A DNA stretch of 64,000 nucleotides. Origin: Raja brachyura. Taxonomy: Eukaryota. The notes under the pieces were generated by a model, which searched no databases, was not told where the DNA came from, and saw only the letters and a list, made by a program, of their open reading frames with translations. Made by a program: the position numbers and the translations under genes. The stretch lies in NCBI GenBank assembly GCA_963514005.1, contig OY740795.1, forward strand, positions 4,960,001 through 5,024,000. Reading direction: 5' to 3'. Each line of letters opens with the position of its first letter. The first letter of the stretch is position 1. Below are positions 1 to 64,000 of this stretch, in pieces.

Positions 1-954
1 CGCTGGGCCTAAGGGCATGTTTCCACGCTCTATCTCCAAACTAAACTAAACTAAACTAAACTAAACTAAACTCTCACGCCCGACTGTGAATGGTGGAAAC
101 GCCATGTATTTGCTCTGCCTAAACCAAACTTGATTTCCCACACCCCAATCAATCTCCTCTTCATCTTTGTGGCTCTAAGAAAAAGACACACTTCTTCATT
201 TTAACATTGCAGTCGAAATTAATACATGGAAGAATTCAAGCAGCCCCGACTGAGCAGTCCCTAACTTTCCCATCCCTCCCAAAATTTGGAACCATAATTA
301 ATTTTACTGGTATCAGTCGTCCATCTATAATATTGACTCTGACTTCCAAACCATTTTTTTGAGTAGAGGACCTATCCAGTGCAAAATGCCAGGCAAATCC
401 ACCTTCTTTAAATTTCACTAATTTTTTTTCTCAAAATATCACCTTCCTTATTTGTCAGATTCCAGCTCTTGTTACCTTTGTGTCCCAGCTTAAGAGCTTC
501 CAGCCTCTCTCCTCATTCACCCTCCCCTCATTCCACCTGGATCCATGTGCCCATATTTTCTCTCATTTCCCCTTGTTCTACTTCCACCCTATTACCCATA
601 TGCTTCTCGCTCACAAAATCTGGATTGTTTACTGTGGAGCGTCGGTGGCTGTGGGGACAGACATCGATAGGGTGGACAATCAGAATAATTTTCTCAGGGT
701 GGAAATGTCAAAGTCTAGAGGGCGTACCTTAAAGGCGGGACGTACAACTTTTAAAGATTAGCGGGGCAATTTATTTTCCACAGAAATTGATGCATGCACG
801 ATCATAGCATTTAAGAGGCTAATGGTGGGGCACGTGAATATGCAGGGAATGGAAGGATATCAACCACGCGGAGGAAAGGACATTGTGGGTCGAAATGTCT
901 GTTCGTGTGCTGTTCTATTCTACGTACACTACGTTCTATGAAAGTCAATGTTAC

Positions 955-1112
955 CTTAATCGTCGTTGTCAATGCGCCGTATATGGTACTGATCATAAAG
1001 AGGATCACGAAGGCGATAACTGTTCCTGGAGAATTGGCCTCCTCGTCCATGTATTCTATCATGACGCCATCTGCTGCAGAGTCATGGAGATCTTCTTCTA
1101 TCTTAGGGAATT
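955..1112 (-). CDS. IgNAR: IgNAR transmembrane exon TM1
   Basis: ttctag acceptor, phase 1 matching the C5 internal donor. EFPKIEEDLHDSAADGVMIEYMDEEANSPGTVIAFVILFMISTIYGALTTTIK|GTAACA: acidic spacer, FxxLFxxSxxY core, terminal K with phase-0 donor. An in-frame alternative acceptor (gcag|ATGGC, ~1070) is possible. Confidence 0.88.
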
Positions 1113-1660
1113 CTAGAATCGACAGAGGATCATTATTATTATTTTTTTATTTGCGAAAAGCAGAATAAACTCAAAAGCCGTTGCACCAATGTAACGCGCC
1201 AGTTACGATGGACATTGTGGTTTGGGAATCGAACTGGGAGAAATTCAAAGATGCCCAATATATTGAAGAAATATGATGTTAATTAATGTAATTGCCAGTG
1301 CAACGTTGAAACTCGTCGAACGTGCGTAACGCCATATCGGTAACAGAACACGCAGGGCAGACCAAACACAACGAACTACAGATGCTGTGTTGTGTTGTGC
1401 AAACCCCAAAGTGAGTCAGGCAACATCTCCAGAGGGAATGGAGAGGCGAACCTTTGGATCAGAACCGTTCTTCAGACTGAAACGTCACCTGTCTACTCCC
1501 TCAACGGATCCCAGACCCCTCCCAGATCCCTCGAATATCTTCATCATTTTGTGTTATGCAGGCAGAGCATTGTTTTAACCGTTACATAAATCCACAGTTC
1601 ACGCCACACAGATTTAAGATTCCGCCGTGATTAAAACATATTTCTGTTGAGCAGCCGACA

Positions 1661-1833
1661 CAGTGCTGGATTTACCTATAAGCTAAATAAACTATAGCTT
1701 AGGGCCACACAACCTCGGGGGCCTCATTTTTTGAAATATATTTTTATTTTATCATTTTTTACCCGAATTTTTTTAGAGAAGGGCCTCAAATTTCATACAG
1801 CTTAGGGCCTCAGCAGGTGAAAGTCCGGCCCTG
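1661..1833 (+). mobile_element. hAT-type MITE, copy 1
   Basis: Imperfect TIRs CAGTGCTGGATTTACCT...AGGTGAAAGTCCGGCCCTG; perfect 8-bp TSD AGCCGACA (1653-1660 and 1834-1841). Confidence 0.88.
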
Positions 1834-4800
1834 AGCCGACAGCAACCACACAGCGAGAGGATAAATCCTGTTTGAAAGATTAAGAGGCGGCACTATTATG
1901 AGGAGACGGATGGATTGGCCGTATGGCCAAATCTCTGGCACATTACAATCCCATCTGATATAAGAAATGCCCAGTAAAACGGCCGCAGTTTACAATGCAA
2001 CCTGGTCTTACCAGTTACACGGAACTACAGTACCTCACAGACACTTTGTAATCAACGGAACTCGCTGACCCAGACAAATCCTATAAATGAGTTTCGGTCG
2101 ACTATCCCCGACGTGTTTAGCATTAGGAGCCGCGGGGTGATCCTGGGGGCATCTTTCTAATAAACCGTTGCAGTGTGATTCCGCAGTCACACGAGGAGCA
2201 GGGGGACATTTGGGGAAGATATGACTTGCTTAGCCGGCAAAATTGTTCTATAATTGGTTGCCGGTTGTTCCAAGGCACATGATACACACAAAGATTCTGA
2301 AGTTCTGGTTTATATTTATCCATTGTGTACGCTAGACCCAAACATAAATTCCCGCGTGCATGACCTGCCTGGTTACACCATTGCCTAACGAGGGGAAATA
2401 GTTCAATAAACAAAACAAAACTAAACCAATCCAGCAACGACCTCATCAGTTTTCCATACCCTTTTCAAATAATTGATCGCGACGCCACTCATGCTAAATT
2501 TCAAACAATACAATCCTAGATGGTTAACCTCTCTTCCCAGTTTAATCGTTGGCTGCAGGGGAGAGGCTAACGGGGTGGAATGGGGGCGCAGATTGAGAAG
2601 GTTAATAATTTAGTTTTAGAGAGGGAACTGCACCCTAATTTAGAGATGTAATGCCAATAAACAATAGAGCAATCACAATAGACAATAGTTGCAGGAGTCG
2701 GCCATTCGGCCCTTCGAGCCAACACCGCTATTCAGTGTGATCATGGCTGATCAGTACCCCATTCCTGCCTTCTCCCCATATACCTTGACTGTGCTATCTT
2801 TAAGAGAGATAGAGCTCTTGAAGTTAGCAGAGTCACGGGATATGGGGAGAAGGCAGGAACGGGGTACTGTATCTTTAAAGCATCCAAAGAATCGGCCTCC
2901 ACTGCCTTCTGAAGCAGAGAATTGCACAGATCCACAACTCGCTGGGTGAAAAAGTTGTTCCTCACCTCCGTTCTAAATGGCTTACCCACTTATTCTTTAA
3001 GTGAACGATGGTGGGAGTAGGGGTGGGTGGGTGTTGGGACAGCCATAAGCTCGGGACGAAATATGATTTTCATCTTCTTCCTTAAGTTGTAGGAACAGAA
3101 TTAGGCTCTTCAGCCAAATTAGGTCTCCTCCGCCATTCACTCATGGATAACCTATCCTCCAACATACTCGCTCCAACCGCCGCCCCCCCCTCCCCATCTT
3201 CATTTAGTGAAAGAAAGTTAATCCAATACACTTGGCATTCCTTCCCCAAGGCTGGTAATATTTGTAGCTATACTATGTCTTCTATGCCCTTGTCTTAATG
3301 TTCCATATACAAACAGTATTGGATTGGTTACTTATTACTTATTAAAGAAACCTGCATTGACATAATGATTCCAATATTCCTTTGTATCATTGGAATACCC
3401 ACTGCCTTTGATACATTAGAGGATTTCAAATTTAATTTCATTTACGCTCTGAACTGACCGACTGACGCTTTAAAATAATTGACCGAATTTGGCCCATTCT
3501 TGATGACATCAAATCTTAAAAATCTTTGCAGAAACAAGGAACTGCAGGTGCTTGTGTACAAGGAAAAATGCAAGCATGTGCACGAGCAACTCCGCGGGTC
3601 AGGCAGCATCAACCAGAACACGGATCGGTGACGTTTCGGGTCGGGACCCTTCAGAACTTCTTCAAACACCTTTACATTACTTGCAATATTACCAGTTTTG
3701 TGTTATCGATTATCTATACCAGATTGTGGGAGAGTTTCTTCCCAGCCGTTATCAAGCAACTGAACTATCCTATCAAGAACCAAAGTGGTGTCCTGGCTTG
3801 CTTCTATCTCTTTGGAGACACTCGGACTATCTTTAATCGGGCTTCACGGGACTTTACCTTCCGCTAAACGTTGCTCCCTTTATCCTGTATTTGGACACTG
3901 TTGCTTGATTGTAGTCTTGTATAATTTTTCTGCTGACTAGATAGTACGCAACTAAAAGGCTTTCCACTGCACCTCGCTACACGTGCCAATAACCTAAATT
4001 AAATTAAACTAAACTAAACTACCTTTCTATCCTATAAGAGTAACCGCTAATGAAGCCGGTAGAGACTCCGAAACAGAAGGCACCGGCTCTGTAGCTGGAC
4101 CCAAGAATCCTCTGATTCAAAACCGACATCAAAGAGTTGAGATAATACTCAACTGCGTTAAGGGGATCTCCTGTCCAGATTTATCTTTGATGGTATTTGC
4201 AATTTCACCAATGGACCAATACCAGAACTTTGAATTGATTTCAGCTGGACTGATTGAGCCAGTAGTATCCTAAATAACAAGTGCCTCCTCCACCCACTTC
4301 CTGATCCGCACCTGCAAATTGCAACGCGAAGTCAGGAACCATGTGCAATTCAGATACCGGAATTCCCACTTGGTCCTTGATTAGCAAGACCATGGCAGTT
4401 GTCATTTGTACGATGGAGGCGTTTTGACTGAACTTAAAAATGGAAGCTGGGGTCGTCTTTTCAACCCCGCATATCTTCTCCGCCTTTCATTACAATCCTG
4501 GCTGTCTTTTTGTCAACTGAGCTGCTCATACTTGTACCAAACTCACCTCATGTGATTCGACGATTTATATATCTGATCCTTGAATGCACCACATATTCAT
4601 GGAAATAATTTGAAAAATGCGCCACCTTGTATCTACAGATATTTTACTAATTTCTGCCCTGAGTGTCCAAACTTTTTAGTTTTGAATTGTGATATGAGAT
4701 ATTTTAATCTACAGCCAACGGAAGCAAACTCCCCACTTCTCCATATGAGGTCTATAATAACAGCGTGGCCTCTTTCGCTTTGAAAACAGCAATATGGTTT

Positions 4801-5049
4801 AGGCCCCTCTGCATAATGTTTTCTCAGGCGCAATCCAATTTCAAATAAATTTAGTACAATTTCCATGCCAATCCTCACTACTTCCGCGGCTGTCAGCAAT
4901 ATCCCTGACTACAATTCAGTGGGGAGCTATAGATTAGTTCTGAAATCTCACAGTAAAATTGTGTGAATATTCACAAAATCTGAAAATATTTTATTAATTC
5001 CTGATACATTTTTAAACTGGATTTGGTAAAATTACTTTCTGAACGTTTT

Positions 5050-5910
5050 AGAAACATAGAAACATAGAAAGCAGTGCATGAGGGGGTCATTCGGCCCTTC
5101 GAGCCAGCACCGCCATTCATTGCAATCATAGCTGATCGTCCCCAATTAATAACCCGTGCCTGCTTTCTCCGCGCATCCCTTTATTGCACCGACCCCGAGA
5201 GCTCTATCTAACTCTCTCTTAAATCCATGCAGCGATTTGTACTCCACTGTCCTCCGTGGCAGGGAATTCCACAAATTCACAATTCTCTGGGTTAAAACGG
5301 TTTTTCTCACCTCAGTCCTAAATAGCCTCCCCTTTATTCTGTGTCTTATTTCTTATTTAAGACTGTGGCCCCTGGCTCAGGACTCGCCCAATATTGGAAA
5401 CATTTTTCCTGCACCTAGCCTGTCCAGTCCTTTTATAATTTTATATGTTTCTATAAGACCCCCCTCTTCCATCTAAACTCCAGTGAATCCAGTGAAGCCT
5501 AGTCTTTTCAATCTTTCCTCATGTGACAGTCCAGCCATCCCATCGATTGAAGCCATGCTGCACTGCCTCAATCACAAGGATGTCCTTCCTCAAATTACGA
5601 GACCAAAACTGTACACTGTAATAATCTACCCCCTTGTTTTTGCTACCAAAAGTGAATAACCTCACACGTATCTATATTATACTGCATCTGCCACGCATCT
5701 GCACACTCACACAACCTACCCAGGTCACCCTGCAACCTCCTAACATCCTCTTCACAGTTCACGCTGCCACCCAGCTTTGTGTCATCCGCAAATTTGCTAG
5801 TGTTGCTCCTAATTCTCTCTTCCAAATCATTAATATTTAACAGTTGCAGCCACAACACCGAACCTTGCGGCACTCCACTCCCCACTACCTGCCATTCTGA
5901 AAAGGACCGG
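5050..5910 (-). mobile_element. CR1 fragment in the C5-TM intron
   Basis: SGVPQGSVL...[10 protein letters not shown]; AGAAACAT tail. Confidence 0.85.
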
Positions 5911-6769
5911 CCTGAAGGCCCCCGACCCGAAACGTCGCCTGTCCACTTCCTTCATCGATGTTCGTTAGCTCCTGTGCTACTCCAGCACTTAGATTAGTTT
6001 AGTGTAGTTTAGAGATACTGTGTGGAAACAGGCTCAACGGCCCACCGAGTCCACGCTAACCAGCGATCACCCCTATACTAGTTCCATGCGACACACTAGA
6101 GAGCAATTTACAGAAGCCAATTACCCTCCAAAGCTACGCGTCCTTCGAATGTGGCTGGAAACCGGAGCACCCTAAGAAAATAGTTGCGGTCACTGGGATA
6201 ACGCACAAACCGTGTAAAATGAAGGGTGCAGTCGCGCGAGGCGAGGGAATTCAGCTTTAAGTGGGGTCTTGTGGGGTTCGGTGTGTGATGCTAGCAAAAG
6301 GGCACTATGCATTCATGAAGCAAATGAGTGAAATAAAAATAGTTACTTGGCAAATTCTATAGAAATGATCCGGGTGGGAAGGCGAGTCTTTGCAGGAAAT
6401 ATTCACACCATCGTCGGATAAGAATGAAACTAGAAAACCTCCAGATTCGGTGATATTTTCAATCGAAAATTTAAACCAATATCTATTTACCCTTTTTCGT
6501 TAATTCTGATACGAGATTGTCCTTGCAGAAATACGTCAAGTAAATAAAACAAACTCTGGAATCTGAGCAGCGATGGTGTGCGAGTATCTGAGTAAGATGA
6601 GTAATTGTCACTACATCGACCCGCCCCACCATCCCAGTCTCCGAAAAAGCGACAGCATAGATGTTTTCCTTCATATGAGGGAAGTTATTACTTTGTACTC
6701 AGTCATGCTTTCCTCTTAATTGCAAAGACAAAAGCACGCATTGGGAAACCAGAAGTTTTTCATTCTGCA

Positions 6770-6775
6770 TTTATT
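6770..6775 (-). terminator. Poly(A) signal for the secreted IgNAR mRNA
   Basis: AATAAA on - strand ~280 nt after the tailpiece stop, followed by a GT/T-rich tract (TGCGTGCTTTTGTCTTTG). Confidence 0.75.
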
Positions 6776-7052
6776 GCAATATGAAGCCACAGACAAGAAA
6801 AAGCGCAATATCCTACCTATTTAACATCATATCAGAAGCATTCTCAACGTTACAGCACAACCTAGACCGTTATAGTTTTTACATATTCTCATCATAGTTT
6901 TCTGTGATTGGTGAAATTAGTGAAATAATTTACTATTTGTCGAATAATCTGAAGGTTGACATGGTATGGGATACGAAGGAGACCGCGGGCTCAGAAGCTC
7001 ACACAGCGACGCAAGGCTAAGCTTCCAAGCATTAGACATGAATCACAGAGAG

Positions 7053-7435
7053 TTAGATGCACGATTTAAAACTGTCGGTCAGAACGAGTGACACATTAAC
7101 TAAAGTAGGTTTACCGTGAGTCTTATTGATACTTCTGACTAAATTCGTTGCGAGGGACGGGTGTCCAACCAAACAGGTAAAGGTGGTCCCCTTCTCCCAG
7201 TCATCAGCAGTTACTTTTAATTTGCTGGCAACTGAGCTGGAGCCGTTTTCCTTGTCTGTGTCAAGTTGGATGGTGTAACCAGAATCCAAAAGGGTGTCGT
7301 TGGCCATCCAGGCGACGTATATGTCTGACGGGTAAAACCCGGTGGCGAGGCAAACTATTGTGGCAACTTTCTCGGCTTGAATCTGTTCCGGTGATGGGTG
7401 CAGCAGGTAGACTTTAGGACGTTCCATTTCGGTAA
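7053..7435 (-). CDS. IgNAR: IgNAR C5 exon plus secretory tailpiece (tail 7053-7114; internal donor after 7115 for the membrane form)
   Basis: tttccag acceptor. VTEMERPKVYLLHPS...WMANDTLLDSGY...CLVGHPSL...INKTH G|GTAAAC, then tail GKPTLVNVSLVLTDSFKSCI* with NVS sequon and penultimate Cys. Confidence 0.96.
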
Positions 7436-8341
7436 CTGGAAAGAGAACAAAACCCATTGAAAAAGACACAATGATTTGAAAATGCACGAATCTTATGTAA
7501 ATTACAAACTGTTAGAGGAACTGAGCGGATCAGGTAGCATCTATGGAGGGGAATAGACAAGTGCCGGTTCTGTTCGGATCTTTTTTCAGATATGCTGTTC
7601 TATCCATGACCTAAACTTCCCATTCCATCTTTTTGCTAGATTCGGGGCGTTCAAATATCAATGAAGGCAACAAATGAGGAGTCACCCGGTGCCAAATATA
7701 TGATATATTGCATTTTCCCCTGTGGGACAGAAAGTTTAACATTTAGAAACGTGTTATTTCATGTCTGCGGAAGCCTATATTTTTCGTTTCAGATACGTTC
7801 AGATAGTTTCACAGGAAAGGGCCCTTAGGCCAATCGAGCTACGCCTACCATCGATCACCCGTTCGCCATCATTTTATGTGATCACAGTTTCTCATCTATC
7901 ATCAATCATCTTGGCAGTTTACAGATATTCATATTGGCAGTTTACAGAGGGGAATTACCCTGCGCACAAGCACTTCCTTTGTATGTGGTGACAAAGCGGA
8001 GCACCGGGGGCACGTGGTCAGAGTGCGAACGTGCAATCGCCAGGCACAGAGCACTGGAGGTCAGGATCGAACCCGGGTGTCTGGCATTGTGAGACAACCG
8101 CTTTATCAGCTGCTTCACAACCCCCCCCCCTCCCCCCCCCCCCCCCCCCATCCATGCTGGCACGGGCGCCCTGAACGTCCTATTCTGATGGGTTGCCATT
8201 CGCTGCGAAATGTAGGGCGTGAAGCATAAGCTGAAGGACAATTCTGTTATTTTCATTCTATCACCTCGGCGCGGGATGGTCAAATGTCAGACTTTATTGC
8301 AGGGGCTATAATGGCTCTGAACGACTGCTAACTGTGCTTAC

Positions 8342-8662
8342 CCTTGGAGCTTGTCGTGGAGACTTTCACTGGCGTTGGCAGATCATTGTCTTCTACGAAG
8401 CACAGGTATTCAACCCCACTCTCCCACTCTTCGACGCTGACCTGCAGCTTGCTGACGATGACAGATTTACTTCCCCTCCACTCAGGATCCCGAGTCTGTA
8501 CTCCTTCCATTATCAGACTCCCATTCACTCGCCACGAGACCTTGACGTTCTGCAAATCGGTGTAAACTACTTCACAAACAATTGTTGCTCTCTGAAGTGT
8601 CCAGATCTCCTCAAATGAAGGTGTTTGTATAGCAGCATTGATGTCAACCACATTGCAGTCTT
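8342..8662 (-). CDS. IgNAR: IgNAR constant domain C4 exon
   Basis: ttttgccag acceptor, GTAAGC donor, 321 nt. EDCNVVDI...FEEIWTLQRATIVCEVVY...PEWRGSKSVIVSKL...LPTPVK; keeps the extra N-terminal Cys at the C3/C4 junction (likely inter-chain bond). Confidence 0.95.
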
Positions 8663-11264
8663 CTGGCAAAAAATAAATGGGAGTCGTTATTCTCTTTCCG
8701 AAACGTTGAAGCTGCGGATAATAGCAACTGTAACCGGATTAAGTGTAACAATTAATTCTACTTACTGCATATCCTCCATTGATTTCTGGTTAGATAAGAA
8801 GGCTCCTCCCCCCTTCGTGCCTTGGTTCCTGTCTTCTTAGGTTGATGTCCTTAGTAATATTTCCATTCACTTATACCGCAGTGCAAGAATTACACTATTA
8901 CCTGACTTTAACTATAACCGACGTCTCGTATTCCGGGGATGCAAGCATTCGCTCACTCGTTCGTCTGAAGATTGTTAGCATTTACCACTGGCCTGAACTT
9001 GGCCGGTCATAAAATGGTTCACATAAAACGAAAAATCGTTTCTCTCTTTCATTCTCCAATTTAATCCTAAATCCTCCTTAACCGAAGGGGGCGAGTAAAT
9101 CGAAGGTTGCGCTCAGTGCCCAATCGCCATGTTTGACAGTGATTTCCTGTCCATGGGGTGGGGGTGGGGGATGTGAATAATTCGGACAAACACCACTGTT
9201 GGATGGCTTGACATTCATTACATTCTCGTTTTATGAAGTGACTTTTTAATCTGTTCAGTATGATGTTCGTGGAGAAATAATCAGAAATGCCAAACCGTGT
9301 ATTTAATCTCAAATTGAAGCATCACTGTATTGTCTTACACGATCACGTGACCAAACACAACAGTGCGAATGTATTTTCCGGGTGTTCTTACCGAATGAAT
9401 TACACCGGAAATTATTTAAACTACAACAATGTAATCAGCGACAACGATAAATAATAGCGGAATCAGGGGATAGGGGGAAAAGGCAGGAACGGGGTACTGA
9501 TTGGGGATGATCAGCCATGATCACATTGAATGGCGGTGGTGGCTCGAAGGACGAATGGCCTACTCCTGCACCTATTGTCTATTGTATATTGTCTATTGAC
9601 AACGCCAACGTTTAAATTCCAGCAGATTGGATAAAGCACAGTGTTTTTTTTTAATAGGTTCGTCGTAAAATTCGCCCACTGTGCCAATAGCATAGATGGC
9701 ATTGTGGTCGATACTGTTGATGTCCTGAAGATGGCAGAGGCTCTCTGATTCAGCTGACTTATTTGATCATCAATCCTTAAATATCATAGCGCTCCATCCA
9801 AGATCTGTCATATTTAAAGACGTATATTTTGATTTCTAGTAACTGTTCTGTACTGCCTGGCGCTGAATGACGATATTAACAGTAGTTAAGTGTAGAGAGA
9901 GGAGGTGGGAGTGGGTGGGGCTGGAGGATTAGCATGGGGTGGGGTTAAGTTGCGAACTGGTAGCATGAGCAGACAAACGAAATACATACGAATCCTCCAA
10001 TTAAACGTGTTCAGAATGTGTAAAGGTATCCCAAATATCCAGCCAAGTTCTATTAAATCCTGGTATCTTTCACTTTGCACTACCTGATGTAGTTGTATAT
10101 GACGTGAGTGTATTCATTATAATACGGTTTGCTGTACAACGCGCAGGCAAAGTTTTACAATGTAGCTCAGTACACCTGACGATATTAAAGCAATGCACTA
10201 GCGCTGAAATCCATTATAATTGTAAACAGCTATAAGTAACTCAGCGATGTTAGGAGGTAAAGTTCCATAATCACCACTGACACTGCTTTGTTCAACTGTT
10301 GCAGTCCAACTTCTGTTCTGTATGGTATGCCAGGTTGCCGGGTATGGCAGAGTATCAGGCTATGAACCAAGCGAAGATGAAAAACGAGATATTTGCAAGG
10401 CAGAATGTGGGAGCGTGGAGGAGAACATGCAAGTGAGTGCATTCCCGAAATTACAAAGCACATGTCCATCTGATGTCTGAGGCTTGGGAGGTGGTGTCAG
10501 TATAGCATGGGTGAATAATTGCTGCGCATCTTGTAGCTGGTAAACAGTGCAACCACCAGTGGGGCAGTAAATAATGGTTCGTGGCCGAGTGAGCTGAGGC
10601 CAATATGGTATCACGCAGATCAGCATTGGGTGCTCTCAATCCATTTCAATACTTTGATTGTGGGATTAGATTGAGTGCAGCTACACTTGCTCTTGGTGCA
10701 TGTTCTATGGACGTATGGGGCATATGGAGGATTTACTGGGATGAAGACGTTCAACAAATGGATAGATGCTTCGTAGATAAAAAAAAGTAATGTGAATATA
10801 TATGACGATATCGACTTTTCTAGAAGTAAATCGAAAGATAGAGTAAGCTGGTCATAGACTGAAGGGTAAAAAGTGTTGCAAGAATCGGAAAGTCAGACAG
10901 CATTTGGGGAGGGAATGGACAATGAGACTGAAGACGCATACAGACCCGAAATCTTGTCTGTCCATTCCCTGCACAGATGCTGCAGGCACCGGTGAGTTCT
11001 TCCTGCAGCACTTAGTGTTTTGCTGAAACGTCCAGTATCTACAGTTTCTTCTGTCTCCAGAGACTGAGATATTGGTGTTCAGATATGCCCTCGTATCCTT
11101 GGGCATGAACTATTGCAAATCAAGTGTAGGTTGTCAAAACTGTAGTTTTGAAAATGGCAGCACAAATTGGAATATGGCATGGAACTTTCTTTGCACAGGC
11201 ATGAACAACGGCATTTGTTAAAGTTTTGTGAATGGAGTTAAACAACATGCCGACTTCTGACCTA

Positions 11265-11735
11265 AACATCTCTTTTGAAAGCATCCAGTAAATCGTTCCC
11301 CCACTGCCTTCTGAGGCAGAGGATTCCACAAATTCACACCTCTCTGGGTGAAAACGATTTTCCTCATCTCAGTTCTAAATGGCCTACCCCTAAATGGCCT
11401 AAACCGTGGACCCTGTTTCTGGACTCCCACAACATTTGGCACATGTTTCCTGCATCTAGCGTATCCAATCCCTTAATAATGTTACATGTTTCCATAAGAT
11501 CCCCTCTCATCCTTCCAAACCTCAGTGAATACAAGCCTAGTCGTTCCATTCTTTGTTCAAATGACAGTCTCGTAATCCCGGGAATTAACCTCGTGAACCT
11601 ACGCTGCACTCCCTAAATGGCATGAATGTCCTTCCTCAAATTAGGAGAGCAAAACTGCACACAATATTCCAGGTGTGGTCTCACCATGGCCCTATACAAC
11701 TGCTGAAGGGCCACTTTGCTCTTATACTTAAATCC
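11265..11735 (-). mobile_element. CR1 fragment in the C3-C4 intron
   Basis: QRRFTRLIPG...ERLGLYSL..RMRGDL. Confidence 0.85.
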
Positions 11736-13114
11736 TAATCACGTATAGTGCTTTCATTGACTGGATAGCACGCAACTAACATGCTTTTCACTGTACCTCG
11801 GAGCACATGACACGAATAAACGAAAGTAATCTAAACTAAAACTACTGAGAGCTCTTGGGATTATACTATGATGGTCTCCATCATTTGCGTTGGTGCAAGA
11901 TATGGTCTGATTGCGCCGATACGATGATATCTCTCATGAAACTGTTAAATGATACGATTGACAGGTGTTCATTATTCCAACAATTATTGCTCTTGTTTTC
12001 CTTCTGAACCTTCTGAATTTGTAGTCAGCACAGCAGTACTCTGCATATCGCCAACTTGTATACCGTCTTCCCCGTGAATTGGGATCTAATGGCGCAAATA
12101 ACGCCTGCATTTAAATTAACAATTTTTCCTTTGTGAGTACCGCTATTTAAGTTTTACTGTTATCCCCCCACCCACCCTCCCCCCACACACACACACACCG
12201 CATTCTCCTGATCCTGGATGGAGACATGCCTTATTGCCACGTCAAGGCAGAAGGTCACAGAGACCTTGGACGTCACCATGCGTCAGGGAGGGAATTCACT
12301 TTCAACAAGTGACGAAGTTTAAATTCCAAAGGAATGATCATGATCACAATTAGGAACAAAATGAAAGGATGCGACTAATTTGCACTCGTCACATCGTGGG
12401 TATTGCATCAATACTTTGTTTATGTCATGCTGACCAACCGTCGCAGGTGATCGGAGGGCTTCAATACTTGGCATGCGCATTACCTCACAATAATTAGCTG
12501 CGCCTACGTTCTGCCTCCAATCAATGAACCGAAGATAATCGAACATCGCCAGGGTGCTGAACAGTGAATTCCAATAACTGGATTCGCACACAGCTTTCCG
12601 TGCCGTCCATATTGCGGGTTTGCCATTTAATCATCTTATTTATCAACCCATTATGTCATAAAACCACAAGACACAGGAGTAGAATTAGGCCATTCACCCC
12701 ATCGATCATCCAATAGATTGAACAGAGTTTACTTATCTATCGACTGGCTAATGTCGCGTCAATTTATACGCATGGATCACATTTATTTTTAATGAGTCTG
12801 ATTACAAGTGTGATCCATTAGTCCATGATCGCAGATTATATTCGAAGACGCCAAAGAATGCTCCATACACGGTGCCATTCCTGAATTACGACCTATATAT
12901 ACTGTTCATGCTGCACCCTATTGGGATCATATCACTCGTGGGGCACTTTAAAATTTCTCATGCAATTGGTCTCCCCGTATGAAGCAGATGTCCGATAATA
13001 TATGCAGTATTTAGGTTGATATTATTATTATACCGGACCTTCAGAGAGCCCGAATAGTTCTCCCGTGCTTTAAACAAACCGACCAACCTGGTCTCCCAGT
13101 ACTCTAGATCTGAT

Positions 13115-13182
13115 CATTGGAGACCTTTGGTGGAATTTACCTGCTGACCATTGGAGACCTTTGGTGGAATTTACCCGCTGAC
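13115..13182 (+). repeat. 34-bp tandem duplication just 3' of C3
   Basis: CATTGGAGACCTTTGGTGGAATTTACC(T/C)GCTGAC x2. Confidence 0.9.
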
Positions 13183-13234
13183 TCCCGATGAAGTGCGCAT
13201 ATTGACTTTGTGTATTTTGACATGTTGTCTTTAC

Positions 13235-13552
13235 CTTTCGTGATCCGGATGCTTCGCTTCAGGATAGATTGTGAAGGGAGGTGCGTGGCTACACATGAGT
13301 ATGTTGCTCCTTTCTTCCAATCGGCTGGTGTCAAAAAGAGAAGGCTCTTTGCGCTGAACGTCTTGTCCTGTTCCAGCGCCGCGGGGATGTTGGTAGCGTT
13401 AGAGCGGAATGCGGCTCCGTCTTTCTCCCAGGATACAGTCATATCGTTTGGATAGAATTCTGTGATCAAACATGTCAGTGTCGCGGTGTTAGCACTTTGA
13501 ATCTCCTCCGGAGATGGCGGCAAGAGACGGATTGTTGGTTGCACTGGTTTGG
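13235..13552 (-). CDS. IgNAR: IgNAR constant domain C3 exon
   Basis: cctag acceptor, GTAAAG donor, 318 nt. AKPVQPTIRLLPPSPEEIQSANTATLTCLI...ALEQDKTFS...YSCVATH...RITK. Confidence 0.95.
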
Positions 13553-14951
13553 CTAGGAGGGAAAGTAAAGCAGCATTATACTTCCAATGATTGATTGTTC
13601 CGTTCCGGGACACATGACAATAAACCACTCTTGACACTTGACAGCAGTGATGAAATGACGCTCTATATATTTAGGGAGCCAGGGAGGTTACCCACGGCTA
13701 CACAAGGAACATATCAGTGAAAGTAGGCAGATAATTAATAGAAGGAGTTCAACCCTGACGAATGAGACTAGATGCATTTTGGGAAATAATAGCGCTGGGC
13801 GACATATACGGTAGGTGATGTCATTGAGGAATGTTGATGATGTCAAAGACTTTAACGTTAAAGTTCAGTTTCTCGAAAGTAGCGACTCGGATAGACAGTA
13901 CAGGGGAGTGTGGCTTAGCTGTTTTCATCGGTTAGGGCATACAAGTTGGAAAATTATATACCAACTTTCCAAAATACATTATAGGTACATGTTAGGCGAC
14001 GCTTGGAATATAGATGGCAGTTCTTGGCGCCACGCAGTAGGACGGACATCACAGCGCGGGACAGAGCGCAGATGAAATGCACCGGATGTTGCCTTAATTA
14101 GCGGACTTTAGTTATTGGGGGAGGTTTGTTAGGTCTGGTTTGTCTTCGATGAAGTAAAAGAGCAGAGGCTGAGATGATAACGGCATATAACATAGAGAGA
14201 AACACAGTATGGATAAACATTCAAAAGGCTTCCCCCTCGCTGTTGCATCAATACGAAAGGATAATTAGTGTTTTGCGTGCTCTGGTTCCACTTTGCAAAG
14301 ACGGAGCACTGCTAGTTTGATCGGCCATTGAAAATATCTGGAGTATGAAAGTGGGCGGTAGATGAGTTATTGATGCTGTGGCCAAATAAAATAGATTTAG
14401 TGTAGAAGTAGTGTCAATAATGATCAGCTCACTTTGGTGCTCAGTTGCCCGAAAGGCCCGATGCTATGCGGTAGGACTCAATTAATTGATCAAACACTTA
14501 AGTTCAACAAAACTTTAGAAACATCACGGGGCACCGTGGCGCAGCTGGTGGAACTGCTTCCTCGGAGTGCCAGAGCCCGAGTTAGATCCCTTGCGTTTGT
14601 AGGTTAATTGGCCTTTGTAAACATTGCCCCAAGTGTGTTGGAAATGTATGCGGATATGGGATAACAGAGAACAAGTGTTACCGGATGATCGGTGGTCAAC
14701 GTGGATTGGGCAGACCTAGCGGTGTTTCGATGCTGTCCATCTATACGAACTAAATTATAGCTGAATCGATTGATAATTTCCCACTTTCGGCCTGACCACC
14801 CCCCAACTCAGTTTTTACCACCCCCCCCCCCCCCCCCCACCCACCCAACTCATCTTCATGCATGCTTACTCTGTAATGTGACTTCCATTAGTTTTCTTGC
14901 TAGGTCAGTATGTATACCGTTTTGCATTTGCATTGTTGTTATTGCACGAAC

Positions 14952-15254
14952 CTTTAGCCTTCCGTGTCCGCTGTGATACCGGAGTAGCTGAATGATGGTC
15001 CCGCGCCGAGCACGAGTACTCCACTCCGCTGTCCCATTCTGCGAGGTTGCTGGTCAAGCGGCCGATCGTCAGGTACTGGTTCCCGGCCTTGGTTGCTTGA
15101 TCGGCTTGAATACCAGCAACTCTTTCCTTTCCATCCACTGTCCAAGAGATCGCAACTTCAGTCGGAGCTGTGGAGATCACTTCGCAGACCAGTGTCGCAG
15201 TTTTGTTGATCCAAATTTCTTCGACGGTGGGATCTCTGAGAAGTATTGCGAGGT
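14952..15254 (-). CDS. IgNAR: IgNAR constant domain C2 exon
   Basis: ttgccag acceptor, GTTCGT donor, 303 nt. DLAILLRDPTVEEIWINKTATLVCEV...EWDSGVEYSCSA...RTRKAK; LLRDPTVEEIW is characteristic of IgNAR C2. Confidence 0.95.
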
Positions 15255-15647
15255 CTGGCAATGACATTGAGACAGTGATTTATTGGTGGCGAATCAGATA
15301 TTAGGCAAGAAGCTCAATTTCAACCGTTTTAGATTTGCAGGTGTATCAGAGATTATGGGGAGAGGGCGGGAGAATTGGGTTAGGAGGGGGAGATAGATCA
15401 ACCATCTATGGCGGACTAGACTTGATGGGCCGAACGGCCTAATTGTGCTCCTATTACTTATGATCTTATGAGATCATGATTTCACAAGTAAAGGGTTACA
15501 TGCTAACAACTTAACATAGCATTTATTTATTAACTTCGTGCATGAGTCGCCATTCTGTGTGTATTTGAGTTACGTCATAACTATTCAAATATTGAGGTTG
15601 TAAGTATCTATGAATATTTCATCTATGAATGAACGGGCACCCTTTAC

Positions 15648-15965
15648 CTGACGTCGTTTGAATGTCTTTTTGGACGGTGCTGCCGGTTGCAGAATGGGAT
15701 ACTTGGCAGGAGTATCGGGAACCGCTGGCCCAATCGTTAAACTGCACTTTGAACACACTAGTCGAGGTAAACGTTCCGTCTGCAGTTTCAGCTGGGGGCG
15801 CAGTGGTAAAACCGGATGCGGCCTGTCCGTTTTTCAGCCAGTTCACCCTGATGTCTTGGGGCTGATATTCGCCGATGAGACAAATCAGTTCGACTAAACC
15901 CTTTGCCTTTTGTTCGTCAGATGCAGAGTAGAGGAGGTTGATGATTGGTGGCGTCGGTTTTTTTC
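15648..15965 (-). CDS. IgNAR: IgNAR constant domain C1 exon
   Basis: ttcag acceptor, GTAAAG donor, 318 nt, phase 1-1. GKKPTPPIINLLYSASDEQKAKGLVELICLI...W...YSCQVSHSATGSTVQKDIQTTS resembles shark IgNAR C1. Confidence 0.95.
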
Positions 15966-18289
15966 CTGAAATTAACAACATTAAACTTCATTGGACAGCA
16001 ATGCTCAGATATTTTCTACCTTGCCTTGCTCAATATTCACCCTCAGCCAACTCGCAATCCGTATGATTACACCAGTCTCTGTTTTTTGTGACATTCTGCT
16101 GGTCATTAAACATCGAAAATGTGTCCCACATGTAAACAATGGCGACATATCAATAACTCAGTTATAGCTGTGACAGGTTGGCTATGAGATAGGGGTGAAA
16201 CGAAATTTAGGCGTCTCATTTAGTATATAGAAATTATTACCTGCAGTTAATTGCCATTTAATTATCTTATAATTTCTATGAAAATTCACCTAAAGTACTA
16301 TCTAGAAAATACGATTAACTTACAGTAAAAATCAAAGATTGGTAAAAACTAAGTTTTATAGGATCACCACGAATCAAGGCCGTGACCTTGACCAGAGAGA
16401 TATAGAGAGACACGACACGTAACTAGTCCTTGGGGCTGTCACGTGCACACCATCCATTTTCACACGAAATCGTTTTAATTCACCCTACATTCTCATCAAC
16501 TCCCCGCTCCCACCATCCCTGCATTCTGCCACAATGGACAATTCACAGTGCACAATGGGGAACATTTTGAGCAGACTCAGGCAATCACAGAAAGCATATG
16601 TAAACTCCACGGAGAGAACACTGTGAGTTAACATCGAATCCGGGCCCCTGAAACTGCTCTTCCAGCTGCATTATCGTACCTCCCACTACCTGCTTCTGAG
16701 AAGGACGAACAGTGAACTAATCCAACCCCATTTTCTCTTTGTGAAATCGTTGTGAAGTGCAAACACCATATCTTCAAGTATACTAAGAAGATTTCAGCAT
16801 TATCCAGCCTGTACACTTAACTATGGCCGCTGTGACTGTGTGAGGCGGGAAACAGATGAGATACGCGAGTATGTTGCCAGAATTCGAAATTATTATTTAT
16901 AACAAACGAGGCTACGTGGATTCCTTCGGGTTGAGGCGGTATTTCCAGCTTGAATGGATAGTTTTGAGTGTCGTGAGAGATTAATTCGGGTGAACCTGGG
17001 TATGTGGACGTTGGCGTTATTTGGCTGGACCAGCAGCTGTCATCCAAGACCATTGATGTGGCCTCATTGATTCGATTCTGAACATACCAATTTAAATTTA
17101 ACAATCTAAATTACCTTCTTTTAAAAATACCAGTCCTCTAACTGGAACTAAGGGTTTTTGCTAAAAAAACATTCGTTCAATAATATCCTTCAAGGAAAGA
17201 TGTATTTCCGCCATATTTACTCCTCTGCCTTTCATTTGGCAACAGCCGCCAATTAATTGTCTTTTAATTGCTTCCGTCATTCCCAAGCAAGTACTGATGT
17301 CTGATTAATATCCAAATCAGCACCAATGTTCACCTAACATGAACGTACATTAAAAAATGTAGGAGATGTGTTGGTTTTAATTTTCAAAATCTCACTTGAT
17401 TCTGAGGAAGTTCAATTAGTAGAAAATGACCGAAACTGGCTCATTTCCTGAAAAAACGAGGTAGACAATAAAAGGGAAGTTTGCTACTTATTTAAGCCTC
17501 TGTTACAGTGAAAATGTTAGGAGCTATTGTCAAATACGGTATTGACGTGCTCAGAAAAAAATCAAGGTAATCAGCATGATTTGGTGAAAGTGCATCATTT
17601 TGACCAATTTATTTGAGTTATAGGAAGGCGTGGTGAACAAAGAATCAGTGAGCGCACTTCCCTTGAAATTTTTTTTAAAGATTCAGCGAGGAAAGAGGGA
17701 TTTCGGCTCACGGAGTCCGAGTCCATCGGCCACCTTTTCACGCTCATCCTGTGTTATCCCATTGTTTTCATCCATTATTTGCACATTATGGCCAATTTAC
17801 TGAAGCCAATTAATCTACAAAGAGACGAGGTTTTGGAATGTAGTTTGTTCAGGTTTCCAGACATTGCTGCTGAAGTGAAAATACTGTGGCCAATCTTGAA
17901 ACGGCTGCTGAAAATATATTCTACATGAGAATTATGCAATAGGGTTTTTAGAATGGAGGAATCGTTTTCTTGTAGTTATTTTCTGATACCTGAATCGCGA
18001 TGGCCATTGTTTTAGCTACTTAGCTATTAATTACATAGGTGAACAAATTGTCTGTAAAACAACACCAAGAAGCTGTCGCACATGCATTTTCACTACATGA
18101 ACTTCCAGAAGGCATTTGACCCATGGTGCAGTAATGATTACTGTGGAAACTAAAAGCTCATGCTACATCATATTGCAGGAAAAGTGTTCCCCATGTTGGG
18201 AGAATCCAGAACCAGCGGTCACAGTTTAAGAATAAGGGGTAGGCCATTTAGGACTGAGTTGATTAAATACGTTTTCAGCCAGAGAGCTG

Positions 18290-18421
18290 GGGGTGGGAGA
18301 TTGCCTTCACGTGGTCCGCCCTGTTTCGACTAATGCAATCAACTCGACGTGTACAAACACGATAAAATCGAACACGTTGACCTACAACTTTACGCTGAGC
18401 ACGCCATACGCAAGAGGAAAA
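18290..18421 (+). mobile_element. ~135-bp SINE-like retroposon with AAG-type tail, copy 1 (inside a CR1 fragment)
   Basis: TSD AGCCAGAGAG(C/T)TG on both sides; homologous to 37957-38095. Confidence 0.75.
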
Positions 18422-21400
18422 AGCCAGAGAGTTGTGAATTTGTCGAATTATGTGCCACAGAAGGCAATTGAGGCTAATTTACTGCATGTCTTCAAGAGAG
18501 AGTTAGATATAGCTCCGAGGGTTAACGGAATCAAGAGATATGGGGAGAAAACAAGAACACGGTACAGATTCTGGATGGGCAGCCATGATTGGATTGAATG
18601 GCGGTGCTGGCTCGAAGGGCCGAATGGCCTAATCTTGCACCTATTTTCTATGTTTCTTTGTTTCTATATTAATGTAGATGAAAGATTGGATTGCTAACGC
18701 GAAGTAGAAATTAGGCAGAGATGATTAATTTGTTTCTGGTGAGTTGGTGGCAAGGATGATCAGCGATAAGGATAGATGCTAAGGCTTCAGCTGGGCGAAG
18801 GCACCGAGGATATATGGGGAGAGACACAGCTTAGAAACTGTGTTAACAATCAACCAGTCATTTACATTTATTCTACTCTGTGAGAAAAGGGTTAACAGAC
18901 ATGGTTGATTTAAACTAGGGATAGAAAAATATAGCTTATAATGAACTAAGGTGCCAGCAGAAACCAGACTGCTAGTAGAATAGAAAGTAACGATATATAG
19001 AACAGAGAGAAATTCGAGATAAAAAGTAACAAACAGATAGAAACTTCAGTATAAGCCTTTGACGTCAGGAGATGTTCCGAGACGTTCCTGGAATTTCTCG
19101 TGGGAATGTGGGCATTATGTTATAATTAAAAAGAGGCAAAATGGTGAGAAAAGAGGGTGTGGCTATAATGTAATGAAATGTATAAAGATAGAATACATGA
19201 CGACCCTCGGGGTGCCTCTAGGGGACAGCAAAGGAGAGGCGCCTATTCTGCAGAATATTATCTTAATAAAAACTTATTTGCCTGACTTTGTCTCTAAAAC
19301 GTTTGTGATTTTTTTTAATATCTCACATACTCTAATCCATTTCGTTTATTCTCCCAGCGTTCCCATCAACTCCCCTCAGATTTTACCACTCATGTAAGCA
19401 CAAGGGCGCAATTACAGTTACCAATTAACCTGCGAGATATAGGAAGGAACTGGAGGACCCGGAGAAAACCTACTCGGTCGCAGGGAGACCGTGCAATCTT
19501 TACACAGACAGCGTCCGAGGTGAGATTCGAACCCGGGCTGTAAAAGGCCAGAGGAACTATCATAATGTTACCGTTTATTGTAAATGAACAGAAATGGGCA
19601 GGTCATAGTTCAGTTATGTACAAATACATAAGCAAATACAACGAGCACCGCTTATTACTGTACTGTTCTTGTTACTAAACCACAGATGGGGAATATATCA
19701 CTTCAAACGGAGCACCTTAAACATGAAAGTAAAACACACCCTCACGAGTTACATCTGGCAGAGATTAATTAATTTGATGCAGTACCTGGAATGGACGGGC
19801 TGCCTTGTGAAAGAAGGATAGAGTCATATCGCACGGACACAGCTCTTCGGCCCAACTAGTTCATACCGACCAAGATGGCCCTATGAAGCGAGGCCCATTT
19901 GCCCTTGTTTGGTCCATGTTCCTCTAACCCTTCCTAATTTGTGTCCCTGTCAAAGTGGCATTTGAATGCTGTGAGATTACCTGCTTGAACTACCTTCTCT
20001 GGAAGCTCGGTCCATTGACTCACGATCCTCTTTGAAAATAATGCCCTTCAGGTTCCTGTTAAATGTTGCCGCTGTCAAATTAAACCTATGTCCTTGTTCT
20101 TGATTCACCTACCCCTAGAATAAGATTCCGTGCATTCACCCTATCTATTTTCCTCATGATTGATCACACTATGTAAGATGACCGTTTAATCTTCTATGCT
20201 CCAAGGAATAAAGTCCAAGCCTGCCCAATATTTCCCTATACCGCAGGCGCCGAGGTAACCTGAGGTGTCCCGGTAACATCGTGGTGAGAACAGATTGGGC
20301 AGTCTAGACTTGTACGCGATGTCGTTTAGAAGGGTGAGAACCGACCTGATAAGAACTTTTAAGAACGAGAGGTGGTGATGCGGTAGACGTGGAAAGGGCA
20401 CACTGCTAGTGGGAGAAATCTGTAATCTGAGAGAACTGCTTATAAATAACGGGTCGCCCATTTAAAACCGAGAGGATGGAGGCAGTTGACATTTTGTTTC
20501 TCCTCTCCCTTAGGTTTGCACATCTTTGTATCTCCCTTCCTCAAAGAGTAGAAGCAGGTCCTTTGCATATTGATAACACTTGCTAAGTAAAGTGCTAAAT
20601 GATAATTACAGGTAAATCAGGGAGTCGAGTAGAGTTTAGAATTAGAATTAGATTAGACATACAGGTAAATGGCAGGGTAGATATAAGGGAGGAATTACGT
20701 ACTCATTTGTAAAGATTACAGAGTGGTGGATTAACTCAGAGAGAAAGATAGCACTTCTGGAGGACATGGATAGGTGAAGTTTCTTGCTCGGACCCTTCTT
20801 CAGCCCGAGTAACTAATTAGTCTGAAGAATAGTCCCAACCCAAAACGTCGTCCATCCGTGTCCAGAGATGCCGCCTGACACGTTCAAGGTAGGGTTGGGG
20901 AGCTGACGTCGGTGGTATCATGGAAGGTAACTGCTTTAATGTATTCTTGGAGAGGAAACATGGTCAGATTTTACATCCCTACTGCAATCATGGGCCATGT
21001 TCTATCGATTAATTGCACTTAAGATCACGTGCTTATAATTTCAATTTAGATTTTTGCTTGAGATTTTAATGTTGAAAGCGGAGATAGCAGAGTCAAAGGA
21101 TATGGGTAGAAAGCAGGAACGAGGTACTGATTGTGGATGATCAGCCATGATCACATTGAATGGTGGTGCTGACTCGAAGGGCCGAATGGCCTACTCCTGC
21201 ACCTATTGTCTATTGTCTATCGTCTATTGTCTATTATCTATTGAAACTAAATACATTCACGTTTCCAAAAAAAGAGATAAAAAAGAAAAAATGTTGAATT
21301 TCGAGAGGAATAATGCAGGAACAATTATTTTATAAGCATTTAAACATAAAGAAGGGCGCATAAAATATGAATGTGGTCAAAATTATTTGGATACACCAGT

Positions 21401-21639
21401 ACCCTCAAGTGGAATCTTCGGCGAAACGCAAAGTACTGGAGGAACTCGTAGCATCTGTTAAAGGAATGGACGGACGACATTTCGGACGGAGACCCTTCCC
21501 CAGAGTCTTCTTTGGACTCAGAAAAAGCGGCCCTACCCGAAACACTGTCGGTCCATTCACTCCACGGATGTTTCCAGACTCGATGAGTTCTTCCAGCACT
21601 TTGTGTTTAGATCAAATTATTTACAGGGACGAAGACGTA

Positions 21640-21935
21640 CGTGGCACAGCGGTAGAGCTGCAGCCTTACAGGGCGTGCAGCGCCAGAGACCCGGGTTCGA
21701 TCCCGACTTTGGGTGCTGTTTGTACGGAGTTTGTACGTTCTCCCGTGACCACGTGGGCTTTCTCCAAGATCTTCGGTTTCCTCCTACACTCAAGAGACGT
21801 ACAGGCTTGAAGAATAATTTGCTTGGTTTAAGTGCAAATTGTCCCTAATGTCTGAAAGGATGCGCGGGGATCACTAGTCGGTGCGTTGGGCCGAAGGGCC
21901 TGTTTCCGCGCTGTATCTATAAACTAGAAACTAAA
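21640..21935 (+). mobile_element. tRNA-derived SINE (HE1/V-SINE-like)
   Basis: A box TGGCACAGCGG, B box GGTTCGATCC, CR1-like tail GGGCCGAAGGGCCTGTTTCC..CTAAA. Related copies at ~1-72, ~5995-6215, ~7795-8115, ~14527-14757, ~19330-19545, ~43090-43260. Confidence 0.8.
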
Positions 21936-22387
21936 TGCAATAATTACGTTGTTTCGAGGGTGTCATAATAGCGTCAGAAAATGGCATATTTTTTCTCTGT
22001 TTTGGGGATGAATGCTCTGTTTTTTTTTTTAATTTCAGCTAATGTACAAAGTAATATTGGTGTTATTGTTACATATTTTTCTCATGATTATTTCTCTGGA
22101 ATTGTTACGCTACCATGCTGCGAACTACATTCTGCAGTTTGTGCCATTCCATTCGCTCTACCCATTGTACTTGAGTTGCCTTGATTGTATTCATGTCTGG
22201 CGTTATGTGATTGGATTGGATAGCATTCAAACAAAAATATTTCACAGTACCTTGCTACACGATAAAAATAAGAGCTAAAAGATAAACATATTCAATCTCT
22301 ATAGTAAACCCCGTTGCTCAGCAATCTGTGTATTGCAAAATGCAGTTTAACATTCTCCTTCGATATCACGAGTTTTATATATATATA

Positions 22388-24010
22388 CTAGACCAACGCG
22401 CGGTTGCGGGGGCTGTGGCGTCACGAACACACTAACTATCGTCCGCACACACAGGGGAGAAAGGGGGGGGGGAGAGGAGGGGGGGCGAGGGGAAAGTGGG
22501 AGGGGTGTAGCGAAGGGAGTGGGGGATGGGGAGGGGGAGGGGGAGGGGAGTGGGTGAAGGGAGTGGGTGAGGGGAGTGGGGAGAGAGGAGGGGGAGATGG
22601 GGAAAGTGGAGGGGGTGAGAGTGGGGTGTAGGGGAGTGGGAGGAGAAGGAGGGAAGGGAGGTAGGGGGGATTGGGAGAGGGGGAGATGTAGGGGCAGAGG
22701 GGGCAGAGGGGGGGGGAGTGGGGTGTGGAGAGAGAGGAGGGGGAGAGAGGGGGGTGGGGAGAGTAGGATAATACGAGTTTTATATATATACTAGACCAAG
22801 GGGGACCCGTTGGGTCCCGTCCCCTGAACGTGCGGCTGCGGGGGCTGCGGCGTCACGCACACACTAACCATCGCTCGCACACACAGGGGGGGGGGGAGGG
22901 GGAGGTAGAGGAGGGGGGGCGGTGGGAAAGTGGGAGGGGAGTAGCGGAGGGGAATGGGGGATGGGAATGGGGAGGGGGAGGGGAGTGGGTGAAGGGAGTG
23001 TGTGAGGGGACTGGGAAGAGAGGAGGGGGGCGATGGGGGAAAGTGGAGGGGGTGAGAGTGGGGTGTGGGGGAGTGGGAGGAGAGGGAGAGAGGAGGGGGA
23101 GAGACGGGGAGTGGAGGGAGTGGGCGTTGTTGGGGGGAGATGGGGACTGGAGGGGGGCAGAGGCGGGATGGTTAGAGAGAGGAGGGGGGGCATAGGGGAG
23201 CGAGAGGGGGAGAGTGGGGAGTGGGGGAGAGGGGGAGGGAGGGCAGGGGAGGTGAGAGGGGACAGGGGGAGGTGGAGGGAAGGGGCAGGGGGGGGAAGGG
23301 GCAGAGGGGGGAAGGGGGCGAGAAAGGAGGGGATAGACGGGCAGGAAGGGGGACAGAGGGGAAGTGCGGGAGTTGGGGGAAGGTATGGGGAAGGGGTGGA
23401 GGGGGGAAGGGAGAGAGCAGGGGGATTGGAGGGGAGGGGAGTGGGGCTGGATGGGAGGGGGAGAAAGGAAGGGGAGGGGGCAAACGGAGGGGAGGGAATC
23501 GGATTGGAGGGGAGGGGAGTGTAGGGCTGGAGGGGGGCAGGGGGATTATAGGGGAGGGGAGTGTGGGGCTGGAGGGGGGCAGAGGGGGGAGGGGAGAGAG
23601 AAAGGGAAGAGATGGGGAGGAAGGGGGGAGAGAGAGGGGGGAGCGAGGGAGGAGAGGGGAGGAGGGGGCGAGGGGGGTGAGGAGGAGGGGGGCGGCAAAG
23701 AGGAAGGGGAGAGGTGGAAGGGTATGGGGAGTGGAGGGGGGGTAGAGAGGGGGGCATAGAGAGGGAGAGAGAGGAGTGGGAGAGAGGGGTAGAGGTGGGG
23801 TGATAGAGGTGGGGAAGAGGGGAGGGGAGGGGCGTGAGGGAGAGGGCGGGAGGAGGGGTAGCGAGGAGAGGGGAGAGAAGGAGGGAGAAGAGGGGAGGAT
23901 GTGAGAAGAGGAGGGGGGGGGTGATGTGGAGGAGAGCCCGGCGAGTGAGTGGGCAGCGAAAAGCAGTGAGAGAGATAACAGGCATCACATACAAGAAAGC
24001 ACATCGTAAA
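22388..24010 (-). mobile_element. Helitron-like non-autonomous element ends (tandem) with long G-rich low-complexity body
   Basis: On - strand, hairpin GGGACCC-AAC-GGGTCCC (22802-22818) followed by CTAG|T (22791-22794) in a (TA)n run. Second CTAG end at 22388-22391 lacks the hairpin. 5' end probably lost in the gap. Confidence 0.6.
22454..23925 (+). repeat. Purine/G-rich low-complexity tract (GGGA/GGGGA-type units)
   Basis: Near-continuous G/A runs; source of the spurious Pro-, Gly- and Arg-rich ORFs. Confidence 0.95.
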
Positions 24011-24259
24011 NNNNNNNNNNNNNNNNNNNNNNNNNNNNNNNNNNNNNNNNNNNNNNNNNNNNNNNNNNNNNNNNNNNNNNNNNNNNNNNNNNNNNNNNNN
24101 NNNNNNNNNNNNNNNNNNNNNNNNNNNNNNNNNNNNNNNNNNNNNNNNNNNNNNNNNNNNNNNNNNNNNNNNNNNNNNNNNNNNNNNNNNNNNNNNNNNN
24201 NNNNNNNNNNNNNNNNNNNNNNNNNNNNNNNNNNNNNNNNNNNNNNNNNNNNNNNNNNN
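24011..24259. other. Assembly gap in the J-C1 intron
   Basis: Run of N. Confidence 1.
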
Positions 24260-25252
24260 ATTCGATGCCGTGAGCTACTCAGAAGCAATGACATGTCTTC
24301 CATTAAACTGTGCAATGCAACTTATCTTCTGATCGATTGTAATACGTTGTGAATTGACCGAGAAACATTTGGTTAGGGGAGGATAGAACCAGGATATTTT
24401 TATGTCCTGTTTTGTGAATGCTGCATTGAGCATGTTATTATATTCAGTGCATCTTCTTCGTTTATATGTAGAACTATATTTAACACACCACGAAAAACCT
24501 CGAACACTCCGTATATCAACGCTGAAATAGAACCGGCATGATCACTTGCATTAGCGACTGAAAACTTGAAAGTATATCACCAGCTGCTTTATTTTGAGCT
24601 AAACGCGCGGAATGAAATTATAAGTCATGTTTTTAATTTCTGAAGAGCAGATTATTTCCCCCATTGCAGAAAGTAAACATATTTTTCCCAACGAAGGTCT
24701 GCTTGGCAATTCCCCTGACTATAAGTTGACGAAATGCTGTTTAAATGTCTATTGATTTCAGTCTTCACTGGCGCTCAATGCCCATTCAAGGTTTTATGTC
24801 ACCCGCACCAAAACAAACACAGACTCCTCATTTGAGAGTCCATGTTTCCTATGTATAAACCTATAATGGTCGCGCCTGTTAGTTAATTCAAACTCCAATA
24901 TGTCAACATATAAATACCTATTTTGATAATTATACTGCAACAACTGTTATCGGGTACGTTATCGGGGGTTGTAACGAGAAGTGGTGTACGAGGAAAATTT
25001 GTGGATTTCGTTTTGCAAAATTACATTTTTGTTGAGTTACCCTTTGGACCAGTTGAGGAATGTAATATCATGTTTATATTTAAGCCAACTAAACTGACAG
25101 AGAATAAATCCAATATTCCAAAAATACACTATCATTCACAATTCACACCAGTTAATTGATAATCTAAACCATTCTTATCACTTGAGCGACAAAAAAACCC
25201 AACGGAATACCAAAGTGAAAGTATTAAAATATCCCAAAAAAAGGTCACTTAC

Positions 25253-25293
25253 CAGGTTTCACAGTCAGCGTTGTGCCAGCTCCATACTAGTCA
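25253..25293 (-). CDS. IgNAR: IgNAR J segment, D-*-YGAGTTLTVKP, with an in-frame TAG near its 5' end
   Basis: T GAC TAG TAT GGA GCT GGC ACA ACG CTG ACT GTG AAA CCT G|GTAAGT. YGxGT motif; phase-1 donor matches C1. Confidence 0.95.
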
Positions 25294-25332
25294 CACAGTG
25301 ATTCACTTCCTCGTAAGCCCAGGACAAACATT
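25294..25332 (-). other. J 5' recombination signal (23-bp spacer)
   Basis: Plus-strand CACAGTG (25294-25300), 23-nt spacer, ACAAACATT (25324-25332). Confidence 0.88.
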
Positions 25333-25645
25333 GTAATTAAAGATAAGGTGTTGCAATAGGTTCTCCAAAATGATATAACTACAAAAAAAAATTGATGCGT
25401 TGCGGTCGGTAAAATCATTCGTTGTTTCCTTCAGTGTTCATCCTTATGATCTTAACTTTTCCCCTGATCGTTATATATTGCAATACCATGTCGTGTGGTC
25501 GGGAAAACGGAATTCCGTTGATTCAAGAGGGGGAATGTGGTTACATTGGAAACAAAGAAGAAAATTTAATTTGACACCATATCCAACAATATCTGTGAGC
25601 ATAAAGACCCCATTCACGGATGGGGCACCAATACACTGCTGAAGA

Positions 25646-25713
25646 TGTTTTTGTTATGGCTTGAGCTGCTGTGTATGGTACTCCACACATCATTTCACAT
25701 GAGCACAAAAACT
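25646..25713 (-). other. IgNAR: D2 segment (25674-25685, TGGAGTACCATA) with 12-RSS on both sides
   Basis: V-side CACATCA-12-ACAAAAACT (25686-25713); J-side CACAGCA-12-ACAAAAACA (25646-25673). Frames WSTI / GVP / EYH. Confidence 0.88.
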
Positions 25714-26036
25714 CCACTGTTGAAAATGGTGCTTAAACTCCTCCAGATATTCCACATTTTGTATCGAATGTTGCAGCGGAAGCGGTTGTTTCGTTGTTTT
25801 GACAACTTAGTATCCAGTAGATCATTATAACTCTTACCCACTCAAGGTATTTTGGTAAATATCAACGTTCTGTTTTGAATACGACGGTAGCATTTATATA
25901 ACGATCACGAAGTATACGGAGATAAAACTCTGATATGTCGAGCAGTTCTTGGCAAAATCAATGGGTATTTGGCAATTGCGGTTTCAATTGCTGAAGAAAT
26001 GTTTCGTATTCATTTTGCATTAAGAAGTTCTGGGGC

Positions 26037-26116
26037 GCTTTATGTATTACGGGAATTGAAGATTCGTCACTGTGTCCCGTATGCTGTACACAGTGGTAAA
26101 GCCCAGCACAATAATA
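26037..26116 (-). other. IgNAR: D1 segment (26075-26088, TACAGCATACGGGA) with 5' 12-RSS and 3' 22-RSS
   Basis: Two consensus heptamers (26089-26095 and 26068-26074). V-side: 12-nt spacer, nonamer ACAATAATA. J-side: 22-nt spacer, nonamer ACATAAAGC. Frames YSIR / TAYG / QHTG. Confidence 0.93.
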
Positions 26117-26305
26117 GACCCACCTGCGCAACTCGTTAAACAACGACACTGCACATCCAACTCTCCCGACTTCGGCATGTCCCGCATATCACCACTCATT
26201 GCCAATCTGCCATCGTCCTACACAGGATTCAGCAGCTACTTTGGTAATTTTATGTTCAATTAAAGTGAAGCGACTCGTGATTTCTTCAGAGAAAGAGAAG
26301 CACAG

Positions 26306-26343
26306 TATTTTTGTATTGCATCAGCTACAGGTTAACTACAGTG
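26306..26343 (-). other. V 3' recombination signal (22-bp spacer)
   Basis: Heptamer CACTGTA (26337-26343), 22-nt spacer, nonamer ACAAAAATA (26306-26314), abutting the V coding end. Confidence 0.92.
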
Positions 26344-26606
26344 TCTTCTGCAGGTGTACGTGGCCGTGTCTTCAACGACCAGATTCCTGATCTGCAGGGA
26401 AAATGATTTTTGTCGGCTGTTGACTGTTTCAACGTATCGTCCTCCAATCGTTAGGCTCTCCCTCGATTGACCCGGTTTTTGCCGGAACCAATATGTGCTA
26501 CCAAGCGCGTAGCTGCTATCACGTAAAGCGCAATTGATGGTCAGAGTTTCGCCGGATTCTTTTGTTGCCGACCTCGGTGTTTGTTCAACATATTCACTGT
26601 AGGCAT
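26344..26606 (-). CDS. IgNAR: IgNAR V segment (VNAR), germline; only the two canonical Cys
   Basis: ttcag acceptor; (N)[87 protein letters not shown]. Has the VNAR hallmarks: [18 protein letters not shown], and no CDR2. Confidence 0.97.
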
Positions 26607-26741
26607 CTGAAGAGGGAAACACCATATTTAATACATTGCTTATTTGAAATAATGTGAGATTCAACACATAATGACAGTCGCACAAGGTGGACGTACTGCA
26701 CAATTTCAATTAATAATATTTTAAAATCAAACTGCACTCAC

Positions 26742-26784
26742 TCGATAACCAGGCCAAAAGTATTGAAACACAAAAAATATTCAT
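26742..26784 (-). CDS. IgNAR: IgNAR leader exon, MNIFCVSILLAWLS + 1 nt
   Basis: 43-nt exon from ATG to a phase-1 GTGAGT donor. Resembles the MNIFLLSVLLAWLP-type IgNAR leader. Too short to appear in the ORF track. Confidence 0.93.
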
Positions 26785-26876
26785 GTTTTTTTCACGATAA
26801 AACAATGGTTAAGCAGAGAGGGTACTGGACCTCAGCGTCCACTGTCTGTGTAACAATGCGGCTCTCAACGAAGACC

Positions 26877-26883
26877 TTATAAA
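26877..26883 (-). promoter_or_regulatory. TATA-like element (TTTATAA) of the IgNAR V promoter
   Basis: Lies between the octamer and the ATG, at typical Ig-promoter spacing. Confidence 0.6.
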
Positions 26884-26901
26884 CCTCAAGAGTCCGAGCT
26901 C

Positions 26902-26909
26902 ATTTGCAT
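26902..26909 (-). promoter_or_regulatory. Ig promoter octamer ATGCAAAT (heavy-chain orientation)
   Basis: Perfect ATGCAAAT on the sense (-) strand, ~118 bp upstream of the leader ATG and ~19 bp upstream of a TATA-like element. Confidence 0.85.
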
Positions 26910-27049
26910 AAAGGCGTTGTGAAACTGCACTGACTGCAAATACATTTCGGGTGATAGCAAAACATACGTCCACCTTTTCTAGCTATCTATTCGCTGGAAT
27001 CTGCAGTGTATTGACGTGAATATGTTGGCAGAGATATAGAAAATGTTCT

Positions 27050-27356
27050 TAGAAACATAGAAACATAGAAAATAGGTGCAGGAGTAGGCCATTCGGCCCT
27101 TCGAGCCTGCACCGCCATTCAATGTGATCATGGCTGATCATCCAACTCAGTATCCCGTACCTGCCTTCTCTCCATACCCCCTGATCCCTTTAGCCACAAG
27201 TGCCACATCTAACGCCCTCTTAAATATAGCCAATGAACTGGCCTCAACTACCTTCTGTGGCAGATAATTCCAGAGACTCACCACTCTCTGTGTAAAGAAT
27301 GTTTTCCTCATTTCGGTCCTAAAGGAATTCCCCCTTATCCTTAGGCTGTGACCCAA
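27050..27356 (-). mobile_element. Young CR1 3' end just upstream of the IgNAR promoter
   Basis: (TTTCTATG)n tail; ~97% identical by eye to the corresponding part of 53931-54402. Confidence 0.9.
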
Positions 27357-28559
27357 GAGAGTTCTTGCACTCTCTTGGTTTAAATTTCTGGTGATTTTTA
27401 GCATACCGAAATAACAAACGTAGCCAAGGCTAACAATCCGATTCAGATAACAAGTCGTTTGAGTTTGAGTTACACATCATTGCGAAATTAAATAAGATTT
27501 GATAGAGAACAAAAAAATAGTAGCACTAAAATTGAGCTCTTCGCTCCATATTAATCCTTCTCTCGAGAGCCCATTTTCGAAGGGCCTTGATGATTTCTTG
27601 TTTTGGGGACTTTGCTAGATTCATTCGAATATCGAATTCCCGAAATTAGTTTACACAGTCGATAAAGCGACGGTGTGGGGAATTTAGATACACTACGGCG
27701 CACAAAAAGCAAATGGATGAATAGGTATATGAATGCGGAAGAATATCAGAGGTGGATAAATTAATTAAGGTCGACCAAGATGGCTGCTGAGGAAGTGTCC
27801 AATCGAATAATTGTGCCAGTCTCATTAATTGAAAATGGTTTCCAAGGAAATTTGAAAGCGCTGCTCTCACTGTCCTCGACATTACTCAGAGAAAATATAA
27901 GAAGTCGCTACCCGGGCGTTCCCAATCTTCAACGTGAACCAATGATTTGCCAAAAATGCTGTCGCATAGGCACATCGATAGAAATTATAGGATGGCGTTT
28001 TTTTTTACTGTACTGAGAAGTGTCTAAATGAAAAGATGCAAAGCTGAATAGCAATTGCAAAGGATTTCTGCACAGGCAGAAATTATATATTAATTTCCAC
28101 CACTAACATGCATTTATATTAAATACCACCATTCCAATGCTCACCTTTATCATGCATATTGATATTATCCATATCGACGAATTGAATAAGAATATACAAG
28201 GCCACTATGAGAGAGTTTGGCGACTAAATTGAAGTAGATGACATCGTTGGAAGTGAAAATGGTTGTCATGGATTGCCGCAAGATTTTGATCAGCGGGGCA
28301 TGAGTACAGTGGAATGGTCCATAGAGTTTTGTTCTGATATTGTGACGTGTTGCATGTTGGCAAATAGTGTCAGGGCACGACCTTCCCAGTGAACGGTAGG
28401 ATCGTTTAAGTTAATGTTTATGTAGCTGTGTGTCTTGTTGCTTTTTTTTGGTATGGGTGTATGGTAATTCGAACTTCACTGTACCTTAATTGGTACATGA
28501 CAATAAACTGACCTTGAAACCTTGAAATCTTGAAATCTTGAAACGGAATTACTGTTCAG

Positions 28560-29990
28560 ATTCATGATCATACCTCGACTCCATCCAATCCCCCCTGGTA
28601 AAATCCCTCCCTACCTATGTCCAAGACACCTCACACGATCTTTGTCTCCTTCATGACTTCCGTTTTCCAGGCTCCAACTCCCTCACTTTCACCATGGATG
28701 TCCAGTCACTCTGCACCCCAATCCCCCACCTGGAGGGTCTTAAAGCCTTCCGTTTTTTCTTCGACCGCAGAACCAACAAATCCCCGTCTACAAATACTCT
28801 CCTCCGCCTAGCAGAGCTGGTCCTGACGTAGCTATGGGCACGCGCATGGGTACCAGCTATGCCTGCCTCTTTATAGGGTACGTCGAACAATCCTTGTTCG
28901 AGGCGGAACGTGGCCCTATCCCCGAACCTTTACCTCTGCGACTTTGACAAGTGCATTGGTGTTACCTCCTGCACCCATGCAGAACTCACTGACTTCATCC
29001 ATTTCACCACTAACATCCATCCACCACTAACATACATCAATTCACTCGGACCATTTCCGACATCTCCCTGCCGTATTTAGACCTCACTATCTCATCACAG
29101 GAACAGACTACTGACCGACATCTACTATAAACCCACTGACCCCCATGGCTATCTGGACTAAATTTCCCAGCCTGCTTCCTGTATGAACTCTATCCCCTAC
29201 TCCCAATTCCTAGTCTACGCCGATCAGGCTCCCACCAGGATCTCCTCTATATTCGTAGCTCCGCTCTCACTCCCTTTCCCCCCACTCGCAGCAAAGCCAC
29301 ATCTTCCCATCTCCTCCCCTTCCGGGTTTCCGAAGAGAGCACTCCCTCCGTAACACGCTGGTCAATTCGTCCCTTCCCACCCAATCCACCCCCTCAGCTG
29401 GTACTTTCCCTTGCAACCGCAGGAAATGCTACACTTTTTGTTTTACCTCCCCCCTTGACTTCATCCAAGGACTCTAGCAGTCTTTCCATGCGAGACAGAG
29501 GTTCACCTACACCTCCTCCAACCTCATCAATTGCATCCGCTGCTCTAGGTGTCAGCTGCTCTACATCGGTGTGACCAAGCTTGGGCTGGGCGATCGCTTC
29601 GCCCAACACCTCCGCTCGGTTCGCACTAAACAATCTGATTTCCCGGTTGCCCAGCGCTTCAACTCCCCCTCCCATTCCGAAACTATTTTTCTGGCCTGTG
29701 TGTCCTCCATGGCCAGAGTGAGTCCCACCGCAAATTGGAGGAGCAGCACCTCATATTTCGCTTCTAGCGGTATGAACATTGACTTCTCCAATTTCAGGTA
29801 GTCCTTGCTTCCTCCCTCCTTCCCCTCCCCTTCCCAGCTCTCTCGCAGCCTACTGTCTGCGCCTCTTCCTTTCTTCCCCCCCCCCCCCGTCACCATCCTG
29901 AAGACGTGTTTGGACCCGAAACGTCACCTATTCCTTCGCTCCATAGAAGCTGTCTCACCCGCTGAGTTTCTCCAGCATTTTTGTCTAGCG
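28560..29990 (+). mobile_element. Degenerate Penelope-like retroelement (RT + GIY-YIG remnants, terminal repeat)
   Basis: AMGTRMG..SYACLFIG RT motif; SSNLINCIRCSRCQLLYIG.TK..LGDRFAQHLRSV...PVAQRFNSPSHS GIY-YIG region; ends with the CTGAAGA...CCCGAAACGTC repeat. Frameshifted. Confidence 0.85.
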
Positions 29991-31461
29991 ATGATCTGTT
30001 GAAAATCAGAATGGAACCTTAGCCTTCCACATCTATTCTTTGCATTTCGAATTTCTAACATCGCCAACATATTCTGGTTCTTATGATATTTGGGATACTT
30101 TCAAGTTGGCACGCTGAGTCGAAGGTTGGAAATAATACGGTGTATAAAATATTATTCCCGAACTAGATATCAGGACTGAACTATTACAGTTGAAATGAAT
30201 AAAGAAAAGTGAAGAAATAGGATGTGAGTACAACACAACGCCCGCAAAAGTGTGTGGATATGTTGGAAACATGCAGTGATTGGCAAAGAATGATGACAGA
30301 AGTGTAATGTTAAGAAATGTAGTTTCATGGGAAGAAAAGTGAAGCAACATTTCATTGCGCTCGACTGTGTGCATTTGTTGAACAAACACAGACTGTAAAC
30401 ACGCGGTTGCAACAAATAAGAAAGTCAAAAATAAATTTGGCCTGCACTGTAAAAATATATGCGATAGTGAAGGAAATTTCACAGAACTTTGGTGTGATCA
30501 TGCCTGCAGGACAGTTAAGTATTCTTTTTTTTTTTAACACATAATCCACTGGCCTTCATTACGCGAGGACTTGAGTATAGGAGCAAAGAGTTCCTTCTGC
30601 AGTTGTACAGGGCCCTGATAAGACCACACCTGAAGTATTGTGTGCAGGTTTGCCCTCCTAATATGATGAAGGACAACCTTACTATTGAGTGACGGCAGCG
30701 TACGTTCACGGGGTTAATTCCAGGCGTGGCGGGACTGTCATATGATGAAAGAATGGAGCGACTGGGTTTGTATTCACCGGAATTTAGGAGGATGAAATGG
30801 GATCTTATATTAAGGAATTGGGCACGTTCGATGCAGGAAACGTGTTGCCGATGTTGGGGGAGTCCACAATCAGGGGCTACAGTTTAAGAATAATGGATAG
30901 GCCATATAGAACTGAGGTGAGGAAAAACCTTTTCACAGATAGTCGTGAACTTGTGGAATTAGCTGCCTCAGAAGTGTGGAGGTCGGTTCACTGGATGCAT
31001 TCAAAATAGAGTTAGATAGAGCTCTTCGGGCAAGCGGAATCAAGGAGTATGGGAAGAAGGCAGGAACTGTTTGTGGATGATCAGTCATGATCACATTGAA
31101 TGGGAGTGTTGGCTGGGAAAGGGATGGGAAAGGGCCGAATGGCCTACTCCTGCACTACTGTCGATGTATCTACCTATCTATGATCTTACAGTTGTGTATA
31201 CAATCAGAAGCGGTATAAAATCAGAAGCGGTGAACGCACGGTGGCCTTTACCCACTGTTGGGGAATGAACAATAAAAGGACCCGAAACGTCACCTATCCA
31301 GTCGGTTTCATTCAGTAGGTTTAACGTGAGAGGCCAACGATTTCATAAGAACCTGAGAAGTATCTTTTTCCAGACAGATGGTGGTGGATATATAGATCGG
31401 GCTGCCAGATAAGGTAGTTGGAGCAGGTAGTATAACAACATTCAAAATACATTTGGGCAGG

Positions 31462-31633
31462 CAGTGCTGGACTTACCTATCAGCTAAATAAGCTATAGCT
31501 TAAGGCCACACACGCTCGGGTGCCTCTTTTTTTGAAATATATTTTAATTTTATCATTTTTACCCGAATTTCTTTAGAGAAGGGCCTCAAATTTCAGACAG
31601 CTTCGGGCCTCAGCAGGTGAAAGTCCGGCCCTG
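31462..31633 (+). mobile_element. hAT-type MITE, copy 2, inserted in a CR1 3' fragment
   Basis: Highly similar to 1661-1833; perfect 8-bp TSD TGGGCAGG (31454-31461 and 31634-31641). Confidence 0.88.
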
Positions 31634-32004
31634 TGGGCAGGTGCATGGATAAGGAAGCGTTGGAGCGATATGGGCCAAACACTGGAAGGCAGAACTAGGT
31701 AAGATGGGGCACCTCGATCAGCATGGAGAATTCGGGCAAAAGGTCGTAGTTCTGAGCTCTGTAACATCATGCCGCATGCGAGAGCAAACCGGCAGCCGGT
31801 AGAGCTGGCATTCAATGATTATGAACACCAGGCTAGAATGTGAAATTGATGCCAATGATCAGATAGCCACCATGTTGAATAGCAGAACTTGTTCGAGGGA
31901 CGTAATGGATTGCATCTGCTCTTTATCTTCTCATGCTCGCATGGTCTGTGTACTTGTGTTTGTAGATAACAGATCTCCATGTTATGGGACCCTTTTCCAT
32001 ATTA

Positions 32005-34070
32005 TTCCATATTATTCCAAGAAAGATTCCAAGGGGAGAAAGGGACAATCATGGCTGACAAGGGAGGTCAGGGACAGTATAAAAATTAAAACGAAGAAGT
32101 ACAACGTACAAAGTACAACGCTCTCCTTGAGCGGGAAGCAAGAGGATTGGGTAATGTTTAAAGAACAACAGAAGAGAACCAAAAATACAATACGGGAAGA
32201 AAAGATGCGGTACGACGGTAAGATAGCCAAGAATATAAAGCAGGATAATAAAAACTTCTTAAGATATGTGAAGAGATAAAACATATTTAAGACCAAAGTT
32301 GGTTCCTTGAAGACCGAAAAAGATGAATTTATTATGGGGAACAAGGAAATGGCAGATGGGTTGAACAGGTACATTGGATCTGTCTTCACTAAGGAGGACA
32401 CAAACAATCTTCCTGATATAGTAGTGGCCAGAGGATCTGGGGTGACGGAGGAACAGAAGGAAATCCATATTAGGCAGGAAATGGTGTTCGATGGATTGAT
32501 GGGACTGAAGGCTGATAAATCCCCAGGGCCTGATGATGTGCATTCCAGGGTACGTAAGGAAGTGGCTCTGAAAATCGTGGATGCATTGGTGATAATTTTC
32601 CAATGTTCTATGGACTCAGGATTAGTTCCTGTGGATTGGAGGGTAGCTGATGCTATCCCACTTTTTAAGTAAGGCGGGAGAGAGAAAACAGGTAATTATG
32701 GACCAGTTAGCCGGACCGATGGTGGGGAAGATGCTGGAGCCAATTATAAAAGATGAGATAACCGAACATTTGCATAGCAGTAATAGTATCTTTCCGAATC
32801 AGTATGGATTTACGAAGGGGAAATCATGCTTGACTAATCGTCTGGAATTTTTTGAAGATTTAACTGGGAAAATGGGAGAACCAGTGGATGTAGTGTACCT
32901 GGACTTTTAGAAAGCATTTGATAAGGTCCTACATAGGAGATTAGTGGGCAAAATTAGGGCACATGGTATTGGGGGTAGAGTGCTGATATGGATAGAGAAG
33001 TGGTTGGCAACAGGAAACAAAGAGTAGGGATCAACGGGTCCCTTTCAGTGGGGTCCCGCAAGGCTCGGTGCTGGGACCGCAGCTATTTACAATATACATC
33101 AATGATTTGGATGAAGGGATTCAAAGTAACATTAGCAAATTTGCAGATGACACAAAGCTGGGTGACAGTGTGAACTGTGAGGAGGATGCTATGAGAATGC
33201 TGGATGACTTGGACAGGTTGGGGGAGTGTGCAGATGCATGGCAGATTAAGTTTAATGCGGATAAATGTGAGGTTATCCACTTTGGTAGCAAAAACAGGAA
33301 GGCAGATTACTATCTAAATGGCGTCAAGTTGGGAAAAGGGGACGTACAACGGGATCTGGGGGTCTTTGTACATCAGTCTATGAAAATACGCATGCAGGTA
33401 CAGCAGGCAGTGAAGAAAGAGAATGGCATGTTCGCCTTTATAACAAGAGGAATCGAATATAGGAGCAAATAGCTCCTTCTGCAGTTGTACAGAGCCCCAG
33501 TGAGACCACACCTGGAGTATTGTGTGCAGTTTTAGTCCCCTAATTTGAGGAAGGCCATTCTTGCTATTGAGGGAGTGCAGCGTACGTTTACACGGTAAAT
33601 TCCCGGGACTGTCATATGCTGAAAGAATGGAGCAGCTGGGCCTGTACACTCTGGAGTTTAGGAGGATGAGAGGGTATCTCATTGAAACACATAAGATTGT
33701 TCAGGGTTTGGGCACGCTAGAGGCAGGAAACATGTTCCCGATGTTGGGGCAGTCGAGAACCAGGGGCCACAGTTTAAGAATAAGGAGTAAGCCATTTAGA
33801 ACGGACACTAGGAAACACTTTTTCTCACAGAGAGTGGTGAGTCTGTGGAATTCTCTGCCTCAGAGGGCAGTGGAGGCAGGTTCTCTGGATGCTTTCAAGA
33901 GAGAGCAGGATGGGGCTCTTAAAAATAGCGGAGTCAGGGGATATGGGGAGAAGGCAGGAACGGGGTACTGATTGGGGATGATCAGCCATGATCACATTGA
34001 ACGGCGGTACTGGCTCGAAGAGCCGAATGGCCTACTCCTGAACCTATTGTCTATTGTCTCTTGTCTATTA
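32005..34070 (+). mobile_element. CR1-clade LINE, 5'-truncated, degenerate RT
   Basis: ORF pieces [63 protein letters not shown]; (ATTGTCT)n tail. Confidence 0.92.
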
Positions 34071-34594
34071 TGAAATAGTTTACACAGTTTCCTCCACGTC
34101 GTGCCACTCACTCTTTGTGCAAAATGTATAATTTATTTGCGCGTCCCCCATCTGTCTCCGAAGCTATTCACTCACATCCTACTCTTTACGACATTCACGA
34201 CCTACGTTTGACGTGACTGGCATTCGGCAACCTGCCTGTAGTGAATGGACCCTAGAATCAGGATTCGGAGATCGTGGTATGTGATCACGCCATGCTTATT
34301 TTGCGCATCTTTCAATGTGGTGGAGTGTACAAGAATATACTGCACCATGTGTTGGTCTGCAGTTCTACAGCTAATGCCAGCTCTTCCTACTTGTAAGCAT
34401 CCTATAGTAAAAACAGTGATCTCACGTCTATCAAGTTATTCCCTGCACAGTAATAACCGGGACGAGTTCAAGCTATTCTCCTCCACACCTTTTCTTTTTC
34501 GGTGCAATAAACACGTTGCCAAGAGTTGACATGGGATGGAAGTCGCCATTCATAAACATAAATCTCGAAATCTCAGTAGTTAATCAGCAAGACG

Positions 34595-34885
34595 TAGTTT
34601 AGTTGAGAGATACAGCGCGCAAATGGGCCCTTCGGCCCACCGAGTCCGCACCGACAAGCGATTCCCGCACATTAACACTATCTATGTACACTAGGGACAA
34701 TTTTACATTGTTACAACTGCAATGTGAGCGAGTGAACCGAAAAAAAAACTAGGAGAAAACCCAAGCAGGTCACGGGCAGAATGTACAATCCCCGTATAGA
34801 CAAGCACCCGTAGTCAGGATCGAAACCGGGACCCGGGGCTTTGGCGCTGTAAGGTAGCAACTCTACCGCTGAGCCACCGTGCCGC
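34595..34885 (-). mobile_element. tRNA-derived SINE (HE1/V-SINE-like)
   Basis: Minus strand begins GGCACGGTGGCTCAGCGGTAGAG...GGTTTCGATCC; same family as 21640-21935. Confidence 0.8.
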
Positions 34886-36632
34886 ATACTTTGGGTGTGT
34901 TTCGTATATTTTAGGTTTGTTTATTCCTGATACCAGCTTAGCGGATTCCCGCATTCATCAGCCGAGTTCTAATGAGTTTGGTGTGAGCATTCAGAAGACG
35001 CCGCATTATCAGTCTTTGGGTAATGTTGAATGTGAAAGCGGCCCTGCAAATAAATAAAAAGGGCGGGATTTCAAGCAAATGTCTGTCGGGTTCCATCTTC
35101 AGTTCCCGCTTGTTTTATTGACCACCTGTAGTACACTGCCGACCGCAACATTTGAAGTCGGGTTTACCCCTTGCTTCATATAGAAGGAAGCTCTCGATAT
35201 CTTTCAGGAAGTAAAACTACGGGATGAGTCACTGAGTACAATTAAACCGCAGGTTGACAGGTGGGCTGAGTGGGCGGAGGAGTTGATGTCATGGTGTCTT
35301 GGCTTGCCATCTGCATTGTGATGAAAGTTCAAAACCATAAGGATTTTTTTTGGGCAGAAGTTTGGTAATATTAGACCAAAGATAAACACTGATTTCATTG
35401 AGGTTTTTAATCCTTGGCTCTTCAATAAACTTAAATTACACGGTAGCCGCAGAAACAATTGTAGATATGTTTACGACTGATCAATATAAATACGATGTTA
35501 CCAGCTCCCCGTACCGTCCGTCCCCTGGTCACAGTTCATACCTTCACTGGCGAAGATGTTCTAAAACAATTCTTCACATAATCGTATCGCTATGTGTGCA
35601 CGACAAGCGTACATTGAGCAAAACATCACAGCCTACTTCTACTGAGAGTGTGGGAATGTATAATGGTGAAAAAAACAGATGTCTGGTGAATTCAAAAGGT
35701 GTCCTACATCGGTTTCCCGACAGAGGATATAGCTAAATTTCCAAAAAAGGGACGTACGTCAAAAATTGGTAAGGAGTGGGGATTTAGGATAATTATAATC
35801 AGAAGTAATATAGAGTACAGTATGGGAGCAGGGGTTGACAACTCTTCGTGTTTGATGGCTTCATCCAATGATTTCAAATCGAAGGGCTGCTGAGATAGTT
35901 GGTGCGTGGCTTTTGGTTTAATAAAAAACTTCCCTGAATCCAGGAAGTCCCATTAGATTGGAAAATGGGAAGTATGACAGGATACCCAGGTTTTCTCCTA
36001 CAATGGCAACGCCTAACTGACTAGTCCAATTGATTTTGTGATCAATGTTTGCAAATTCCACGATGTTATGGTACTGAACGCAGTAAGGCAGTGCCGTCAG
36101 ATGTAGAAATTCCGCTGTTGGACTCTTTCTTTTAGAAGTGATCGTTTGTGATGCAATTTCCATCGCACGAGTTGCTTGGCATTTGTAGGTCCGTACCTGA
36201 GTTTCCATGCACTCTTACTGCAAGTTGCCCTGGACTGGTTCATTCTCCGAGGAGTGACGAATGGAATCACACATGTTGTCACATCGGCATCACCACAATA
36301 ACAGTACAGTGAACGTCGTGGAGATGGTATAGAATGTATCTAGACAACGTGAGCTCGTCACCGTCGTCAGATCAATGGACGTCTTCCTTACGACTTCATA
36401 GCACAATTTTATTGAACCTTGTGCTGTTACAACATGACCCCAATTCGGATGACCAAAATGCATTCTTCATTTAATTGCACAACTGGTTCAAATGTTCGTT
36501 ACGCAACTGACAACACAGAATCGAATCTTTTCATGGCAACGAATATACACTTAAATTGGCAAGGCAGAGACGGATATGGTCCTAATGCCAGAAAATTGGA
36601 TGTATAATTTTGTATGTGCAAAACGTTGGCAT

Positions 36633-37015
36633 CAAAACACCCTGGAAAGCCATCAAGTGGTCACAGGAGTGGAAGGCAATCTCATCTCCATTACACAGCT
36701 GCATCTGTTCACCAGATAAAAGCTGTCCAGGGTCTGAGCTTCCCAGAGGTGCACAGGTGAAGCTCAACAGACTTCGCACTGTAGTTGGGCGTTTCAATGC
36801 CAGCATGTGGAGTTGGGGGCTCCGCCAGAGCCCAGCCTCGAATGCGGAGCAGAACAACAGACGGCCAACCATGTCATTGCTGGGTGCCCGCTCTACCACC
36901 CTCCAAATAAGCTCAGGGCCTGGCAGACATTGACGCAGAAACAACAACCTGGCTGCTCATAACCAGGCTTGAAATCTAACTATTCCTTTGGTTTCTGATT
37001 CATTCGCAAGAAGAA
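36633..37015 (+). mobile_element. RTE/RTE-X LINE 3' fragment
   Basis: PGSELPRGAQVKLNRLRTVVGRFNASMWSWGL motif; GCAAGAAGAA tail; possible TSD GTTGGCAT / GTTCGCAT. Confidence 0.7.
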
Positions 37016-37956
37016 GTTCGCATGGACGCGTGGGGCTGAGGAGGTCGTCCCTGTGTTATTCGACTCTGTGACTGCATTTATAGGAACTGTGCGTGCATAG
37101 TGACACAGTGACACTCCATTCCTTGGGGAAGGCAGGACTATTCCATTCAACTGATTTTAAGTAATAATGTGTCAAGAGTAAGAGTCAATGGGGTATATTT
37201 GTCATTTGCACCTTAACAGTAAAATGTTTACGTGCTGCAGCTTAAAAAAAACATTAGCCCAAGCACACAACAATAAGAATACAATAAACAGTAATTCAAT
37301 AAATTATCAGTTATTTTTATACTATTACACCAGAGCATAATAATGCAAGCGAAAGTACAACGTGTAAATTTAAAACATTAAGAGATGGACTCATTAGTGA
37401 ATGAGAAAGCGCTCTTAAGCCATTCTTTGCCCCCCTTAGTTGCTTCCGCCCAGTTTTCTAATTTGCCATTTTTATGGTATAACATATTTCGGATCCCTGA
37501 AGTTCTGATAACATCATTAGAAAGCGGAATACAGGAAATGTTCAGAAATTTGTAGAGCAAGAGACAGAAAATCAACCGTTCATTTGCACTGTCATAGTTA
37601 TGCAGTGCAGGGCGGTCGGATTCTGGTCCAACAGGTTCTGCAAAGGCCGGGGACATACTAAAAAAAATCAGGATCATCCAAAGCTTCCTATATATTTTGC
37701 TGTTAGCTCACGTTTGGTTTGCGAGAATAGTTCCTATTCCTTCGAAGCTAGCCTTACATAAAGTAAATAAATACATTTACGTAAGACCTTTCTCGTTTGG
37801 CCAGATGTTCTTAAAAGAAACCATTTAACAGTACAGCACAGAAAACGAATCTTCGTCCGCAACATCGGTGCCGAACATGATGCCCAGTTAAACTAATCAT
37901 CTTTGCCTGAACCAATCCCATTCCCTCCAATCCCTGAGCATTCAATGACCGAATGT

Positions 37957-38095
37957 CTTCTTCTTCTTCTTTTGTATGGCGTGCACAGCTTAAAGTTGTC
38001 GGACAACTTGTTCTATTTGATCTTATTTGCAGGAGAGGTTGATTGCATTTGTCGAAACAGGGCGGGCCACGTGAAGGTTGCAATCTCCCATTCCC
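37957..38095 (-). mobile_element. ~135-bp SINE-like retroposon with (AAG)n tail, copy 2
   Basis: TSD GAC(C/T)GAATGT; reverse-complement homologue of 18290-18421. Confidence 0.75.
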
Positions 38096-40034
38096 GACTG
38101 AATGTCCACGGCCCGAACTACGTGTTCAAAACCAACCCGGAATGTTCGTGATTTCATTGTTTGCTTTTAAATTCCAACATAAGGTTGGATGGCATAATCC
38201 AATCCAACATATCAGTGGAAAGAACGATATCTATTAAGCCTTCCACTGTTCCGCAGTAAAACATAATGCATTCCTTGAGATCGCGGTGGCCATTATTGAA
38301 TAGGACTTGTGGCCTTTCTCCACGATCCTTTTAATCAGTGTAGAATTAAAACCCACCCACAGATTGAAACCCACCCACGGAGCCTAAAGAAGGGTTCCGA
38401 CACGAAACGTCGTCTGTCCCTTCCCTCTCAAGATGCCGTCTGACATGTTGAGTTTCATTAGCACTATGAATTTTGTTCAACATTCCAGCATCTGAAACTT
38501 ATATTCTCCATTTAGTTGCTCCACTGCTAAATATCTTTTAACTACTTGAATAAGTTCTACTCTCTCCACCGGGTATTCTGAGACCATATCTTGCTGCTCC
38601 CCTCTGTAATTTCTGCTACTGAGTCTGAAGAAAGATTGTGTATCGACGCGTTGTCTCCATATTTCCCTCTACGGGTCCTGGCCCACTGACTTTTGTAACA
38701 CTTCTGTCTTTTGCCGTTGAACTGGAAGTTAAATCCTCGAGTTTCGTCGTCAGATATCTCTTCCAACAATGTTACCTGGGCTCAGCTGTAATTTATTGAA
38801 AGCGACCTGGAACCAGGGCGAGAGCATTGGGGAAAACGAGACATTGAAAAGTCAGGACATATATAAGTACTCAGCAAGAGTCAACGAAGAGTTGCCAATT
38901 ATCGACCCATTCTCTGAAAAAACGTGACAGAGAATGAACATTCAAACAGATACCAGATGCTCAACACTGGAAAAATAATTTATGGCAAAAAGTAAAGGCA
39001 CTTTGCAGGACCAATGGGGCACTTTGCAGGACAAAGGGTACTTTGCAGGACAAAAGCAAATCCGCCAAAGGAAACGTCACATTCCTTTTCTCCAGAGATG
39101 CTGTCTGCCATTGTTATACATTTTGGTTTTACCATGTAGAAATTACAGCTGTGTTTATAGAGGGCACAAGAATGTTTGGGACACATGGCTTCATAGATGA
39201 TTGTAATTGCTCAGGTGTGTTTAAAATTCCTCCTTAATGCTGGTATAAGAGATCTATCAGCACCTAGTCATTCCTCGAGTCTTTCCATCATCTTTGGAAA
39301 CTTTTATTGTTGTTTATCAACATGAGGACCAAATTTGTGCCGACGAAAGTCAAATAAGCCATTATGAGACTGAGAAAAAAAAAACCTGTTAGAGACATCA
39401 GCCAAACCTTAGGCTTACCAAAATCAATTGTTTGGAAGGTCATTAAGAAGGAAGAGAGCACTGGTGAGCTTACTACCTTAACTCCTGTCCGACAAATTAA
39501 AAGCATTCTTCAGGTGTCATGAGTGGATTTATAAATGACCTCTGCCGCAGAATACTTCATGAACAGGAATACAGAGGCTACACAGCAAGATGCAAACCAC
39601 TGGTTCACCGCAAAAATAGGATGGCCAGGTTGCAGTTTGCCAAGAAGTACCAAAAAGGGCAACCACAGTTCTGGAAAAATGTCTTGTGGACAGATGAGAC
39701 GAAGATTAACTTACATCAGAGTATGGAGGAGAGAAGGAACGGCCCAAGATCCAAAGCATGCCACCTCATCTGTGAAACACGGTGGTGGGGGCGTTATGGC
39801 CTGGGCATGTACAGCTGCTGAAGGCACTGGCTCACTTATCCTCGTTGATGATACAACTGCTGATGGTAGTAGCATAATGAATTTTGATTTGCGTGGACAG
39901 GTCCGATTTGCTCAATTTCAAACAAATGCGTCAAAACTCATTGGCCGGCGGTTTATTCTACAGCAAGCTAATGACCCCACACAAATTGCTAATAACAAAG
40001 GAGCTTATCAAAGCTATAAAAAGGTCAATTCTTG

Positions 40035-41570
40035 ACAATAGACAATATATAATAGGTGCAGGAGTAGGCCATTCGACCCTTCGAGCCAGCACCGCCATTC
40101 AATGTGATCATGGCTGATTATTCCCAATCAGTACCCCGTTCCTGCCTTCTCCCCACATCCCCTGACTCCGCAATCTCTTGAAAGTATCCAGAGAACCGGC
40201 CTCCACCGCTCTCTAAGGGCAGAAAATTCCACAGGTTCACAACTCTCTGTGAGAAATGTGTTTCCTCGTCTCTGTTCTAAATTGTTTACTCCTTATTCTT
40301 AAACGGTGGCCCGTGGTTCTGGTCTCCCCAAACATCGGGAACATGTTTCCTGCTTCTAGCGTGTCCAAACCCTCAACAATCTTATATGTTTCAATAAGAT
40401 CCCCTCTTATCCTTCTAAACTCCAGAGTGTACAAGCCCAGCCGCTCCATTCTCTCAGCATATGACAGTCCCGCCATCATGGGAATTTACCTTGTAAACCT
40501 ATGCAGCACTCCCTCAATAGCAAGAATGTCCGTCCTCAAATTAGGGGACCAAAAGTGCACACAATATTCCAGCTGTGGTCTCACTTGGGCCCTGTACATC
40601 TGCAGAAGGACATATTTGCTCCCTTGCTCGATATCTCTTGTTATAAAGGCCTACATGCCATTCGCTTTCTTCACTGCCTGCTGTACCTGCATGCTTCATT
40701 TCATAGACTGGTGAAATGATCCCAGATTCTGTTGTACTTCCCCTTTTCCCAACTTGACGCCATTTAGATAGGAATCTGCCTTCCTGTTTTTGATACCAAA
40801 GGGGATAACCTCATATTCATCCACATTAAACTTCATCTGTCATGCATCTGCCCACTCCCCCAACCTGTCCAAGTCACCCTGCATTCGCATAGCATCTTCG
40901 TCACATTTCACACTGTCACCCAGCTTTGTGTCGTCTGCAAATTTGCAAATGTTACTTTGAATCCCTTCATCCAAATCATTGATGTATATTGTAAATAGCT
41001 GCAGTCCTAGCACCGAGCCTTGCGGTACCAGAGTCGCTGCCTGCCAATCTGAAAGCGACCCGTTCATTGCTACTCTTTGTTTCCTGTCTGCCAACCACTT
41101 CTCCATCCATGCCAGCACTCTACCCCCAATACCATTTGCGCTAATTTTGCCCACTAATCTCCTGTGTTGGATCTTATCAAATGCATTCTGAAAGTCCAGG
41201 TACACTACATCCACTGGCCCTCCCTTGTCCATTTTCCCAGTTACATCCTCAAAAATTCCAGAAGATTAGTCAAGCATGATTTCCACTTTGTAATTCCATG
41301 CTGACTCGGACCGATCCTCTTACTGCTATCTAAATGTGCGGCAATTTCATCTTTTATTATTGACTCCAGCATCTTCCCCACCACCTATGTCAGGCAAACT
41401 GGTCCATAATACCCTGCTTTCTCTCTCCCGCCTTTCTTCAAAAGTGGGATAACATTAGCTACACTCCAATCCACAGGAACTGATCCAGAGTCGAAAGATC
41501 ACTGGGAAATTATCACCAATGTATCCACGATTTCTAGAGCCACATCCTTCAGTACCCTGGGATGCAGACC
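40035..41570 (-). mobile_element. CR1-clade LINE inserted into the Tc1 element
   Basis: [31 protein letters not shown]; tail ACAATAGACAAT at ~40035. Confidence 0.9.
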
Positions 41571-41624
41571 AACCCCAGCACTTCTGTCTACCTTCGATTT
41601 TCCAGCATCTGCAGTTCCTTCTTG

Positions 41625-42630
41625 AAAATTTAAACTCCTTACTGAACCGCACGTCAAGAAGCTTGGCGTGATATTTGACTCCACATTAAAGTTTGACAAA
41701 CAAGTCAATGCTGTGGTAAAAACTAGCTTCTTCCAGCTTCGCACGATAGCTAGAATTAAACCATTCCTCCAATTCGACGACCTTGAAAAGATCATCCACG
41801 CATTTATCTCCTCCCGCATTGACTACTGCAACTCCCTATACACTGACATCAGCCAATCAACCCTAATTGGTCCAAACATCGCAGCGAGACTTCTGACAGG
41901 TACCAGTAAAAGGGACCATATCACCCCGATTCTGGCCTCTCTCCACCAGCTCCCAGTACGTTACAGAATCAATTTAAAGCTCCTCATACATGTATACAAC
42001 GCCCTTAATGGCTTAACCCCACCTATATCAAAAATCTGCCAACCCACCATTCTACCTCCAGGTCCATCAGGTCGGCCGACTTGGGGCTACTGACTATCCC
42101 GCGGTCCAGGTTTAACCTCAGGGGTGACCGCGCTCTTGCGGTTGCAGCAACTAGACTGTGGAGCAACATTCCTCTTCTCATCAGAACTGATCCCTCCGTA
42201 GAGTCCTTTAAGTCTAGACTTGAACCTATTTCTACTCAGAAGCGTTTCTTGAGGTNNNNNNNNNNNNNNNNNNNNNNNNNNNNNNNNNNNNNNNNNNNNN
42301 NNNNNNNNNNNNNNNNNNNNNNNNNNNNNNNNNNNNNNNNNNNNNNNNNNNNNNNNNNNNNNNNNNNNNNNNNNNNNNNNNNNNNNNNNNNNNNNNNNNN
42401 NNNNNNNNNNNNNNNNNNNNNNNNNNNNNNNNNNNNNNNNNNNNNNNNNNNNNNNNNNNNNNNNNNNNNNNNNNNNNNNNNNNNNNNNNNNNNNNNNNNN
42501 NNNNNNNNNNNNNNNNNNNNNNNCATTGGATGTTACACGTTAGTACCTGCGCTGATGCAAAGCATTTTAATCAACGAGAGTTGTTTTCAAATGTGGTACA
42601 GAAATAAAATTGACTTGACTTGACCTGATT
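41625..42630 (+). mobile_element. L2-clade LINE 3' fragment spanning the gap
   Basis: LGVIFDSTLKFDKQVNAVVKTSFFQLRTIARIK...HAFISSRIDYCNSL...RDHITPILASLH; (TTGAC)n tail after the gap. Confidence 0.8.
42256..42523. other. Assembly gap
   Basis: Run of N. Confidence 1.
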
Positions 42631-44431
42631 TGATTATGGTGCCCTGAAATGGAGGGACTATGTAATTTGTACATGGTGAAACCAAAATGTATAAAATCTG
42701 ACATTGTGCACTTTAACCACATGTGATTTTTTCTATTGTAAATCTCGATTGTGTACTACAGAGGCAAATAATTAAATGATGGGTCTTTGTCCCAAACATT
42801 ATGCAGGGCACTGTATATCAATGGCCGACTATTCATGCCCGACTATTTTAATTACATTCTCTGATAGGTGCCACACACTGACTAATGCGTGGATGACGGA
42901 TGGATGCATTCATGGATTTTAGATGAAGATTTGGAATTTTTTTAATGGCATATCGATCAAGAAAATTGTCGATATTCGAAAAAAACAGAAAGATAAATTA
43001 GAAACCGGCTCACCGACAGAACGGAATAGTGAACTGGGAAGTCTCTGACTGGAAGGTGAATGGAGCTCAGTAGCTGGGCTCTTGGAGCTGTAAGAAACAG
43101 CGCGAAAACAGGCCCTTCCGTACCCACTCCCACACTCCAATTATTTCAGAAAAGCCAATTATTTCAGAAAACTCCAAATCTTTTAAGCAACGCCCGTTGT
43201 CGGGATCGAACTCGGGGCTCCGGCGCTGTAAGGCAGCAACTCTACCGCTGCGCCAGCGTGCTGACAAGCGGTAGAGTTGGATTTAGATACACTAGTTACA
43301 ATTAAGAAGATTGCAAGTTATGTTAAGTGTGATTTAGTCGATGATGTGTAAAAAAGGGTTCCAGACAATCGGAGGATTTTTGAGAATAAAATCAACTCAG
43401 GGAAATCTGCATTTCCTTCCTAAACAAAAGGTTTTCTCTTTTCAACGGCTGGTCTGTCATGATGAAGCAGGATTTGTTTCCACTCCATTTTGTGTTACCG
43501 TGCGTGCGTGCGTGCGTGTCTCTGTCCGCGTGTGCATGCGTGTATGTGTTAGGTGGTCGGTGTTGGTTGCTGGGTGCTGGGGTGTGAGGTGACAGGTCAG
43601 GTATGTCCGTGAACCCCATCTGTAATGCAGATGGGAAGAAGGTCTCGGGGGCTGCGGGATACTTTGTGACGGGATGCGTTTGAAATGCTGTTTATTTTGG
43701 ACTTGAGTGGGCTTCCGTGAAGAGTAGACTTGGGCCACATAGGAGTCCATGCGCTAGCTATAAATGAGAAACACCATGGATCCTGAAGCCTATATTCACA
43801 ATTTTAAGGCTCTTCAAAATGATTAACCATCATTATAATTAATTTTAATTGCTCTAATCTACACTGCCTCAGAACAATACATTTTAAAATCATTGTTTCA
43901 ATCTTTTCCGAAACCATTGCAAGCAGCCATGCCTTTAATAAATGGTGTTTTAGTAATACCTGAAACATGTACCCCTGCGCATCTGCATTCTTAACTAATC
44001 TCTGTAATAAGGTATATGACGCAGTTTCATAACGCAACAAATAGTGATAATGATTAATGTCACCAATTCAATATCTACTGGATTTATAGCATACTACAGA
44101 AATAAAATTGAGTTAGAGCCATTCTGGCAATTTCAAATAACTATTGATGAGAAACAGTCAATCGATTTTGTTGTTTCCCATTGCAAAAAATAAAACGCGG
44201 GGTCTGCCCCGATGCCACTTTAGAGTAAAGTTTCGTCTAACAACGGAACTAAAACAAGGAAATAGCTCATTCACGGAAAGTAATTGGTGGGTTCATTTCA
44301 GAAATTGACAATACTCAGCTGCTCATCTTACTCATTACCCAGAAGAGGCTCCACAATTCATGATCTCGCCGCCTACGTAGAATAAAGTGCTGAAACAAAG
44401 TTATTTCCAACGTTATTCAACCTTCAGACCT

Positions 44432-46610
44432 TCACAACTTCACCCAAGGAGTTGTGAATGTGTGGAATTCTCTGCCACAGAAGGCAGTGGGGGTCAATTT
44501 ACTGGATGAATTTAAAAGAGAGTTAGATAGAGCTCCTAGGCCTAGCGGAATCAGGAGACATGGTTGTGGATGATCAGCCATGATCACAATGAATGACGGT
44601 GCTGGCACGACAGACGGAATGGCCTCCTCCTGCACCTGTTTTCTATGTTACTATGTTTCTATGTTTCACGTATCGCTTCGTTTGAAGTAATCAAACTTTA
44701 ATCTCTTTAGGAAGTATGCATTCTAAATTATATTTGAGATAGGAAGGACAGACTCCAAAACATACGGGTACTGGAAATTAGAAGAATGACAAAGGGCAAA
44801 GGGCAAAGGACATTTATTGTCACATACACCCATTGGTGCAGGAAAATTTGAGTTACAATGCAGCACACAAATAAGATAAACACAACACTATATAACTTAA
44901 CATAAAACATAAAACATTCCCTCGCAGAGGAACTAACGTTTCCCACTGAGAGGGAAGGCAACAAAGTTCAGTCCTCTTCCTCTTGTTCATCCGTGGCCGA
45001 TTGAGGCCTCTGCCTTAAATATATGCACTGACTTTGCCTCCACAGCCGTCTGTGGCAAATAATTCACAGCTTCACTACTCTGTGACCAAAAGGAATTCCT
45101 CCTTATCTCCTTCATCAAAGAACGTCCTTTAATTATGAGGCTAGGACCTCTCGTCCTAGGCTCTCTCAGTAGTGGAAACATCCCCTTCTCACCCATTCTA
45201 TCCAAGCCTTTCCTTATCTGTACGTTTCAATGAGGATCCCCTTCTTCTTCTGAACTCCAGGGAATCTAGGCCCAATGCCATCAAACGCTAATCAAATATT
45301 AACCTACTAATTCTTGGAATAATTTCTGTAGGCATCCTCTGGACCATCTGCAGAGCCAGCACAACCTGAGATACGGTGCCCAAAATAGATCACATTATTC
45401 CAAATGTGGCCTGACCAGCGCCTTATAGAACCTCAGCATTACACACCTGTTTTTGTATATCAGTCCTCTCGAAATAAATGCTAGCATTTGGTTTGCTTTC
45501 TTTGCTACTAATTCGATTTGCGGATTAACATTTTGGAAACGTGCACCGTCATTCCAAGTCGATTTGCACCTACGATTTCTGGATTCTCTCTCTATTTAGA
45601 AAATAACCCACGCCTTTATTCCTACTACCAAAATGCAGGACTCCATAATTTGCTACATTATATTCCATCTGCCACTTCTGCCACTCTCCCAAACTATCAA
45701 GTCCTTCTGCAGAATTACTTATTTTTGTACACTACAATGCCCCTCCACCTATTTTCGAATTATCCGCAAAAATGGCCTAAAATCCTTCAATCCCCTCATT
45801 CAAGTAATTGAAATATAACGTGAAGAACAGCGGCACCAACTTCGAGTCCTGCGGAGCCCCGCTAGTCACTGGCAGCCAATCAGAAAAATCACCATTTATT
45901 GCCACCCTTTGCCTTCTGCCACCCACCCGCACAATCAAAGTATATGCCCTTTGATACCATGGGCTCTCATCTTCCTCATCAGCCTCCCATGTGGCACCGT
46001 ATCAAGGGCTTTCTGAAAATCCTGCTATACAACGGCTACTGACTCTCCTTTATCTATTAATAGACAATAGACAATAGGTGCCATTCGACCCTTCGAGCCA
46101 ACACCGCCATTCAATGTGATCATGGCTGATCATCCCCATTCAGTATCCCATTGCTGCCTTCTCCCCGTATCCCCTGACTCCACTATTTTTAAGAGCCCAA
46201 TCGAGCTCTCCCGTGAAAACATCCAGTGAACCTGCCTCCATCGCCCTCTGAGGCAGAGAAATCCACAGACTCACCACTCTCTATGAGAAAAAGTGTTTCA
46301 TCGTCTCCGTTCTAAATGGCTTACTCCTTATTCTTAAACCGTGGCCCCTGGTTCTGGACTCCCCCAACATCGGGAACATGTTTCCTGCCTCTAGCGTGTC
46401 CAAACCCTTAACAATCATATGTTTCAATGACAGATCCCCTCTCATCCTTCTAAACTCCAGAGTGTACAAGCCCAGCTGCTCCATTCTCTCAGGATATGAC
46501 AGTCCCGCCATCCCGGGAATTAACCTTGTAAACCTACGCTGCAATCCCTTAATAACAAGAATGTCCTTCCTCAAATTAGGGGATCAAAACTGCACACAAT
46601 ACTCACACAA
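44432..46610. mobile_element. Cluster of CR1 fragments in both orientations
   Basis: RT C-terminal and 3' UTR motifs, e.g. QRRFTRLIPGMAGLSY at 46281-46574. Confidence 0.8.
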
Positions 46611-47955
46611 TGTTATTCCTTTATTAAATAATGCCAATTCCGGTAATTTCATGGTAAACAGCGGAGCATAGAACAATTTTGAAGATTAATTTACTGTCTA
46701 CAGTTCTTGTGCCCGTCTCATAAGACGTCTGATCAATCCAATAACAGTAAAACCTATTGGGAAATAAACAGTCCAAGCAAAATGTGCTACACAATCTTTC
46801 AATTAGCGACTTTTGCGTTTTAACTATCACGCCCCAGATCGCGATGAGGCAAGACGGCCAGGTGGCAGAATTTGCTTGTGTTCAATTATGGGTCAACAAT
46901 CACCATTCATACAGCTGGGCGGTATTTTGCTAGAAACTAAAATAAGATAATCTATTAGGTACAGCATATTAAACCGTTAATGTTTTTTAATGATTCATAT
47001 TAAAGTAGTTGTTAACAACTCTTGCTGTCCATTTACCAACCCATCACGTAGCATTTGAATTGTTGCATCTATGGTATTTGCATTTTTTTCAGAAGTAGTT
47101 ATTTTATATTCTTAGTTCCTGCAGGCACAAAACTATGATTATGTAAATCTGGGGCTACCCCACCCCGTATCAAGCAGTTTCATATCACAGCTGAAATCAA
47201 CCTAACATTGTTGAACCATGCAAGTCTGAGGTGGAGCAGGAAACATCAAAATGTGCAAGATATTGATAAGAAAGGCAACATCTCCCAGTGGTTCGTTGTG
47301 ATTAATAATTGTTTAATAAATACATACTTTCAGCAGCATTTCATGAGGCTAAGAATTGGTTCTAAAATGTTGTGGTACAAACATGTAAGCTCGGTGAATA
47401 CATTTCAATGTTGTTAACAGCAACAGGTGCACAGGTTGCGCACAAAATTTACCGGTTCTTACGTTTTATTAATAGGCGCCGAATAGAAAGAATGGAGATT
47501 TTTTTATCAAACCTTAATGCTAATCACATCACGTATATCCCACACAACTGAAATTCTGCCGTGAGTAACGAACACTGCGGACCGCTTCTTTCACTACCTT
47601 ATACGTTTTGTCCTAATTGTGTTTGCACTAATGTCGTGTGTTTTTGCCGCCTTTCCTCTTTCAGTCTTTGAGATTTTTGAAACTTTCGTGGAACATGTAT
47701 GGTTTCACATGTTTGTCTGAGACCATTTGCCCGTGATACTGCCGCGAGCAATGTTTTGATTGTACCCATACCTTACCGTGCTTAACCGTATAAGAATAAA
47801 CTGCATGTAACGTGAGGGTGATGCTGCTGTGCGTCACAGTACGGTTGATAATAGATGTGACTTAACTTGACTTGAAGGGAATGCTAAGCATCGCCATGAA
47901 AACATAATCAACGCATGAAAAATAATTATTGGAACTGTGCCTCACTATTTTTTGT

Positions 47956-49120
47956 AATCCTGTCATGCCACACCCCTTTTTGAAAAGCTTCGTACGGGCC
48001 TGGTCAAATCATTAACATGCAGCGTGTAGAGTAGTGGCCCCAGCTCCGACCCCTACAGAACTCCACTGGTCACTGGCAGCCAATCAGAAAAATCCCTCTT
48101 CGTTGCCACTCGGGACACATTCAGACACGAGACAGACCAGCCACGTAATTCATTCATTTCTTAATTCATGTTCCGATAGCATAAGCTCTTCCATGCATTG
48201 AATAGCCTTTATACCAATGCAAAAAAAAAAATTGCATTGCATCGCTCAAGCCTTCACGAGATATTGGGTGATCTGAACTTGGCCTCAGCACTTTCCTGTC
48301 TGATCACCAGAGTGTTTGAGACTGATTTGATGAAGGACTGAGTGGTGCTGAGATTGTTCAGCAGTCTATAACAGCGACGAACGAGGCATTTAATAGAAGT
48401 GTTCAGTTACATGGTATTTTGATTGAACAGTTAAACAAAAACAGATTTCATTGGCAAAAGAGTTTGATGCCAAAGTACTCAGATTTAAATAAATGGCAAT
48501 AAAGCCAATTGTACTGTAAATTCCTTTTTACGTTTCTCTGCGATTGGAGTGTGGCTGAAAGCATTTCAATGATAATAGTCAATTGAGATGCACTTAAAAA
48601 GGAAATGTTTGCTAAACTGTGGGAAAGGAAAATTAACATTTAATGGAATCTTTAGACATCTGCCAGAGGCACAAAAGGCAGATTGCCCATTACATATGTC
48701 TATGATAAATCGTGACCAATAGATTTAGTTTAGTTTAGTTTATTGTCAAATGTACCAAGGTACAGCGAAAAGGTTTTGTTGCGTGCTAACCAGTCAGCAG
48801 AAAATACGATCGGGATACCAATAATTGTTCTCAAGACGATTTGTGTTTTTTTACATTGGTATAAAGGCTATTCATTTCATGGAAGAGCTTATGCTGTTTG
48901 AAATATGAATTAAGAAATGAATGAATTACGTGGCTAGTCTGTTTCGTATCGGAATGTGTCCCGATTGGCAATGAAGAGGGCTTTTTTATGATTGGCTGCC
49001 ACTGACCAGCGGAGTTCCGTAGGGGTCGGGGCTGGGGCCACTACTCTACACGCTGCATGTTAATGATTTGGACCAGGCCCGTACGAAGCTTTTCAAAAAG
49101 GGGTGTGGCATGACAGGATT
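47956..49120. repeat. Inverted duplication, ~270-bp arms (47956-48227 and 48846-49120), ~620-bp spacer
   Basis: Arms are reverse complements: outer 47 bp identical, inner part ~90% by eye. Confidence 0.92.
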
Positions 49121-49344
49121 GCAAACATTTTAAAGTGAAATGATGTGCGCGCTGCGCACACCACGAGCGCGAAGCGTGAAGTCCCTCGATGCCGGCGTCC
49201 AGGGCCCGCTTAAGGGCCCTGGAAGCTCTGGGGTTTTAGATGCTCTTTAATGAAGGGCTCATTAATGAGCCTTATTTTGAGGGCTCCTTAATGAGCCTTA
49301 TTTTGGAGCATTTTGCACCACATTTATGAGCAATATTTCAGAAA

Positions 49345-51740
49345 TTAACAGGAATCTGAGAGGTACCTTTTTCGCAACAAGGGGGTGGGTGAATGGAACG
49401 AGCTGCCAGAGGAGGTAGTTAAGGCTGGGAGAATTCTAATGTTTAAGAGACATTTGGACACATACATGGATAGGACAGCTTTAGATGGATATGGGCCAAA
49501 TGCGTGTGAGTGGCACATGTTGGTCGGCGTGGGCAAGTTGGGCCGAAGGTCCTGTTTCCACACTGCATCACTCCATGACTAAAACGTTAAGAAGAAAAAT
49601 GCATGCAGATAAGTAGAGTAGGTTTGAAAGAGGAGTGAAATGTAAAGGCAGAGAGAGGTTTATTGGTGGAAAGGAACATAGGGAAGGAGGGAGGAGGGGG
49701 GAGGGGGGGGGCTTGGGCAGATGGGCGAAGGGAAAAACACACAAAGTGCTGGAGTATTTCAGTGGGTCAGGCAGCATCTCTGCAGATTATGGATAGGGGG
49801 CATTTCACAGAGTGCTGGAGTAACTCAGCGGGTCAGGCAGCATCTCTGGAGAAAAGGTATAGATTATATTCCGGGACAAGATCATTCTTCAGTAATATTC
49901 ATGATGTGACATGTTTAGACATTCCTGAATGTTACCCAAACCATCGTGAGCTACGTTGTGACGGGGCTTGCTCTCTCCTATAACGTCTCTACTGCCTTGG
50001 GTAATGCAGGACAGGACACGAGATTTGGGACATGGTGTGGTCTGTCCCAGCTTGGTAAAAGCCTGGATGGAGTGGATGTGGAGAGGATGCTTCCACTAGT
50101 GGGAGAGTCTAGGACCAGTGGCCACAGCCTCAGAATTTAATGCCGTCCCTTTAGGGAGGTGATGTGCAGGAATTTCTTGTCAGAGGGTGGTGAACTGTGG
50201 AATTCATTGCCACAGCCAGCAGTGGAGGCCAAGTCAATGGACATTTTTCAGGAGGAAATTGATAGATTCTTGATTGATACGAATGTCAGAGGTGAGGGGG
50301 AGAATGGGCTTGAGAGGGAATGATAGTCACAGAGTGATACAGTGTGGAAACAGGCCCTTCGGCGCATCATGTCCCATCTACACTAGTCCCACCTGTCCAC
50401 GTTTGATTCATATCCCTCTAAACCTCTCCTACCCATGTGCCTGTCTAACTGTTTCTTAAACGTTGCGATTGTCCCTGCTTCAACTACCTCCTCTGGCAGC
50501 TTGTTCCATACATCTTCCACCCTTTGTGTGAAAAATATACCCCACAGATTATTATTAAATCTTTTCCCCTTCACCTTAAACTTATGTCCTCCGCTCGTCG
50601 AATTGCCTGCTCTGGGCAAAATACTCAACCTGACCTATTCAAATCATGATCTTATACACCTCTATTAGATAATCCCTCATCCTCCTGAGCTCCCTGAAAT
50701 AGAGTCGCAGCCTACTCAACCTCTCCCTATAGCTCTGGCACTCTAATCCTAGCAACATCCTCGTAAGACTTCACTGTACCCTTTTCAGTTTGATGACATT
50801 TTCCCTATAACATGGTGCCCCCTCACAGATGCGGCCTCACCAACTTTTTAATTTAACTGCAACATAACCTCCCAAATACTCAGCCTAACCCGCTGAGTTA
50901 CTCCAGCACTCTGTGAAATGTCACAGAACAGGGCAAGATTAGAAAGTTTGCTATTTACACAAAAGTGAGTGGTTTTGCAGAGAGTGAAGATGATCTGCAG
51001 CAGGATTGCAATAGGATCTAGATTAATTGGCCACGTGGGCAGAGGAATGGTTGATGGTTGCATGGTTACTTGATTGTCGAGTCGCAGGAACATCAGGTGG
51101 TCAAAATGTATTTTGGCACCTTGGCCTCGATCATCAGTGTATTGAGTATAGAAGTTGGCAGGTCATGTTGCAGTTGTATAAGACATTGGTGAGACCGCAT
51201 TTAGAATATTGTGTTCAGTTCTGGGCAACATGTTATAGGAAAGATGTCAAACTGAAAAGAGTACAGTGCAGAATTATGAGGATGCTGAGAGGACCTGAGT
51301 TGTGAGCTATAGGGAAAGGTTGAGTAGATTGGGACACTATTCCATGGAGCGCAGGACGATGAGGAGAAATCTTATAGAGGTGTACAAAATCATCAGAGGA
51401 ATAGATCGGGTAGATGCACAGAGTATTTTGCCCAGAGTAGGGGAATCGAGGACCAGCGAACATAGGTTCCAGGTGAAGGGGAACAGATTTAATTGGAATC
51501 CGAGGGGTAACGTTTTCACACAAAGGGTGGTGGGCGTATGGAACGAGCTGCCAGATGAGGTAGTTGAGGTTGGGACTATCCCATCGTTTAAGAAACAGTT
51601 AGGCACGTACATGGATAGGATATGTTTAGAAGAATTTGGACCAAACGCAGGCAAGTGGAACTAGTGTAGCTGCGACATTTTTAGCCGGTGTGGGCAAGTT
51701 GGGCCAAAGGGCTTGTTTCCACACTATGTCACTCTATGTC
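49345..51740. mobile_element. Cluster of CR1-family 3' fragments and Penelope-repeat fragments
   Basis: LYKTLVRPHLEYCVQFW, FTQRVVGVWNELP and similar motifs. Confidence 0.8.
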
Positions 51741-51779
51741 TCCAATCGTGTTCTCCAGAGATGCTGCCTGACCCGTCGT

Positions 51780-53300
51780 GGCAGATTGTGCTTTCTCAGC
51801 TGCTGTAGGAAGTATATCCTCTGTTGTGCGTTTTTGACTGTGGAGTCGATGGTAGCCCCCCACTTAAGGCCACAGGAGATGATGGTCCCCAGGAACTTAA
51901 AAGACTCCACAGACGTGACTGTGGTGTTGTTGATGGGGAGTGGGGTGAGGGGAGGGGGAGCTCTCCTAAAGCCTACAATCAATTCCACTGTCTTAAGAGC
52001 ATTGAGCTCCATGTTGTTACGATGGCGTCAGGACGCCAGCTGTTTCACTTCCTGTCTGCAGGCAGATTCCTTCCCATCCTGGATCAGTCCAATCAGGGTT
52101 GTGTCGTCCGCAAACTTGTGAAGCTTGACAGAGGTGGCTGTGGAGGTGCAGTCATTGGTGTTGAGATAGTAGAGGAGAGGGGAGAGTACGCAGCTTTGCG
52201 GTGCTCCTCTGCTGAGCATATGCGGGTCCGAGATGTGCTTTCCCTGCCTCATATGCTGCTTCCTGCCTGTCAGGAAGCTGGTGATCCACCGACAGAGGGG
52301 TTGAGGCACAGTCAACTCGGAAATCTTGGAGTGTCGTAACTCTGGCACAATGGTGTTGAATGTAGAGCTAAAATCAACCAGCAAAATCCTCGCATAGGTC
52401 CCCTGGCGGTCCAGGTGCTGGAGGATGATGTACAGGCCCAGGTTGAGTGCGTAATGCACAGATCTATTGGCCCGATATGCAAACTGCAGACGGTCCAGCA
52501 GGGGGATCGTGATATTTTTCAGCTTGGCCAGCACAAGCCTTTCAAGGGTTTTCATGACCACAGGGGTCAGTGCGACAGGCCTGTAGACATTAAGACAAGT
52601 AATCCTTGACTCTTTGGGTACAGGGGCAATAGTGGAGACTTTGAAGCAGGCATGGACTGTACATGTTTGCTGGGACTGGTTAAAAATGTATGTGTTGACC
52701 GGTGCCAGTTGATTGGCACAGAGCTTGAGAGTAGATGGTGAAACATTGTCAAGTACTGGAGATTTCCGGCTTTTCTGTCTTCTGAAAAGCCTCTCCACCT
52801 CCTCTATTTTTATTGTTGATGAAGTTATGTTTGTTCAGCAAGGAGGGTGTGGGTAATTGGGTGTGGAGTGGTAATTGGAGAGGGGTGGGTGTAGAAGGGC
52901 CAGTCTTTGCAGTTGAGGTCAGGCTGTGAGTGGGTGTGTAGTGTTGGTTGGGGTGGGGGAAGGGTATAGTCTTTTCATACTGGAGTCTTGCCTTAAGTAG
53001 GGTTGAAGTGGTGAATGGGGAGGAGTCGGTGCAGGGTCCATTCTTTGCAAACTGGGGCCTCGCTGTGTTTGTTGGGGAGGGGGTACCAGGGTTACGTTTC
53101 TGATTTTCAAACCTGCAGTAAAACGCATTCAGGTCGTTATTCAGCTGACGATTGTCCAAAGAGCAGGGGGCTTTCCTTTCATAGCAATTTCTTTAATGCT
53201 CTTCCAAACTGAAGAAGCGTCACTAGCTGATTACTTGCTCCTCAACGTCTCAGAGTACCTTTCTTTGGCAGCTCTGATTCATCTTCTCAGCTCTTTGTAG
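51780..53300 (-). mobile_element. Rex1/Babar-type LINE fragment
   Basis: IFNQS...FKVSTIAPVPK...YRPVALTPVVMKTLERLV...LQFAYRANRS...KFADDTTLIGLI. Confidence 0.85.
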
Positions 53301-53930
53301 ATTTGGCTATCTTTAAACCTTTAACGATTAGGCTATCGCCTTGACGCATAATTGCCACCCCCCCCCCCCCCCCCTCCTCATTGAACTCGAAATGGAAACG
53401 TTGCATCTGTATATAATGATCCTATTAAAATGTATATTTCATAAATTGCCAATATTTTATACTAAGTTTTTTAAAATTGTTTAAGTACTTTAGTTATAAG
53501 ATGAAAGGGGTAGTCCTGCAAATATGTCGTAATTTGAACATGGGAATTAAAAATATTATCGACTTAATTCACATCTCTGTAACTTAGCTATTAGGGGGGA
53601 TACCGTACAGTGCTGATTTTGGTACGAAGGTTTGTACAATTCAATTACACAAATGGTCAGAAAATCTAATCTAATTCTATTCATATCTCTTATGATCTTA
53701 TGAGCATGTGACTCTGGAACGTTTTCCATCTACAAACTGCCTGGCCACATACAATTTTATTTTTTGACATTTTTAATTCTAATTATCTTTTCTGAAATTA
53801 TGATGATTTTAGTCGTGCATTGTCCAAGACACAACTTTATAACTCGATTATATGCTCAACTGAAGAATTGTGCTTAAACCACGCAGGTGGATTTTCTTCT
53901 TCTTCTTTTAAGTAATGCATTGAAAGTCCT

Positions 53931-54402
53931 GGGATGTCAGGACTTTCATATGAGGAAAGATTGGATAGACTCGGCTTGTACTCGCTGGAATTTAGAAGAT
54001 TGAGGGGTGATCTTATAGAAACTTACAAAATTCTTAAGGGATTGGACAAGCTAGATGCTGGAAGATTGTTCCCGATGTTGGGGGAGTCCAGAACAAGGGG
54101 TCACAGTCTAAGGATAAGGGGGAATTCCTTTAGGACCGAGATGAGGAAAACATTCTTTACACAGAGAATGGTGAGTCTCTGGAATTCTCTGCCACAGAAG
54201 GTAGTTGAGGCCAGTTCATTGGTTATACTTAAGAGGGCGTTAGATGCGGCACTTGTGGCTAAAGGGACCAGGGGGTATGGAGAGAAGGCAGGTACGGGAT
54301 ACTGAGTTGGATGATCAGCCATGATCACATTGAATGGCGGTGCAGGCTCGAAGGGCCGAATGGCCTACTCCTGCACCTATTTTCTATGTTTCTATGTTTC
54401 TA
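53931..54402 (+). mobile_element. Young CR1 3' end
   Basis: Uninterrupted SYEERLDRLGLYSLEFRRLRGDLIETYKILKG...; (TTTCTATG)n tail. Confidence 0.9.
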
Positions 54403-55061
54403 AGTACAGGATATACCACACACCCGCCATTCTAATCTGAATCATTCAGATGAAACGTCCCGAACCCATACGTCGCCAATCGATTCGCACCCCCAGATGC
54501 TGCCTGATCCGATGGTTGCTGCAGCACATAGCCTTTGCTCAAGTTTGTAGCATCTGTAGTTCATGGTAATATTATTCGGGAAACGTATCAATGTTCTCAT
54601 TCTGTGAGTTGTATGCGGGGAGCTCACACACTTGCATGTGAGCACTTTATAACGCAGACGGCATAAAAAGGCGCCCACGGTCCACCCTATCTATGCTGAT
54701 CATGAATCACGAAGTACTAATCTATCAAACCAGACTGACCTGCCCTTAGACCGTCATCTTCAATATCTTAGTGATTCGATTGCTCCAGTAGATACTTCCA
54801 AAATATGGTGGCAGTCTCTGCATCCACTGTTCTCTCAAGCAGTGCATTCCAAATTCCAGCTGTCCTCCACGTAAAGACTTCCCCTGAAACTATAATTTCT
54901 TATCATCAACCAATTCTACGTAGATATGGGGCAATATTCAATAATCTGTAATCTATCTGCACCCCATATAACTGTATAAATCCTCATCAGTTCGTCCTTC
55001 AGTCCTATAGCTAAGCCTTTGGAGCAGTGTATTCCAAATTTCTGCTATCCTCCGCACAAAG

Positions 55062-56018
55062 ACTCTCTCTACTCTCTCTACACCAACGACTGCGCCTCCA
55101 CAGACACCTCTGTCAAGCTTCTCAAGTTTGCGGACGACACAACCCTGATTGGAATGATCCAGGATGGGGAGGAATTTGCCTACAGACCAGTGTCACAGTT
55201 GGCGTCCTGGTGCCATCGCAACCTGGAGCTCAATGCTTTGAAGACAGTGGAATTGATTGTAGACTTTAGGAGAACTCCCACTCCCATCACCCAACTCACC
55301 ATCAACAACACCACAGTCACATCTGTGGGCTATTTTAAGTTCCTGGGAACCATCATCTCCAAGGACCTTAAGTGTGAGGCTAACATCGACTCCACAGTCA
55401 AAAAGGCACAACAGTGGATGTACTTGCTACGGCAGCTGAGGAAGCACAATCTGCCTCAGGCAATGGTGGTCCAATTGCACACGGCCATCGTAGAGTCTGT
55501 TCTCACCTTCTCCATCATGGTCTGGTTAGCCTCAGCCACCAAGCACGACACCCGAAGACTGCAGCGAATCGGCCGACCAGCGCAGAAGATTATTGGCTGC
55601 AACCTTCCCTTCATTGATGAACTGTACACTGCAAGGACCAGGAAGCGAGCGGGGAAGATCATCTCTGACCCCTCTGACCCTGGCCACAAACTCTTTGAAT
55701 AATTTCCTTCTGGATGGCGACTCTGGACTGTGAACGCTGCCAAAGCCAGACATAAAAACAGTTTTTATGGACGAGTAGTTGCTCTACTCACCAGCCAAAA
55801 ATCTGTAGCCTTCCTTTGATCTGGTATTTTATTGGTTCACATGCTTGATCAATGGTATTTTATCATTAATGTTATATTATTATTAATGTTTAGTGTTTTC
55901 CGAGTCATTCGTGACTGTCAATGTATGTCATGTTGCTACATGTGGGCGGAGCACCAAGGCAAATTCCTTGTAAGTGAATACTTGACCAATAAACTTACTT
56001 ACCTACTTACTTACTTAT
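55062..56018 (+). mobile_element. Rex1/Babar-type LINE 3' end
   Basis: LYTNDC...KFADDTTLIG...LNALKTVELIVDFRR...HKLFE; AATAAA then (CTTA)n tail. Confidence 0.85.
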
Positions 56019-57344
56019 ATCCATCATATTTGCGAATTGCCGTAGATCTCATGGCGTCTAGACGCTAATCTGCTGATTTATTGCCGTAGAGGAACATTAG
56101 TGATCTATTTCCGTGGAGGGACCTGTTCACACTGGCAACATATTGCTGGGGCTTGGTTGAGCACCTTATCACACAGATCTTGGGCAATTCACGACTCACT
56201 CTGCACGGAGCCAAAACATCCATAAAAAGAGACGTGCAGTCCAGGAGTTGCTCAATCAACCACAATACCCCACAGACTGACTGTCGTTAACTTCTTCGTC
56301 GCGATTCCTCCTCCCAACTGATTCAGAGGGGACCTGGTTTCAATTCCCATTACAAAGATTTATGAACATAATCCTATTCTAGAACTCCAGCACTATAGTT
56401 ACTGTATGGCCAGGCATGGTGTATTTTGGGGGGTGTTATGAAGAAGATAATCCTTAAAATAGGTGCAATATTCCGCAATTGGCACACTGTTGTGTATGGA
56501 AGTTCACTTACCACAAATTATCTGCTACATTCCTAACATTGGAGTAATAACCAAAATCAGATACTGAACATGAAGCTTCTCCGTGTTCCTCGGTACACGT
56601 GACAATATTAGCCTTAAATCTGAACCTAAAGGAGTCTACCACTCACCTACACTATATAGGTGATTTATAGCGACAAGCTAAACGACTTCAAGAAGTGGGA
56701 GAAAACCGAACCAGGGAAAACCCACACGCTCACAGCACAAGCTGCAGCGCAGATCAGCATCGAACTCCCTTGCGCTGCGAGGCAGTGGGTCTTCTAGCAG
56801 CGCCACCGTGTGGCCTGCAACCGTGCAGAAGACTTTCTCACCTAATCTGCCATGGACATTTCATGCATTACCTTAAATGATTGCAACCCCCTCCCAGTTC
56901 GGTATTTTTAACCATCCACAAATGAATAGTTTATTTTTTATTAATCTTGTTGAAACTTATATGTAAATGTTTACAAAATATTTCCAAGCGTCCTTGCTCT
57001 GGGCAGAGAGAAATCTTAAAACATGCCACAATGCGTACGTTGCCAATAAATGTTTTCCACACTCGTCCTAAACATTCGCATTCTCATCATTCATAAATGA
57101 TAAGAAACCAATCATATATTATTACAACAGGTAGTGCAAACGGAAGAGGAAATATAATTCAGAATATAGAGCTGCAGCTGCAGAGAAAGCGTAGACAAGA
57201 GAAATGCAAGGTTTACCGTGAGGTCGATTGGGAGATGGGGAATGTACCTTATTTGTAGGGATATACACAACGTGCTGGCGTACTCAACGGGCCGGGCAGT
57301 ATCCTAGAGAAAAGGGATGGGTCAAGTTTCGGGTCATTGAAACA

Positions 57345-59250
57345 TGACCTCGTCGCAGCTAACGCTGCCACCCAGCTTTGTGTCATCCGCAAACGTGGAG
57401 ATGTTATATTTACTTCCTTCATCTAAATCGTTAATATATATTGTAAATAACTGGGGTCCCAGCACTGAGTCTTGCGGCACCCCATTAGTCACTGCCTGCC
57501 ATTCTGAAAAGGACCCGTTAATTCCTCCTCAGTGCTTCCTGTCTGCCATCCAGTCTATGACCTGACCACCAATACCATGTTCTCTAATGTTATTTAATAA
57601 TCTCTTGGGTGGGACCTTGTCAAATGCTTTTTGAAAGTCCAGATACATCACACTTACTGGCTCTCCCTTATCTATTCGACTTGTCACATCCTAAAAAATC
57701 CCAGAAGATTAATCAAGCATGATTTCCCCTTCACAAATCCATGCTTACTTTGACTATTCCTGTCACAGCTTTCCAAACACGCTGCTATCACATATTTAAC
57801 AATTGACTCAAGCATCTTCTCCATCACCGACGTCAGGCTAACTGGTCTATAATTCACTGTTCCTCTCTCCCTCCTTCCTTAAACAGTGGGGTTACATTAG
57901 GTACCCTCCAGTCCACAGGAATTGATCCTGAATCTATCGAAAATTGGAAAATGATCACCAATGCATCCACAATTTCCAGCGCCAGCTCCTTGAGCAATCC
58001 GCGATGCAGACCATCAGGCGCTGGGGATTTATCTGCCTTAAGTCCCAAAAATTAACCTAATCATTTTCTGACCAATGTGGATTTCCTTCAGTTCATCCCT
58101 CCCACTAGATCCTCGGTCCCCTACTATTTCTGGGAGATTGTTTGTGTCTTACTTAGAGAAGACAGAAACAAAGTTTAACTTGTCTGCCATTTCATTGTTT
58201 CCAGTTATGAATTCACCTGTTTCTGATTTTAAGTAGCCTACATTTGTCTTCTCTAATCGTTTCCTCCTCGCTCATCTATAAGGGTTTTTACAATCAGTTG
58301 TTATATTCCTTCAAGCTTTCTTTCATGCTCTATTTAATAATTAACCCCATTTGTCCTCTTAATTTACCCCCTTGTCCTCTTCTGTTGAATTCTATATTTC
58401 TCCCGGCCCTCCGGTTTGCTGCTTCTTCTTGCCGATTTATGTGCATTTTCCTTGGATTTAACTCTGTGCCTAACTTCCCTCGTTAGCTACAGTTGAGCCG
58501 CATTCCCTGTTTTACGCCAGACAGGGCTGAACAATTGTTGTAATTCATCCATGCAATCTTTACATCTTTGCCATTGCATATCTACGGTCAACCCTTAGGA
58601 CATTTGACCCTTCGAGCCAGTACTGCCATTCAACGTGATCATGGCTGATCATCCACAATCAGTACCCCGTTCCTACCTTCTCCCCATTCCACTTGATTCT
58701 GCTAGCCCTAAGAACACTATCTCACTCTCTTTTGAATGCATCCAGCGAATCGGCCTCTACTGCCTTCTGATGCAGAGAATTACACAAATTCGCAACTCTC
58801 TGTGTGAATGTTTTTCTTTATCTCAGTTCTAAATAGCCTACTCTTTATTCTTAAACTGCGGCCCATGGTTCTGGACTCCCGCAACAGCGGGAGAATGTTT
58901 CCTGCATATAGCGTGTCCAATCCCTTAATGTTACGAATGCTCCGCACATTAAGGCACAAAGTTTTCAAGTTTGTTTTCACAATCTTAGCCCTTATAGAAT
59001 TAGGCTGTAATGTGAGACTTTTTGATTTTTTTCCATTTATCTCTCTGCTTTCCACATTTACTTTTCTCCCCTCTACCCTTTGCTTCTTCCCTAATTTGAT
59101 GGCCGTGTCATCCTGCATTGTTCCCACCCCCCTGCCACGTTAGTTTAAACTCTTCCCAACAGCACTTGCAAACACTCCCCGGAGGACATCTGTTCCAGTC
59201 CATCCCAGGTGAAGACCATCCGGTTTGTACTGGTCCCACCTCTCCCTGAA
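57345..59250 (-). mobile_element. Degenerate CR1 fragments (RT and endonuclease region, nested 3' end)
   Basis: GLKADKSPAPDGLH, LCLNVRSIRN. Confidence 0.8.
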
Positions 59251-59254
59251 CAGG

Positions 59255-62200
59255 TTCCTTTTTTCCACTTTTGTTTCACTTTAGTCTTTATTGCTTTTAT
59301 GCATGCACAAATAAAACACAAATATAACAACGACACATATATCAATGCAGTGAACCGTACAACCGTGCAACGGGGTGTTCAGTTTACAATGAATGATGCA
59401 ATATACAGAACTATTTTGTTACTAAAACATTTTCCAATAACTTATATTATTATCAATAAAATTATACAGCGTTGATGTCTTTATTTCCATACCTAATCCA
59501 TTTCCCCATTTTTCTGGTAAACTCGTCTTCTTTCACTCTTAGATAATTGTCATTTTCTCCATGACAAATATTTCCTTTACTATGTCTAACCATTGTCTAA
59601 GTCTGGGTGTGTCCGCTGCAAGCCAGTTTCTTGTTATGGCCTTTCTGCCAGCTGTAATTAGGATTTTAACAAAGTAATGATCTTCCTTCAGCATCACTGT
59701 ATTTATGTTACCCAGGTATAAAATGGAACACTTCTTGGAGACTATATATCCTAATACCTCCTTTAATTCTGAATTCACTCTGTCCAAAAATGGTTCTATT
59801 TTTGGGCAACTGCAGAAGATATGTGCATGATTTACGTCTGTTTGGCCACATTGTCTCCAGCATGTTTGCTCCCTTAGAATTTGCTTGCTGTTTATGTTAG
59901 TCGTAATAAAGAAACGAATCAAAATTTCCAATTAAATTCTCTCAATTTTTTTGAATTAGTGGATGTCTGTAGTGTTACACACATATGAGGCCATTCTTCT
60001 TCTGAGATTGTAATGTTCAATTCCCTTTCCCACTTAAATTTTACATTCAATGTAGTTTTAGCTTGACAATCCATTAAACTATGAGAAAGTTTAGAAATAA
60101 TGTTTTTTGATGATGCGCATTAACTATCACTTCTATCACTGGATTCTTTTCTTCTAGTGCCTTTTTACTTTTTTATTGTAATAATCTCTCAGTTGGAGGT
60201 ATCTAAACAAGTCTTGGTTCCGAAGTGCAAATCTATCCTTCAAATCTTGAAAACTTCTTAGCTCTCCATTTTCAGTAACAGTACAAAATTCTGTAATTTA
60301 TTTCTTCATCCAATCTTTAAATGTTGAGTCATACATCCCTGGTTTAAATTCATCATCTAAAGCTATCCATCTTAAAACTTTTTGTCGTTTATTCAGTTTA
60401 AGTTGTCTGGTAAGAGTGAACCATGTTTCTAAAGTTAATATCGTTATTTGATCGATAATACTCCTGAAATGTCCACGTAGCGCTTTTTCTCCCAATAGTG
60501 TTTGGATGTGGGGTCAGGGATATATGTCTCAATCTCTTTCCACCTAGCTATATAGCCGTCCTCACATCAATTAATTAGTGGTCGAAGTTGGGCTGCATAG
60601 AGATATATCCTAAAATTTGGAAGGGCCATTCCACTTTTGTCCTTTGGCAACTGGAGTGTAGTGTATCGAATTCTGGCCTTCTTTCCTCCCCAAATAAATC
60701 TAGATATTAATTTATCCCATTCCGTGAATTGTTTTAATGGTATCTCTATTGGCAGAGATTGAAACAAGTACAATAGCCTTGGCGAAATATTCATTTTCAC
60801 CACATTTATCTTACTACTAAAATCCATTGGGTAGGCGGACCATCTTTCTACATCCTTTGTTATGTTTTGGTTGATGTGATTATAAATGGCCCCATACAAC
60901 ATTGATGTATTTTTTGTTATATGTACCCCTAGGTATTTGATTGATTTTGAATCCCATTTAATATTATACTTTTGTTTGATTTATTCTGGAGGAGCACAAT
61001 GAAATAGGAGGGTTTGAGTTTTTGAAATATTCACTGCATAAAAATAAAATGTCTCTGTGATCCCCATCATCCCTGGAAATGAGGTGTTTACTTCCAAGAT
61101 ATTCATCATTACGTTATCTGCAAAAAGGCCAATTGTATTTTCTTTGTCTCTTATAGTTACTCCCCTCAGTTCCCTTTCTTGACGAATCGCTTGAGCCAAT
61201 TGTACAATATATATATATATATAGCAAACAGGGTAGGGCGAAAACAACATCCCTGTCTCGTTCCTCTTCCTAACACAAATCTCTCAGTGAAAGACCCATT
61301 CACCTTTACTCTTGCAGTAGCTTGCTGGTAAATTGCTTAATAACTTCAATTGAATCTTCGGTAAAGCCGAATCTTTCTAGTGTTTGATATAATAATTCCC
61401 AATTAACCCTATCAAAAGCCTTTTCCGCATCTAGGCTTATCAGGACAGCGCGCTTACTTTCCTTTTGAATCTTGTGTATTATATGTAGGGTTCATCTAAT
61501 ACTGTTCTGTGTTTGTCTGCCTATTATAAAACCAGTCTGGTATTCATCAATTAAATCTGGCATGAACTTTTCAAATCCTTTGGAGATAATTGAAGAATAT
61601 AATTTATAGTCCACATTTAGAATTGATATCGGTCTGTAGTTGGTGCAATTTTCCTTGCCTTTGCTGTCTTTGGGGATTAATGTTATAATAGCCTCTTTCC
61701 ATGACGGGGATGTCTTGCCTTTTTTGATAATCCAGTTAAAGGTTCTCAGGAAGTGGGTTCAGCACATTCCGAAATATGTTATACCATTCTATAGGGAAAC
61801 CGTCGCTGCCTGGGGCCTTGTTTGTTTTCATCCTACCAATTGTCTTCTCTATCTCCTCCAGCGATATTTCTGCTGTGATTATTTTATTTTGTATCTCTCC
61901 AGTACAGGGCAGATCTATTGTATTTAAAAACGTCCTCATTGATTCCCCATTTACTGTAGAGGTTTGTGTATATAATTCTTTAAAATATTCCTGGAAGATA
62001 TATTCTTTATATTTTGGATCACTCTTCAAATTCTGTGTACAGGGGTCCTTAATTTTGAGTATGGTGTTGTCAGCCTGTTGTTTGCTTAGCCTCCGGGCAA
62101 GTATTTTAGTAAATTTAGGGCCAAGCTCATAATGTGCCTGTTTTACAAATCTTGCTTTTTTCTCCACCTCTTGACCCAATATTCCATCATTTTTTCCCCT

Positions 62201-63205
62201 CAAATCTTCTATTTGGTTATAGGTTCACTGGTCCTTATTATTTTCATACTTCTGTTCTAAATCTTTCATGTCTGATATCAACTTATTATATGTTTTCATT
62301 CTGGCCTTTTTAATGTGTGATGCCCCAGCTATTAACCTACCTCGTATTAAAGCCTTTAAGGAATCCCATGGGATGGATGGGTCCACCTCCCCATTGTCAT
62401 TCTCCTCTAGATAAGTTTTGATTTCCAATTTAATATCATTTACAGTTGTTTAATCGTTCAGTATTCCAACATTTCATCGCCACACTGTGTTTTTCCTTCT
62501 ACTGTCCATTTGAATTGTTAAGTATAGGGCATTGTGGTCGGATACATCTGCCACACCAATTCTGCAATCCATTACTCTATAGCAGTCTTCTTTCTGGATC
62601 AAGAAATAATCTATTCCGTAGTAAACTGAGTGCGGCATTGAGTAATGTGTATAGTCTCTTTCTAGAGGGTGAAAATTCCTCCAGACATCAAGAAAACCAA
62701 ATTCTTCACAGGTAGTGTTTAGTAGTTTTGTTAACTGGCTCTTATTCTTCTTTTTACTTGTCGTATCAAGCCTATGATTCAGTACAACATTAAGATCCCC
62801 CCCACATATACAAATTCCTTCTGCTTCCATTGCAATAATATCAAATAGGGATTTGAAAAAATGTTTATCACTATCTGGGGGATCATAGATATTCACCAGT
62901 GTCAGGATATTATTATCAACCTTGCCTTTTACTGTGATATACCTCCCTTCTTTGTCTTTTATTTCTTTAAAATGTTCGAATTTAACTGAGTTTGATATCA
63001 AGATTGCCACTCCTCTTTTATGACTACAAGTATGTGATGTATTATATGTGTTTTATATCCAAATCCTTTCTGCTTCTCATGCTCTTGACGCGATAAATGG
63101 GTTTCTGCTAAGAAAATAACATGCATCTTCACTTTTTTCAATTTAGTCATGACTTTAGCCCTCTTAATTGAATTACCCAAACCATTAACATTTAGAGACA
63201 TCAGC
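59255..63205 (-). mobile_element. L1-clade LINE, degenerate ORF2 (APE endonuclease + RT) and 3' UTR
   Basis: SLNVNGLG...FLAETHL, GGDLN, SDHNAL, KAPGSDGFP, LFADN, PRLLYLFQSLP, CWRQCG...HIFCSCP; many stops and frameshifts. Confidence 0.9.
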
Positions 63206-63474
63206 TTGACATTGCATCTTTACAATTAGTGTGATTGATTTCACTGTATCCCCTCAACTCAACACCAGAACCATTCTGAACAACAAACCAAGAATCAAAT
63301 ACACAGGACAAGATGTTAAGAAGTCCCTTGTGCCAGTAGGTGGGGAGCATTTCACGACATTCGTTGATTGTTGAGAGTGGTAGACGCTCAACATCGGGGG
63401 GGGGGGGGGGGGGGTGGGAGGGATACGTATACGTATATCTTGGCCTAGGTAACCTGCAGGACTGTTGGGCATAG

Positions 63475-63800
63475 GACACATCATATGTAGTGTACCCTTG
63501 CATCACTGGGTGTTTCGGCCTTTTAACACTATACACCCTCCACAAGGGCGGTCCGCTGCAGGATGATCAGCCCTCAGCGCGTGCCCCGTGTCAAACTGCC
63601 CCAAAAATTCACCATGACGTACATGGGGCCCAGCATGGGTCTTTCCGCTTGAGCCAAATCCAACGGCTGCTTCTTTCAGCCGCGTCTGAGAGTGATCTAA
63701 TGGTCTTCTGCAGAGCCTAACCGTGGAATCCAAGCTCCTTCAGCAGTCTGATGGTAGATGACACAACAAATCCTCTGCATCCCACTTCAACTGGAAAGGA
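63475..63800 (-). mobile_element. HERO/NeSL-like (restriction-like endonuclease) non-LTR element 3' end
   Basis: My translation: FPVEVGCRGFVVSSTIRLLKELGFHG*ALQKTIRSLSDAAERSSRWIWLKRKDPCW; PVEVGCRGF is typical of this clade. Confidence 0.75.
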
Positions 63801-64000
63801 TACTTAGAGATAATATGTATATAAACATCTGGATAAACAGTGTCTGATCAAGAACAGTCAACATGGATTTGTGCCTGGAAGGTCATGTTTGACAAACGTT
63901 CTTGAATTTTTTGAAGAGGTTACTAGGGAAATTGATGAGGGTAAAGCAGTGGATGTTGTCCATATGGATTTCAGTAAGGCCTTTGACAAGGTTCCCCATG

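What the first reader, a model, noticed from the sequence alone, without database searches (positions are those of the whole stretch)
25253..26606. IgNAR cluster with only two D segments, in an IgM-like RSS layout
Seen: the gap-free V-J interval reads V-22 / 12-D1-22 / 12-D2-12 / 23-J. I found no further heptamer-spacer-nonamer pair at 26117-26305, 25714-26036 or 25333-25645. Known: nurse-shark IgNAR clusters have three D segments (four joins, long CDR3); two Ds is the elasmobranch IgM pattern, and type III IgNAR reaches two by germline D-D joining. Inference: this is a lineage-specific two-D IgNAR, by loss, germline fusion or ancestral retention. D1 is only 14 nt, which argues weakly against fusion. 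It should give shorter CDR3s: at most ~39 germline nt between the V Cys and YGAG.
Basis: partly seen in the sequence, partly recalled or inferred. Interest (0 to 1): 0.78.

Follow-up and report, generated by a model that had tools for sequence, protein, structure and literature searches.

The report
Skate IgNAR gene with two Ds
This is a complete, unrearranged gene cluster for the shark-type single-chain antibody IgNAR from a skate-like fish. It carries two diversity (D) segments where sharks have three, so it should make shorter antigen-binding loops.

Summary
On the minus strand lies a complete germline IgNAR cluster: octamer, split leader, V, D1 (14 nt), D2 (12 nt), J, five C exons and a TM exon.

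In my paired-RSS score (maximum 32), D1 scores 27 and D2 scores 25. The next candidate in the V-J interval scores 19. The best of 300 shuffled intervals scored 23. Nothing else in the 64 kb reaches 25. I found no third D and no relic of one.

A 2,439-nt contig from a different organism label, about 92% identical, spans the whole V-J interval colinearly (1,511 vs 1,508 nt). Pieces from three further organism labels cover the D1 or D2 unit without large indels. The layout therefore looks fixed in the lineage and is not an assembly slip.

The closest deposited protein is a VNAR of the skate Okamejei kenojei (82% identity). It has only 11 residues between the V Cys and GAG.

An in-frame TAG in J lowers the usable germline CDR3 maximum from 39 to about 34 nt. 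Novelty is uncertain, because a 2023 paper on skate IgNAR could not be read.

The parts
26902..26909 (-). Ig octamer ATGCAAAT upstream of the leader, with a TATA-like TTTATAAGG at 26883-26875
   Evidence: read directly; that this motif marks Ig promoters is established knowledge (recalled)
26742..26784 (-). leader exon 1 (ATG at 26784; donor A|GTGAGT, phase 1)
   Evidence: read; with the V exon it gives an 18-residue leader beginning MNIF, as in nurse-shark NAR P0005
26344..26606 (-). V exon: last 4 leader codons plus an 84-residue VNAR V region ending ...TYTCRR
   Evidence: translation; Pfam V-set 1e-13; VNAR structures 8ht3_A 2.5e-40 and 1sq2_N 8e-32; 82% identity to the Okamejei kenojei VNAR
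26306..26343 (-). V recombination signal: heptamer CACTGTA, 22-nt spacer, nonamer ACAAAAATA
26089..26116 (-). D1 5' signal with 12-nt spacer (heptamer 7/7, nonamer 6/9)
26075..26088 (-). D1, 14 nt, TACAGCATACGGGA; no Cys codon in any forward frame
   Evidence: unit score 27/32 against a null maximum of 23
26037..26074 (-). D1 3' signal with 22-nt spacer (heptamer 7/7, nonamer 7/9); the only RSS in the 64 kb scoring 14/16
25686..25713 (-). D2 5' signal with 12-nt spacer (heptamer 4/7 with CAC kept, nonamer 8/9)
25674..25685 (-). D2, 12 nt, TGGAGTACCATA; no Cys codon
   Evidence: unit score 25/32; relatives differ at 25681 and 25682
25646..25673 (-). D2 3' signal with 12-nt spacer (heptamer 5/7, nonamer 8/9)
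25294..25332 (-). J signal with 23-nt spacer (heptamer 7/7, nonamer 6/9; all four relatives' runs read A at 25329, which gives 7/9)
25253..25293 (-). J segment, ...YGAGTTLTVKP, donor G|GTAAGT; in-frame TAG at 25289-25287
   Evidence: read
15648..15965 (-). C1 exon
   Evidence: ORF; Pfam C1-set 2.5e-19; phase-1 splice sites
14952..15254 (-). C2 exon
   Evidence: (C1-set 1.4e-10)
13235..13552 (-). C3 exon
   Evidence: (C1-set 2.9e-21)
8342..8662 (-). C4 exon
   Evidence: best solved match 2mkl_C 'Novel antigen receptor', E 9.4e-39
7056..7435 (-). C5 exon with secretory tail; internal donor at 7115 for splicing to the TM exon
   Evidence: (C1-set 1.3e-20)
955..1112 (-). TM1 exon (acidic stretch, then a hydrophobic span ending ...TTTIK)
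   Evidence: hydrophobicity scan; sequence and splice sites read

Best explanation
This is a complete, apparently functional germline IgNAR minilocus of a skate-like batoid. It spans about 26 kb on the minus strand, and its variable exon is built from V, two Ds and J.

By the 12/23 rule the signals allow three deletional RAG joins: V(22) to D1(12), D1(22) to D2(12), and D2(12) to J(23).
- V(22) can also join D2(12) directly, so D1 can be skipped.
- V-J and D1-J joins are forbidden, so D2 is obligatory.
- D2 has 12-signals on both sides, so it could also be used inverted.

There are three junctions where sharks have four. At most about 34 germline nt are usable between the V Cys codon and the J Tyr codon. 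V, D1, D2 and J carry no germline non-canonical cysteine codon. The cluster should therefore yield short, type-IV-like CDR3 loops.

The two-D layout is a fixed feature of this lineage's IgNAR. It is neither a recent germline D-D fusion nor an assembly error.

Shown: the anatomy, the signal scores, the absence of a third unit, and colinearity in a relative. Inferred: the rearrangement behaviour, the CDR3 outcome, and function.
For: - **Anatomy and signals:**
- **Paired-signal scores:** D1 27 and D2 25, against a next best of 19. 0 of 300 resampled intervals reached 25, with a maximum of 23. Nothing else in the 64 kb on either strand reaches 25.
- **IgNAR identity:** VNAR structures are the best matches. 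Sequence relatives found were 5 of 5 candidates, all VNAR/NAR; the best was the Okamejei kenojei VNAR at 82% identity. There are five C1-set exons. The C4 exon matches 2mkl_C 'Novel antigen receptor' at 9.4e-39. Phase-1 splice sites, a secretory tail and a TM1 exon are present.
- **Conservation:** contig record 9 of run X17 (organism E) covers 25161-26668 as 1,511 nt against 1,508 nt, with 112 other letters and 15 gaps. A 411-nt contig of X8 covers the D2 unit (25383-25786) without gaps. A 189-nt contig of X11 covers the D1 unit (25982-26169) with 1 gap. X4 has depth in 30 of 30 bins. No joints were reported in any of the 4 runs.
- **No relic of a third unit:** the three intersegment intervals show no similarity above shuffles (203, 48 and 109 of 300 shuffles score as high). 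Only chance-level short repeats were found.
- **Segment spacing:** 255, 389 and 380 nt. This resembles the 'about 400 bp' of nurse-shark IgM clusters (PMC2435157, passages read).
- **Short CDR3 in a skate VNAR:** P0001 has 11 residues between Cys and GAG.
Against: - No transcript or rearranged DNA was seen. No listed run is on record as RNA, so use of the segments is inferred.
- The D2 heptamers are weak (4/7 and 5/7).
- J carries an in-frame TAG one codon before Tyr, so productive joins need at least 5 nt of J removed.
- The J nonamer has a C at 25329 where all four relatives' runs read A.
- The cross-species evidence is from assembled contigs of coded organisms, and only 40 of 258 differences were shown. 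I cannot say that every signal is intact in the relatives.
- The single Okamejei VNAR is a crystallised clone, not a repertoire.
- The second cluster in this genome is known to me only from an unchecked note.
Confidence: 0.8

Rival explanations
1. Ancestral retention. Two Ds in the V-23/12-D-23/12-D-12/23-J layout is the original IgNAR state, shared with IgM and IgW clusters. Sharks gained the third D by tandem duplication of a 12-D-23 unit after they split from batoids.
For: - The layout needs only one added 12-D-23 unit to become the layout I recall for shark IgNAR; this is sequence logic applied.
- IgM clusters of sharks and skates have two Ds (PMC2435157, passages).
- Both Ds here are short, and nothing hints at a lost unit.
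Against: No outgroup was examined here. All genomic IgNAR descriptions I could read (nurse shark, bamboo shark) give three Ds. Absence of a relic after roughly hundreds of millions of years is uninformative.
Confidence: 0.3
2. Loss from a three-D ancestor without fusion. Unequal crossing-over or a plain deletion removed one 12-D-23 unit, leaving Ds of normal length.
For: - Three Ds is the state in every shark cluster described in the papers read (PMC4622739, PMC4279169, PMC8692893).
- Two tandem 12-D-23 units are a natural substrate for unequal exchange (inference).
- D lengths of 14 and 12 nt fit unfused segments.
Against: No trace of the event was found. With present data this is as hard to distinguish from retention as the reverse.
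Confidence: 0.3
3. Germline RAG-mediated D-D fusion, as in nurse-shark type III IgNAR or the pre-joined Ds of bamboo shark. One of the present Ds is a joined pair.
For: - Either fusion (D1-D2 or D2-D3) would leave exactly the signal layout seen; this is logic.
- Germline joining is well documented in cartilaginous fish (PMC2193156, PMC4622739, PMC8692893, passages).
Against: - D1 is 14 nt and D2 is 12 nt, which is short for a join of two segments unless both were heavily trimmed.
- Neither D carries a Cys codon.
- The V has only two cysteines, the canonical pair. It lacks the extra CDR1 Cys and CDR1 Trp that PMC4622739 gives for type III.
- The layout is shared by a relative about 8% diverged, so any fusion would be old.
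Confidence: 0.15
4. A third D exists in the interval but has signals too degenerate for a consensus scan, or the assembly collapsed two similar D units into one.
For: My scan uses simple match counts, not a trained RSS model. The D2 heptamers show that weak heptamers are tolerated here.
Against: - The best remaining unit scores 19/32, below the mean best score of shuffled sequence (19.9).
- Loosened thresholds gave only noise.
- An independent contig of another organism has the same interval length.
- The interval has no internal repeats that could collapse.
Confidence: 0.04
5. The cluster is a decaying pseudogene, so its D number has no bearing on the expressed repertoire.
For: An in-frame TAG in J, weak D2 heptamers, a J nonamer poorer than in the relatives, and no RNA evidence.
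Against: - The leader, V, five C exons, the secretory tail and TM1 are all open with canonical phase-1 splice sites.
- The octamer and a TATA-like box are present.
- The TAG sits in the part of J that nuclease trimming commonly removes (established knowledge, recalled).
Confidence: 0.1

Closest known systems
Shark IgNAR clusters (nurse shark; whitespotted bamboo shark IgNAR1, 2, 5, 6)
   Same: - One V, one J, five C exons, a secretory tail and TM in a self-contained cluster.
- A VNAR-type V; 22-nt spacers also occur there (PMC8692893 figure legend).
- The V here is 63-68% identical to shark VNARs.
   Different: Shark clusters have three D segments and four joins (PMC4622739, PMC4279169, PMC8692893, passages read). 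This one has two Ds and three joins, and no germline non-canonical cysteine.
Nurse-shark type III IgNAR and bamboo-shark clusters with pre-joined Ds
   Same: Effectively two D units and three rearrangements (PMC4622739). A fusion would leave the same signal layout.
   Different: In those clusters the reduction comes from germline D-D joining. Here both Ds are short (14 and 12 nt), neither has a Cys codon, and the V lacks the extra CDR1 Cys and CDR1 Trp that PMC4622739 describes for type III.
Elasmobranch IgM (and IgW) heavy-chain miniloci, VH-D1-D2-JH
   Same: Two Ds, with segments a few hundred bp apart (PMC2435157: 'about 400 bp'; here 255, 389 and 380 nt). I recall the same signal layout for IgM; no call checked it.
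   Different: V and C are IgNAR, not IgM: VNAR matches, five C exons, and C4 matches an IgNAR C domain. There is no light-chain partner by analogy (inference).
Okamejei kenojei VNAR (PDB 8HT3; protein P0001)
   Same: Closest deposited sequence: 82% identity over the V. No non-canonical cysteines. 11 residues between Cys and GAG, and the same ...LTVKP ending to framework 4.
   Different: It is a rearranged protein of another species, with one more residue before GAG in the J part. One contig variant of run X8 has a 3-nt insertion at the matching place (after 25284).
NAR-TcR V (the NAR-type V on shark TCR delta)
   Same: A related V family, genetically linked to IgNAR in the antigen-receptor complex (PMC12227049, passages). 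An unchecked scan note places RSS-bearing TCR V segments about 499 kb before this window.
   Different: Here the J is followed by Ig C exons with secretory and TM ends, not by a TCR delta V. That NAR-TcR has a single D is my recollection only.

Membership tests
IgNAR heavy-chain cluster | V domain of the VNAR type (single-domain V, colinear with solved VNARs) | tested here: met
   phmmer against PDB: 8ht3_A 2.5e-40 and 1sq2_N 8e-32, colinear with one 1-residue gap. The first 30 listed matches are VNAR or nanobody-named shark domains. Pfam V-set 1e-13.
IgNAR heavy-chain cluster | Five constant-domain exons with IgNAR-type C domains, a secretory tail and TM exons | tested here: met
   Five C1-set exons. 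C4 matches 2mkl_C 'Novel antigen receptor' at 9.4e-39. A secretory tail follows C5, with an internal TM donor at 7115. TM1 is at 1112-955. The C1 exon search was uninformative because multi-domain heavy chains came first.
IgNAR heavy-chain cluster | Self-contained V-(D)n-J with 12/23-compatible signals upstream of its own C exons | tested here: met
IgNAR heavy-chain cluster | Three D segments and four joins, as given for shark clusters in reviews | tested here: not met
   Two D units only; the next candidate scores 19/32, at noise level. I treat this as a typical feature of shark IgNAR, not as a feature that defines the isotype. PMC5192425 says 'up to three'.
IgNAR heavy-chain cluster | Expressed as a light-chain-free homodimer | not testable with these tools
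   No RNA or protein data. No listed run is on record as RNA.
Germline-joined (type III-like) IgNAR | A long fused D carrying a Cys codon, plus a CDR1 Cys and an adjacent conserved Trp | tested here: not met
   D1 is 14 nt and D2 is 12 nt, with no TGT or TGC in any forward frame. The V has only the two canonical cysteines. Type III features were taken from PMC4622739 passages.
IgM-type minilocus layout | V-23 / 12-D1-23 / 12-D2-12 / 23-J with two Ds | tested here: met
   Two Ds in IgM is from PMC2435157. The exact IgM spacer layout is recalled and was not shown by a call. This concerns layout only: the V and C are not IgM.

The most novel reading that the evidence does not exclude
Two Ds is the primitive state of IgNAR, inherited with an IgM/IgW-like minilocus frame and kept in batoids. 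The third D, and with it the very long, cysteine-braced CDR3 that made VNARs famous, would then be a later innovation of sharks, made by duplicating one 12-D-23 unit. Skates would show what the first heavy-chain-only antibody looked like: short loops and no extra disulfides.
Probability: 0.3. Interest if true: 0.6.

Novelty: new variant of a known kind. Interest (0 to 1): 0.45.

Why it matters
IgNAR is the textbook case of an antibody whose diversity sits almost wholly in CDR3, and this is credited to three D segments and four joins.

A lineage whose IgNAR has only two unfused Ds tests that idea. It predicts a shorter and less constrained CDR3 repertoire in skates. It also gives a character (D number) that can be mapped across sharks and rays to ask how the locus arose and how the third D was gained or lost.

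There is a practical side too. People who build VNAR libraries from skates and rays should expect short, cysteine-free loops. That affects the epitopes reached and the stability of the binders.

The finding is modest if the 2023 skate IgNAR paper already reports it.

Tried and rejected
**Third D.** Loosened scans (heptamer 3/7 or better, nonamer 4/9 or better, only CA required) gave many weak combinations, none above noise. The ranked unit score put the best extra candidate at 19/32. Two of the three candidates at 19 abut the D1 unit: one lies inside D1's 3' signal and one inside its 5' spacer. The third, at 26300-26280, is free-standing.

**Relic of a lost D unit or tandem-duplication signal.** Pairwise local alignments of the three intersegment intervals were no better than shuffles (203, 48 and 109 of 300 shuffles scored as high). 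The repeat finder gave two short two-copy families and one inverted pair, all chance-level.

**Second Ig cluster in the window.** None of the stop-to-stop ORFs of 85 aa or more elsewhere looked Ig-like beyond the six exons used. Most of the others are transposon-like (by eye).

**IgNAR versus IgW by the C1 exon.** This was uninformative, because long mammalian heavy chains topped the list. The C4 exon settled it.

**Transcripts.** No listed run is on record as RNA, and the runs laid were contigs. D usage and CDR3 length could not be measured.

**More batoid VNAR sequences.** The word-based protein search returned only 5 proteins. I did not run the large representative search: the operators marked it as costly, and the claim does not rest on an absence of relatives.

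**Literature.**
None turned up a statement of two-D IgNAR in batoids.
- One search was badly posed and mostly returned fisheries papers.
- Wen et al. 2023 (Front Mar Sci 10:1183744) covers IgNAR and the VNAR repertoire of Okamejei kenojei. I know it only from the reference lists of PMC11432006 and PMC12138478. It is not held and may already give the germline D number.
- Supplements were closed. Supplementary figure S1A of PMC8692893 bears on cluster numbers in cartilaginous fish. I did not see it, and I do not know whether it covers D counts.

**Species.** Not determined, because the runs' organisms are coded. 'Skate' rests on the nearest protein and on an unchecked scan note.
Full report
**What is there**

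The finding lies on the minus strand. Reading 5' to 3' in gene sense:
- an Ig octamer ATGCAAAT (26909-26902) and a TATA-like box;
- a leader exon (ATG at 26784, donor A|GTGAGT after 26742);
- a 135-nt intron;
- a V exon (26606-26344) whose 84-residue V region ends ...TYTCRR.

Rereading one search showed the donor is phase 1. The leader is then 18 residues and begins MNIF, like the nurse-shark NAR leader in P0005.

**Recombination signals**

| Element | Heptamer | Spacer | Nonamer |
|---|---|---|---|
| V | CACTGTA | 22 | ACAAAAATA |
| D1 5' (D1 = 26088-26075, 14 nt) | 7/7 | 12 | 6/9 |
| D1 3' | 7/7 | 22 | 7/9 |
| D2 5' (D2 = 25685-25674, 12 nt) | 4/7 | 12 | 8/9 |
| D2 3' | 5/7 | 12 | 8/9 |
| J (coding 25293-25253, ...YGAGTTLTVKP, donor G|GTAAGT) | 7/7 | 23 | 6/9 |

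The layout V-22 / 12-D1-22 / 12-D2-12 / 23-J is confirmed.

**Is it more than chance, and is a third D hidden?**

I scored every possible D unit: a 12-type signal on the 5' side, any signal on the 3' side, and 6-40 nt between them. The score is the sum of heptamer and nonamer matches, with a maximum of 32.
- D1 scores 27 and D2 scores 25.
- The best other non-overlapping unit in the 1,050-nt V-J interval scores 19. Two of the three units at 19 abut the D1 unit. One lies inside D1's 3' signal and one inside its 5' spacer. The third (26300-26280) is free-standing.
- In 300 first-order Markov resamples of the interval, the best unit averaged 19.9 (sd 1.1, maximum 23). 0 of 300 reached 25.
- Across the whole window on both strands, only D1 and D2 reach 25 or more. 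The next is 23 at 39006-39031.
- Loosened thresholds only add noise.
- The three intersegment intervals (255, 389 and 380 nt) show no similarity to each other beyond shuffles. The short repeats found are chance-level.

There is therefore no sign of a decayed third unit, and no repeat that an assembler could have collapsed.

**Is it IgNAR?**
- The V matches solved VNAR domains first: 8ht3_A at 2.5e-40 and 1sq2_N at 8e-32.
- The word-based protein search found 5 of 5 candidates, all NAR/VNAR. The best was the VNAR of the skate Okamejei kenojei, at 82% identity.
- Downstream on the same strand are five C1-set exons with phase-1 splice sites: C1 15965-15648, C2 15254-14952, C3 13552-13235, C4 8662-8342, and C5 with its secretory tail at 7435-7056.
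- The C4 exon's best solved match is 2mkl_C, named 'Novel antigen receptor' by its depositors (9.4e-39). The C1 exon search was uninformative.
- An internal donor in C5 (7115) and a TM1 exon at 1112-955 complete the gene.

The cluster spans about 26 kb and lies wholly inside the window.

**Relatives**

No listed run is on record as RNA, so expression and D usage could not be examined. I laid contigs of four runs, from four organism labels other than the likely source, on 25150-26950 at 80% likeness.
- Record 9 of X17 (organism E, 2,439 nt) covers 25161-26668 in one piece: 1,511 nt against 1,508, with 112 other letters and 15 gaps, or about 92% identity.
- A 411-nt contig of X8 covers the whole D2 unit (25383-25786) with 15 other letters and no gap.
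- A 189-nt contig of X11 covers the D1 unit (25982-26169) with 10 other letters and 1 gap.
- X4 has depth in 30 of 30 bins, with 14 of 29 laid contigs at 99% or better.
- No joints were reported in any of the 4 runs.

Limits of this evidence:
- Only 40 of 258 differences and 12 of 41 indels were printed, so I cannot vouch for each signal in each relative.
- X8 has no depth over most of 25821-26125, and X11 has none over 25577-25698. The tool warns that such holes prove nothing.

Listed differences that touch the parts:
- D2 coding at 25681 and 25682.
- The J nonamer at 25329, where all four runs read A, which improves the nonamer.
- A 3-nt insertion after 25284 in one X8 contig, which adds a codon after the J Tyr. 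The Okamejei protein also has one more residue there.
- A second, roughly 90%-alike contig population at the V end (insertions after 26343, 26347 and 26348). It probably comes from a paralogous cluster.

An unchecked note of this scan reports a second IgNAR cluster about 87 kb before the window with the same two-D layout (s1-881428). I could not read that DNA.

**How it most likely works (inferred from the 12/23 rule)**

There are three deletional joins: V to D1, D1 to D2, and D2 to J. V can also join D2 directly, so D1 is optional. V-J and D1-J joins are barred, so D2 is obligatory. With 12-signals on both sides, D2 could also be inverted.

However, the 7 nt of J hold an in-frame TAG (25289-25287). 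At least 5 nt of J must go, leaving about 34 nt, or about 11 codons, before trimming and N addition.

No Cys codon exists in either D in any forward frame, and the V has only the canonical pair. The products should therefore be type-IV-like, in the terms of PMC4622739. The one deposited skate VNAR has 11 residues between Cys and GAG and no extra cysteine. That fits, but it is a single crystallised clone.

**Comparison with what is known**

From passages read:
- Each shark IgNAR cluster has one V, three Ds and one J, needing four joins (PMC4622739, PMC4279169). PMC5192425 says 'up to three'.
- Bamboo shark has four complete clusters of 1V-3D-1J-5C, with pre-joined Ds in three clusters and some 22-nt spacers (PMC8692893).
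- Nurse-shark type III has D1 and D2 fused in the germline, leaving three joins (PMC4622739).
- IgM clusters of sharks and skates have VH, two Ds and JH, about 400 bp apart (PMC2435157).
- A 2026 review still gives 'three D segments' as typical (PMC12907318).

That the IgM signals read V-23 / 12-D1-23 / 12-D2-12 / 23-J is my recollection of the older horned-shark and nurse-shark work, not a result of any call.

This cluster is an IgNAR by V and C, with the D number and signal logic of an IgM-type minilocus. It lacks the marks of a germline fusion.

**Origin**

Three routes remain open:
- retention of an ancestral two-D state, with sharks adding a 12-D-23 unit;
- loss of one such unit by unequal exchange or deletion;
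- an old RAG-mediated germline fusion followed by trimming.

Short D lengths argue against fusion but do not separate retention from loss. Only a survey across batoid and shark orders can decide.

**Novelty**

My ten literature searches found no statement of a two-D IgNAR in batoids. A directly relevant paper could not be read: Wen et al. 2023 on IgNAR and the VNAR repertoire of Okamejei kenojei. I know it only from two reference lists, and it is not held. Supplements were closed.

I therefore rate this as a new variant of a known kind, with perhaps a four-in-ten chance that it is already in print for a skate. Interest is moderate. It is a clean, lineage-level departure from a textbook feature, with clear predictions, but it is not a new kind of system.

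Noticed in passing
25287-25289 (minus strand TAG within J, 25293-25253): In-frame stop codon one codon before the conserved Tyr of J. Any productive join must lose at least 5 nt of J, which lowers the germline CDR3 ceiling from 39 to about 34 nt. The scan has a separate note on it (s1-881083).
   Followed up: partly
25301-25323 and 26096-26107: The 11 nt of the J 23-nt spacer next to its nonamer match the whole 12-nt spacer of the D1 5' signal in the same register, with 8 consecutive identical bases. It looks as if the 23-signal were the 12-signal plus about 12 nt beside the heptamer. As a free local alignment it is not significant (48 of 300 shuffles score as high). The register coincidence was not tested.
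   Followed up: partly
about 22450-23920, next to the assembly gap 24011-24259: A roughly 1.5-kb degenerate purine-rich repeat (GGGGA/GAGGG-type units; GC 0.60 and GC skew +0.70) inside the 9.3-kb J-C1 intron. The G-rich strand is the template strand of the IgNAR gene. That is the opposite of the orientation of tetrapod switch regions (recalled).
   Followed up: partly
26200-26449: Runs X4 and X8 hold a second contig population about 90% alike here, with small insertions at the V end (after 26343, 26347 and 26348). It is probably a paralogous IgNAR cluster with a slightly longer V coding end.
   Followed up: no
25284/25285: One contig variant in run X8 has a 3-nt insertion after 25284, which adds a codon after the J Tyr. 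The Okamejei kenojei VNAR also has one extra residue at that place.
   Followed up: no
27000-64000: The 37 kb upstream of the cluster holds mostly reverse-transcriptase and transposase-like ORF fragments and a second assembly gap (42256-42523). No further Ig exon appears among ORFs of 85 aa or more. The next-best D-like unit of the window (score 23 at 39006-39031) lies here and looks like chance.
   Followed up: no
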